This document shows, one piece after another, positions 1 to 64,000 of a stretch of DNA of 64,000 nt. Position 1 is the first letter of the stretch, and each line of letters begins with the position of its first letter. The notes under the pieces are model-generated. The model saw only the letters and a program-made list of their open reading frames with translations, was not told the DNA's origin and ran no database searches. The position numbers were made by a program, and so were the translations under genes. This stretch comes from Squalus acanthias (taxonomy: Eukaryota): positions 103,602,001 through 103,666,000 of the forward strand of contig CM059432.1 in assembly GCA_030390025.1 (NCBI GenBank). The letters are read 5' to 3'.

Positions 1-60
1 CTGAAAATTCTCACTAATATATTAATTCATATTAAACAAAAATTGCCTCTTCATACTTGC

Positions 61-967
61 CTCTCAAGCAAACTAATGTATTTCAGAGCAGAAATGTTTT
101 ATTAGCTTTTACCATTCCACATGCATTATTCTGCACCAGTGCTCCAGCTCATTCATTACAATTCTTCCCCATGGTCCTGCATTGCTAAGTCGCTTTGAAT
201 AGAAATGCACAACTTTTTAGGGCTTGATTGTTAACTTTATTTCCACCTAGTAATTATGTTCATTTGGCAAGTGTTTTTTTTCTTGCTGTGGGTGGGGGGT
301 TCTTTAAAATCAGCTTTACCTTCTACTAAATTCAGCTTTACCTTCTACTAAATTAATATAATCCTAAAATAAGCATCAGACCAGCAAATCTAGCAAGTTA
401 AAACGGGATGATCTTTTGCTGCAATCTGTATTAACATATCTCATGAAAGGCATGTAAATGGTGCAATTTAATTTAAACAACATGAATTGAAATTAAATTA
501 ACTGCCTTCATGTCAGCAAGCCTACTGAGACCACTAGTTGACTTTCCAGTGTAAAAGCACAAATCAATAACCCTTAGAGGCCTGTGAAAGTATTATGACT
601 GAGCTGAAGCTCTGTCAGTATAATGATGCACAGAGAAGCTATTTTACTACTCTGCCAATACTCTAGTTAACACTGATTATCTTTTATACTAACAAGGGGC
701 TTTAGCTGTAATACAGATTGCAATGTAAAATACACAACATTCTGGTGAAAGCTATCTCCCAAGCAAACTAATGTATTTCAAAGGAGAAATGTTTTTATTA
801 TTAGCTTTTACCATTCCAGATGCATTATTCTGTACCAGTGCCCCAGCTCATTCGTTACAATTTTTCCCCATGGTCCTGCATTGCTAAGTCACCTTGAATA
901 GAAATGCACAACCTTTTAGGTCTCGATTGCTAACTTTATTTCCAGCTAGTAATTGTGTCCATTTGGC
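61..967 (+). repeat. ~205-bp direct repeat pair (61-268 and 756-967)
   Basis: CAAGCAAACTAATGTATTTC...CATTTGGC occurs twice with scattered substitutions. Confidence 0.92.
310..353 (+). repeat. 22-bp perfect tandem duplication
   Basis: TCAGCTTTACCTTCTACTAAAT x2. Confidence 0.95.
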
Positions 968-1924
968 TCAGTGGAATAGCCTACAGCACTTCTCTTTATT
1001 ATTCAGATCTGGGATCTGTTCCACGCACAAGTTGTGTACTTGGGTAACTCTGTGCATCTCTTAAAGTGAACTAGACCAGGGCTTGGAAAACACATATAGT
1101 GTTACAATTGCATTCTGGGAAGATTTGCAAGGATTGCGCACTGAACGGATTGCTGTACTTGGCAAAGCCCCGACAACTGATGGATTGCACCCTCAATCCC
1201 ACTTTTTGGAAACAGACCAGTATGAATGGGAATGAAAATCAGAAAATCTTATCTCTCTCTCACTCACTTTTGCATACAGGGCTATTGTTTGAAAAACAAG
1301 CAAAATGTATCATTTCATTATTGCTTCATTTCTATGCCAGACTCATGTTCAATGGAAAATTGGATTTTTTTTAAAAAGGAAACAAGTAAATCTAGATCAG
1401 TTTCATAAAATGTGGAATCTATTTAAAAAAGACCACTTAATATTGCTTCAAGTCACTGCTAACCTAACAAATATTGTAAATGTAGATTATTTATAGCTAT
1501 CCTACTTAATAGCTTTTAACTTAGTTATGGTGCAGCTGTATTGTATTTACACTTTAAGAACAAAGTTTAATTTATAACTGAAAAATTACATTCAGAAAAA
1601 TGTCAGAGAAATTTTAGAAGTTGAGGAAGGAATTACAAGTGCATATGGTAATCTTCAAGGACTGATTCAAGTATAAAATCCATTAACCCTTTCAAAGACA
1701 CTATGGCCTGAAACTTACTAGGACCAATGTTATTGTATGAATGCTTAACACATCTGTATCAAATTCTGTTTTAATAAAGCCATCAGTCTGCTTATTTGAA
1801 ATGAGTTGATGCCTCTTAAGAAAGCGGAGAAAGCATTTTGAAACTAGCATACTAAGCATTTGTACCGTAACATCACTCAAGTAATTAACAGACTTATGCC
1901 AGAAATAGGCTAGGTCAAGTGAAA

Positions 1925-2078
1925 ATTTCAAAACAGAGATTGACAGGTTTTAGTTAGGCAATGGTATTAAGGGTTACGGAACCAAGACAGGTAGATGGAG
2001 TTAAGTTACAGATCAGCCATGATCTATTTGAATGGCAGAACAGGCTCAAGGGGCTGAATGATGTACCTATGTTCCTAA
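1925..2078 (+). mobile_element. CR1 LINE 3' fragment
   Basis: ..AAGGGTTACGGA..CAGATCAGCCATGATCTATTTGAATGGCAGAACAGGCTCAAGGGGCTGAATG matches the 3' ends of other CR1 copies in the window. Confidence 0.8.
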
Positions 2079-2424
2079 ATACAGATTTTTAAGCACAGCA
2101 ACAAATGTGGATTATCAAAAATTAACAAAATTGATCATCTAGAGCAGCTTTTACAAGCAAGATGTTATTAGCAGGCTTAAAATACATGTTATAATATATC
2201 AAGGAGTGTTGTCATTCCTGAAAAAAAGGTGTTACTTTTTCAGTAAAACTCTCTACCTGCCAGATGATGGTGTTATCTCAAAAACTCAGTGTCATGCAAT
2301 GAAAATTTGACAGCAGCTTGAAATGGACAATTGCTGCATACAAAATCAATTTTTCTCAAGACTGTCAGTACATTAGAACAGACAGGCACCCTCCCCATCC
2401 CCTCCACCATATCCTCTCTAAATC

Positions 2425-2795
2425 CCACTGTGGCAAGTTGTGAAATTGATTCAATAAATCTGGAAATCCGTGGGCTAGCTACTGAAAAAAAATGACCACG
2501 AAAGCTGCCAGATTGTCAAGACGACCCAACTGGTTCACTAATGTCCTTCAGGAAAGGGAACCTGCCACTTCTGCCTGGTCTGGCTTACACATGACTAGTC
2601 CACACTACATGGTTGACTCTTTGACGTTGCCTCGCAAGCTACTCACAACAGGGAAAAAAATTCCCTTATTAAGACCATCACGGGAGCACTCTCATCACAA
2701 GGACTGCAACGGTTTTAGAAAACCACTGCCACATTCTCACAGGAACTAGGGATGGGCATAAATGTGGTTTTGCCAACATCCCAATAACAAATTTT
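2425..2795 (+). mobile_element. tRNA-derived SINE family B, 5'-truncated
   Basis: Shares CCAACTGGTTCACTAATGTCCTT and the GGGATGGGCATAAATG..CATCCC tail with the copies at 12058-12396 and 25607-26050. Confidence 0.7.
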
Positions 2796-3302
2796 AAAAA
2801 ACACAAAACTAAACAAAACAGAATCTAAAGTACCAAAGAAAAACACCCCATCAAAATATTTAAAATGTGTACATATATAATAAATATAATTGTTTTAATT
2901 GTTGGAGTGTGCTCAAACTGGCACAATACAGTCATACAACATACACAGGAGCATTACATCTCTGCAAATAAGGATATGTATTTGTTCACTCAAATGCAGT
3001 CTGTCACTCCATTGTAACGTTGGCCTAATGTCATAGAACCATCCCCTTCCTGCCAGATAGCACAGGGCCAGAGAAAAACATTCAATGGCCATAATGACAC
3101 TGTAGAAAAACTTCTGAAATGTAAAGAAATTACCATAGCCCTATCTCCTGAGGCTCCACCATTGGCGTAGATCCTCACCGTCAGTGTGTGACGCTTGTAA
3201 AATCACAGCAGGCTGGATTTTGCCACCAGCACTTTTGGTGAGAGGACACTGCACTACTGGTAAACACAAGCCTAGTTTTCATTGAATAATTATAGAGAAA
3301 TA

Positions 3303-3400
3303 TAAACAGAAAATACTGGAAATACACAGCAGGTATGAGGTATTCAACATTTATGAATAGAAAAGATAGTTTAGAACATTTGGGTGTGTAGCCTTCACCA
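3303..3400 (-). mobile_element. Penelope-like element terminal remnant
   Basis: AAACAGAAAATACTGGAAATACACAGCAGGT resembles the end motif of shark Penelope-like repeats (recall). Confidence 0.4.
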
Positions 3401-3758
3401 GGTATGTAATTATTTGGATAAAGGACCTACACCAAATTTCATATTTGCCCCAGGTCTACCCCGGGTTCACCTCATCTTTATAAAGTGGTTGCATCATTTA
3501 TCCGCAGGCCTTAACAGCTTTAGCTGTCTTCACAGAGATAGGTAATTATTTGCATAATAGAGCTTGAAAAATGTATTTTTCTGACTTAACATTGTTGCAT
3601 TTTGTACTTCACAGTTACTAGTACCTTTTGGCATTTTTGCAACAACTTTGCTTTGCATCTAAGACTTTCCTGCAATTGTTTTCATTGTTAGCAATTTGCA
3701 AACACTAGCAAAGTACTAGGAATGGTACTGTTTCTTAGTATTCCCATTACATTCAATG

Positions 3759-4010
3759 GCCCAGATTTTAACTCCAGGTGGATTCCCCGCTCAGGACGGA
3801 GTTAAAATTACAGTTGGATGTCAATGATGTCATCGGGCCGCAACATGCAAATGTTGGCTCTGGCCGCGTGTCCTTGCTGCCTCCTCAGGAGAGCAGGTTA
3901 AAATGGCAGATGTTGCGATCATGGCGGCTTTTGGACAGGCAAGAGCCAGGGCAATTTTAACAGCCCACCCGTCAGGTTTCTGCTGAATGAGTAGGGTTAA
4001 AATCGCCCCC
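3759..4010. mobile_element. GC-rich palindromic MITE-like element with terminal hairpins
   Basis: ATTTTAACTCC (3765-3775) pairs with GGAGTTAAAAT (3798-3808); GGGCAATTTTAAC (3949-3961) pairs with GTTAAAATCGCCC (3996-4008). AAT lies on both flanks. Confidence 0.65.
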
Positions 4011-4954
4011 AATGATTTAGAGTGGGTGGACAATTTCATGAGAATGCATCACATGCAGATCTCAAGACATAGGTGTTCACTCGTCAATACCCACAAACCT
4101 ATATTTAGTAAATCCCCAACAATTGTATCTGGACATGTTGAATAAGACCTATCTTCACTGCCCCCATCTCTTTAAAGAGGTTCTGACAAAGCTGCACCAT
4201 TTGCTTCAGACTGACCCACAGACACCTTCAAGACTGGGATTACTCTTCCCATAGAAGGTTTCAACTGCATTAAATTTTTATGCTCCAAGATGTTTCCAGA
4301 CAACTGCAGGGGGCATTTACCAACTCAGCCATTGACAGATGCCATGTTTGCTGAGACAGTATCTTCAGAACTTTCTCTAAGGAAAGAAAGAAGCAACTGG
4401 GGAGAGCTTGGTATTTCATTAATATGGCAAGCTTGCCAAGAATCCATTAGAGATTGCATGCACATGACCACTCCACATCCATCCTTGTGAAAGGACACTG
4501 CAATACGCATAAATGCTTTTGGTGGCAATACTGGCTGAGGCCACAATTTTGAATACTTTGGTGTTTCAGTGTAAGCTATCCGTATACCGCACAATAAATG
4601 TGCCCTATACTTTAGTGCAATAAAAGTGTTGGAGAAAGAAGAAAAGGTTATCTCCATGCTTTTCATGTTATCTTCCTCTGAAGTGCAGCAGCTCACTATA
4701 TACATTTATGCGATACCAAATAGTAATAATGTCACAAAATTGGGGTCATTTAACTTGCACCCCCCGCCGCCCCGATACTAGCAAACTTCTTCCTCATTTG
4801 CACCCAGGGCCTATAGGTTCTTCAGTTCACAAACTCAAATGGTTTGTAGTCATCCAACCCTCAAGAGAAGTATACATGGTAGTTGTCACTCTCACTCAAT
4901 TAATTCTGTTTTTAGAATTCCAATTCATCCAAAACTCAGTTGCTTGTATCTTGG

Positions 4955-5150
4955 CCCACTTGTCAATCACCTGTCCTCACTGATCTGCACTGGCTCCGCG
5001 CCCCCCAGCGCACTGAATTTAAAATTCTTGTCCTCAACTTCAATAGCCTTCATGTCCTCACACCATTACTTCTGCAACCTTCTCCAGCCTTATATTCCCT
5101 TCTGCACCATTCAGCCATCCAACTCCCACCTTTTCTTAATCCTCCCATTT
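4955..5150 (+). mobile_element. L2 LINE ORF2 3' fragment
   Basis: Translates VLTDLHWLRAPQRTEFKILVL, the L2 'LHWLP..RI.FK' motif. Confidence 0.7.
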
Positions 5151-5571
5151 ACTACAATGTTAGAATGGCTTACAGTAATATTCATTTATTTCAAATTGCA
5201 CGTATACAGTTGTGCTTCCTAGAAATATCTATGTTGGCTTGTTTAATTGGATTGAAAAGTTATCCTCAGTCTGGTAGAATTTTCGCTGATGTAAGAGGGA
5301 GAAGTCAAAAGTCTAAACAAAAGTGTCCATAGAATAACATTAAAGATAGTATCAGTAGTTTGATTATATTACAGGTTAGAAAAGTCTAAACTTAAAATAC
5401 ATTTTTGTATTTAATTTATATCCAGGGAAAATGGTTCAAACTGAGACACATGAACTCCACGAGCTGCCATCGCCTCTTTTTAATCAAATGGTGCTGCCTT
5501 GCTCAAGAAAATCAACGGTTCTCAAAAGACGGCTTTGCTCATTTGGTAGCCTCTCCAAGTCAGAGCTGTGG

Positions 5572-5935
5572 GGTCAGGTCAACACTCCAGTGAAGAATTG
5601 AGGGAGTGCTGCATTGTAGGAGACGCCAACCTTCAAATGAGATGTTAAACTGAAGTCCTGTCGGCCTGTTTCAGAGCTTTAGTTGGATGTTAAAGATCCC
5701 ACTGCACAATTCGAGAAAGAGCAGGAAGTTCTCCTAGTGTCCCGGCCAATATTGCTATCTTAAAGAACACAACCAAAAACCTATCAACTGGTCATTTGTC
5801 TCATTGGTATTTGTGGCATTTTTACTGTGCACAAAATGGCCTACATAACCATAACTTCAAAATAATTGTATTTGAAGCACTTCAAGATGTTTCTGGGTGA
5901 CATATTAATGTGCTAAATAAATGTAAGTCTTTTCC
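5572..5935 (+). mobile_element. DeuSINE (SacSINE1-like), degraded
   Basis: GAGTGCTGCATTGTAGGAG..GATGTTAAAGATCCC Deu-like core plus L2-like tail. Confidence 0.7.
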
Positions 5936-7409
5936 CCCCCCACTTTCTCAATGTAAAAGTGTCTAAAGTTTTTTTTTAATTAGGCGGACTCACATTAAAA
6001 GCAACTAAGCTTCTTTACTATATCAAACAAAGGCTATTGCGACAGGCATCCTGAGGTGACAGGTTATTTAAACAAATTGGAATTTAAAAAAATTATCTAC
6101 TGGATGCGACCACACCAATATAAATATTTTGAAACTATAATATTCCCTGCATCAGCAAGTAAAATAAATACTGACATTACATTGTACAATACCATATCTG
6201 GCCTAATAATATGGTATAATATGGCAGAAGACTTCTAGCGATTATTGCATGCCATAAAGAAAATGAAGAACAGTCAAAGAATACCGAAAATGAGAAGAAA
6301 TAGCTATATTCCAACATAAGAGTAGCACATTCTAGCGTGCATTCCCAAGGCAATAACATATTTCAGGATTGAGATGACATTGATAAGCAACTCAAGCTTT
6401 GTTCTCAATTGATGCCATCACTTCAGCTCCTCGATGCATTGCTAGAGTACGTCACAAAGTCAAATGTTGGATTATCCCACATAAGCAGTTGCTTGGAGAA
6501 ATTATAGTGATATGTCCACTGATATTACATCACAGAGACAAATATCACAAAACAGTTTCAAACTGATTTGCTTTGACTACAAAAACTATTTTTTTTAAAC
6601 TCATTAGAATGGACTGCTTTTAGCTGAAAGCCCTCTACAAGCTTGTTAATTGAGCATGAGTACTTTATTCACAGGTTGATCAGACAACCTTATGCAAAAT
6701 TTATCACACTACTAGCCTCTGGTATTTAAGAGATTTAAGAGGGAGCCACCCATTTTGTAGTTTTGGAGCTTTCAAGGTGAACTATTGTCCCTCAACCATA
6801 ACACATTCACAGTCACATCTGTATCTTTCTGATTAATTTCTCAATTATTACCCTTAAATGTAGTCAATGCTTATAATGATACACTAGATAATCTCCCGAT
6901 CATCTCTCGTGACATTGCTCGTAAGTTATATGGCGCCTAAAGCATGGAGATTAGTCAATGACTCAGGGAGAGCTTAAAGGTAGCAACGCAACAGCAAAGA
7001 ATTATTGCCGGTTTCTCATCTTTGCCATGGCACTAGTGGAAGGTCAGGACATTCGCACACCACTGCTGTATCACCACTCCATTTCCTGGTCAGGCTCTCG
7101 TCAAGTGCCATTGTTAGTCTGAGTTTCAATGGCAGTGTCTCATGGGTACATGTGGAGGTAACTGCCATAGCCATTTTTGGTTTTGCAATCCAACTGGACC
7201 AGCAGCACTGAAATAGGAACTATACATTTATAAATACACTATATTTATTATAGAGATAGATTCTGAAAACAATGTGGATACCATAGAAGAAAAATTAATT
7301 AGAAAACAATTTGGTTTTGGTGGGGGAAATTAATCTGTGCAAGTTATTTTAATGTAACATTCAATGCCCAAGAAAAATAATTATACTTGTATTCATGATC
7401 ATGAAGGAT

Positions 7410-7975
7410 ACTTGCAATTATATACCACTTTTAATGTGGTAAGCATCCCAAGGTGCTTTGCAGAGATGAAACAAATGGGGAGAAGTCAAAGAGGAGTTGG
7501 GAGCTGTCTAAAGTCATTGTCAAACAAAGACGTTATGAAGAGGCTTTTAAAGATGGGGAGGGAGGTAGAAAGGCAGACAGATTTGGGAGAGAGTTCCAGG
7601 CAGTAAAGCTGAGGCAGTTGAAGTTCTGCCACTGATGGTGAAGCGGAGAGAGGGGATAGGGGAGATACATGGATCAGTGTCAGAAATTCAGAGAGGTCAG
7701 AATGAGACATAGGGCCAGAGGAGGTTGCAGAGGTAGGGACAAGACAATGGAGGGATTTTAAAGAAAGACCAGGTGCTTGAATTCAACGCATTGGGGATTA
7801 GGAAACAGTGGCGGTCAGCAAGGATGGACGATAGGCGAATGGGATGCAGACAGCAAAATTTGGGATGAGTTGGAGCCGATAAAGGATGGAATTTGGAAAG
7901 TTGACAAGAGCGCTGGAGAAATCGAGTCTGGCAGTCACAAGAGCATGGATAGCAGTTTAAGCAGCAATGGAAGCG
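7410..7975 (-). mobile_element. L2 LINE 3' fragment, degraded
   Basis: CTTGCAATTATATACCAC..CATCCCAAGGTGCTTT tail followed by a purine-rich body like 50695-52270. Confidence 0.65.
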
Positions 7976-9399
7976 GAGTTAAGGACAGAGACAGAAGTGA
8001 AATTAACTAACCTTTGCATTTTAAAACTTAGAACAGTGTCTTGCAATAAGATGCACAACTCCAATTGTAAACCACAGTTTAAAAAAAGTTAGCAACGTAG
8101 TATGCCGCATCATCAGTTTGAAGAAACTCCTCCCCCCAACTAGACATTTCTAGTTTGTATTGTATTTACATAGCAACACCCAGCCAAAGAAAATATGCCA
8201 CATCAGCAAATTTATGCTGCTAAACTACACAAAACCCAACTGGAGATTACACAGCTGCGATAGAGGTTTCAGTAACTAAGTTATAGTTATAAGTTTACAC
8301 TAAAATATACACCAAATGTACGTCTGACTTCTTGAACATTGTGTGTTAGCTGATGAGCCATCAACATAACCTTCAGTTTTAAAGGGTGTATGCTCAGCTT
8401 ACTTTCAAGTGTTGGCCTCAGTTTTTCTTAGACATCCCCACTCAGTACATTGTGGGAGTGACCCAGCAACATTAAAGTGGTACCAGGTACTGAATAAATT
8501 AGTTTATTCTGGGAGCTCTTTTTTTTTCAGTGCCTGGTGACCCGATCACTCACTACAGTAAAATTAAAACAATAACTCACGACAACAAATGATCATAACA
8601 ATGGTCTGCACTGTGATAATAATCCAGAATGATTTTCAAACTCTATCAACAACCAGAGAATTCACACCAGTGAATCATCAGATAGACTTCAACTCACCTC
8701 CCACCTGGAAGGCGTGTGAGGTAATAGATCTTTCACTAGAAAACAGATAGCAAGCCACATAGATTTTGAATACAGAGCAATTTTTGGTTAGAACACAGCT
8801 GCAATATACACCCAAACATTTCATCTTAAAAGTTAGAAAGGTGTGTAAAATATTCAGGCTGTACAGAATAGTCCTTAAAATGTCATCTAATGCAATTAAA
8901 ACATGACTGCAATTGTTTGAAAAACAGTAACTATTTGTATACCCACATATGATCTATATATTAATTATACATATATAGAGAGAGAAACCATATCCCAGCA
9001 AGAGACAAGGCCTTCAGGAGTAGGAAAAAGGGAGAGATGAGATGAGAAGAAAAAAAGACACAAGGGGAAGGGAAGAGAAACGACAAAAAAGAAAGAGAGA
9101 GGGAAGAAACTGCGGAAAGAGGGAACTGAGCAATTGTAGGAGAGTGCAGAACAGCTTACTTGGTTACAATTCTGTCACTTCCTTTTCAATAATAGTATTT
9201 TCAAAGTTTAAACAGTACTCTCTTCAATTAGAACTTTTTTTTTTTTACACAGAGCATTGTGACGCTGTCAAATCCATTACCAGAGTTAGAGACTGAAGTG
9301 GAAGTGCGGCAGAAACCCGTACAAAAGGGCTTTCTGCCAAACCTCCGGCGAAGTTATGGCAGCAGAACATGAGCAACTCGGAGGAAATTCCTGGCCCAT

Positions 9400-9550
9400 G
9401 TCAACATGTAGATAGGTGGTTGAGGGAAATGGGAAGAAAGAGAATAAGTAAACAGAGTGGGCACATGGGATTAAGACTACTGGTCATGTAAAGAATAAAA
9501 ACCAACACAGACTGTTTGAGCCTAGCACCCTGTTTCCATATTGTAATTTT
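9400..9550 (+). mobile_element. Old CR1-type LINE 3' end
   Basis: ..AGAATAAAAACCAACACAGACTGTTTGAGCC..CCTGTTTCCATATTGT is similar to 16120-16380. Confidence 0.5.
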
Positions 9551-12057
9551 TATGTCATTCATTTTACAAGGGATGTAAGCTAAAGATCCTGACACTGTTC
9601 CTTTAACAAATTCTGAAACTAAAGTCCAGTTACATTGCAAATTTGGCATTTGTACTGTGAGATACTTGCACTATACAATACAAACACGCAGTATCACTGA
9701 TGATTTATGAGCAGTCTGGCATCAGATGAAAAAAGCACCTAGAAGAGGTAGTCTTGCACTTGTAGTATTGTGCATCAGCTGTGGTGTGATTTTCTAAAAA
9801 CTTGGGAGTCTGCTGAAGCACCTTTAAATTTCTAATAGTAGAAAAGGCCCAATTATCCTACCAGCTCTTTTCCAACTTTGGAAATTTGATGAGCTCGTGT
9901 CAGCGTGTTCAAATACTCTGGCTTCCTCCAATTCAAGGGCAATGCATGCAGCATAACAACAGCTGGCCTCTTGCACCACCCTCAATAAATGTTCCAAATT
10001 TTACGGTAAAACTGGGGCATTAGTGAATTTGGTGGGGTGGAGGAATGGGTGGCAGAGGAGTAACACAGCGGTTGTTTTTTTCCATTTCATCTAGATATCA
10101 ATGGTGTCATTAACAGCTGTACAGTTCAAAAACAAACAGCTGTGTTCATAACACACCTGGCCCAGCTTAATTACATGAATTAATCCAGAGAATCCTCAAA
10201 GGGCACCTCAGAGTTGCTCGTCAATGTTCAATCATCTCCACTTGTTTGGTTGCCACTTCCCAACAGTTAATTTTTAATTTATTAGCGATGTTGCGTCATA
10301 ATCCTAACGTGGTGCAGGACCCTTCTTTGTCACATTATTTCCCTTATTCAGTGTTGGCACAGGCACTATCCAGATTCCTCAAAATTAAATGCAGGTGTTC
10401 TATCATGTGCAGAAAACAGGGGTAATCTTCAAGTACAGTCTGATAATGGCATTCAAATACACATACTGTGAAAAATATTGGCTTTCAATATTAAGTCAGT
10501 AGAATTTTTAAATGGCATTTGAAAACAAAGGGAATTAAAACATTCTTTCCATGAAGCCTACTCTTATACTAACACACAGCAAACAAGGTCTATATTCTTT
10601 CTTCTAACTGGTTGCAGTCCGAGCCAGGTGTGCCTCATTTTCTCACACCCCAAGTCATTTTCAAAGTCACTAATGAGTTATTCACTAATGGCCCAGCATA
10701 ACAGCTTTAAGATCAACCAAATAAAATCTCTTGGGATATATCCAATTACCTGTATAGTATTCCATACAATTACACCATATATGAAATGTGTGCACACGCA
10801 TTGGTTTCATAGCCAACTTAGCATCTAATAGATATTTAAAATTGTCATAGCTATGTGCAAGACAGATATCTGAGCTTAAATTTATTTTTGGATCTTAAAT
10901 CCTCATTCTGTATGTCAAGTTACTCAATGGGAATTCTATCAAAACATGCTAACATTACAGGCTGTGAAGTAAATCATTGCAGAACTCTACAAGTTACTAT
11001 CATGAGCAGGAACCATTCAGCTCTGTAAATGATTTCCTTCTTATCCAGCTCATTTAGTGCAGCCAAGTACTTGTGAATTCAGATAAATTTAGAGATGCCG
11101 TGACCATTGAAACACTGCAGGACAATTGTCACACGTTTTAATTACTTGTTGCATTTTATTTATTCCAGTTACACAATTTTCACTTTTAATTGCCTCTTTC
11201 AAGGATGGTCAAATGGAAGGATTTTTTAAAAAAAATAATAAATGAGACTCACGATCCTTTGATTTTCATTGGGATCCAAGAAATCACATGCACAAAATGC
11301 CCATGACATAATCAACTAATCACCAACTAGCTACAATTATGTGCTTATTGCTTTCACATGCCCTTAAAAACCCTTAAATCAATGGTGGTAACAGCATGTT
11401 AACTCCCAAAGCTTAGCTTGCCAACTGAACTAGTAAGTGACCAGCTACTCGAGAGTTGAGTCAGGATTTCACCCTATTTCAGGCTAGTGCATCACAAGCT
11501 TTCCTTAGATAGGCAGCTCAGCTAACTTATTTTCATCCTTCCCGACTCCAGAGTAGCGATGCCAATGAACTATGCTTCAGAGAGGCCTATAGCCCGAGAA
11601 TGTTATGTCATGCCATGGAAACTGCTTTGTTCCAGCTTCCAGCAAGATCTGCCCTGATACATCAAGCACATTGTGTGTAATTACACAACCAAATATATAA
11701 ATGGGTCCCAGCATATGTTTTTATTTAGTTAGCAGCTACGCTAAAGCATTAACTTAGTATAAATATACCCTCATAACTCATGAAAATATTTGTTTAAAAA
11801 AAAAAATCCACCAGTCCTGAAAACTCCAGGTGAGATGGATGGTATGACAGGTTTTTCCAAAATTACTTCCATTAAAATCATTGTTACCATTTTTAGGCTA
11901 ATCTGGTTACAAAATGCACCAATCTGTGCACAAAGAGATCTGTCCTCAAGTCACATCATCAGAAAATAATATATGTCTATGCACTTCCATTTACACGGCA
12001 TTTCAGATAGGAGAAATGGGATTATGAAAATTGAATGTTTAGGCACCGATTGGGTAG

Positions 12058-12396
12058 TCATTCACGGGATGTGGGCGTGAAGGTGGTGTTGAGTTTTTCT
12101 TGACACCAGAGTGGCTTGCTAGGCCTTTTCAGAGAGCAGTTAAGAGTCAACCACATTGCTGTGGGTCTGGAGTCACATATAGGCCAGACCGGGTAAGGAC
12201 AGCAGATTTCCTTCCCTGAAGGACATTAGTGAACCAGATGAGTTTTTACGACAATTCAGTAGTTTCATGGTCACCATTACTGATACTAGCTTTTTATTCC
12301 AGATTTATTTAATGATTTGAATTCCCCAGCTGCTGTGGTGGGTTTTGAACTCCTGATCATTAGTCCAGTAATATAACCACTATGCTACCGTACCCC
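12058..12396 (-). mobile_element. tRNA-derived SINE family B
   Basis: Reverse complement begins GGGGTACGGTAGCATAGTGGTTAT (tRNA-like head) and is collinear with 25607-26050. Confidence 0.8.
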
Positions 12397-13284
12397 TTAA
12401 ACAGCTGCACCATGACAATTTCCAGGAAAATGAACAGATTACAGACTTCAATCCTTTCATTTCCATGTAAATAAGGCTTGCAATTTTACAATGAAACCTA
12501 AAATTTGATAAACCTTTTCAACCTTTAGCTATCATATATCGCCCAACCTCTTTTTAAATCTTCACTGGAATAATGCCCATCCATGTGCTCCATCTTGAAT
12601 TTTTTAAGCAAAATGTTTGTACCTTCTATTATTAAAGCTGTAAAACAAGCAGTTTTCAGAAGCACAACTGTGTTAAATGTAAATACGCTAACATTAAAAG
12701 CAGCATACATTATTCCCAACCTGATAGAAATAAAAATGCCTAAAATAGAATCCATTTAATTTGCCACTCAAGGTACCAAGAAACAGGTAAATTAATTGAA
12801 ATGATCCTTGCCAAAATCTACATTTAAAAGAAAGAGGAATGGACAATTAAAGTATTCATATAGTAATGCTTGCTTGAAAATAACTAATATACTGGGATTT
12901 AACAGCTTGGAGTATAATTCTTAAGGAAATCCTCTGATCACAGGACTCCTTTATCCATATGAGAGGTTCTTTGGTATTACTATTTTTAATAAGATTTGTT
13001 AATGCTAAACTCATTTATAAACGCACCAGACTCTGACTGGAATAGTTTCTAACTTGGTCAAATTTGCTTTAAATCAACAGTGAGTCTTAATTAGGCATTG
13101 TTAGGACCACTATCAAACAATTTGCCATTCTTTTAGTGCAGCTACTCAGGGTTGGGGATTTTGTAGGTGAGTGGCCTGCAGCTGCACATTTCCCTCCCAA
13201 CCCCAGCAGCCTCACCTCTCTTTTAATTGATGAATAAGGAGACATTGGGTTGCCCCAGTGCCATCAACCCAAATAAAAATAACT

Positions 13285-13482
13285 TAACAAAAGTGTCCCC
13301 CTTTTTTTTTTAAAGAGGGGCACAAACAATAAACACCCTAATTATACAACAAGGAAAACTTAACAAATTAAATCATACTATCCATATGTACTCCAGTCCC
13401 TTCGTTCCCCCACGGTCATGGAAGCCCTCAAGCGTACCGGCAGACACCATGTGCTCCTTCTCCAGGGCCACACAGCCTCAGC
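13285..13482 (-). mobile_element. Tx1/L1-clade LINE 3' fragment
   Basis: Minus strand translates ..VALEKEHMVSAGTLEGFHDRG.., resembling a Tx1-type ORF2 C-terminus, followed by an A-rich 3' end. Confidence 0.55.
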
Positions 13483-13504
13483 TCTCAAGCAGCATGTGCT
13501 CCAG

Positions 13505-15618
13505 TAACACAAGAACAAATGAACAGGGTAAGACTGTAAAAAAGCAGTGGCAAACATTTAAGGAGATATTTCATAACTCTCAGTAAAGATATATTCCAGT
13601 GAGAAAGAAAGACTAAGAGAAGGATGAACCATCCATGGCTAACTAAGGAAGTAAAGGATGGTATCAAATTGAAAACAAAAGCATACAATGTTGTGAAGAA
13701 TAGTGAAAGGCCAGAGGATTGGAAAAAATTTTAAAAACCAGCAAAGGAAAATTAAAAAAATGATAAAGAGAGAGAAGATAGCTTATGAAAGTAAGCTAGC
13801 AAGAAATATAAAAACAGACAGTAAGAGCTTCTACAGGTATATAAAAAGGAAGAGAGTAGCTAAAGTAAGCGTTGGTCCCCTAGAGGATGAGTCTGGGGAA
13901 TTAATAATGGGAAACAGGGAAATGGCGGAGACTTTGAATAAATATTTTGTATCGGTCTTCACAGTAGAAGACACTAAAAGCATCCCAATAATGGATAATC
14001 ATGGGACTATTGGGGTGGGGGGTGGGAACTTAAAACAATCACCATCACTAGAGAGAAAGTACCAGGCAAACTAATTGAACTAAAGGTGGACAAGTCCCCT
14101 GGACCTGATGGCCTGCATCCTAGAGTCTTAAAAGAGGTGGCTGCAGAGATAGTGGATGCATTGGTTGTAATCTACCAAAATTCCCTGGATTCTGGAGAGG
14201 TCTCAGCGGACTGGAAAACCGCAAATGTAACACCCCTATTTAAGAAAGGAGGGAGACAGAAAGCAGGCAACTATCGACCAGTTAGCATAACATCTATCAT
14301 TGGGAAAGTGCTGGAGTCCATCATTAAGGAAGTGATAGCAGGACATTTAGAAAATCATAATATAGTCAAGCAGAGTCAGCATGGTTTTATGAAAGGGAAA
14401 TCATGTTTGACAAATTTGCTGGAGTTCTTTGAGGATGTAACGAGCAGGGTGGATAAAGGGGAACCAGAAGATGTGTATTTGGATTTCCAGAAGGCATTCG
14501 ATAAGGTGCCACATAAAAGGTTACTACACAAGATAAGAGCTCACGGGGTTGGGGGTAATATATTAGCATTGATGGAGGATTGGCTAACTAACAGAAAACA
14601 GAGAGTCGGGATAAATGGGTCATTTTCAGGTTGGCAAACTGTAACTAGTGGGGTGCTGCAGGGATCAGTGCTGGGGCCTCAAATATTTACAATCTATATT
14701 AATGACTTGGATGAAGGGACCGAGTGTAATGTAGCCAAATTTGCTGATGATACAAAGATAGGTGGGACAGCAAATTGTGTGGAGGACACAAAGAATCTCC
14801 AAAGGGATATAGATAGGCTAAGTGAGTGGGCAAAAATCTGGCAGATAGAGGATAATGTGGGAAAAATAAAAAGCAAATTATTATTTAAATGGGGAGAGAT
14901 TACAAAATGCTGAGGTACAGAGGGATCTGGGGGTCCTTGTACATGAATCACAAAAAGTTAGCATGCAGGTACAGCAAGTAATTAGGAAGGCAAATGAAAT
15001 GTTGGCCTTTATTGCAAAGGGAATAGAATATAAAAGCAGGGAAGTCCTGTTACAACTGTACAGGGCATTGGTGAGACCACACCTGGAGTACTGCATACAG
15101 TTTTGGTCTCCTTATTTAAGGAAGGATATACTTGCATTAGAGGCAGTTCAGAGAAGGTTCACGAGGTTGATTCTGGAGATTAAGGGGTTGTCTTATGAAG
15201 AAAGGTTGGGCCTATACTCATTGGAGTTTAGAAGAATGAGAGGTGATCTTATTGAAACATAAAAGATTCTGAAAGGGCTTGACAGGGTTGATGCAGAGAG
15301 GATGTTTCCCCTCATGGGGGAATCTAGAACTGGGGGGCATAATTTCCAGAATAAGAGGAAACCCTTTTACATCGGAAATTAGGAGGAATTTCTTCTCTCA
15401 GAGGATCGTGAATCTTTGGAATTCTCTTCCCCAGAGAGCTGTGGAGGCTGGGTCATTGAATATATTTAAGGCGGAGATAGACAGATTTTTGAACGATAAG
15501 GGAGTCAAGGGTTATGGGGAGTGGGCAGGGAAGTGGAGTTGAGGCCAAGATCAGATCAGCCATGATCTTATTGAATGGCGGAGCAGACTCGAGGGGTAAA
15601 ATGACCTACTCCTGCTCC
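13505..15618 (+). mobile_element. CR1 LINE, 5'-truncated, frameshifted ORF2 (RT)
   Basis: ORFs 13703-14074, 14086-14913 (KSPGPDG, LDFQKAFDKVPH, QGSVLGP, FADD), 14963-15262 and 15279-15542. Confidence 0.95.
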
Positions 15619-15623
15619 AAATG

Positions 15624-15948
15624 GGAGCAGGAGTAGGCCATACAGCCCCTTGAGGCTGCTCTGCCATTCAATAAGATCATGGCAGAACTTCTACATCAAC
15701 TCCACTTTCCTGCCCTATCCCCATTACCCTCGATTCCCTTAGTGTTCAAATATCTATCGATCTCTGTCTTAAATATACTCAACAACGGAGGATCCACAGC
15801 CCTCTGGGGTAGAGAATTCCAAAGATTCACAACCCTTTGAGTGAAGAAATTTCTCCACATCTCAGTCCTAAATGGTTGACCCCTTATTCTGAGACTGTGA
15901 CCCCTAATTCTAGACTCCCCAGCTAGGGGAAGCAGTCTCTCAATATCA
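15624..15948 (-). mobile_element. CR1 LINE 3' fragment, tail-to-tail with the previous copy
   Basis: RNFFTQRVVNLWNSLPQ motif on the minus strand; CR1 3' UTR. Confidence 0.92.
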
Positions 15949-16119
15949 CAAGACATGGTTGGCTCACTATCATGCCCATCATTTCAGAAGGCCGAAAGAC
16001 AAGGTGGAGGGAGGAAGACAGGGAAATTATTCCCTCTTTATAAATATATAAAATCTAATTACATTTTACAAAAATAATTACTCTCACATGGTACAAAGTT
16101 CAATTTTATTCAAACTCCT

Positions 16120-16380
16120 TACATAGGATTAGATAGGATATAAAGCACAGAAACAGGCCATTCAGTCCATGCTGGTGTTTATGCTCCACTCAAGCCTACT
16201 CCCATCCTTCCTCATCTAACTCTATCAGCATAACCCTCTGTTCCCTTCTCCCTCATATGCCTCCCCTTAAATGCATCTATACTATTTGCTTCAACCACTC
16301 CCTGTGGTAGCGAGTTCCACATTCTCACCACTCTCTGGGTAAAGAAGTTTCTTCTGAATTCCCGATTTGATTTCTTGATT
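16120..16380 (-). mobile_element. CR1 LINE 3' fragment (different subfamily)
   Basis: FRRNFFTQRVVRMWNSLPQ. Confidence 0.85.
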
Positions 16381-16394
16381 TGAACTCCTCGTGA

Positions 16395-16650
16395 CTCAGT
16401 AGATAAATGCACCACATTTAGTGCACCGCATATGGACGAGGAAGGTCCCAGCTACAGCTCCCTAATCTGCGCAGTTAGCTCAGCTCAGCCAGTGCAGTTG
16501 TGACATGACACAATTAGCCTCACCTTCCCCCTGATTAGGAAGGGGAAAAGCACATCATTTTCACCACTGACTGATATCCAGGGACCACTGCTGGAAAGTA
16601 AGTGTGTAGGCTGGAAAGTAAGTGTGTAGGCTGCAAAGGATTAACTGTGA
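16395..16650 (+). mobile_element. tRNA-derived SINE family C (AmnSINE2-like) with an internal 20-bp tandem duplication at 16591-16630
   Basis: GGAAGGTCCCAG..GTTAGCT..CTCAGCC..CAATTAGCCTCA core recurs many times in the window. Confidence 0.6.
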
Positions 16651-18167
16651 TGGTTTTCTCCTCACCTCCTCCCAGCTTGAAAAAGGCACCGATACTCACT
16701 GGCAACAACAATTTGAATTTAAATAGTACCATTAACATTTTAAAAAATGGACAGCAAGCCGGGAAAGGTGAGACCAAAAGTTTGGTTGAAGGGGTGAAGT
16801 TTTTCAAAAGGTAAAGAGAGAGATGGACAAGCAGAGGGGTTTAAGGAAGGAATTCAAAAGAGTAGGAGTAAATTACTCCTTTCTTGGAAATTATAGATCC
16901 AAAATTCCAGTGAGAAGGTGACATTTTTGGTCTTTTCAGAACCTATCCACAAGATTGTGGTCTTTTTCTTTAAATTCCAGAACCAGTTCATCTTCCATTT
17001 CCTGACAGTTATGTTTGCTACAAACATGTCCCCAACTACTTAAATTACTGCTAAAAATCACTCCCTTTTTTGTCACCTTCTCTTGCATTTTGGGGAAACT
17101 TCTGATAAGACAGAGTCCAGAAACAGGTCCTGCAGGTTTCTCTGGAGGTACTGAAATAGCTCCTGGATGATGTGACTGCCATTTTCCCCATTAGTCAGTT
17201 AGTCAAACTCCAATTGGACTTGATTCAGATCCAGCACCTCCACTCCTCTCCATGTGAAAACAAGTATGAACCTCTATGCTGATAGTTTTCAATAGCATTC
17301 AATCTCAATAGACATTCTACATTTTAGGTAGGGCATAAGGCTATCTTGTGACTTAAAAATACAATTTCAAACTACAAATAATTTAAGTTAAATTGCTTTC
17401 ATGACTAAAATTAAGTGCAAGTTTAGACTGTCAGTCAGAGCATATTTAAGTCACATTTTGAAGAACATCAAGACACACAGCAACTTTAAGACAGCTAGAT
17501 TGTCTCCCACCCCCATCAAAATGCTTTGTCAAAATTATTTTGATTCACATCCACTTTCCATTATTGTTAATCACTTTGTGTTCCTAGTTTTTTGCTTTGA
17601 AGCAAAGTAATCTGTAAAATAGAGTACATTATTATAAAAAAGAAACAAACAACAAAGGAAACCGTTCAAAACCACATAAGGAAAATCCTATAGCTATAAC
17701 CATATGTGTTATTGAAGTAAGATGTCACAACAGCTTATTAAAACATTATGAGGCTTTTTGTTAAATGCCTATGGAACATTAATGGGTAATAACAGGGCTA
17801 GCTACAGGACAGAAGTGGTCCAAGGCCACCTTAGATCACGGAATAACAGTGGTCGCCAACTCAAAAAAATGAAACCATTTGTTCCGATCAGAAGTTGAGA
17901 AAGAAGGAAATGAGAAAAATCTGTACATGGATGGAACTTGCTCTTATGAAACTTGTTCGTAAGTGGTGCAGCCTGTATACATGACCTCTGATATAACACA
18001 TATGGCAAACAGCTCCCTCACTAATAGAGAAGCCATATAAAACAACAAGCCTGCACTATAACATATTCTCAAAAACACCATTGCAGTGGTTCCACTGTGA
18101 TATGCAGATCTCGCATGATACTTGCTTCATGAAAAAGTTATCCAAAAGCTTTTGAGGCCAAGGGGGG

Positions 18168-20200
18168 TTGTAACTTTAAATCCAGCCTAATGTAATAAGC
18201 TTCAAAAATAATCTAGAAAAACCAGTAACCCCAGAAAGTTAGCCTGAGGTTGAGCCAATTCAGAAAAACTGGAGAATAAACTACAGAATGTACCACAAAC
18301 TGCTGCTTTCATAGAAAACTGGACAGAGAAAAAAATCAAAACATACTAATGTTAATTATGTACTTCACATACCATTAGATTCATTTAAAACAAAAATAGA
18401 GAAACTGCTCCAATAAAAAAATTCCAAACTTCAACACATTTTAAATTGTTTTGGTAACTCTAGCTGCAAAGCACTGGACTCGAATTTAAATCCCAATCTC
18501 CAATTATTTTTTTGTATATTAGGTGACATAACAACAAGGTCCAGCTGGAAAGAACAAATTCAAAAAGACATCTCATGAATTCACCTGTACTGGTAATTCC
18601 AACAATCCAAATCAGCAGTACTTTGGACTTGATTGACTCTTTCTATCGCTCAGCTGGCCTGCTCGATGGAGCGCTTCATTGCAGCAGTTAGCTCCATCGT
18701 GAGGGAGAAGAAAAAGGGAAAATAGTAGAACCAACCTACTGAGGCACAACACCTCCCCAACTGAAAAAGCCAGCAGTTGTCATCATCTGGTCTAACAGTG
18801 GCATGAAGTTTAAAAGTAAAACACCATCTATTGAGATTGAATATATTATAGATAGAGATATAGGGGATATAAGGATATTGTACCGACATATACACAACCT
18901 GTCATCTGACACATCATGTTCTCTGGTTACATCACAACCCTTCCAAGATTTCATTTGTTTATTTTTTCACAAACCCAGTTTCATCATTCCATGTAATTTT
19001 AAAAACGATTAAAAAGAAAAACAGGAATTGTTTTTATTTTGTAAAATAAAACTGGAGTGAAGCTGAAGGCTAGAAGGATTCTGACTATATTTAGAAGCAC
19101 TCAAAGTTTTGGTGTACATTATATGATCCTTTTTACTTTTTTGCCTCACATTGGTTACTCCAGTCTCGATTTCTGGATTTCAGTTTGACTTCTTTTGCAG
19201 AACTTCCATTATAATAATAAATACACCGGGCAGAAATTTATGTTTTACTTTTAAAGGGTATTTCATATAGTTTTAAACTCTACCATAGAATATGTAAGTT
19301 CACATTTACACGAACTTCATCTGATGTGCTGCTCTGGTCATTGTCAGGAATCAGGGACAGGCAGGGAATGGCTACACAAGACAACAGTATCACAAAATGA
19401 TATTTTGGCTGAGCTCCCCCCTCCTCCAATCCCAATATTAAAAAGATTTTAACATCTTAAAATTTTAAGACGCAAAAACTTTACAGACTCACGTCCCATA
19501 AACTCCACTAAAACAAATTCTTATACAGGTCATGGGGCCAAAGCCCTCATCATTATTTGATTAAACAATAAGTCATTACAACAGTTGTTTGCTACAATGT
19601 TTATGATTTTAATGTACAGCCTCCCCTCCCCAAGCAGCCAACTGCCACTTACTAAACCTGCATGCAGTTACAGAAACAGTAAATATAACATGCCACGTCC
19701 AACATGATAACAATGAACTACTTCTGAAGCACAAAACTCTAAGTTACGCCTGTGCGCTATATACAGTACATGCTGTCCAATTCACCCAGCGCTTTATCAC
19801 AATACACAGCCGCTCCAAATTCTCACATCAGCCTGCTCTTAATCTAAAACTAATTTCGGGACTGCAATAGGACACCTTTCATAGCAAATGCGGAATTAGA
19901 GTCGAATGCTTTGCAGCTAGAGTTACTGAAACAATTTAAAATGTGTCGAAGTTTGGAGTTTTTTTATTGGAGCAGTTTCTCTTTTTTTTTAAATGGATTT
20001 AATGGTATGTGAATAATTAACATTAGTTTTGACTTTCTTCTCTCCAGTTTTCGCTGAAAGCAGCAGTTTGTGGTACATTCTGTAGTTTTTTTCCCCAGTT
20101 TTTCCTGAATTGCCTCGATCTCAGGCTAACTTTCTGGGATTACTGGTCTTTCTAGATTATTTTTGAAGCTAATTACATTAAGCTGGATTTGAATTTACAA
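18168..20200. repeat. ~310-bp inverted repeat (18168-18486 / 19894-20200), ~1.4-kb spacer
   Basis: CTACAGAATGTACCACAAACTGCTGCTTTCA pairs with TGAAAGCAGCAGTTTGTGGTACATTCTGTAG; complementarity extends over the whole arm. Confidence 0.93.
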
Positions 20201-20279
20201 TGTTTACCCCTCCCTACTCCTAATCTAAAAAACTAAATCCAGGACTGCAATAGGACATCTTTCAACTAACAAACGCTGG
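19832..20279 (+). repeat. ~60-bp direct repeat (19832-19893 / 20213-20279) flanking the inverted arm
   Basis: TAATCTAAAA..CTAA.T.C.GGACTGCAATAGGACA.CTTTCA on both sides. Confidence 0.88.
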
Positions 20280-20538
20280 CCAGTCAGTCTAAGCTGCCAG
20301 CCAAAAATAATTCAGATGGTTACAAGTCTGTTTAACCACACTACAGGAAGGGTTGGGCTCGACGAAGGCGAGTGAAAAAATGACAGAATTTAAAAACATA
20401 AGGTTTTCTGCTCATAATGCAGCAACAACTCTCAATATTATATGATTTGATGGAGTATCCAGCTTTCTGCATAGTTTATACTGCATTTCAACCCAAAATT
20501 CAGAACAGTGCCTTGTCCATCACTAGGCCCACTCCATT

Positions 20539-20970
20539 GGTGTCTGTCATGGCTCAGTGGTAGCACTCTCGCCTCCGAGTCAGAAGGTTGTGGGTTCAAG
20601 TTCCACTCCAGAAACTTGAGCACAAAACTTAGGCCAACACTGCAGTGTAGTCAGAAGTGCTGTCTTTCGGATGAGACGTTAAACCGAGGCACTGTCTGCT
20701 CTCTCAGGTGGATGTAAAAGATCGCATGGCACTATTTCAAAGAAGCAGAGGGGAGTTATCCCCGGTGTCCTGGACAACATTTATCCGTCAACCATCATCT
20801 CTAAGAAACAAATTATATGGTCATTATCACATTGCTGTTTGTGGGACTTTGGTGTGCTGCTGCGTTTCTTACATTACTACAGTGACTACACTTCAAAAAG
20901 TACTTAATTGACAGTAAAGCGCTTTGGGATATCCTGAGGTCGTGAAAGGCGCAAGGCTTTCTTTCTCTTT
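20539..20970 (+). mobile_element. DeuSINE (SacSINE1-like), near full length
   Basis: A box TGGCTCAGTGG, B box GGTTCAAGT, Deu core GTCTTTCGGATGAGACGTTAAACCGAGG, L2-like tail. Confidence 0.85.
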
Positions 20971-21174
20971 TCCATGTCCATTTATGAAACTACCAAAACA
21001 AATGCTAAATTCAAGATGGTTCAATGTTACAAATGCGTTGTCTGCATTCCTCCTTGGAAGCTAACTGATGAATTTGGCCTGTGCTAGTCTGATGATTTAA
21101 GGTTAAAATTCAATTGGCAGCAATACCGCAAAGATGTTTTTGAAAAACATTTCAAAACATACAGTTTATATGAT

Positions 21175-21365
21175 AGAGGGGCTGGACGAGACAATGAGTT
21201 AGAACACTCTTCTTTCTGCTCTGACGCTTGGGTCTGAATCCAGCTTGGCCAGACAGGATGAAAATCTACTCTATCTTACAGCTGTTATGGTACTAAGGAA
21301 AATGATTTCAAGCACAGATCTCAAAAGCAGTTCCCAGTAGATCTGACTCCACATATCAAAGTTTC
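21175..21365 (+). mobile_element. LF-SINE-like remnant
   Basis: GGTCTGAATCCAGC..GAAAATGA..TCTCA..CAGTTCCCAGTAGA..TCCACAT follows the order of recalled LF-SINE blocks. Confidence 0.4.
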
Positions 21366-21829
21366 CTCTACAATACAGAACTAGTACAAAATATATAAAT
21401 GAATAAAACAAATGTTACAGGATTCACTTTTGTGTATATCTGTGTCACTGCAGTTTAAATGGATATACATTAAAGCGATACAATATGAGGGCTTTTGCAA
21501 GCTGGCTCCACTCTTTGAACAACATACACCAAAATTTCTCCATGTTAACCACTAGCGTACAACTACAAAAGATGCTCAGTTCCAACTTCTCCTGGGCAAT
21601 TGCTTTTTAATGAACTTTAATTTTGCTTTAAGTGTTGAAAATATACTGTGAGATACACAATTGTGCTTTAACTGTCTCATAGCTTATATCTTGATTGGAA
21701 AATGTATGGCAACACACTCTACCTAAAGGACACTGTGTAAAGTATAAAATGAAAAGGGAGACTATGTTCTGCATGTATTTACAGAAAACATATGTAATAA
21801 AAAATTTAAAATTCAAATAATTCATTACT

Positions 21830-22162
21830 TTTAGAAAGCAGTGACTGCAGTTATGTAGGCAAATGCAACAGTCATTCTGCCCCAGCAACATCCCATAAAC
21901 ATTAGTATGATGACTGATGATTTAATCTGTTTATTGGGGATGCTGTTTGTGGGAAGAATCTTGGTCAGGACACCAAGAGAATTCCATGCTCATCTTTGAA
22001 TACTACCTGAACGGCCAGAAGGAAGGCACCTGCAACAATGCAGCACTCCTTCAGTACAGCACTGAGGTGTCAGCCTAGATTATACATTCAAGTTTTGGTG
22101 TAGCACTAAAACCCAAAACCATCCAATCCAGCGTCAAGAGTACTAATAACTGAGTCAAGCTA
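21830..22162 (-). mobile_element. DeuSINE, degraded
   Basis: GGCACCTGCAACAATGCAGCACTCCTTCAGTACAGCACTG..GTCAGCCTAGATTAT is the reverse complement of the family core. Confidence 0.7.
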
Positions 22163-22199
22163 AAACACAAAATTGCACTTTAAAAAAGGCATCATCCAA

Positions 22200-22830
22200 G
22201 CTCCCCTGATGCCTCAGTGGCAAATACAAAGTGTGTGGTGTGATAGTGAGCCATGCAGAGTAGGAAGGGTCCTGGGTTGAAACCCGAATATATCCTGAGA
22301 TAGTTAATTGGTTTTATTTATAAGGAGAAACTTAGGAGGAGCGATTATAAAAACTGGGGCTCTTTTCGTTAGAGCAGAATAGATTAAGAACTGCTCAAAA
22401 TTATGAAGCATTTTGATAAGATAAATAGGGAAAAACTATTTCCACTGTGTATAAATTTAAAGTCATCACCAAAAGAATGAATGAAGGGAGAGGTTAGGAT
22501 TTTTTTAAACCAACATTGTTAAGACATATCCTAACTGAAACAACGATGAAATCTCAAACCATAATTAAGTTTTTGAAATGGAAAAAAGGAAGTTGGTAAA
22601 TATTTGAAAAAGAAAAAAATTAAATTGGCATGAGGAAACGGCAGGGGGATAGCTCTTTCTGAGAACTGGTGCAGGGATGATGGGCTAAATGGCTGTAAAT
22701 GTTGATGATTGTACATCAGTCAAGACAGCAGTGAGAACTTGAAAAGAAAATTAGCCAGGGTCCTCTCCCCTAATCACGTGGAGGACTGTATGTGGATGTC
22801 AGGCGAGTGCGATAGATATACACCTGATGC
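22200..22830 (+). mobile_element. SINE family C interrupted by an old CR1 3' fragment (~22325-22715)
   Basis: SINE head at 22205-22310 resumes at ~22720 (CAGTCAAGACAGCAG..AAAATTAGCCAGGGTCC). The intervening sequence has CR1 motifs (GGGCTCTTTTCGTTAGAGCAGA..; GATGGGCTAAATGGC). Confidence 0.55.
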
Positions 22831-23544
22831 AAGACTAATGTATTTAAACAGGGAAAGAAAAAATATTCTGTGGATCAGGTTTTAAAATATCCAATCAAAC
22901 AACTAAATGTTTGGGTTTACCACACTTTCAATTGCAGTCGCTCTTAATTCAAAGTCGCTTCATTTGAATTATCTGATAATTCAATTCTTTTTAGTACTAA
23001 ATTCCTACTTTCCTGTGTTATTTACATTGCTTAATTCAAATTACTAGATCATTTATATTTTTAATGCAAAAAAGAATTTTGAATCGTCAGCAGTAGATTG
23101 CAGTATGCTTCAATGTATGTGTCTTCTGATCACTAGAAACACAGCTTCCTCTAACTAAAATATTGGAAACAACATATCCACAATTGTCCTCCTAGTATGT
23201 AGGAAGGTTGTAAATCCATAAAATGTGGTATTACCGTGCACAGCTGCACTCCCATTATTTTAGTAAATCCTGAAAACCTCTGCTGTGTTAAACGTAGATG
23301 GCAAATTAGTACTCAAAAAATTATTCTTCTGCTCCATTTTGTAATTATTCTCACATTAGTCCCCAAGAAAGAAGGAGCCAGGTGACAAAAGCTACTGGTG
23401 CTGGTCTGCACTTAAGCCACCAACCCTTCAAACATCCCTCCCCTGAGCATCTTGCCTCATTCTTTGCAGAGATCAGGAACTCACCACACAAGGGATTGTG
23501 GAAGAACACATTCGTACATCAACCAGCTGTGTCACTATAATGTA

Positions 23545-24095
23545 TTTCTTTATTCATTCTCGGGATGTGGGCGTCACTGGCAAGGCAGGCATTTATTCCC
23601 CATCCCTCGTTGCCCATGAAAAGATGGTGGTGAACAGCCTTCTTGAACTGCTGCAGTCCATTTGGTGAAGGTGCTCCCACAGTGCTGATAAGTAGGGAGT
23701 TCCGGGATTTCGACCCAGCAACGATGAAGGATCAGCGATATATGTCCAAGTCAGGATGGTAGGCGACTTGGAAAGGAACTAGGAGGGGGTGGTGTTCCCA
23801 TGCACCTGTTGTCCTTGTATTTCTTGGTGGTGGAGGTTGCGGGTTTGGCAGGTGCTGCAGTACATCCTATAGATAGTACACACTGCAGCCACGGTACACC
23901 GGTGGTGGAGGGAGTGGATGTTTAAGCTGGTGGATGGGATGCTGATCAAGCGGACTGCTTTGTCATGGATGGCTGCACCCATCTAGGCAAGTGGAGAGTA
24001 TTCCTTCACACACCTGACTTGTGCTTTGTAGGTGGTGGAGATTCTTTGGGGAGTCAGAAGGTGAGCCACTCGCTGCAGAATACCCAGCCGCTGAA
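23545..24095 (-). mobile_element. Second LINE family (CR1/L2 group) 3' fragment with internal deletions
   Basis: NIHSLHHRCTVAAVCTIYRM; its 3' end is shared with SINE family B. Confidence 0.8.
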
Positions 24096-24837
24096 GTGCT
24101 CCAATAGCCGCAGCATTTATATACAACCAATATTGCTTTCTTACATATTACTTGATTTATAGTTCCTCTACAAACAATCTTTTCATATGAAAACTCTACA
24201 ATAATTGTAAAAGTACATTTGTTATTGATAACAAAATTAGCGTACTGATGCTTTGGGACTTGAATAGATTTCACAAGGATTAAACATTAAATCCACAATC
24301 CAAACTCTGCCCTACAATACTACAGCCTGTAATAATTCACAAGTGCTATACCATACTAAGCACAGCTCAGAAGCATCATATAGCAATGTTTAATAATGCA
24401 GTAATAATGAATATTCTGCTGCATCTTATGCTACAATGGGTACAGAATTGATAAAATGATTGATGCAGCCAAGTCTTCTAATCACTGCTCAGCCCTCTAT
24501 TGTTTTAGAAATGCAGGAAAGTTACTCCATATTAATGCCCGCTGACTTGATCAATAGAATGGCTTGTCTTCTTTAATATAAAATTTATTTTGATAATCAT
24601 ATAGAAGGGCTGCGTTATCTGCATTAAATCTCTCTCATTTCACATGTAAAGTCCATCAATAGAGACTAACATAATGGATGTGGTGGTAAGTAATCTTCAA
24701 GGAACCATGATGCATTTCATAGAAATGCAACTCAGCACAGTTTATTGATAAGACATGAATTCAGCGTTTGCTACAGCTATTTAGTTTGTTTAGATGAAGA
24801 TAACTATGGCATAGCCACAGTTATGTCCTTCATTTCT

Positions 24838-25279
24838 GCACTCTCGCCTCAGAGTCAAAAAGTTGTGGGTTCAAGTCCCACTCCAGGGGCTTAAAGCACA
24901 AAATGTAACCGGACATGCCAGTGCCTTACTGAGGGACTGCTGCAGTGCCAGAGGCTCCGTCTTTCAGATAAGACATTAAACCAAGGCCTGTCTGCCCTCT
25001 CAGGCCAGTGTAAAAGATCTCCTGACACTATTCGAAAAAGAGCAGGGGAGTTCTCCCCGGTGTCCTGGCCAATATTTATCCCTCAACCAACATCACTAAA
25101 ACAGTTTATCTGGTCATTATCGCGTTGCTGTTTGTAGGACCCTGCTGTGTGCATATTGGCTGCTGTGTGTCCTACATTACAACAGTCACTATACTTCAAA
25201 AAGTACTCAATTGGCTGTAAAGCACTTTGGGATGTCCTGAGGTCATGAAAGGCACTATATGAATGCCAGTCTTTCTTTC
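24838..25279 (+). mobile_element. DeuSINE (SacSINE1-like)
   Basis: Collinear with 20539-20970; tail GGCACTATATGAATGCCAGTCTTTCTTT. Confidence 0.85.
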
Positions 25280-25606
25280 CATCAGTACACAAAACAAAAA
25301 CAGGCAAATGGTGGTGATATCTACACGTAATCAAATCTCTACCCTTGAGGACTGGAAAATAAAATTGGGCACAAGGGACAAAAATAAAATCCCAGCTGCT
25401 GATTCAGATTTTCCCTTTAGGTTTCGTCGGCATCACCACTCACACTAATCTTTCAATTCTCAGAAGCTGAAACACAGCAGATTGCTCTGCCTGCCAAACT
25501 GGCAGCAATTTTCCACGGCAAAGACAGTCACATTTCAGGTAAACACATACAACACAGAGCAGTTATGTTTTATGATATATATATATATATATATATTTAT
25601 TATATT

Positions 25607-26050
25607 GGGTACGGTAGCGTAGCCGTTATGTTGTTGGACTAGTAATCCAGAAGCCTGAAATGATCATCCAGGGAACACAAATTCAAATCCCACCATGGCA
25701 GTTTGAGAATTTGAATTCAGTTAAAAAAAATCTGGAAATATAAAGCTGGTATCAGTAAAAGTGACCATGAAGCAGTCGGAATGTCGTAAAAATCCAAGTG
25801 GTTGACTAATGTCCTGTAGGAACAGAAACCATACTTGGTCTGGTCTATATGTGACTCAAGTTCCACGGCAACGTGGCTGACTCTTAACTGCCCACGGGAA
25901 GTGGCCTAGCAAGGCATTCAGTTGTTTCAAACTGTTGGAAAGGAAAAGGACTTCAGTGGTTCAAGAAGGCGGCTCACTGCCACCTTCTCAAGGGCAATAA
26001 ATGGCAGCCTTGCCAGCAATACCCACATACCAAAGAATGATTAAAAAAAA
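25607..26050 (+). mobile_element. tRNA-derived SINE family B, full length, preceded by (TA)n
   Basis: GGGTACGGTAGCGTAGCCGTTATG head, TTCAAATCCC B-box-like motif, LINE-derived tail and A run. Confidence 0.82.
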
Positions 26051-26524
26051 TATACATTTTACACTGTTGCAAACCGTCAGCTTTGCGTCATGCTATGTAG
26101 TATCAGGAGAACATAAAGTCACCCAAACCAAGGAATGTAAGACCACCTGCAAGACTTTGCTGTGCAGAACTTACAGCAATACTGCCGCAATGCAAAGTTT
26201 CAGGTTGGCACTGGCAGCAGTATAACGACAAGTGTTGCAACGCAAAGTTTAAAAAGTTCCCAGACTGTCCACTGGAAAAGTTTCAAACTTAATTTTCATT
26301 TTTTTTTAAACCTTAGCAAACAGCCCAAGTGTTTGATCAGTTTTTAATTTACATTAAAATTTAACCCGTATTGAGATATTTTCTGAGACCTACTCAGTTT
26401 CTATTGGCCTAAGAAGGTCATGAAGCCATGGGGGTTAATTCAAAGCTGCCACCCCTGCATTGCTGTGATCAGGTACTAACCTCAAACTACTACGTATATA
26501 ACACCTTAAGAATGGTAATTAGAA

Positions 26525-26945
26525 TGAAAGAGTTTGCATTTATATAGTGCCTTTCATGACCTCAGGACATCCCAAATTGCTTCACAACCAACAAATGACT
26601 TTTGCAGTATGGTCACTATTGCAATGTAGGGAAACACGGCAGTCAATTTGCAATGTCCCACAAACAGCAATGTGATAAGCGACCAGATGATCTGGGGTTT
26701 TTTGGTGGTATTGATTGAAAGGTTTTCTCCTCTTCTCCTCTTCTGATAGTGCCAGGGGATCTTTTATGTCCACCCATAGTTTAACGTCTCATCTGAAAGA
26801 CAGCACCTCCGACAGTGTAGCACATCCGCAGTACTGCAGTGGAGCATCAAGCTAGAATATGTGCTCAAGTCCTGGAGTGGGGCTTGAACCCATGACCTTC
26901 TGACTCAGAGATGAGAGTGCTACTACTGAACGGAGGCAGACACCT
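26525..26945 (-). mobile_element. DeuSINE (SacSINE1-like)
   Basis: Reverse complement of the family including head and tail. Confidence 0.85.
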
Positions 26946-27949
26946 TGTCTGAAACAGAAAGGACTTCATCCCTATACACACTTTAAAAAATATATATTGG
27001 CACTTCAGGTGTCACACATGGGTGGGTCTGCACTAAAAATTCAGTCACGAAGTATATATGGAGGTCTGGTTAAATTAATTACATGTCTGTTGGAATCTGA
27101 ACCTAAAATCTGCAATTTTACCTATTCCTTTGAACACTACACAGTAAAGTTCTCTACATCCTTTTGAAAGCTAACCAAAAGACATTTTGTGACTTTTAAC
27201 TGAGGGCTTCATGGTCCTGAACACAACAGAAAGGTATTTAGCTAACATGGAAAATGTTAATTAATTGGATTAAAATGTTGCGTGTGTGTGTATATATAAA
27301 AAAAACTTAAAATCAGTAAATCATAATGCCATGCCTATCTGGGTTGAGATCTTCTACTCAAAAATGAACCTATTATAACTTTGCATTTGATATTCTGTAA
27401 ACAAGGTATAATCAAGCTTAATGCAAAGACATTAAAACCTTCAGACAGAAGTTCCAGTGGAACCACAAAGCCCAAAAAAAAACAATTTGTTACATATTGA
27501 TGTTTCATGAATCAATTCCAATTGGGTCAACCATTCTGAGTGTATTAAAACACTTATCAGACCACTCTTAAAACACTGACTTTGGGCTCCAGGAATTCTT
27601 GCTCCCTTGCATTTCATCTGAAAATACTATCAGGAGTCAGCGAAATGATATGTAAACTTTCCTCGCCTTGAATAGGAAACCATAAGAGGCACCATGGAGA
27701 CAAACAGCAGGGCTGGATGATGCAATTTTTACTGGTCAAGACATCATTACAGTTATTTACCATCCTCTGCAGATTAATCCCCAAAAAGGGAAGCAAGCCA
27801 AACAGTTAACACTTCTCTTATTCTTACAATCGCACAAAACAGAAGAATGAAGTCATCACATACTGACTTTTTGGGAGAAACACTATAAAATAAGAGATGT
27901 CTGTGGCACTGTAGCATAGTGTGCTTGTTTTTTTTTCCCTTAAAAAGGA

Positions 27950-28295
27950 TGCACCAAGTGATTCCCCCATTAGCAATGTACAGTATGGAACTTAAGCCAA
28001 AGAGAGCAGGAAGCTCCCAGGTTTGATCCTCTGCATTAGGGGTTGCTAAAGTGGACCTCCACCCCTCAGAGGGGAGAATTGGCAGATTTTCCACTCCAAA
28101 TGCCTACCTACAAACCCTTGCTATAAAGTGCAGTGTGTGGATTTTGGGTGGAGCCGGAATCAGGCTTAACTGTCATAATTCACTGTCGAAGCTCACACAT
28201 GAAGAATGGCCAATGGTACAGGCTGGCATCTGATGCCAATGGAACCATATTCTGACATGAATCAGCACCTTCAGAAATAGAAGGGAGAAGGATAC
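27950..28295 (+). mobile_element. SINE family C (AmnSINE2-like)
   Basis: CAGGAAGCTCCCAGGTTTGATCC..GCTCACACATGAAGAATGGCC..TCAGCACCTTCAG. Confidence 0.6.
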
Positions 28296-28617
28296 ACCTG
28301 ACATGGAAGGCAATAGCTCAAATCCATGGTGTATGAGATTAGTCAGGTATTCCCCCTCAAGGTCACCGTTCCCTCATGCAATGTTCACAATAGTAAAACC
28401 AGTCTAAAAATCATACCTTTTAGTTCTAACTGAAAGTGATCATTAACGACGAGCAGTGTGTTAACACAGGATAGATTGTTTTTTTAAAAACAAGCTCTTG
28501 TCTATGCACTGTCTTGTAGCAACATTTAACTGCAGGTAAAAATTAGAGAACACTCTTTACATATCACATTCCTGTTCATTCGCAAATAATTCTTCACGAC
28601 ATTTGCATTTTCCACTA

Positions 28618-30133
28618 AGGTTATGAGTTCAAGCACCAATCAGGGCTAAGCTGATACTCCAGCACCAAACTGAGAAATTGCTGTATTGTTGGAGGTGCCA
28701 TCTTTCAGATAAGAAGTGAAACTAAGGCCCTGTTGCCTGTTCAGGTGGTTGTAAAAGATCCCATGAAATTATCAAAAGAGCAAGATATTCACGTGGTGTC
28801 CTGCCAAAATTCTTCCCTCAACTAACACCACCAAAAACAGATTAACTGGTCACTCATCTCATTCGCTGTTTGTAGGACCTTGCTATGTACAAAATGTTTT
28901 TTTTTTTTTAATTTGTACTCAAGATGTGGACAATGCTGGTAAGGCCGCATTTATTGCCCATCCCTAGTTGCTGTGATAAGGTAGTAATGGGCCTTTTCCT
29001 TGAACCAATGCAGGTGTGCTGATGATGTTCCCAAGTTGGTGTTAGGTAGGGACTGCCAAGATATTGATCACAACAATGAAGGAACAGCAGTATGTGTCTA
29101 AGTCAGGATGGTGCATGACTTGGAGGGGACCTTGGAGGTGGTGATGTTCCCACAACGTCGCTGCTCTTGTCATTCTTGGTGGCAGAGTTCATGGGGCTGG
29201 GAGTTGCTGTTGAAGTGACTGTGGTGAGTTGCTGCAGTGCATCCTGTAAATCGTACATGCTGCAGCCACAGTGCAACAGTGGTGGATACCGAGTTCAGAG
29301 GCAAGGGAACCGATCAAGCAGACTGCTCTGCCTTGGAGGGTGTCGAGCTTCTTGAGTGTTGCTGCAGCTGCACCCATCCAGGCAAGTGATGAGTATTCCA
29401 TCACACCCCTGACTTGTGCCTTATGGATGGTGGAGAGGCATGGAGGTATCAGGAGACGAGCCACTCTTCAGTGTATCGAGCCTCTGCCCTTGTAACCAGT
29501 ATATTGATAGGCCGGGTTCTCAGTGATGGCGGTTCCATTGAAGGTCAAGGGAAGATGACTGTGTATTTTCGTGTTGGGGGACAATAATTACCTGCTATTT
29601 ATGTGGCATGAATGTTATCCGTCACTTGTCAGACTAAGCATTGATGTTGCCCAGGTCCTGATGTATGCTGGTATGGGCAGCTCGATTATTGGAGGAGTTG
29701 TGAAGGGAGCTGAACACTTTAGAATCGTCAGAAAATGGTTCCACTTCTGACCTTATGATACAGAGAAGATATTTGATGAAGACAGTTGAGCCAAGGATGC
29801 TGTCCTGAGGAACTGGGGCTATGATGATTAGCCTCTGACAACCACACCTATCTTGCTGTGCATCAAGCATGACTCTGCCCACTGGAGCACTTTCCCATTG
29901 ACCTCAATTTTGCTAAGGCTCTTTGGTGCCATACTCGGTTGAATGCTCCCTTTATGCTGAAGGCAGCTACTCTCATTTCTCCCTCTGGCATTCAAGGCTG
30001 TGAGGAGGTCAGGAACCTCAAAGTGTTTGCCAATAAGACATTGAATACACTTCAAAAAGTAATTTAGATGTGAGGTGCTTTGGGACATCCTGAGGAACTG
30101 ATAAGGCGCTATATAAATGCAAGTTCTGTCTTT
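28618..30133 (+). mobile_element. DeuSINE split by a LINE insertion (5' part 28618-28895, tail ~30035-30133)
   Basis: The SINE body stops at TGTACAAAATG and resumes with ACACTTCAAAAAGT..GGCGCTATATAAATGCAAGT. Confidence 0.65.
28897..30010 (-). mobile_element. Second LINE family 3' fragment with A tail
   Basis: LSTIHKAQVRGVMEYSSLAWMGAA; degenerate RT motifs VPQDSILG and FSDD. Confidence 0.82.
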
Positions 30134-31559
30134 ATTGCAACACTCAAATAGGATGCAGGATGGACACTGTCTCTGTTCCCTCAATTGGTATTGAGCTAAA
30201 CGTTAAACCAAAATCTTAAACTAAACTGCTATTACAATAAACTGACTGATTGCCATGGGTAGTGTGAGGTTCCATTGTGATGCCTAGACTGGTCTGGTTC
30301 TAATATGGGAACAGAAGACAGCATAGCCAGGGAAAAGGAGAGAGGGGGAAAGGGACAATATTTTATACTTTTTCATCTCTTCTCTGAATTAAAAAAACAT
30401 GAATGGAGGAATATTTTAAAATTCAATTTTATTCAACAAGCTAGTCACTGACAAAACAAAACAAACCCACTCTCAAATAATCCAAACAGTCTCACCACCA
30501 AGCCCTGCTTTTCAAGAGAAAATAATGATCCTTTTTGTCTTTTCTCCCGAATTTTAAAACATTTCTTAAAACAGCAAATGGCAAAGAAATGTGCCTGTAG
30601 GAGATACTGAGCACAAGAGTGGGAGAAAACAGAATTAGCATCTGGTTGGTACAGCCATTTTTCCAGAATGCTTCAGCAACCTGGCCATTTTAACTATGTA
30701 TGTTAATTGTGTCCCATCATACTGCTGGGCTCAGTATCCTTCCAAATAGCCCCCTTAGTTCACATGCCAATTTAACAAAAATACTCAAGAAAATCAAAAG
30801 TAAAGGAAAAACTTGCTATATTCAAGAATAGAAATCTTTGTATCCCTTTGATCTTTATATGTAATACTGTTAGTTGAGGATCCCTCTTTCAAGTATTTAC
30901 ACTTCTAACATTATTTCCCAAATGTTCCACAACATTATAGGCACACAACAATTTCACAAGGTGACCCATGTCTGGACCAAGACAAAAAGAGACACGTTAG
31001 GAGGCAAATTACAACTATCAACAATTTTCTTGCTGAAATCCACTAAAAGCCAGTGCAATATTTCTGAAATCATAAAGGAACAGTTACCAGTCCAGACACA
31101 AGCAACATTAAATAAACAGAAGTTACCATTGAAAGTGTCTACTGCAATGTATCACATCTCATTTTCCACATATTTGTCATTTGTTATATCAGAGAATTTT
31201 GAATGTGCTCGAACCTGAGCAACAGCAACCAACTTTTGGACTTTTTGCTGTTGGGTTAAAAATGGCTTCACATTGTCTGGTGCTGTACTCTTGATCAACA
31301 AGTGTTCCTGAATTTAAAGACCGTACACCTCTTTCTGTGGTACCCACCTTCACCACTTTTATTGTGGATAATACCAAATGGAAATCCGTAAGTCAGATGA
31401 CTCAACAGTCAGCCCAACGAGGGAAGATGAAAGCACATCATAAAGTCTAGCATCATACTAACGAGCATGCTTTAAATTACTTGTATTATGTTTAATATTT
31501 TTATTTAATGGTAGCATTCATGAATGATTTAACGTAATAAACCATCTAGTAACACAATT

Positions 31560-32207
31560 ACTTCATCTCCACTTTCCCGCCCGATCTCCTTTCCCTTGAT
31601 TCCCCTAGAGTCCAAAAATCTATCTATCTCAGCCTTGAATATACTTAATGATTCAGCATTCACAGCCCTCTGGGGCAGAGAATTCCAAAGAATCACAACC
31701 CTCCGAGTGAAGGAATTCCTCCTCATCTCAGCCTTAAATGGCCGACCTCTTATCCTGAGATTATGCCCCCTAGTTCTAGACTCTCCAGCCAGCAGAAACA
31801 ACCTCTCAGCATCTACCCTGTCAATCCCCCTCAGAATCTTGTATGTTTCAATGAGATCACCTCTCATTCTTCAAAACTCCAGAGAGTATATGCCTAGTCT
31901 ACTCAATCTCTCCTCATAAGACAACCCGCTCATCCCAGGAATCAATCGAGTGAACCTTCATTGCACTGCCTCTAAGGCAAGTATATCCTTCGTTACGTAA
32001 GGAGACCAAAACTGGCACAGTACTCCAGGTGTGGTCTCGCCAAAGCCCCGTACAATTGTAGCAAGACTTCCTTACTCTTGCACTCTAACCCCCTTGCAAT
32101 AAAGGCTAACATGCCATTTGCCTTCCTAATTGCTTGCTGTACCTGCATGCTAACTTTCTGTGTTTCCTGTACTAGGACACCTAAATCTCTCTGAACACCA
32201 ACATTTA
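31560..32207 (-). mobile_element. CR1 LINE 3' fragment
   Basis: MRGDLIETYKIL..LWNSLPQ; RPHLEYC. Confidence 0.92.
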
Positions 32208-32348
32208 ATAGAAGAAAATGATTATATAAATAGTTTTGAGACCTCATAACTATTACCAGTGGAGCATATTGAATACCTCGTTATATAATAGTTATTTCCA
32301 CAAGGCAATCCAGCTGCATACCATGAGCAATAAAGTTGCAAGTGAGTT

Positions 32349-34660
32349 ACATACATAGATACATAGATACATAGAAGATAGGAGCAGGAGTAGGCCATCC
32401 GGCCCTTCGAGCCTGCTCTGCCATTTAATGAGATCATGGCTGATCCTCCAATTCAGTATCCCGTCCCCGCCTTCTCTCCGTAACCCTTAACCCTTTTGCC
32501 TGTAGAAATATATCTAATTCCCTCTTAAATATATTTAATGAGCTGGCGTACACTGCCCTCTGTGGCAATGAGTTCCACAGGTTCACCACCCTCTGAGTGA
32601 AGAAATTCCCCCTCATTTCTGTCCTAAATGGTTTAGCCCTTATCTTTAAATTATGTCCTCTAGTTCTGTTCTCACCCGCCAAGGGAAACATTCCTTCTGC
32701 ATCTAGTCTGTCTAGACCTGTCAGAATTTTATACACTTCTATGAGGTCCCCTCTCAATCTTCTAAACTCCAGTGTGTACATCCCTAAACTACATAGTCTC
32801 TCCTCATAGGTCAATCCCGCCATTCCTGGTATCAGCCTGGTGAATCGCCGCTGCACCCCCTCCATGGCAAGAACATCTTTCCTCAGATGAGGCGACCAAA
32901 ACTGTACACAGTACTCGAGGTGTGGTCTCACCAGTGCCCTGTACAGCTGCAGCAAGGTATCCTTGTTCCTGTATTCCAACCCTTTTGCTATGAAGGCCAG
33001 CATACCGTTTGCCTTCTTGACCGCCTGTTGCACCTGCATGCTCGCCTTCAGTGACTGGTGTACAAGAACACCCAGGTCTCTCTGTACTTCCCCCTCTCCC
33101 AATTTATTGCCATTTAAATAATAATTTGCCCTCCCGTTCCTGCACCCAAGGTGGATAACTTCGCACTTGTCCACATTATAGTGCATCTGCCATTTATCCG
33201 CCCAATCACCCAGTCTGTCCAAATCGCTCTGGAGCTTCCTGGTCTCCTCCTCTGAGCCCACCCCCCCTCCTAGTTTAGTGTCGTCTGCAAATTTGGAAAT
33301 GCTGCATCCGACTCCCTGATCCAGGTCATTAATGTAAATTGTGAACAGCTGGGGACCCAGGACAGATCCCTGCGGTACCCCACTTGTTACTGCCTGCCAT
33401 TCAGAAAATGAGCCGTTTATTCCAACTCTCTGTTTTCTATCTGACAGCCAGTTCTCTATCCACGTCAATACTTTCCCCTTTATCCCATGAGCTTCAATTT
33501 TCCCTGCTAATCTTTTATGTGGGACCTTATCGAAGGCCTTTTGGAAGTCCAGGTACACCACATCTACTGGCTCTCCCCCATCTATTTTACCAGTTACTCC
33601 CTCAAAAAATTCCAATAGATTAGTCAAGCACGATTTACCCTTTGTAAATCCATGTTGACTCTGTCCTATCCTGTCCCCATTTGCTAAGTGCTCCGCTATT
33701 TCATCCTTAATGATGGACTCCAGCATTTTGCCCACAACTGATGTAAGGCTTACAGGTCTGTAATTACCTGCTTTTTCCCTACCCCCCTTTTTGAATAGTG
33801 GGGTAACGTTAGCTACCCTCCAATCCATGGGCACTGTTCCCGAGTCTAATGAATTCTGAAAAATCATACTTAGTGCATCCGCTATCTCTAGGGCCACCTC
33901 CTTCAGCACCCTAGGATGCATGTTATCAGGCCCTGGGGATTTGTCCGCCTTCAATCCCTTTAGCTTCCTTAACACCATATCCTTAGAGATATTGATTTGC
34001 GTCAGTTCCTCCTTTGCAAATGTCCCTATTTTTCCCGATATCCCAGGGAGGTTTTTTGTGTCTTCCTTCGTAAAGACTGACCCAAAGTATGCATTTAGTT
34101 GGTCTGCCATTTCCTTATTTCCCGTTATATATTCCCCCGTATCTGACTGCAATGGGCCAACTTTGGTTTTCACCAGTCTTTTCCTCTTGATATACTTATA
34201 AAAGCTTTTGGAGTTAGTTTTTATATTTTCCGCCAGCTTGCTTTCGTAAGCTATTTTGCCCCTCTTGATTAAGCCCTTTGTCCTCCTTTGCTCTATCTTA
34301 AACTGTTCCCAATCTTCCACTCTGGCACTTTTTTTGGCTATTTTATACGCCCTATCTTTGGATTTTATGCTGTCTCTAATTTCCCCTGTTATCCACGGTT
34401 GAGTCACCTTTTTAGATTTCCTTTTATGCCAGATTGGTATAAACAATTTTTGCAATTTTGTCATTCTATCTTTAAATGCTTGCCATTGTTTATCTACCTC
34501 CAGTCCTCCCAGGAACGTTGTCCAATCAGACCTACTCAGTTCCCGTCTAATGGCATCATAATTCCCCTTGTTTAAATTCAGGACCTTAGTATCTGAGTCA
34601 ATTTCTTCGCTCTCCATTTCGAGTGAGAAATCGATCATGTTATGATCGCTCTGACCCAAG
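32349..34660 (-). mobile_element. Young CR1 LINE, 5'-truncated, uninterrupted ORF2 RT region, (CTATGTAT)n tail
   Basis: 751-aa ORF from the endonuclease-end SDH motif through RT (QGSVLGP, FADD); octamer tail at ~32351-32374. Confidence 0.97.
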
Positions 34661-35244
34661 TAATGAAGAGTAGAAATAAAGAAATCCAAGCAGAGGTGAT
34701 CATATTCTATTTCATCATATGAAAATTACTATATCCAAAATAACTGCAGTGAAAATGAAAATCTACTTATAGTTTATCACTTAATTGCCTACATCACATC
34801 ATGCATTTCATAATGAGTTGAACAATACACCAATTTAATAAAAAGGGTTTTTTTCCCCACTTATGTTAAATATCCTCAATAATTCCTTGTACGCTTAAGT
34901 CACAACCTCCAGGAGGGCATAAGGAACAATATCTTCCCTGTTGAGGTTAATGATTTCTCCCCCATTAGTAATGAGGTATATTTAATTATATTGATACATT
35001 GGTACAGTAGGGGGGCATCAAAGGAAGTCTCTGCTCCTCTCCTCTCCCTTCCACTGCTTTCAAAATCTTAGCTTCACCTGATCTTTCACATACATATCAG
35101 AAGTCCCCTAGGTTGCTGTAACATGTTATTTATAACAGCTTGTGTTTTAAGGTTACAAAATTTAGAGAATAATCACTATAGCAATTATTGGCTTACATTT
35201 TCTAACTGCAATCAAAACAGGTCATGCCATCATTATAAGTAGTT

Positions 35245-36640
35245 AAGAATTAGGAGCAGGATTGGCCATACGGCCCCTCGAGCCTGTTCCGCCATTCAAT
35301 AAGATCATGGCTGATCTTCGACCTCAACTCCACTTTCCCGCCCAATCCCCATATCCTTTGATTCCCATAGAGTCCAAAAATCTATCTATCTCAGCCTTGA
35401 ATATGCTCAATGATTCAGCATCCACAGCCCTTTGGGGTAGAGAATTCCAAAGATTCACAACCCTCTGAGTGAAGAAATTCCTCCTCATCTCAGTCTTAAA
35501 TGGCTGTCCCCTTATCCTGAGACTATGCCCCCTAGTTCTAGACTCTCCAGCCAGCGGAAACAACCTCTCAGCATCCAACCTATCAATCCCCCTCAGAACC
35601 TTATATGTTTCAATGAGGTCACCTCTCATTCTTATAAACTCCGGAGAGTATAGGCCCAATCTACTCAATCTCTCATCCCAGGAATCAATCGAGTGAACCT
35701 TCATTGCACCACCTCTAAGGCAAGTATATCCTTCCTTATGTAAGGAGACCAAAACTGTGCACAGTACTCCAGGTGTGGTCTCACCAAAGCCCCGTACAAT
35801 TGTAGCAAGACTTCCTTACTCTTGCTCTCCAACCCCCTTGCAATAAAGGCCAACATGCCATTTGCCTTCCTAATTGCTTGCTGTACCTGTATGTAATCTC
35901 TCTGTGTTTCTTGTACTAGGACACCTAAATCTCGCTGAACACCAACACTTAATAGTTTCTCAGCATTTAAAAAGTATCCTGTTTTTTCTATTCTTCCTAC
36001 CAAAGTGAATAACCTCACATTTCCCCACATTATACTCCATCTGCCACCTTAATGCCCACTCACTTAACAAGTCTATATCCCTTTGTAGGCTCTTGTGTCC
36101 TCCTCACAGCTTACTCTCCCACCTAGCTTTGTATCATCAGCAAACTTGGATACATTACACACGGTCCCTTCATCTAAGTCGTTAATATAGATTTTAAATA
36201 GCTGAGGCCCAAGCACTGATCCTTGCGGCACAACACTAGTTACAGCCTGCCAACCTGAAAATGACCCATTTATCCCTGTCTGTTTTCTGTCCGTTAACCA
36301 ATCCACTATCCATGCTAATACATTACCCCAACCCCATGAGCCCTTTTCTTGCAATAACAACTTTTTATGTGGTACCTTATCGCATGCCTTTTGACAATCC
36401 AAATATACTACATCCACTGATTCCCCTTTATCTAACCTGCTAATTAGATCCTCAAAAAACTCTAATAAATTTGTCAAACACCATTTCCCTTTCATAAAAC
36501 CATGTTGACTCTGCCTAATCATATTATGATTCTCTAAGTTCCCAGTTACCACTTCCTTAATAATGGATTCCAGCATTTTCCTGACAACTAATTTCAGGTT
36601 ACCTGGCCTGTAGTTCCCTGTTTTCTCTTTCCTTCCTGCC
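35245..36640 (-). mobile_element. CR1 LINE, degraded ORF2
   Basis: Three frameshifted RT ORFs: 36073-36756, 35701-36030, 35324-35752. Confidence 0.95.
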
Positions 36641-36924
36641 TTGAATTTGATTAGCATTAAAATTGTGACAAGTATTGCAACATCATGCCTTTGGGTTATT
36701 CCATCCCTTTTTTTAAAAAACAGCAATGACGTGTCCCTTAATTTTACAAGGTACATTTTATTCCTTCCCTATGCCAGTTAATTAAAGTGTGATACAGGGC
36801 CACTCTCCCTTTCGGTGGAAAGAATAATTCAGGAGGAGGAGCACAGCAACAGCAAATGAGATCTTATGATGGGCGTCTTGAATTATTGAATGATCCAACC
36901 TGCTCAGATCATCGCTTAATTCTT

Positions 36925-37070
36925 CGCCAGTTATGCTACTGAACCATAAAGGCCAGGAAGCTCCCAGGTTCAGTCCTTGGTCCCTGTTGAAGGGGTCCAC
37001 AATGACCTTCTCTGCTCCTGGATTCAGAGGGATTGAGCTATGCTTCCCACTCCAGACTGCTATCCAACCT
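36925..37070 (+). mobile_element. SINE family C remnant
   Basis: TACTGAACCATAAAGGCCAGGAAGCTCCCAGGTTCAGTCCTTGGTC..CTGCTATCCA. Confidence 0.55.
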
Positions 37071-37249
37071 GGCGCTCTGTTTCCTGACAATGTGGCAAGG
37101 GGGTCTGATAAATTAGAGCGAATAACTGATTTCCCTTTGTGGAAATGTAATTTTTTAAAGCACTTCCACATTTCAAAGGATGCACTATCTTCGTGTGTGT
37201 GCATGTAGGTAACGAGCAACAGGTTGAGAGTAACTGAAGCCAGCCTTAC

Positions 37250-37898
37250 CCGCAGCAGGGTCTGCGACTCCTCCCTCGCCTTGCTGAGTTCGGTGCTTGT
37301 TGGGTACTGCGGGGTGAGAGCTCGGGGCTTGTCCCGGTCTCCGCCTCCTCCCGAGAGCTGCTGCACCCCAGTTGGGAAGCCCTTGGCGTCGGCGGTCTGC
37401 AGCCCATAGACGGGCCGCCCCACGTCCGCTTCCTCCGCGGCCCTTCGGCTGCTCTTGTGGCTCTCCTGGCCACTGCCGCCGGGGGAGGCGTTGAGTAGCC
37501 CGAGGGCGGCCTGGCCCGGGTAGGGGCTCCCCTTGTGCAGCTCCCCCGGCGCCGCGCTCTCCTTGACGCTCCAGCCTGCCTTCCTCGTGTCATCCTTGGA
37601 GGTGTCGGCCCAGCCTCGCCCTTCCTTCTCCTCGGCGGCTGCTGCTGCGAGCGGCGGAGGGTGGCAGTTGCTGGCGCTCTCAGACGGGGTGGGAGTGCTG
37701 CGCCGCATCTCCTGCTCGCCGCTCAGGGAGTTGTGGCTGCTGGTCCCGGGTGTGGGTGGTGACTCCCCGCCACTGGTGCTGCTGCTGCTCGCCGGCTCCG
37801 GGACCACGCAATGAGCTGTGTTGAAATGCTCCAGTAATGCCTGAGTGTCCGGAGCGGTCCACTTGCACTGACGGCACTTGTAGCAGTTATGAGCCCTC
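37250..37898 (-). CDS. TRPS1: TRPS1 coding exon (human exon 5 equivalent), C2H2 finger 7
   Basis: RAHNCYKCRQC...LLEHFNTAH...EESQTLLR. Acceptor TGTCTCAG|G; donor CGG|GTAAGG. 649 nt, phase 2 to 0, consistent with the neighbouring exon. Confidence 0.95.
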
Positions 37899-38495
37899 CT
37901 GAGACACACAAAAAATAACTCGGAGGTTAAGTTAAAAGCAACATTTCTTGCATCGTTTTAACAGAAATCGTGCAATGCATTTTTTAAAGTGCTATGCAGT
38001 TGGGAAACTTTTAAAGTTAGATAAGGTGCGCATTTTCTATATATATTGTACTTCAGGCAGTTTCCATCAAACGAACAGGTAGCGTCCAATATTGACAAGG
38101 TCAGTATTATTCTACCCACTAGTGTAACACGGATTTACGCCAGTCGGTTATAACCAAGGAACAGCCAACTTGCACACTTTGTATACCAAAACAGTAACAT
38201 ACTAAGAGTTGCTTTGGTGACATGTTTTCAAACCTTACGAAGCTATCTTAATGAACTGTAGCTAGTTACAACAATCTGATGACAGAGAAACTATAGACCA
38301 TCACATAAACAATCTAGTTTACTTCCTGTGCTTTGATGTCGAATAAAAAGGGATATTTAAACTCTCCGTGTTTTGTTGTCTGTTCTTGCAAGTACTACTT
38401 TCTAAGTCTCTCTCTTCCCCCCACCCCACATTTTAGGTTCAATGCACAAGGCAAATCATCAGATGGGGGTGGATTTAAAGTTTCTGGTCTGTTAC

Positions 38496-39670
38496 CTGTA
38501 ATGTCGGAAAATATCTTCCTCTACTTGAGTAACAAAGTCGCATTTGGTACAACAGTGCTCTTCAGCCTCTTCGCTGGTCACTTGCCCATCACTTCCCTGT
38601 TGGCCATCCTCAGTCTTGCTCGGGGTGTGTGAGCTGTGCATGGTCTCGTAATGCTGCAGGAGCACATCTACATCCTGAACTGTGAAAGAGCACTGGTCGC
38701 ACTGGTGCTTCACCCTGGCACTCCCTCCCACCCCGTGGGACGAGTGTAAGAGCAACAGGGTGCAGTGGGAGCAATTACTTTTCCTGCAAGCGAATGGGTA
38801 GGTGATGTCCCCCAGGTGCTTTTCAGGGCCGCACAGTCCCCCGGGGCAGTACTGGCAGTGCTTAATGGTACATTTGTGAACATTGTGGATGTAATGATAA
38901 TGGCGGAGCAGGGGTCCCACTGCGATCACGTCAGGTCCATGACTGGTGGAGTACCTGAATTTACACAACTGGCAGTTGTAGCTGGTGACCATGCTCTCCT
39001 CTGTTGACTTAGTGGCGTCTTTCTTTTTGGCCGAACTTGTGCCTTTCTCTGCTTTAATCGAGAATTCCCCGTCGGATTTATTAGCCACAAGAAGCTGACG
39101 CTCTTTCGAAGAGTCGTTCTGGTTAAGTGCGGGTCCCTGTTTGGCAATTTTGTCCGGAAAATCTCTATTAAAGTAGCTAGTGCGCTGATTCTCTCCGTGC
39201 TGTTTATTGTAATGATCCGTGAGCTTTAAGGTGTCCGAGGACTCGCAACTGAAGCTGCAAAACCTACACCAGAAGTAACAGGAAGCGTCCATGCCATTCT
39301 GTTTGGAGGTGTCCATGGATTTGATGGGCACAGAGTAGCCGATGGGGGTGTCATCTGCTGCCTTGATGGTAGATTTGTCCTGCCATTTCCCCGCATCTTC
39401 TGGGTCTGATGGGCGAGGTAAGTGGCGCTCTGTCGCGGGGGTGCCTTTGCTGGCGTTTTTCTCCGATTTATTGGCATCCTTCCCAGACTCCAGAGCAGAA
39501 GGCACACTTTTCATTTTATTGGGATGCGCTGACACGAAGTGCTGTTCCAGTTCAGTCGAAGAACTGCCCATGTAGGTAAAATTGCAGAATTTGCACCGGA
39601 AATACTTGGTGTTGCCTTGGCAGTCGGGTGTTTTGCGTCCTATGCCAATGAACATTCCTCCCAAAGTAAC
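38496..39670 (-). CDS. TRPS1: TRPS1 coding exon (human exon 4 equivalent), multiple C2H2 fingers
   Basis: [33 protein letters not shown]...[19 protein letters not shown]. Acceptor TTTTTGCAG|GTT; donor AG|GTAAC. 1175 nt, phase 0 to 2. Confidence 0.97.
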
Positions 39671-41654
39671 CTGCAAAAACGTAAACAAAAGACAAATGTG
39701 TTTTCCATTTCAGCTTGTGAGGTTAACAATAATATGAGTTTCCCAGAAAGTACCATTTCCATTGTTTTTTTAAAGGATATTGCATGACGCCAAGACAGTT
39801 TTAATATCTATGGCAAGTTGTAATTTGGTAATATTTTCAGCACACTGTCGCGATCAAGGTCCATTGGTTTATGGTGTTTACTTACCCAAGTTATCAATTA
39901 TGTCTATTATTTAGTTATTTCAGTACATCAAAATGCCCAGTGATTTTTCCTGTTACTCAGGATCGGTTTACCATTGTTGATACGGAATCAAAAATAGAAG
40001 TGTGGTAATAGTTTTACAGCTTGAGTAGGAAGTGGGGAGCGAAATGGCAGTAAACAGATTCTTTTTTAGTCCAAGTGTCTTCATTTTTACATTAACCCTT
40101 TCAATGCCACTAGAGACACCAGTTTGCAACTGTACTTTGGCTAGTTCAGAAAAACCTAATGCAAGGATCTCGTGGGGATACAACAGAAGTGGCCAGAATG
40201 AATGTAACTACTTAGTCATAGCAGGGAGGAAAATCATTGTGAAATGTGCCTCCAACTCAATTTCTGCAGCGAAACTTACATTTTATCTTGTTACCCATTT
40301 CACGGTTTCTAAATATTCCAATTCTCTAAGGTTGATTTTTTTGGTTGTGTACGTTTGATGTAAATGTTGAGATGTCATAAATGAGGCCTTTTTCCCTGCC
40401 ACTTCCTCATTTTAAACTGAAACTGGCTTCTCTCGCCATCTGAAATTTTCCGCAGGCAAGATACATCTTCCTGAGATCACTGCTTCTATTCGAAGTTATT
40501 CCTGATTTCCAACATAGGTTAAAATAGATGGTCAACAATCCAAGGAAGCCTCTGAGCCTCTCTTTGGGCTTAGGGAAATAGCTGTAAGACTGGCTAAAAG
40601 GTGTCAATAAAACGGCACGAAAAAAAAATAGCTCCAGAACAAAAAGATAATTGCCTCAAAAAAGTGTTTAGTAACAAAGGAACTCCTCGTTAATCTTTCG
40701 GAATTTTAAGTATTTTTCAGTTATTACAACGTCCTGCCAGTTTCCACATGTGGCCGTACAATGGAGTAAAAGTGTCCAAGAGCTGGTAAATTGCTCCGAA
40801 GAACTGTAATAGCCAAAATACACCAAAGATTCAGAGAGAAAAATCCTCAGCAAAAACAATGTGTTTCTCTTAACTGACAATTGTGCCCGTTGGACACAAC
40901 TATAAATTATCATGCTGAAAGATTAAATTCGGTTTCTTTTTAAAAGTGTCATCAGCAGCCTGTTTACAACAGTGAATCCTGATGTGAACATTCAAAGGCA
41001 ACTCCAGACAAATTGATATTAAAATGAATTAATTAAGCGGAGACAGCTTTTCATTAAGAGTAATGGATTCAAATTGTGTTTATGTTGTCTGATCCGTTTA
41101 GCAGCGACCTTCCGACCGATTTGCAAACAGTATAGTCAGTAAATAAATTACTGCAATAAAAAGTAAATGGCTTTTAAATGAAAATGATCAGGATATATAC
41201 CAATTAGCAAAATTCAAATCGGTGGAGATATGCTCGCAGTTAATTGCAGATTTCAATATACACTAACCGCTCGGCTAAAAGGAAGGTATTCTTACAGGGG
41301 GATTGTTCAGCTACAGTGAACCAATGGCGTGAAATGAATGGAAAATCCAAACCATTCATATTATTGTTGGATTGTGTTATCGTGTGCAATATATCTGTGG
41401 AAAAAAGACTAAATACAGTGGTGCCATATATGATCATCTCTAATAGGATCATCACCACAATGGTTTTTTTCAATGTGCCTCAAATAATTATTTAAAATGC
41501 AATTTAATTTACTGATGATTTTCCTCCCTGTGGAGGATTATTTTTCTATTATGTTCCTTATAATGATGTAGGCCCTGTCAGGGTTTTATCTGTACCACTT
41601 CTGACTGCAATACCAAGTACTGGATCCGATGGGAGCAGCTGGGCAGATACCTAC

Positions 41655-42590
41655 ATGTACATCGTAGGTTCCATTTAACATGGTGGGTCGCTGAGGACTC
41701 AGATCCTGTAACATCCCAGTAAGCAAGCCTGCGTTTCGGCTCAGTTTCTGAAAGTCTTTGGACTGGGAGAACTGCACCATGTTATGTAATGCCAGGATTT
41801 TGGTGTCCAGATCAGCATCTTGGCGGGTACGGTTGTGCAGACCGAGGTGGTATTTGCGAAAATGCTTGATCAAATCGGTTGGGTCGTTCCCATAATAGCC
41901 ATAACCACAAATGTTGCATTTGAAGTCTTGTAGTTCTGGAGTCAGGGGCGCCGCGTCTGGGTTGTCAGTCAGCTGTTCTGTTTTTGATTTATCAAGTGCA
42001 ACACTTCCATCTGAAAGCACCTGAGAGTTGTCTGAAGGCACCGAGCCTGGGGTTGAAGTGTGATGATCAGGTGGGTCACCCTGTAGCAGCTGGGCCTTCT
42101 CACGCCCACTTTTAGGTGACGTTTGAGCTGTGTGGTTTAATTCCGAGAGGTTCCCAGATACATTGCAGCTCCTGCCATCGCCATCATCTGGTTCTGATCT
42201 GCAAGGAGACTTCCAGGCCTCGCAGACTCCAGCAGCAGCCTGAGATGAGAGAGCAGACATATTTCTGTCTGTCACCTCATCTTGCGGGAAGGATGGAACA
42301 TTTCCTCCCTTCTTGTGGCTTTCATAATTGAAGCCATTCCCTTCGCCCAGTGCGGGGCTTTTCAAGTCGCTTTTGATGCCGGCTAGGTCTGCGACACGCA
42401 GACAGTGTTCCTCCTTGTTGACTGACTCTAGTGCATCTTGTTGGTTGTTTTGTTCCTGCATGGGATCCGGGGGTCCTGAGCTTTTAGCAGCCTCCTGGTT
42501 CACGGCACTTTCTGGCTGAGGGACCTGGCAATTCTCACCTTCCCCTTGGCTCACAAGATTTCTCAATGGTGGATTCTTTTTCCGGACCAT
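41655..42590 (-). CDS. TRPS1: TRPS1 first coding exon (human exon 3 equivalent), 312 codons, C2H2 finger 1
   Basis: [11 protein letters not shown]...[41 protein letters not shown] matches TRPS1. Acceptor TTGCACAG|AT-ATG (exon starts 42592); phase-0 donor CAT|GTAGGT at 41655. Confidence 0.97.
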
Positions 42591-45500
42591 ATCTGTGCAA
42601 AAGAAATATGTCTCTTTAGGATCATTTTCACATTTTCTAGTTTGGAAAGACTATCCCTTCTATGGTTAAACTTTTAACAGTGTAGGGTCGGCTTTCCTAT
42701 ACCTAGATTAATATTTCTGTCATACTTAAAGTATATTTCCATCCCTCCTTTAGCTCTGCTCCAGTTCCATCCGAATAGTTTTCTTTTAAAAGTTATTAAC
42801 GCTTTTGTTGTGGTTATTTACATACTTTTGCAGTGATGTATTTATGGACAGTCCCGCCCAAGTTTACACAGATGAATCCATTGTCGCATTTCAACATAAG
42901 AGAAGATGACAGGGGAAGCGAGTTCTTAGGGAAACATCACTGCATCTTTCAAGGACCAACAATCAAGCTTACACCACATCTGTTTTACTTTCTTTAAGTC
43001 TCCTTGTGAAAATTGTAATTGCAGTATCATATATATTATATATCGTATGTGTGTGTGTATATACACTACACTTCAATGGATATATACGTATATATAGCAT
43101 ATTTTAAAAAATTGTCACGGCAATGAAGTAATCAGTTACATTTTTAAGCAAGTTCCTATCGGTAGAAGTACTGGGAGAATGGCGTTCTAACATTTTCGTT
43201 TCAACTAATTAAAGCAGAATGACAGCTACAATAAGAAAGTCTGCGACCATGTTTATCCCAGTAGAATACTTTACAGCAGTTCAAACTATATTTCTAAAGA
43301 ACTTAAAAAGATTGCCCTTTCGACAAAAAGTAAACCAAAATTCTGTGGGTGACTGATGGGCAGGGATTGTTTGTTACGAATGGACCCGTTAATCATTGTG
43401 CTCCGAATAGTATTTGTTTTCTTTTAAGAAGATGAACAGCTTTACCTCATTGCTTTATTAACTTCACATGACGGCATTTTTGTTTGTTTCAAATTAATTA
43501 ATAAAACCGACAGGGTAATTTATACAATACGATTGACTGTAAGTTGGATTTAAATCCCTTTCCCCGGCCACTACTGCCTATTCAGTGGCAATAACTATGG
43601 TAACTAGTAGTTAACATGTACCAGGTACCGTACGTATTTTATTAAATCAGTGGAACTTGTGCATAACACCATTCTCCATTCCGAAAAGGCAGGGACAGTG
43701 TAGATTCTAGATGGCTGCTTAAAAGTAATCAACAGGTTTAAATAAAGAGTCAGTGTTGGCTGGGCCTACCTTTTTAAAAGTGATCTGACGTGGATTTCAA
43801 CGTGCTGCCCTCCCTGGCGTGCACTATTTTTGATGCAGATTCCTAGCACTGATGATATATTTTGTTAACGCTGAGAAAGGTTTACCAACCCAGGAAAAAA
43901 ATCGTCAGCAACAAAAAGCCAGCCAGTGATTATTCTATATTACGTGTCCTGACAATAAGCCAGAAACTGCAAATAAAATGGGTAACTCGGTAAAGCACAG
44001 CCTTGGAAGAACGTCACAGATCATCCGCTTGAATAAGTTTTATTAGATGAACTGTGACTACCGCAGCACAAAAAGTTTCCCAAGATTTCAAAAGGCGAGT
44101 CCCCGTGAGCTTGGACGGTTGCTTAACGAACACTTCAAATAATTAAGTAATCTTTCTTTCCAATATTCCACCACACGTTCTGCTCCTCTGCTGATCCCAA
44201 AATTTGTATATTCCACAACTTTCAAGCGTCTCTTATTTATGTTGGTGCCAATAAAGCTCCCCAGATGGCCTAACTTGAGCGAATATTCACTTTAATAGTG
44301 TGTACAGCCAGGAACTGATGTTGTAGACTGAAAGTCAACAGGTTTAGAATGACAGCCAGACTATTTAAATGGAAATTTACACCGTTTCGAGTCAAAACAA
44401 CCGACTTTTTCCGCTTTAATACCAATAATTCAATCACCAAGAACGGCCCTTAACTTTTGACACTCCATGCTCACTTTATATTTTGTCGTACTATATGAAT
44501 TTACTGTCATTACAACCCTGTCGGTGTTTAAATATATAGTCAGATCCACATATATCCATTCAGACGTATATGCACATTGCTGGTTTGGCCCTATAAGCAA
44601 ACCTTTACCAAGTCCCAAATTGCTTCTGGCCTGATCACCGCTGGTATAACCAGTCATATGGTCACAGTATAAACAACCATAATGTGCACTGCAATTAAGT
44701 GCGCACAACACGATTCCTCTCCATGATGCACAAATATTACTAATATTAATATATATGCACACACGTGCGCTATTAAAAAGAGCTTGTGGCAATTTACTGT
44801 ATCTTTTAGTAGGGGAATTCACTCGTAATTATGAATTATATAAAATATGTAAAAATATAATATGTGATAATAACCCTTGATGCTAGATGTAAACATTTCT
44901 CAGCTGTCCCTGCGACAAACAATAAAAGGAAGAGTTAGACTGGGGTCAGTGGATCAAGTAAATTGTATTCCCCCCACCCTTGAAAAAAATATTTTTTCAA
45001 CTACTGTATTTCGATATTTCAGCCCCTTCATTGTGGCTTCATTTATATTATTGCAACGCTGAGGGGCTGCTTAAGTAGAATACAGATCTCAGCAATAAAT
45101 CAATACAAGTTTTTGTTCATTCCACACACGCCAGATTGGCCCAGCGATGCCTGCATTCATTATCTGATCAAGCACTGTATAAACTTGTCATTAATCATAA
45201 CATCAAATTACACAATATTCCTTATAGCAGAATTATTATTGCAAGCTAACCCACCTATCTATTCCTGCTGCCAACAATACCACACACCACTGCTGTAATG
45301 TGCTCAAGCGTAATTGGGAATTTGCTATTGAGACCTTTGTTTTGCTCCTCAAATGAAAGCTCAGCCAGGAGAAGTGATCACGTCTGGGAGACAAGAATCG
45401 TTAATCAACACGTGCTAGGAACTCGACTGAACAACTGCTTTCCGCAACATTTCCTGTGATAAGGACACAAAGACTTGCAAAGAGATCAGACTTCAATAGG

Positions 45501-45999
45501 CTTATAGTTCATGTGAATGCAAACGTGACATTCACTTTACACAGTATTCCGAACAGTCCGGGCCCATTCAAGGGAGTGGACACTTTTCTCAAGCCAGTTT
45601 CACAAAGTTCCCAATACAACCGAAAGCTTTAAATCGACACCAGCATCGGCCTCCATTAAATCGTACCATGGCATATTGTGTAAAACTTCTACCAGATATC
45701 AACGTTTTCACGTCAGTGCTAAACACTCTGATGAGTTATTTTACCGGATTAGCCCTGCTGTTCATATGTGCCATGTATACTTTGTAACTCTGAGTGACAA
45801 AACTCATTTGGAGTGGCTTCGTTAAGTGATTACATCTGCAGTCCTTGTTAGACACAATAGTTACTCTCATCAAATGCCTTCAGAAAGTGCACGAGTGGAA
45901 ATATTAACTCCCAGCAAAGTTCAGTCCAACTCCCCGATTAACCGAAAACTGTGCAAATCCTGTATTAAACAGGATTCCAAGGCTCAAAAACATCGTAAC

Positions 46000-48700
46000 T
46001 AGTACTTGGGGAAAAGTAAACAGTAAAAGTTTCACGCACTTCCAACTTTATCGCAATTTAGAGAGCAGCAGCTGATAAACCATTGCCTGAAAATCTGGCG
46101 GGGGGGGGGGGTGGGGTGGGGGAGGGAGGAAATACTACAATTTTATTTACCCGCACCTAGGACGAATAAGTACAAGTCAAAACAAGAGTGAGATGTGTCA
46201 AAGTTGTAGTGAGATGAAACGCACCAGCAATCACAAGAAGCTTTTAACAGATCTCGCCGACTACATCCAGCCCCGATCAGCAGGAAACATTTTAATAGCA
46301 CTTTTAAGCGACACGTCCTAAACTAACTGCCATAATAAGTCATGTTTTACTGGTGCCACATTTTACTGAGTGTGGATAAGAAAACGCAAACGGCCCATTC
46401 TGCCCGTGTCAGCCAACCCAGCCCTTTAAGTCAAAAGCTACAATTACTTATGTCTGTACTTTCAAAGCTTTACTTGGCATTGCATCAGGAGATAAAAACT
46501 GAAAGTCCCTGTCTGGAGAAGTTAAACCACCGGAGGATGATGTCTAGCCACATAAACAGACGCAACTCAACTCAGCGCACACACACACACACACACACTT
46601 TTAACACAACTTTTAAAAAAGTTTACTCCAACCATGTTACTCCCGGGTCCCGCCAGATGGGCCGCAAAGGACTCGCCACTGTCGGAAAAACTGGAGGAGT
46701 GTGGGGCGAGGGGGGGTGGGGAGTGAGATTTCTATTCTCGTAGATCTTAAATATATATATATATATATGTATCTATATATACCGCTTAATCTGGAGAAAT
46801 GGAAATGAAATAGTCCACTCAGATGCATTTCATCGTGTTGCCTCGGCCACGTCACTCACAAACTTTCTTGGCGCTGCAGATACATTCAGAACGAGATTTC
46901 TCACTCTGACATCTCTAACTGAAAGACACTTTTAACGCCATCCATTTCTTTTACTCCCACTTTCCCGCTAAGTAGCCAGCACAACAACAAAAAAGGCGAA
47001 ACCCGGAGAATATCCCAAACGTACTTGAAATCATCGTTTCCTCTGGTAAACTTGACCCTAAAGGCTACTGGAGGCTACTGTCACGTACGAGGAACCATTT
47101 CTCATGCCTGCTCGAGTGACCTCCCGACCCAACAAATACGGGAAATGGGGATGTATGTGAAATCTGAGAAGTCTGCCTCTTTCTTTCGAAAAAAAACGCG
47201 AAGAGATCTCCTGTTGACTGAACAAAACTGAAAGCATTACCTTAATAAATACAAATATCTAAAGCCAGCGAGCTATTGCTGCCCTCCTACACACACACAC
47301 ACACACACACAGTCTGTGCGAAGAGAATTTTAAAAATCGGTAAGAGATCTTTGTTCCTTTAATCTCGGGGCTGGTTTTCGCCCACACACACTCTCTCCCT
47401 CTCTTACCTGTTGATTTGATGGTAATAATCTTTGCAGCTCGAAAGATGGTGGAGCTTTGGTGAGAGCCATGAACCGTCTGAGTTTTTTTGCAGAGTGAGA
47501 TTTTGGAGAGAGAGAGAGAGGCAGACAGACAGAGAGAGAGAGAAAGGAGAGGGGAAGGCGCGGGTTGAGCCGGTTGTTCAAACGCGCTGCCTGTGTCTGT
47601 CTGACGGGAGGTTCTGTATGTAGTGCGTGTGTGTGTCTGTGTGTGTGTTTAATATGTCTGAGAGAAAGGGGCTCTGGCTCAATCCGGCCTTTATCACAAA
47701 TGTTATCGCTTGTCAGGACCCCGACTTCAGGCATTACGTCATTTGCAAGACACCATTCAGCGCTAATACAAACAGCGGACATGCCTTTGCCTTCGCGCCG
47801 CCCCACAACACACATACACACCAGCAATCGTCTGCGATCATCGCCATCGGGCCTCCTCTCTCTCTCTCTCTTTACACAGAAAGCAGCCTTCCCGGGAAAT
47901 GCTTGTTTGCTTTTCTGTTTGGTTTGCTCTTTCTTTCCCCCCCTCTCTCTCCGAAAAGGGGAAGGGGGCGCCGCACTTTCTTTTTAAGCTGGGGGAAAAA
48001 AAGACTCAGGCTCACAGTAGAAAGGAATAGAGCTGGGCGCTCTTGCAGCGAGAGAGCTGTTGGCGGGTTATCTGTGTGGAAATCACGTCTGAACAGTTGC
48101 TCATGGGGAAGATCTTGGCCACAAGAAAAGGAGCATTGTTCTCAACTTAAGCTTTTACCTTTTTTCTCTCCCTCCTTTCGCTGAGCTGATTAACTTTTTT
48201 TAATTCAGTGTAAACGCAGCTTTAAAAAAAATCTCCTTTACATGAATTTTAATTGGGAAGGCCAAGTACTCAATATTTGCATCTTAATTATTTAGGTGTA
48301 AATTTGAGCCCGTTTAAAGCAACTTCTGTTTAGATAACTTATACACCGTCCCCTTTTACTATTTTGCCTCTAAGAGCTTCATCTCCCGGAGGTACAAGTT
48401 AGTTTGTTTGTTTTCTCTCTATCAGAAGTCGAAATGATCTTATCAGGGTCTGTGTGTGCTGCGATATCCCAGTAACTCCTCGTTGCCCGGAGTAACGTGA
48501 TTACAGAGTTACAGACTCGCCGCTTTCCAGTTGCTGCCCTGCAGTGACAGCAGCCTCACTGAGTGTTGTGCTGGCGAGACAGTCGGTGTCTGTACCTCAG
48601 TTTGTGTCCGTGTGCAGCATCGGGTCTGTATTACAGGCTTTTTCCTTCTGATGTCATGCAGGGCACACCAGGCTTTCTTTCACACTTCTAATCTTTAACA
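46000..48700 (-). promoter_or_regulatory. TRPS1 promoter / CpG-rich region with GA, CA and TA microsatellites
   Basis: CpG-dense and surrounds exon 1. GATA-like sites at 47691-47696 and 47702-47708, TTACGTCA at 47734-47741, ATTTGCA at 47741-47747. Confidence 0.7.
47408..47760 (-). other. TRPS1: TRPS1 first (5' UTR) exon; 5' boundary approximate
   Basis: Strong donor CAG|GTAAGAG at 47408/47407. Minus-strand blocks CTTGCAAATGACGTAATG..GTCCTGACAAGCGATAACATTTGTGATAAAG and AGACGGTTCATGGCT..CCACCATCTTTCG..AATCAACAG resemble human TRPS1 exon 1 as recalled. Confidence 0.75.
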
Positions 48701-49637
48701 AAAATACCCATTACAAAAGGTGACTCCACTAAATTTAGTTTTAAATATTTTAAAAAAAATTCTTGCAGAACCCAGCTTTCTGTGATATTTTAATCATTTC
48801 ACTTCATCTGTAGAAAGTCTCAAACCGGTATTTGCAGTCAAGTAAAAATAACTTTTTTTTCCGAGAAGGAGAAGTAGCTCCTATTGGACTATGGCGTGGC
48901 GTGTTCCTCTTTTCCTTTCAGGATGTTAATCCTTCTCAGGAAGACGCTGTCACCTGGAAGTCCTGGAGGTGTTTGAAGCCGATCTGCATACACTGCTGCC
49001 AGCGACGCCCTGAATCTGCCCACGCCCTATATTGCTTTCTTTTCAACGATTCCCAACATTTTCTCTTCGATTTTAAAGGTGATTTATCTTCCTTTATGAA
49101 TAAACTTTCTGTTTCTCTTCACTCACTCTTGAATAATATTTAATTCGATTTGTAGCTCATCCTCCAAGTTTTCCTTTCTTGCTCATTGTCTTTCTGCTAA
49201 TTATCAGTGGGCAAATTCAGGCTTGCTTAGAACGGGAAGCAAATCTGAGCTGACTGCGGTTAAAGAACTCTATGCAAATACATGTGACATGAAATTTGCT
49301 GAGTCAGTTGTTTAAAACATATACGCCCTTTATAAAGAGAATGTTTTAGTCGAAATCAAACTAAAGGATTAAACTAAAATGTGAAGGTTACGTCATTGTC
49401 ACATCTGAAGTTGATTAGTAGATCAAAGGTTTGAGTATATTAGAGAGCATCAACAAAATTCTTCAGTTTTAACGATCGTATTTAACTCCGGGAGGAATCT
49501 ATGAGATTTTCTTGCAATATTAAATATGACCTGTGTGAGAAGTATTGACCTTATGGGTAGGGTAGTAAAGCGTTAAGCTTGTGGACTATTTGCCTTCTAA
49601 AGTTTTTCACAGAAATTCAGAATGGATAATCCCAGTT

Positions 49638-50559
49638 TAGAAACATAGAAACATAGAAGATAGGAGTAGGAGTAGGCCATTCGGCCCCTCGAGCCTGCTC
49701 CGCCATTCAATGCGATCATGGCTGATCATCCAAATTCAGTACCCTGTCCCTGCTTTCTCCCCATATCCCTTGATCCCCTTAGCCTTAAGAAATATATCTA
49801 ACTCCTTCTTGAATATATTTAATGAATTGGCCTCAACTGCCTTCTGTGGTAGAGAATTCCACAGGTTCACCACTCTCTGGGTGAAGAAATTCCTCCTCAT
49901 CTCAGTCCTAAATGGCTTACCCCTTATCCTTAGACTGTGACCCCTGGTTCTGGACTCCCCCGCCATCGGGAACAGCCTTCCTGCATCTAGTCTGTCTAGT
50001 CCTGTTAGAATTTTATAAGTTTCAATGAGAGCCCCTCTCATTCTTCTAAACTCTAGCGAATATAAACCTAATCGACCCAATCTCTCTTCATATGTCATTC
50101 CTGCCATCCCAGGTATCAGTCTGGTGAATCTTCGCTGCACTCCCTCCATGGCAAGAACATCCTTCCTCAGATAAGGCGACCAAAACTGCACACAATACTC
50201 AAGGTGTGGTCTCACCAAGGCCCTGTACAACTGCAGCAAGACATCCTTGCTCCTGTACTCGAATCCTCTCGCTATGAAGGCCAACATACCATTTGCCTTC
50301 TTAACCGCCTGCTGCACCTGCATGCTTACCTTCAGCGACTGGTGCACAAGGACACCCAGGTCTCGTTGCACTTCCCCTTTTCCCAATCTATTGCCATTCA
50401 GATAATAATCTGCCTTCCTGTTTTTGCCACCAAAGTGGATAACCTCGCATTTATCCACATTATACTGCATCTGCCATGCATCTGCCCAATCACCCAACCT
50501 GTCCAAATCATACTGGAGTTTCTCTGCATCCTCCTCACAGCACACACGCCCACCCAGTT
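49638..50559 (-). mobile_element. Young CR1 LINE 3' fragment, (CTATGTTT)n tail
   Basis: Intact 269-aa ORF2 C-terminus; CCCAGTT at both junctions (49631-49637 and 50553-50559). Confidence 0.95.
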
Positions 50560-50694
50560 GATTGTAGTGTTGGTAGTGATGGGTTTTTTGGATTAAAAGT
50601 GAATTATTTAAACTCCTTTATTGCAGCTGACAAATGGTGGAAAAAAGGCTATGCGTAGATACAAGTAAACGTGATCACAGATGAAAGACCAGGA

Positions 50695-52270
50695 CAATGA
50701 CTTGCATTTATATAGCACCTAAATGTCCCATGGCACATCACAGGAGCTTAATCAGACAAAAATTGACACCAAGTCAAGGAAGGAGATATTAGGACAGGTG
50801 ACCAGAAATAGCTTTTAAAGAGCATCTTAAAGGAGGAAAGAGAGAGCTGAAGAGGCGGGGAGGTTTAGGGAGGGAATTCCAGAGCTTAGGGCCTAGACGG
50901 CTGAAGGTACAGAGGCCAATGTGGGGCAATGGAAGTGGGGGGCCACAAGAGGCCAGAGTTGGAGGGATGCAGAGTTCCCGGAGCATTGATGGGCTGGAGG
51001 AAGTTGTTGAAATAGGGAGAGGTGAGGCCATGTAAGAATTTGAACAAGATGATGAGAATTTTAAAATGGTGGACCGGGAGCCAATGTAGGTCAGCAAGCA
51101 TAGGGGGTGATAGGTGAATGGGACTTGGTGCAAGTTAGGATACGGCCAGCAGAGTTTTAGATGAACTCAAGTTTATGTTGGGTGGAAGATGAGAGGCTGG
51201 CCAGGAGAGCGTTGGAGTAGTCGAGTCTGGGGGTAACAAAGGCATGGATAAGGATTTCAACAGTAACTGGGCTGAAGCACAGGCAGATACAGGCGGTGTT
51301 ACCTAGGTGGAAGTAGGTGCCCTTTGTGATGGAGTGCTGGGTGTCATCAGCCTACAGGAATCTGACGTTGTGTCTTCGGATGATATTGCTGAGGAGCAGC
51401 AAGTAGATGAGAAATAGGATAGGGCCACGGATAGATGCTTGAGTCTCCAGAGGTAACAGTACAGGGGCGGAAGAGAAGTTATTGCAGGAGATTCTTTGGC
51501 TATGACTAGATAAGCAAGAGTGGAACCAGACGAGGGCAGTCCCACTCAGTTCGACAATGGAGGAGATGCATTGGAGGAGGGTAGTGTGGTCAACCACGTC
51601 AAAAGCTGCAGACAGGTCAAGAAGGATGAGAAGGGATAGTTTATTACAATATCAATCACAGAGGATGCAATTCATGAATTTGATTGCGGCTGCTTCAGTG
51701 CTGTGACGGGTGTAAACCTGGTTGGAGAGGTTCTGTGGGAAAGATGGGCAAGGATTTTGAAGGCAACAACATGTTCAAGGACTTTGGAGAGGGAAGGGAG
51801 ATCCTTGGGGATTGGGTGTTAGTTTGCAAGGACAGAGATGTCAAGAGTGGGTTTTTGGAGGAGGTGGGGGATGACAGCAGATTTGAAAGGGAGCAGAACA
51901 ATACCCAGGAAGAGAAGTTGGGTGGTCAGCAGGTTAGTGGGAATAGGGTCGAGAGAACAGGAGGTCGGTCTCATGGAACTCGGAGAGGGCATTAGGGGAA
52001 ATAGGAGATAAACTAGAGAGAGATGCGAGTTCAGGGCTAGGGTAATGAGGAGCCTTGTGGGAAGCTTGGCTTGGTGGGCAAAGGGAAGTGGGAAAGTAGC
52101 AGAGGCAGCTGAAGAGATGGTCTCAATATACTGACAAAGAAGTCCATGAGCTCCACGCACTTGTTGGAAAGGAGGGTCGAAGGGGCGGGGGAGAGGGGCT
52201 GAAGGAGATGGTTGGTAGTGGAGAAAAGAAGCTAGTGGTTACCTATGCATTCCAGGATGATCCTGGAGTA
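50695..52270 (-). mobile_element. L2 LINE, degraded ORF2 and 3' end
   Basis: LADLHWLPV..FKILI, PTSCSLDPIPTNLL, SGTALVWFHSCLS; tail CTATATAAATGCAAGTC. Confidence 0.88.
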
Positions 52271-53329
52271 GTGAACCGGCAACCTTATTAAAGCTTGTTA
52301 CGTACTCTGCACAGTACCAAGCTGGTACTATAATGGTGTTTTTTTCCCTGAACAGGTGGTAGTTTTTTAAAGAACAGAAGCGTGCTGCATTATGCTGAGA
52401 TGGGTGGCTGCAGTTTTGAGATCTGGGCTGGCAGTCCCTGCTTTCTATTGCTTGGCTGCAACTGCAATTCCCCTGTCAAGGAGAGAGCTCTAGACATGCA
52501 AGGCTACCCGCAAACGCAGGGATCTCTGCAACTGTAAATGTTTTGAGAATGTGGGAAAGATTTAACTTAACTCCAGGTAGATTTGAAAAGTGCCCAGGAG
52601 CTCCAACGAACCCTCTGAGCAGCTGTAAACCAGATTTGACATTTCTCTGGAGTTATACACCATGCAGCGTCAAGACCCAAACAGTGTTAACTCTAGGAGT
52701 CGGGTCAGGCCATAATTCCAGATTTATAGTGCAATTTTAGGATTGCTGCAAAGTGGAAATTAGCAAGGAAAAACAGATTTTACAGAAAATATGACCAAAT
52801 GTATTTCACATTTCTACAGTGTTACGGGGTGTTTTTCTCAACTTGCTTATAGTTTGGTATTTAAAAAAATGCAAGTCAGACCAGGATAAATTTATAGGGT
52901 AGAATAAGTATAGAGTAGAATTATGCAACACATGACTGACTGATTTAAGTAGTTACCTCGCAGATATGCAGAATTTGTTTTAGCTGTGAGTATTGGCTCA
53001 TCCTTTTTTTAAAAAGCTTTCATTAAAAAAATCATGTATATTTTATTGCATAATCCTCTAGTGTGCCTGTGCCATATTTCCAAAATTGCACATGATACAA
53101 CATATTCAGTATTCACTGTATTGTCTGAAGCAAATGACCTTGTCATTTTCACCTGATGTTACACTATGTACTAGAATTAACCTGTAATTTCTGTCCTCCT
53201 CCAACATTCATCCGTTGTTTTTAATTACAAGTTTCCCTTGGCTTGTGTAGTCAATTCACTGTGATACAACACCAGCCATTCAACGCACTATAAATATATA
53301 AAATGATAGATCGGTGGGGATATATTATC

Positions 53330-53670
53330 AAGGTGTGGTTTTGCGTGTCACAAATAGCGATTTATTTAATCAATAGTTTCATCCAACTAGCTGATCTCAG
53401 CCAGAATGACAGTGGAGGTGCTACAACTGGCCTTAGTGTCCCCAAGCTAGGGAGGGGAAAATCCATCAAGCTTCCTGCCCTAATGATTAATCACAATACA
53501 GTAACTCCTTCTGAAAGTGAATGTATGTGGGTGTCAGGTGATGACAGGGTGAGGATCAGCAGTGATGCTTCTATGGTCAATAGTCACACTCTACCTTGGT
53601 TCCCACAGGAAAGCCCATAGAATTGTACCCAAGTGTATGTCACCATCTTTAACAAACAGGGAGTAAGGAA
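53330..53670 (+). mobile_element. SINE family C (AmnSINE2-like)
   Basis: TAGCTGATCTCAGCCAG..GCTACAACTGGCCTTAGTGTCCCCAAGCTAGGGAGGGGAAAA. Confidence 0.65.
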
Positions 53671-54077
53671 AGAAAACTGTGAAACAACAAATGGTGATTT
53701 ATTTGGAGGTGAATGTTCAATCACCCTATGAGTCATGCAGTTAATTATTCATGTCACTAAAACAATGATGTCTGAGTGGTGTGTAGAGTGAGAGGTAACT
53801 CCAGGATGGCAAGCAAAAAGGAATTCATGCCATTGTCAGCAACAAAAGGCAAAATGCCTGAGTCTGTTCCATAGTATCCTGTCAGTGAGCAATTGAGGAT
53901 TTCCAGAGTCCATCAGGTGTGGTGCATTCTTTGTGACGCTGTCAATGACACGAATAACAAATGGCCATGTTGTAACTTTTTTTTTCTACCAGTATCTGGA
54001 ACTAATGCTACAGAAAGTCACCCTTCTGGTGATATGTGCATTATTTGAGCCATTGAAAATCAGTAAAGATATTGTGA

Positions 54078-54955
54078 TAGGCTGACCAAAAGTCCCAGTT
54101 TTCCAGAGACAGTCCCCAGATTAGGTACTGTGTCCCCGGGCAAACAACGACCCCGGAAGAGTCCCCGGTTCAGGAAACTCATCCCCGAATAGAGCCATAT
54201 TCATTGGTCGGCTGGAGTTGGAATTTAACTTTATTTTTGGATAAATTGGAAAAATTCAATCTTTGTTTTTTTAAACACAAATGTACAGAAACCCCGGGGG
54301 GAGATTCTTGTCCCGTTCGCACCGGTTTGAGCTCAGGAACGGATTCCAGGAGTCAGTTGAACAAAGGCGATGATGGCGACCCCACCTTCCCACAATGCAG
54401 CGTGGCAGAGAAAAGGCCCCATCGATAGATCGGGCCACACTGCACTCTGGGGGATTGAGTCATCTGACCCCATGTTTTGGCCAATAGTGACTGGCCGGAG
54501 GGCGGAACCTTTAAAATATGCGGGAGAAGCCGAGGGCGCGGTGAGAGCTGGTGGGTGAGTGTATTTACTTTACCTCAGAGATCAGTGTGGTGCATCGCGT
54601 TTTTTTAAATGAATAAGGCAAGCTCTAAATTCTACCACTGGCAAGAGATTTCTGAAACCTTCTGAGACGAAGGGTGTTTCACACCATATATGTAAAATGT
54701 CAGTCTGTTTGGAACAGATTAAAATTGAAAAATTAAAAATTAGGGTACTCAGGGAGGAGTATAGATGGAAGACTCTATTGCTAGAACACACGCAAGATTC
54801 AAAAATCGGTGTAAAGTGAAAATGTCTCTACACATATTCCACTAGCAGAAACAACAAAGTCGTCATGCCAGTTTTCTTGAAATGCGTCCTGGATTCTTTG
54901 CTGTGCTCCCACCCTGTGTGTCCCCGGATTTGATTTAGAAAATATGGTCACCCTA
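54078..54955. mobile_element. Non-autonomous hAT (Blackjack-type) element with 8-bp TSD
   Basis: TIRs TAGGCTGACCA and TGGTCACCCTA; perfect TATTGTGA at 54070-54077 and 54956-54963; subterminal GTCCCC repeats. Confidence 0.88.
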
Positions 54956-55411
54956 TATTGTGACCACTTTTTTTCATCGGCCCTTCTATACTAAGAGCTC
55001 TTTCAATATAAACCTTTTTGCAGAACATAACCCACAAGGACAGTGGTGTTAACAAGATTTCAGACAAGGGAGTGGAAGACCCCTATTAAGATGATCCGAG
55101 GGCTGTTTCTCTGGAAATGTGAAACATCAGATGTCATATGATGTACTTTGGGCCAGTATTTTCTAAAAGATCACAAAGGAGGGGTTGGATCACGTACCTC
55201 TGCTGTATGAGAGTCTGAAGACTAGTCTGGCAGCATTAGAGGTTCATGATACCTAGCAACTAAATTATTGTGAATACTAATTCTTTCCACAAACCTCTCA
55301 CATATCCTCAAATAACATGTGATACTCTGAACATGATTGGTATATTACTGTACCTCAGGTGTTCAGAAAGGGGGAGTCTGATAGCCTGAGAATTGTGCAA
55401 AAATCCACAAT

Positions 55412-55513
55412 AAGAACATAAGAACATAAGAAATAGGAGCAGGAGTAGGCCAATTGGCCCCTCGAGCCTGCTCCGCCATTCAATAAGATCATGGCTGATC
55501 TGATCCTAACCGC
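55412..55513 (-). mobile_element. Very short young CR1 3' end, (CTTATGTT)n tail
   Basis: TAAGAACATAAGAACATAAGAAATAGGAGCAGGAGTAGGCC..GATCATGGCTGATC. Confidence 0.9.
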
Positions 55514-56069
55514 CAATCTACTATCTACTATCTACAATCTACAATGCACCATCATGGAATCAATACCAGTAGTGTGATTATTTATCACTGTGTTGTAAAA
55601 TCACTCAATCAGTACATTGATTTTTAGAATTTTAATCATGGCCTTCATATACTTCTGCCTGCTGCTGGTATATTTAATTTTGCTTCGTCCCTCGGTGCTC
55701 AAGTGTTGTATAGCTCAAGTCATATAGACCAAAAGGAACCAGGTTCAGTTCAATAAGAAGACATATTCTCAGGCCTGTTTCAGCAGGCTCCATTTTGGTA
55801 ACTGTGATATAAAATATTACAGACAGATTCATTCTTGTCTATTACATTTCAACAATTTCCGAATCATGAATACAAGCCATTATTTTAATATTTTAGCCAA
55901 ATCCATTTACCCTGGCAGTTCCTCAAGAGATTAGTGTGTCGATGCACTGTGTAATATAGTACTAAAACAGACAAGTAGATTTTACAAATTAGCACTGCTG
56001 GCATCGTGCTTCACACAACAGGAATGCACAAGTGCTATTTGGGCTATTTGGAAAAGTTTGCACAGGCTC

Positions 56070-56295
56070 ACTCGTTTCTAAAGTCTACCCCATAGAGTCC
56101 AGGAAGGCCTTAGATTCAATTCCTGGTCAATGTTGTGTTAATTGATCTCAACCAAGATGGCAGTGGGGGCACTACAGTTGGCCTCAAAATCTCTGGTTAG
56201 AGAGAAGAAAATCAACCAGGGTACCCATTCCTGATTGCTTTCCAGCAATTCCTGTTCGAGGTTTCTGTGTGAATGTCAGGCTAGTACAGCTATGA
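56070..56295 (+). mobile_element. SINE family C
   Basis: CCAGGAAGGCC..TGATCTCAACC..GGGGCACTACAGTTGGCCTCA. Confidence 0.65.
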
Positions 56296-56864
56296 TTGTG
56301 ACTTTAGGGTTAACGATTCAAGATTGTAAGTCAGTTATGTGTAATGTAAGAAAAGGTAAGGAGCAGGCGTGCTGAGTAAATATAAATCGAGGGCGGTGGG
56401 AGGGCCAGTGCAGACCACTGGGAGCTGGCTATGGGGCGAGTGCCTCAGGTTGGGGAGACCGATGGAAACTGTAAGAATTACAGAATGTTACAGCATAGAC
56501 GAACAGCCTATTTTGCTCATCATCTAGCATCTCAGAATTACTACTGTTGTTAGTCTATTATGTCTGAGTCTATTTTAATAGAAAACCCATACAACAGTGA
56601 TAGCTTCTCCCCCTGACCTACTAACTCACTCTGTCCGTGGTTGCAAATCAGAAGGACCAACTGGGCATGATAATAAAAAGCTACTGGGACCTGTTGAACA
56701 ATCACTTGCTCCCCTCAGCAGAGAAAGGTAGAAAAACCGGAGGCAACAAAAAAACTTGTTTAGTTAAAAAACAAATTCAGATTTTCACATTACTCGAAAG
56801 TACATTTTCACAGCCACCGTTCACAGCCTTTCAATCTTAATGTGTGAGCCGAGAGAGATTACTC

Positions 56865-57115
56865 AACCATTGAGGGTATCAGAGCCAAACACTAGCCTGT
56901 GCTACATAGCAATCTATGGGCATTTTACAGCAGGATAGCAACCAAGATTTGGAACCCTGGCTACTTATTTCTCCTCCTCCTAGTTCAGCGGTGCTGAGGC
57001 CAAATGTAGCTGCTCTGGCTGAGATCTTCTAACTCAGCACAGACTGGATGGAGGCTGTCTGTGTGGCTTAGTACAATAACTGCACAATACGTTTAGTGAA
57101 TAAGCCATCAGGGGG
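56865..57115 (-). mobile_element. SINE family C
   Basis: GGTGCTGAGGCCAAATGTAGC..GGCTGAGATC..CTAACTCAGCACAGAC is the reverse complement of the core. Confidence 0.65.
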
Positions 57116-57619
57116 AAAGGTATTTTAAACAACAATTGCTTTTTATTTACTAATGAAGCATGGAAGCTACCTCCCCATTCTTTGTTTAAGAATGCAGTTC
57201 TTCCCTTGTACCCAAACAATTACTGGCATGTTAACCACCTCAATAAATGCATACCTTGGAGCTCATTATTTACCAAGTGAACATATGGTTTGTTTCAGTT
57301 CAGAAATTTCAAATTCTGTAGCAAATTCATGCTGAATAAGAAACAAGCTCGCAAAGTGCTGCATACAGAATTATACCCTGCACAAGTCAAAGGTCGACAC
57401 CAGAAATCTTTCATTGTATTATAAAGCTGTTCATTTTATCAAAAGAGATGTAATTTTTGTCAGTAATTAATGAAATGGAAAAACAGTGAATGCTGGCTTA
57501 GTTCTCCAGTCTCAGCCATTACTGTTATTCAGAAGTATCACAGTCCAATGCACTGATTTCTCTGACATTCAGCTGGACACTTTGTAGCTATGGAACACTA
57601 TATCTTAAAGAAGGGAAAA

Positions 57620-57800
57620 AGCCAAAGGATTCCAGGTTTGATTTCCACTCTGCGCTGATATAACTGATCTCAACAAGGCCAACAGTTGGGCACTACAATT
57701 CACCTTAGTACCCCCTCGGTTAGCAAAAGATAAATCAGCTCGGACATTAACCAGTGACTCCTGCTGCAACGTGCATAGACTTCAGGTGAGAACAGAGCTT
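57620..57800 (+). mobile_element. SINE family C
   Basis: TCCAGGTTTGAT..TGATCTCAAC..GGGCACTACAATT. Confidence 0.6.
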
Positions 57801-57849
57801 CGCCGTTAACCGCTCCCCTCCCCCCCCCACCCCCCAGCCATCAATTAGC

Positions 57850-58172
57850 CTGAATTGCAATAGTTTGGCGGGTTGAGAGCGGGGTGGCTTGGAAATGATC
57901 GGGAAACCCAGGAGGACGGGTTTCCCACAGGCTCTGATGAATTTAACGGCAGGGCCTGATTTGCTTTGGAAACCTGTGTTTCCCCCCCGCAGCCACAGAT
58001 TAAGAGGCCGGCTGGCTCCGGGCGGGTAGGCCTGCGGCACTAGGCCGCAGAGAGCAGGGAGGGAGGGAGCACGTGGGGGCCGGGGGGGTGGTTTGGGGGG
58101 GGGGGTGGTGCCGGAGGAGCACGGAGAGCACTTTTCCACTTCTGCCCTTGCCAGCCTGTGATTTTCCACCCA
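57850..58172. mobile_element. GC-rich MITE-like element
   Basis: Abrupt GC-rich block. GGAAACCC..GGGTTTCC internal palindrome; GGAGGAGCACGGAGAGC motif also present at ~61709-61722. Confidence 0.5.
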
Positions 58173-58184
58173 TTTGTTTTAATG

Positions 58185-58603
58185 AAAGAAAGAAAGACTT
58201 GCATTTATATAATGGCTTTCACAACCTCAGGACATCCCAAAGCGCTTTTGAAGTTAGGCACTGTTGTAATGCAGGAAATGGGGCAGCCAATTTGCGCACA
58301 GCAAAACCAGATCATTTGTTTTTAGATGTTGCTGGAGGGATAAATATTGGCCAGACACCGGGGTAACTCCCCTGCTCCTCTTCAAAATAGTGCCATGGGA
58401 TCTTTTACATCCAACTGAGAGGGCAGGCGGGGCCTCGGTTTAATGCCTCATCCGAAAGATGGCACCTCCAACAGTGCAGCACTCGCTCAGTACTTCACTG
58501 AAGTGTCAGCCTAGATATTGTGCTCAAGTCTCTGGAGTTGGGCTTGAACCCACAACTTTGCGACTGAGAGGTGAGAGTGCTACCAACTGAGCCACAGCTG
58601 ACA
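58185..58603 (-). mobile_element. DeuSINE (SacSINE1-like), full length
   Basis: Head TGTCAGCTGTGGCTCAGTTGGTAGCACTCTC and tail TATATAAATGCAAGTCTTTCTTC on the minus strand. Confidence 0.88.
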
Positions 58604-60091
58604 CTATCATGTAATTGTGGGTTGGCAAGTGCAGAAGCAGCTGTAGTGCCCGAACAGCTGTCCCAGCTGAGATAAACTAACTCTAGAACAAACCAGGAGT
58701 CAATCCTAGAACCTTCTCTTCTACGTCACTTAGTGTTACTCTAGACAGTGCCTTACCTCACAGGCTCGCAAAAAAACACAAAATGCATGACTTTTTGAGG
58801 GCTCAGAGTGGAGACAGAGTCCACCCTGTCATCTGAGGAATGGTGTAGCTGTAAAATGTTAACTAGTAAGTTTTTAACAGTAGATGAAAGATAGAAGGCC
58901 TTCTATAATTATTCAGACAAGGTAGTTGATGATTGCAGTGTTACATTCATTCTGTCACAACAAGATTCTTTCAATGCCTAGCTACATTTTTACTGTCTCC
59001 TGACTCATCAATGATCGATTGTCTAATTTTGAAATTTCCCCAATTAAAGCATATCTAACAACTTAAAACTAACTGAAAGGTCTGAACTAATTGTGGGCTT
59101 TAGGAACAAAGGGGTGAATTTCTGTGGGAGAACTCCTGCGGAACTTTACCCCCACAGTGTTCATCATAAAGCTTTTGCTCTATGCCAAAATGAAGAGTAG
59201 TGTGCTAAAACCCATACTGGACATTCACCCTTTAGCTGATTGTACTTTAAGTAATATTACAGTAGGAAAAGAACAGCAACTGACCATTTCAGCCATGACC
59301 AAATGGACAATTTCAGTTTCTTTGGGGAAGAAAGGGTTAAGTGCTTGAAGCTGTCATGGATAGTATTCTACCATGAAAGATTACAGCTTGTGAGGTTTCT
59401 AATTCCATGAAACTTTGTTTTAAAAGGTATAGAAAATAACAGATAATCCCCTTGCCAGGCTGAAGTGAATCTGTCATCACCTTACAGCTCACACAAGCTC
59501 TTCTTTACGTTCCACAGGCCTTGGATGTGTAGCACAGTTTCCTCTCTGTGGTTCTGTGCACACCTAGATCCATTTATAGCAGGCTGTGACTCTGATTACA
59601 GATTTATTAGGAGTTAGTTCATATAAATTGTTCATATGTGTTACTGATGTGAATAATTAAATTGTGAAATCAAAGTGCACACTTCCTGTTACAAGTTTGA
59701 TACCAGTTTGAAACTTATTTCAATTTAGGCTCTTCACCTGTAACTAGTTTCAAACATAATTAGTTCACATGACAACTGGAAATATGATTTTGTTACTACT
59801 TGTAGATCTCCTATGGAATTGTACACAGGGAGTCAGGAATTTGTATCATTTCTGATGCAGTTCGCCCATCACTATTATACAGCAAATTTACTGAAGCAGT
59901 ATATCACACAACTTGTACAAGGTAAAAATATTACACCCCTTTAAACTCTGAAAGATGTAGACCTCACCAATATAATACTTGCAATACTATTGTTCCCTCC
60001 TCCATCCCATAAAACTTTTTTCTCAGCTATTTACATGATTGTAAAAGGTATTGTTTCTACCTGATCTCTCCCATTGAAAGAAGTATTCATC

Positions 60092-60270
60092 TGGAATTTT
60101 CACAGGGATTCTCCTGATCTCCTGCCATAACTTTGGTGGAAGATTGGCAGAACCGCAAGAGAAATGGCTTAAACAGCTTCTAATGGCTGTTTACACCAGT
60201 TCTCCAGGGTTTCTACTGATCTTCTGATGAAGTTACAGCAGAAAATCAGGAGAACCTTGTGGAAATTCTC
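60092..60270. mobile_element. ~180-bp fold-back palindrome (MITE-like)
   Basis: GAATTTTCACAGGGATTCTCCTGAT..AAACAGC pairs with GCTGTTT..ATCAGGAGAACCTTGTGGAAATTC along its length. Confidence 0.8.
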
Positions 60271-61397
60271 CCCCCACCCCAATCTTTTTATTATTTTTTT
60301 TCATTAATGGCACTTCACCATTGATATTTGTTAATTTTCTGTCTGAATGTCATGTAATATAGTTTCTCATGGTACACTCTGTATTGTGGGTCCACAAGAG
60401 CACTGTGAAAACTATAATTCCTGTGTTGCATCTCTCTCACACACACAAAATCTGTAGCAACCAAGGCTTCGCAATATTTCCAGCTTTGGGACTAAAGCAG
60501 AATTCAAGCCCAAGCCCAAGAGCAATGCAGGGATTTGTAACATTAAATTATTCTTTTTGTGAACTATGTATGTTTTAACTTATTTGTTATGTTCAAAAGT
60601 TTATTTTTGTTATTATATTCTTGGGTTACTAAAGAAGGAACATGAAAGTATATTTCAAAACAATTTGAACCCATTTCAGTGGTTCCCCTTTTTCCTCATT
60701 GCGAGCTATTTAACTGTTTGCTGATTCTTCATTAATAGTTCTCCTACCTGCATGCTGCTTGTTCATTGTGAACAGTAGATTTCCTATTTGCTTTTCTTCC
60801 TGTTCAGTAATATTCCAAGCAGTCAGCATTGTTTTGTTAACCTGTTATGAATATGACAGTTGAGCCAATCAAGGGAGTGCGAGGTACACTTATCATGATT
60901 GACACTTTGAAGTATGACATACACTTTGTATATTTTGAGGTGCAACAGATGTGTACTACATGCAAGACCTTTGGTTATGTAGATATACGGCATGCTTTAT
61001 ATCACGTATTTTTTTACAATTCTAATATATCCTTGAAAGCTTGATGTTTGTACGTCAGAATATATACATTATTTGCACCTCTGATATTAGATACCATTTG
61101 TCCTGTTATGATTCCGATGTCAGTGACCTCTTCTCTGTATCCCATTGTCACTCTCATTTCCCAGCAGTATACCTTTTATCTCCAACAATCCCCTACTCCT
61201 TGTCCTATTTCCCCAGAAGGTTCTTATTCAATTTGCATAGTCCATTCTCACTCCATTTTTTCTCTAATTTCCCTCGAATTGATCTCTTTTCACTAGCTTC
61301 TTTATCCCATTTTCTCTTTCTTTTTCCTGTTACCTTATCTCTTTTGCCCAGTTAGTCATGCTCCTGATTCTAATTTCTCTCATTTTCACCAGATTTT

Positions 61398-61970
61398 GGA
61401 CTGATTTTAACCCTGCCTACCTGGTGGAAACCCAACAGGTGGAGAAGTAAAATGGCCCGTGGGTCTTAACTGCACCAATTCCACTCTTCTGAGCAGCCGA
61501 GAGGGACACAATCCAGAAGTCATCAGGACCATTCTTTAAATATTCTGATCAGGCTCCATTAACATCATCGGGGCCTGACTGCAATTTTGACCAGAGGCCT
61601 ACATGGGCAACCCATTGAGGCTTCCCTCTGAGCCAAGCTAGCGGGAAGAGGAGCCGGGACCAAAAAGGTATTTTCTTTTCTTTTTTTTAATTTCCTTGTG
61701 GGGCCAGGAGGAGCAGGAGTGCTTCACCAGGCTCCACAAGAAAAATTTAGGCCTCCCTGCCCTGGGCTGCCCCCCTCCCCTGACTGTGAGACCCTCTTGA
61801 ACCTCTCCAAAACACGTACATTCCACTCCTGCCCACCAGCTAACTGCCACTTCTCGCTGGTTTCTGCTGGAAGTTAAAATCTCCCGGGCCTCATGGTTCC
61901 AATGTCTGGATGGTTTGCTGTCCATCTCAGCCCCTGCCCGGAAGACCCAGCCTCGAGTTAAAAACGAGCT
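61398..61970. mobile_element. GC-rich MITE-like element (GATTTTAAC..GTTAAAA ends)
   Basis: GATTTTAAC at 61403; GTTAAAA at 61873 and 61957. Confidence 0.6.
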
Positions 61971-62192
61971 TTTGTCTTTTCTTCTTGCTGGGCGCTTCTT
62001 CATATCTCACTCAGTCCTTTATTTCATCAACAATTTATCTTTTCTCCCCAGTGGCATTAATATCTTTCTTCCTTCTGTTACTTCTCGCTAATGACCCTCT
62101 TCCACGTTAAAATATTGTTAACCTGCTTCTGCATTTTGATTCTGTCATTTGTGTCTGTACGAATTCATTGAACTGTGAAGAAGTACATTGAA

Positions 62193-62806
62193 GCATTGAT
62201 TTTAACCCAGACCACCAGGTACAAACTGGGCGGGCGAGTAGTTCAAATGGCAGGGAGGGTTCACGCCACATTCCCACTCCACGCATTGAACTGCTGGGAT
62301 TCCAACAACGTGGAAGCCGCCCACCCCAGGCAAGCAGGGGCCTAATTAAAATGGGAAACCCATGAGCCGATGACATCTCGCCATTGTGCCGCGATTTTAA
62401 CTCCTGCGATCAGGGAGGCCCGCATGCAATGTTCCCTGTAAGCTGTGCTAACGGGATCCCGCGCAGCCGGCTTGGCGGCTTTTCAATGCAAAAACCGCGT
62501 AGGGTACATTGCTCGCATGCGCCGAACCCGCCAGCAAAAGCTGTCAGCGATCAGCTTTCTCTCCCACCTTCTCCGGCCCGGACCCCCACCAGCCCCCCAT
62601 CCTCATTTACCATACTGGGAGCTGGCCTACCACCCGATTACCTGCCCCCACCTGACACCTCTTACGTCATTCCTGCCAGCTTCGGGCGAGAGATAGTCCA
62701 GGGAAATGTAAATGAGGCCCGGGTGTTAAAATGGCCTGGGCTTCACATTCAGCTGTCCGTGAGGGCATCCTGTCTACCTCAAATGCAACCTGAGTTAAAA
62801 TTGGGA
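62193..62806. mobile_element. GC-rich MITE-like element (GATTTTAAC..GTTAAAAT ends)
   Basis: GATTTTAAC at 62198 and 62393; GTTAAAAT at 62725 and 62794. Confidence 0.6.
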
Positions 62807-64000
62807 CATAAGTCTTTATTGCTTGCTATAAATTAACCTGACTTCACTGAGAATGTCACTGTAAAAATAATACTTTGTGACCTGAAAATTTAAGATACAG
62901 ACTTAACTTGCAATAATAATAGTTATTGTTAAGATTTCAATTCCTATTGGCAGAGGAAGAACTTCAAAAGCAGTTTTAAATTTGAGAAAACAGAAAGATT
63001 TCATATTACTCTGAAACACAGAATGAGCATGTGTGCCACTTTAGTCGGTCATGACTCAAAGAGAAACACTAAAAAGTACAAGAGCGGAAAATTTACTGAA
63101 AATTTTGTGCATCAACAGAACACCTAAGATGATTAGACCATAAAAGCAAGCTCAAGTTATATCAGAAAATAGGTTCTTGCTTTAAAGAAGACATTGACCT
63201 AGAACAGGAACAACTGGCAAATATCTTCTTTGTGGGTGTTTTCTAGCACACTGACTGTAATATCCAGATAACATTTCATGCAAACATTACACTTACTTGC
63301 TCTACATAACTGTGTCTGTAGTAAACAGTGTCACACGAAAAACTGTTAAATGAATGCAGTATATTTGGCAAGTACAAAACAAAGTGTTCAGTTGCTCTTA
63401 CATTATCAATAGTTGGAAATAGAAGCAGGAAATGCAAAACAATGCAGAGAGATTCTGTATAAAAAATATTGTTAGCATTCTACAAAAATGGTGCAGTGGT
63501 TATTTAATATACAGATATTTATTTTTATACCACTCCCTACTTTCTACCAAAGAGGACAGCATTCTATCAGAACGTGCCTACCATCCCTTTTTCACCTGCA
63601 CTGCCTGACAAATAGTTCAAGTATCTGTAAAAATGAGGTTTTGGGACTGAGACATTATTGGGTCAGAGTAGAGGGAGCTTAATTCTGCTTCCAGCCTATG
63701 CCATACCTCACCTGGGAGTGATTAATCCTGACACTGAGTATTTGAGATGCCAGAATGCTTCACTTTCCAGCGTGAACATCTTTCACCTCGATGAGCACAA
63801 AATAAAAAAAAAGTTTTTTAAAAAGTCACAGAATGTCAAGGTAGCACTGACTGAGGATTATTACAGCAGTCAACTCCAATTTTTCAAAGTTGAATATTCA
63901 CATATGTCCCTATCATTGTGTTGCAGATGAAGGTACGTGATAGAAATGTCTTGCTTTGCTTTATAGAGCAAAATAATCATGATTTTTCCCAAAAGGCTGA

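Follow-up and report, generated by a model that had tools for sequence, protein, structure and literature searches.

In both a shark and human, the end of TRPS1 exon 1 carries an upstream ORF (uORF) that exits the exon without meeting a stop codon, so that the next exon decides where the frame ends. We lean toward the view that the exon joined next sets the end of this uORF in both lineages and, by doing so, probably tunes the output of TRPS1 protein. TRPS I is caused by TRPS1 haploinsufficiency (PMC6913153), which bears out the preliminary description of this DNA on that point, and elements that set TRPS1 translation could therefore matter in disease. The human uORF has already been catalogued and the logic of the switch is known from PAX6; what is added here is its evolutionary depth, reaching to shark, and its dependence on splicing.

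Upstream ATG and open frame at the end of exon 1

The window, by which we mean the whole 64-kb stretch of DNA analysed, holds the 5' part of TRPS1 of a cartilaginous fish on the minus strand, with coding exons at 42590–41646, 39676–38495 and 37921–37235. The first large coding exon (41653..42592, −), from which spliced contigs of runs X3, X5 and X18 run on into the next coding exon, shows 82–91% identity to 15 chondrichthyan proteins and 55–62% identity to the remaining 105 of the 120 protein matches listed. The main start codon (42588..42590, −; MVRKK), placed by sequence and protein matches, lies 2 nt past the acceptor and has G at both −3 and +4 after splicing, the strong context that had been described for it.

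Exon 1 ends with a splice donor (GTAAGA, 47402..47407, −) that agrees with the consensus at 8 of 9 positions and is used in a RefSeq model of Heterodontus TRPS1 (P0137). From an ATG at 47470 (−), whose context is weak (T at −3, G at +4), a stop-free frame of 63 nt, or 21 codons, runs in phase 0 to this donor (47408..47470, −; CAG/GTAAGA, after 47408); the human counterpart has 22 codons and the same phase. When exon 1 is joined directly to the acceptor at 42592, the uORF is read in frame +1 of the coding exon (42563..42592, −) as far as a TGA at 42565–42563, giving a 30-aa product and a 28-nt overlap with the main ORF at its ATG (42590). The coordinates, the phase, the 30-aa product and the stop were all reproduced from the sequence as first described. 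A form in which exon 1 is spliced to exon 3 would have an out-of-frame 5'UTR AUG with no stop ahead of the main start, namely the layout of an overlapping uORF, and this layout is lost when a further exon, ending at 43770 and described below, is included.

The uORF frame is open from 47983 (−) and contains three further ATGs at 47815, 47782 and 47734 (47734..47815, −), which would give products of 145, 134 and 118 aa if transcription starts upstream of them and may catch ribosomes first; a contig of run X1 spans 47656–47896. The genome has a single copy of the exon-1 end, no Rfam family was found in 42500–49000, and no unusual folding was detected for 47408–47500 (z −0.70).

A protein of 118–145 aa starting at these upstream ATGs was considered and dismissed: the 47734 ATG does not keep its frame in Heterodontus, where it differs across the microsatellites. 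P0137 starts at the matching ATG in the main frame and the same ATG sits in the uORF frame in the Squalus window, so the frame of this far ATG drifts between sharks. Protein searches gave no matches with a 125-aa query from the exon-1 frame (126 candidates), with residues 1–106 of P0137 (97 candidates; P0137, not being a cluster representative, is missing from its own search) or, at E ≤ 0.001, with a 136-aa query against 1.84 billion representatives; a 21-aa match is too short to score in such searches.

As a separate observation, one frame of exon 1 (47408–47815, −) runs through CA and CT microsatellites without a stop over more than 130 codons. A change in microsatellite length switches the frame of the 47734 ATG, which lies in the overlapping frame here and opens an in-frame 106-aa extension in the Heterodontus model. 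Repeat polymorphism in exon 1 could alter the TRPS1 leader.

Human counterpart of the uORF

The GENCODE Ribo-seq ORF c8riboseqorf92 in TRPS1 is of the uORF biotype, starts at an ATG and encodes 43 aa, with 66 nt in exon 1 (phase 0) and 66 nt in exon 2 (PMC10032668). The human exon-1 peptide that the preliminary description had given agrees letter for letter with the first 22 residues of this entry, and in phase. The human copy lies wholly upstream of the main start and is translated according to Ribo-seq (PMC10032668), as in the layout of a regulatory AUG uORF; these Ribo-seq data support the start on the form that joins exons 1 and 2. Human exon 2 holds 121 nt of 5'UTR (PMC6913153), so the uORF closes 55 nt ahead of the first in-frame ATG, and, since c8riboseqorf92 closes in exon 2, the catalogued human form is non-overlapping. 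Its PhyloCSF scores are −30.42 in primates and −259.49 in mammals and the number of MS studies is 0, while it is classed as 'conserved', a class defined by amino-acid similarity across non-primate mammals that comprises 758 of the 7,264 ORFs and about 4–5% of uORFs (PMC10032668).

The human and shark uORFs share the gene, the position at the end of exon 1, the ATG start, the phase-0 donor and a similar run of the first 21–22 codons. Judged from these sequence features, c8riboseqorf92 is likely the ortholog of the shark uORF. The form of its identifier presumably denotes an ORF detected in at least two studies. The catalogue entry differs from the shark uORF in that it represents the closed 43-aa form and gives neither an overlapping form nor evidence outside mammals.

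The exon-1 part of the uORF measures 63 nt in shark and 66 nt in human, both in phase 0, and the peptides, aligned by eye with a one-codon gap, are identical in 14 of 22 columns. Despite changes in the remaining 8 columns, the ATG is kept, the frame stays open in the same phase, and the difference in length is one whole codon. The earlier proposal of conservation from shark to human held for the upstream ATG, the frame open to the exon end and phase 0; the catalogued human uORF has its stop in exon 2. The upstream ATG was compared in two distant lineages, shark and human; that of Heterodontus was inferred from protein, which is compatible with it.

Exons that may follow or replace exon 1

A total of 240 TRPS1 proteins was fetched and 11 fragments were dropped, leaving 229 N-termini with a recognisable start region. 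The direct junction of 47408 with 42592 is present in one of them, the predicted model P0137, whose 106-aa extension is a main-frame reading of exon 1 (E 2.7e-50 to 47639–47409) that continues at the same acceptor. Among the 52 chondrichthyan N-termini, 26 have no extension. Twenty-two sequencing runs are listed, none on record as RNA; eight were examined as contigs, of which two gave no contig and two gave stray intronic pieces only. Neither the 47408→42592 joint nor a 47025→42592 joint occurs in the contigs of these eight runs; as the contigs are filtered, neither missing joint is proof of absence.

A 5'UTR exon that had been overlooked (43770..43966, −) was revealed by one contig of run X18, in which 43770 is joined to 42592 with GT..AG borders (depth 11.6, with 166 nt in the shorter arm). 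The contig differs at 5 of 1,106 aligned bases and represents RNA of a close relative; it runs on into the next coding exon and hence derives from spliced RNA. The 3' end of the exon is given by this joint, and the 5' end would lie at one of two candidate acceptors, 43966 or 43948. The contig stops at 43935, short of any upstream partner, where its end looks to us like library adapter. Its covered part (43935–43770) contains no ATG, and each of its three frames is interrupted by stops (4, 3 and 1). In the predicted joints of exon 1 to the candidate acceptors, the uORF would be 29 or 23 aa long and end 172 nt ahead of the main ATG. A second X18 contig (43916–44250) crosses both acceptors unspliced, and no joint of exon 1 to exon 2 was seen in the filtered contigs of the eight runs. 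A weak extra joint, 45335→44909 (44909..45335, −; one contig, depth 2.9, with 30 nt in the shorter arm), suggests further 5'UTR exons inside intron 1.

The extension encoded by amniote exon 2 was found in 90 of the 229 N-termini. It has no tblastn match in intron 1 of the shark gene and occurs in none of the 52 chondrichthyan N-termini, and homology between the shark and amniote second exons is therefore unsupported. Unlike the amniote exon, the shark exon has no ATG, and similarity between the two is not detectable.

Another way to begin the protein would be provided by the end of an alternative 5' exon, or of a longer exon 1, at 47025..47034 (−; donor GTACGT). An ATG at 47034 and a donor after 47025 give M-I-S-N in frame with TRPS1 (M-I-S-N-MVRKK). 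A start of the form M-x-[S/G]-N is present in 40 of the 229 N-termini, from chimaera, sharks, rays, sturgeon, paddlefish, gar, caecilians, reptiles, birds and mammals. If this exon is a separate first exon, the upstream ATG is absent; should it instead be a longer exon 1, the uORF would end after 46 aa. For the short M-x-D extensions of other sharks, no matching donor was found within intron 1.

Chance expectation and constraint

When the last 93 and the last 150 nt of exon 1 were each shuffled 20,000 times, 28% and 30% of the shuffles, respectively, contained one or more out-of-frame overlapping ATGs, so an overlap is ordinary within one species. Of the 2,388 ATGs in the window, 835 are followed by 20 open codons. 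Over the uORF stretch, Heterodontus P0137 has 20 of 22 main-frame residues identical and no indel, and two exon-1 blocks upstream of the uORF are identical at 30 of 31 and 23 of 24 residues. Exon 1 is conserved as a whole, with the uORF no better than its flanks, which weakens any claim of special constraint on the uORF; from these alignments, conservation of the ATG may ride on a conserved non-coding exon. Similarity of the peptide over a long evolutionary distance is seen both between shark and human and in the mammalian 'conserved' class, while coding-type constraint above the surroundings is not, given the negative PhyloCSF and the equally conserved Heterodontus flanks.

A proposed splice-dependent uORF and its alternatives

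The preliminary description had proposed that the choice of 5' exon alters the fate of the uORF, and this is upheld by the sequence, P0137 and the X18 joint, which together provide for overlap, closure or bypass. In the mechanism we propose, the upstream AUG frame leaves exon 1 without a stop and its end would be set by the next exon joined. Closed uORFs permit re-initiation and overlapping uORFs repress more strongly (PMC7617937). When exon 1 is followed by a stop-bearing second exon, giving 43 aa in human and, through the putative joint, 23 or 29 aa in shark, a mild brake is predicted, because re-initiation stays possible. When the coding exon follows exon 1 with no exon between them, as in the shark RefSeq model, the 28-nt overlap would prevent ribosomes that start upstream from re-initiating at the main ATG. 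TRPS1 would then be made only through leaky scanning past the weak upstream AUG (T at −3), and for these two reasons a stronger brake is predicted. The exon encoding M-x-S-N would bring its own in-frame ATG, so that the uORF would be bypassed or closed. We infer from these arrangements three levels of TRPS1 translation set by exon choice, in which translation itself, and not the peptide, is likely what matters. We take it that a human transcript joining exon 1 to exon 3 exists. Skipping of exon 2 has been reported in human blood RNA and attributed to the lowly expressed NM_001282902, whose first exon is unnamed there (PMC6913153).

A real, if doubtful, possibility is that the uORF is a by-product, with exon 1 strongly conserved as a promoter or 5'UTR element that carries the ATG and its open frame along, little translated owing to the weak context and of little effect on TRPS1. 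Exon 1 outside the uORF is indeed equally or better conserved, PhyloCSF is negative, overlap by chance is common, the 47734 ATG changes frame from one shark to another, and overlap with non-coding sequence that is itself conserved is a recognised confounder. Overlapping ORFs are found in 15.0% of human MANE 5'UTRs, in a class that counts in-frame extensions (PMC11057154). This explanation sits less easily with a shark–human length gap of exactly one codon, with 8 of 22 columns changed without a stop or a shift of phase, and with the pick-up of the human copy by Ribo-seq; we prefer a uORF whose effect depends on splicing. The preliminary description went further in treating the overlapping form as the default. 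As the default conserved state and the main dosage brake of TRPS1, that form is improbable: the human uORF is catalogued as closing in exon 2, and the sole RNA joint detected at the acceptor, in a close relative, comes from the stop-bearing exon ending at 43770. The layout does yield an overlap, P0137 carries the direct junction, and the 26 of 52 unextended chondrichthyan N-termini are compatible with it, but an ATG-free exon gives an unextended N-terminus equally.

The description had also raised the idea that the uORF encodes a micropeptide. The uORF is unlikely to do so in view of the negative PhyloCSF (−30.42 and −259.49), the absence of MS detections (0 studies) and the dependence of the C-terminal part on the exon used (23, 29, 30, 43 or 46 aa); the longer frame, moreover, has no protein relatives. 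What speaks for a peptide is the identity of 14 of 22 columns between shark and human, counted by eye, and the classification as conserved by amino-acid similarity in mammals, and one of the two Heterodontus changes inferred is synonymous in the uORF frame, a sample of two that is uninformative. We regard it as very improbable that the uORF makes a functional micropeptide or that its peptide stalls ribosomes by virtue of its sequence. Returning to the splice-dependent uORF, a broader picture is speculative and on present evidence rather unlikely to hold: from the jawed-vertebrate ancestor onward, one open-ended TRPS1 uORF would have served as a three-position dial (closed, overlapping or bypassed), which sharks and amniotes close by different second exons, possibly gained independently.

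Relation to known systems

The nearest parallel is PAX6, in which skipping of exon 3 is thought to turn a 5'UTR uORF into an overlapping uORF (PMC7617937; 10.64898/2025.12.07.692584). In PAX6, as in TRPS1, the uORF starts in one exon and stops in a skippable exon, skipping leads to overlap with the main start, and the gene encodes a haploinsufficient developmental transcription factor. The PAX6 switch has been described in disease variants, whereas that of TRPS1 would be a putative natural choice of isoform; in addition, the skipped exon of amniote TRPS1 also holds an in-frame ATG, unlike that of PAX6. The native overlapping uORF of THPO and the stop-loss of an NF1 uORF resemble TRPS1 in that output hinges on closure before the main start (PMC7617937), but those cases are point variants and that of TRPS1 would be a matter of exon choice. 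If the switch is true, TRPS1 would be a natural and very old case of the conversion from uORF to overlap known from PAX6 disease alleles. In human, non-coding variants that abolish the uORF stop or skip exon 2 would then be predicted to lower TRPS1 protein, and variants that abolish the upstream AUG to raise it. If the three-position dial is true, such variants would shift TRPS1 dosage and could account for TRPS without a coding change, and the dial would give a means of raising expression.

Literature searches found no study of a TRPS1 uORF, although the supplements of PMC13275300 and PMC7530721 and of two preprints may list the ORF. The main texts of PMC11057154, PMC7530721 and 10.64898/2025.12.07.692584 do not mention TRPS1, and it is absent from one supplement of PMC11998461.

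Other features of the window

Upstream of exon 1, the stretch 48372–48516 (−) is similar (E 3e-11) to an N-terminal extension of 70 aa in a TRPS1 model from Hemitrygon (P0151), and a contig of run X1 spans 48351–48615, over the matching stretch. It is possible that 48372–48516 (−) is a further upstream first exon. In Narcine, a TRPS1 model (P0166) has a 42-aa extension that matches weakly to retrotransposon fragments of the window at 50080–50148 (−) and 32817–32864 (E 0.003 and 0.42, respectively), which suggests that the 5' exon of this model may be repeat-derived.

No exon for the TRPS1 coding sequence past about residue 943 maps within positions 1–37200 of the window, so the next TRPS1 intron is longer than 37 kb. 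A stop-free frame of 763 aa at 32434–34725 (−) resembles a non-LTR retrotransposon reverse transcriptase, presumably CR1-like, and decayed retrotransposon copies lie at 13999–15262 (+), 35324–36768 (−) and 49736–50617 (−).
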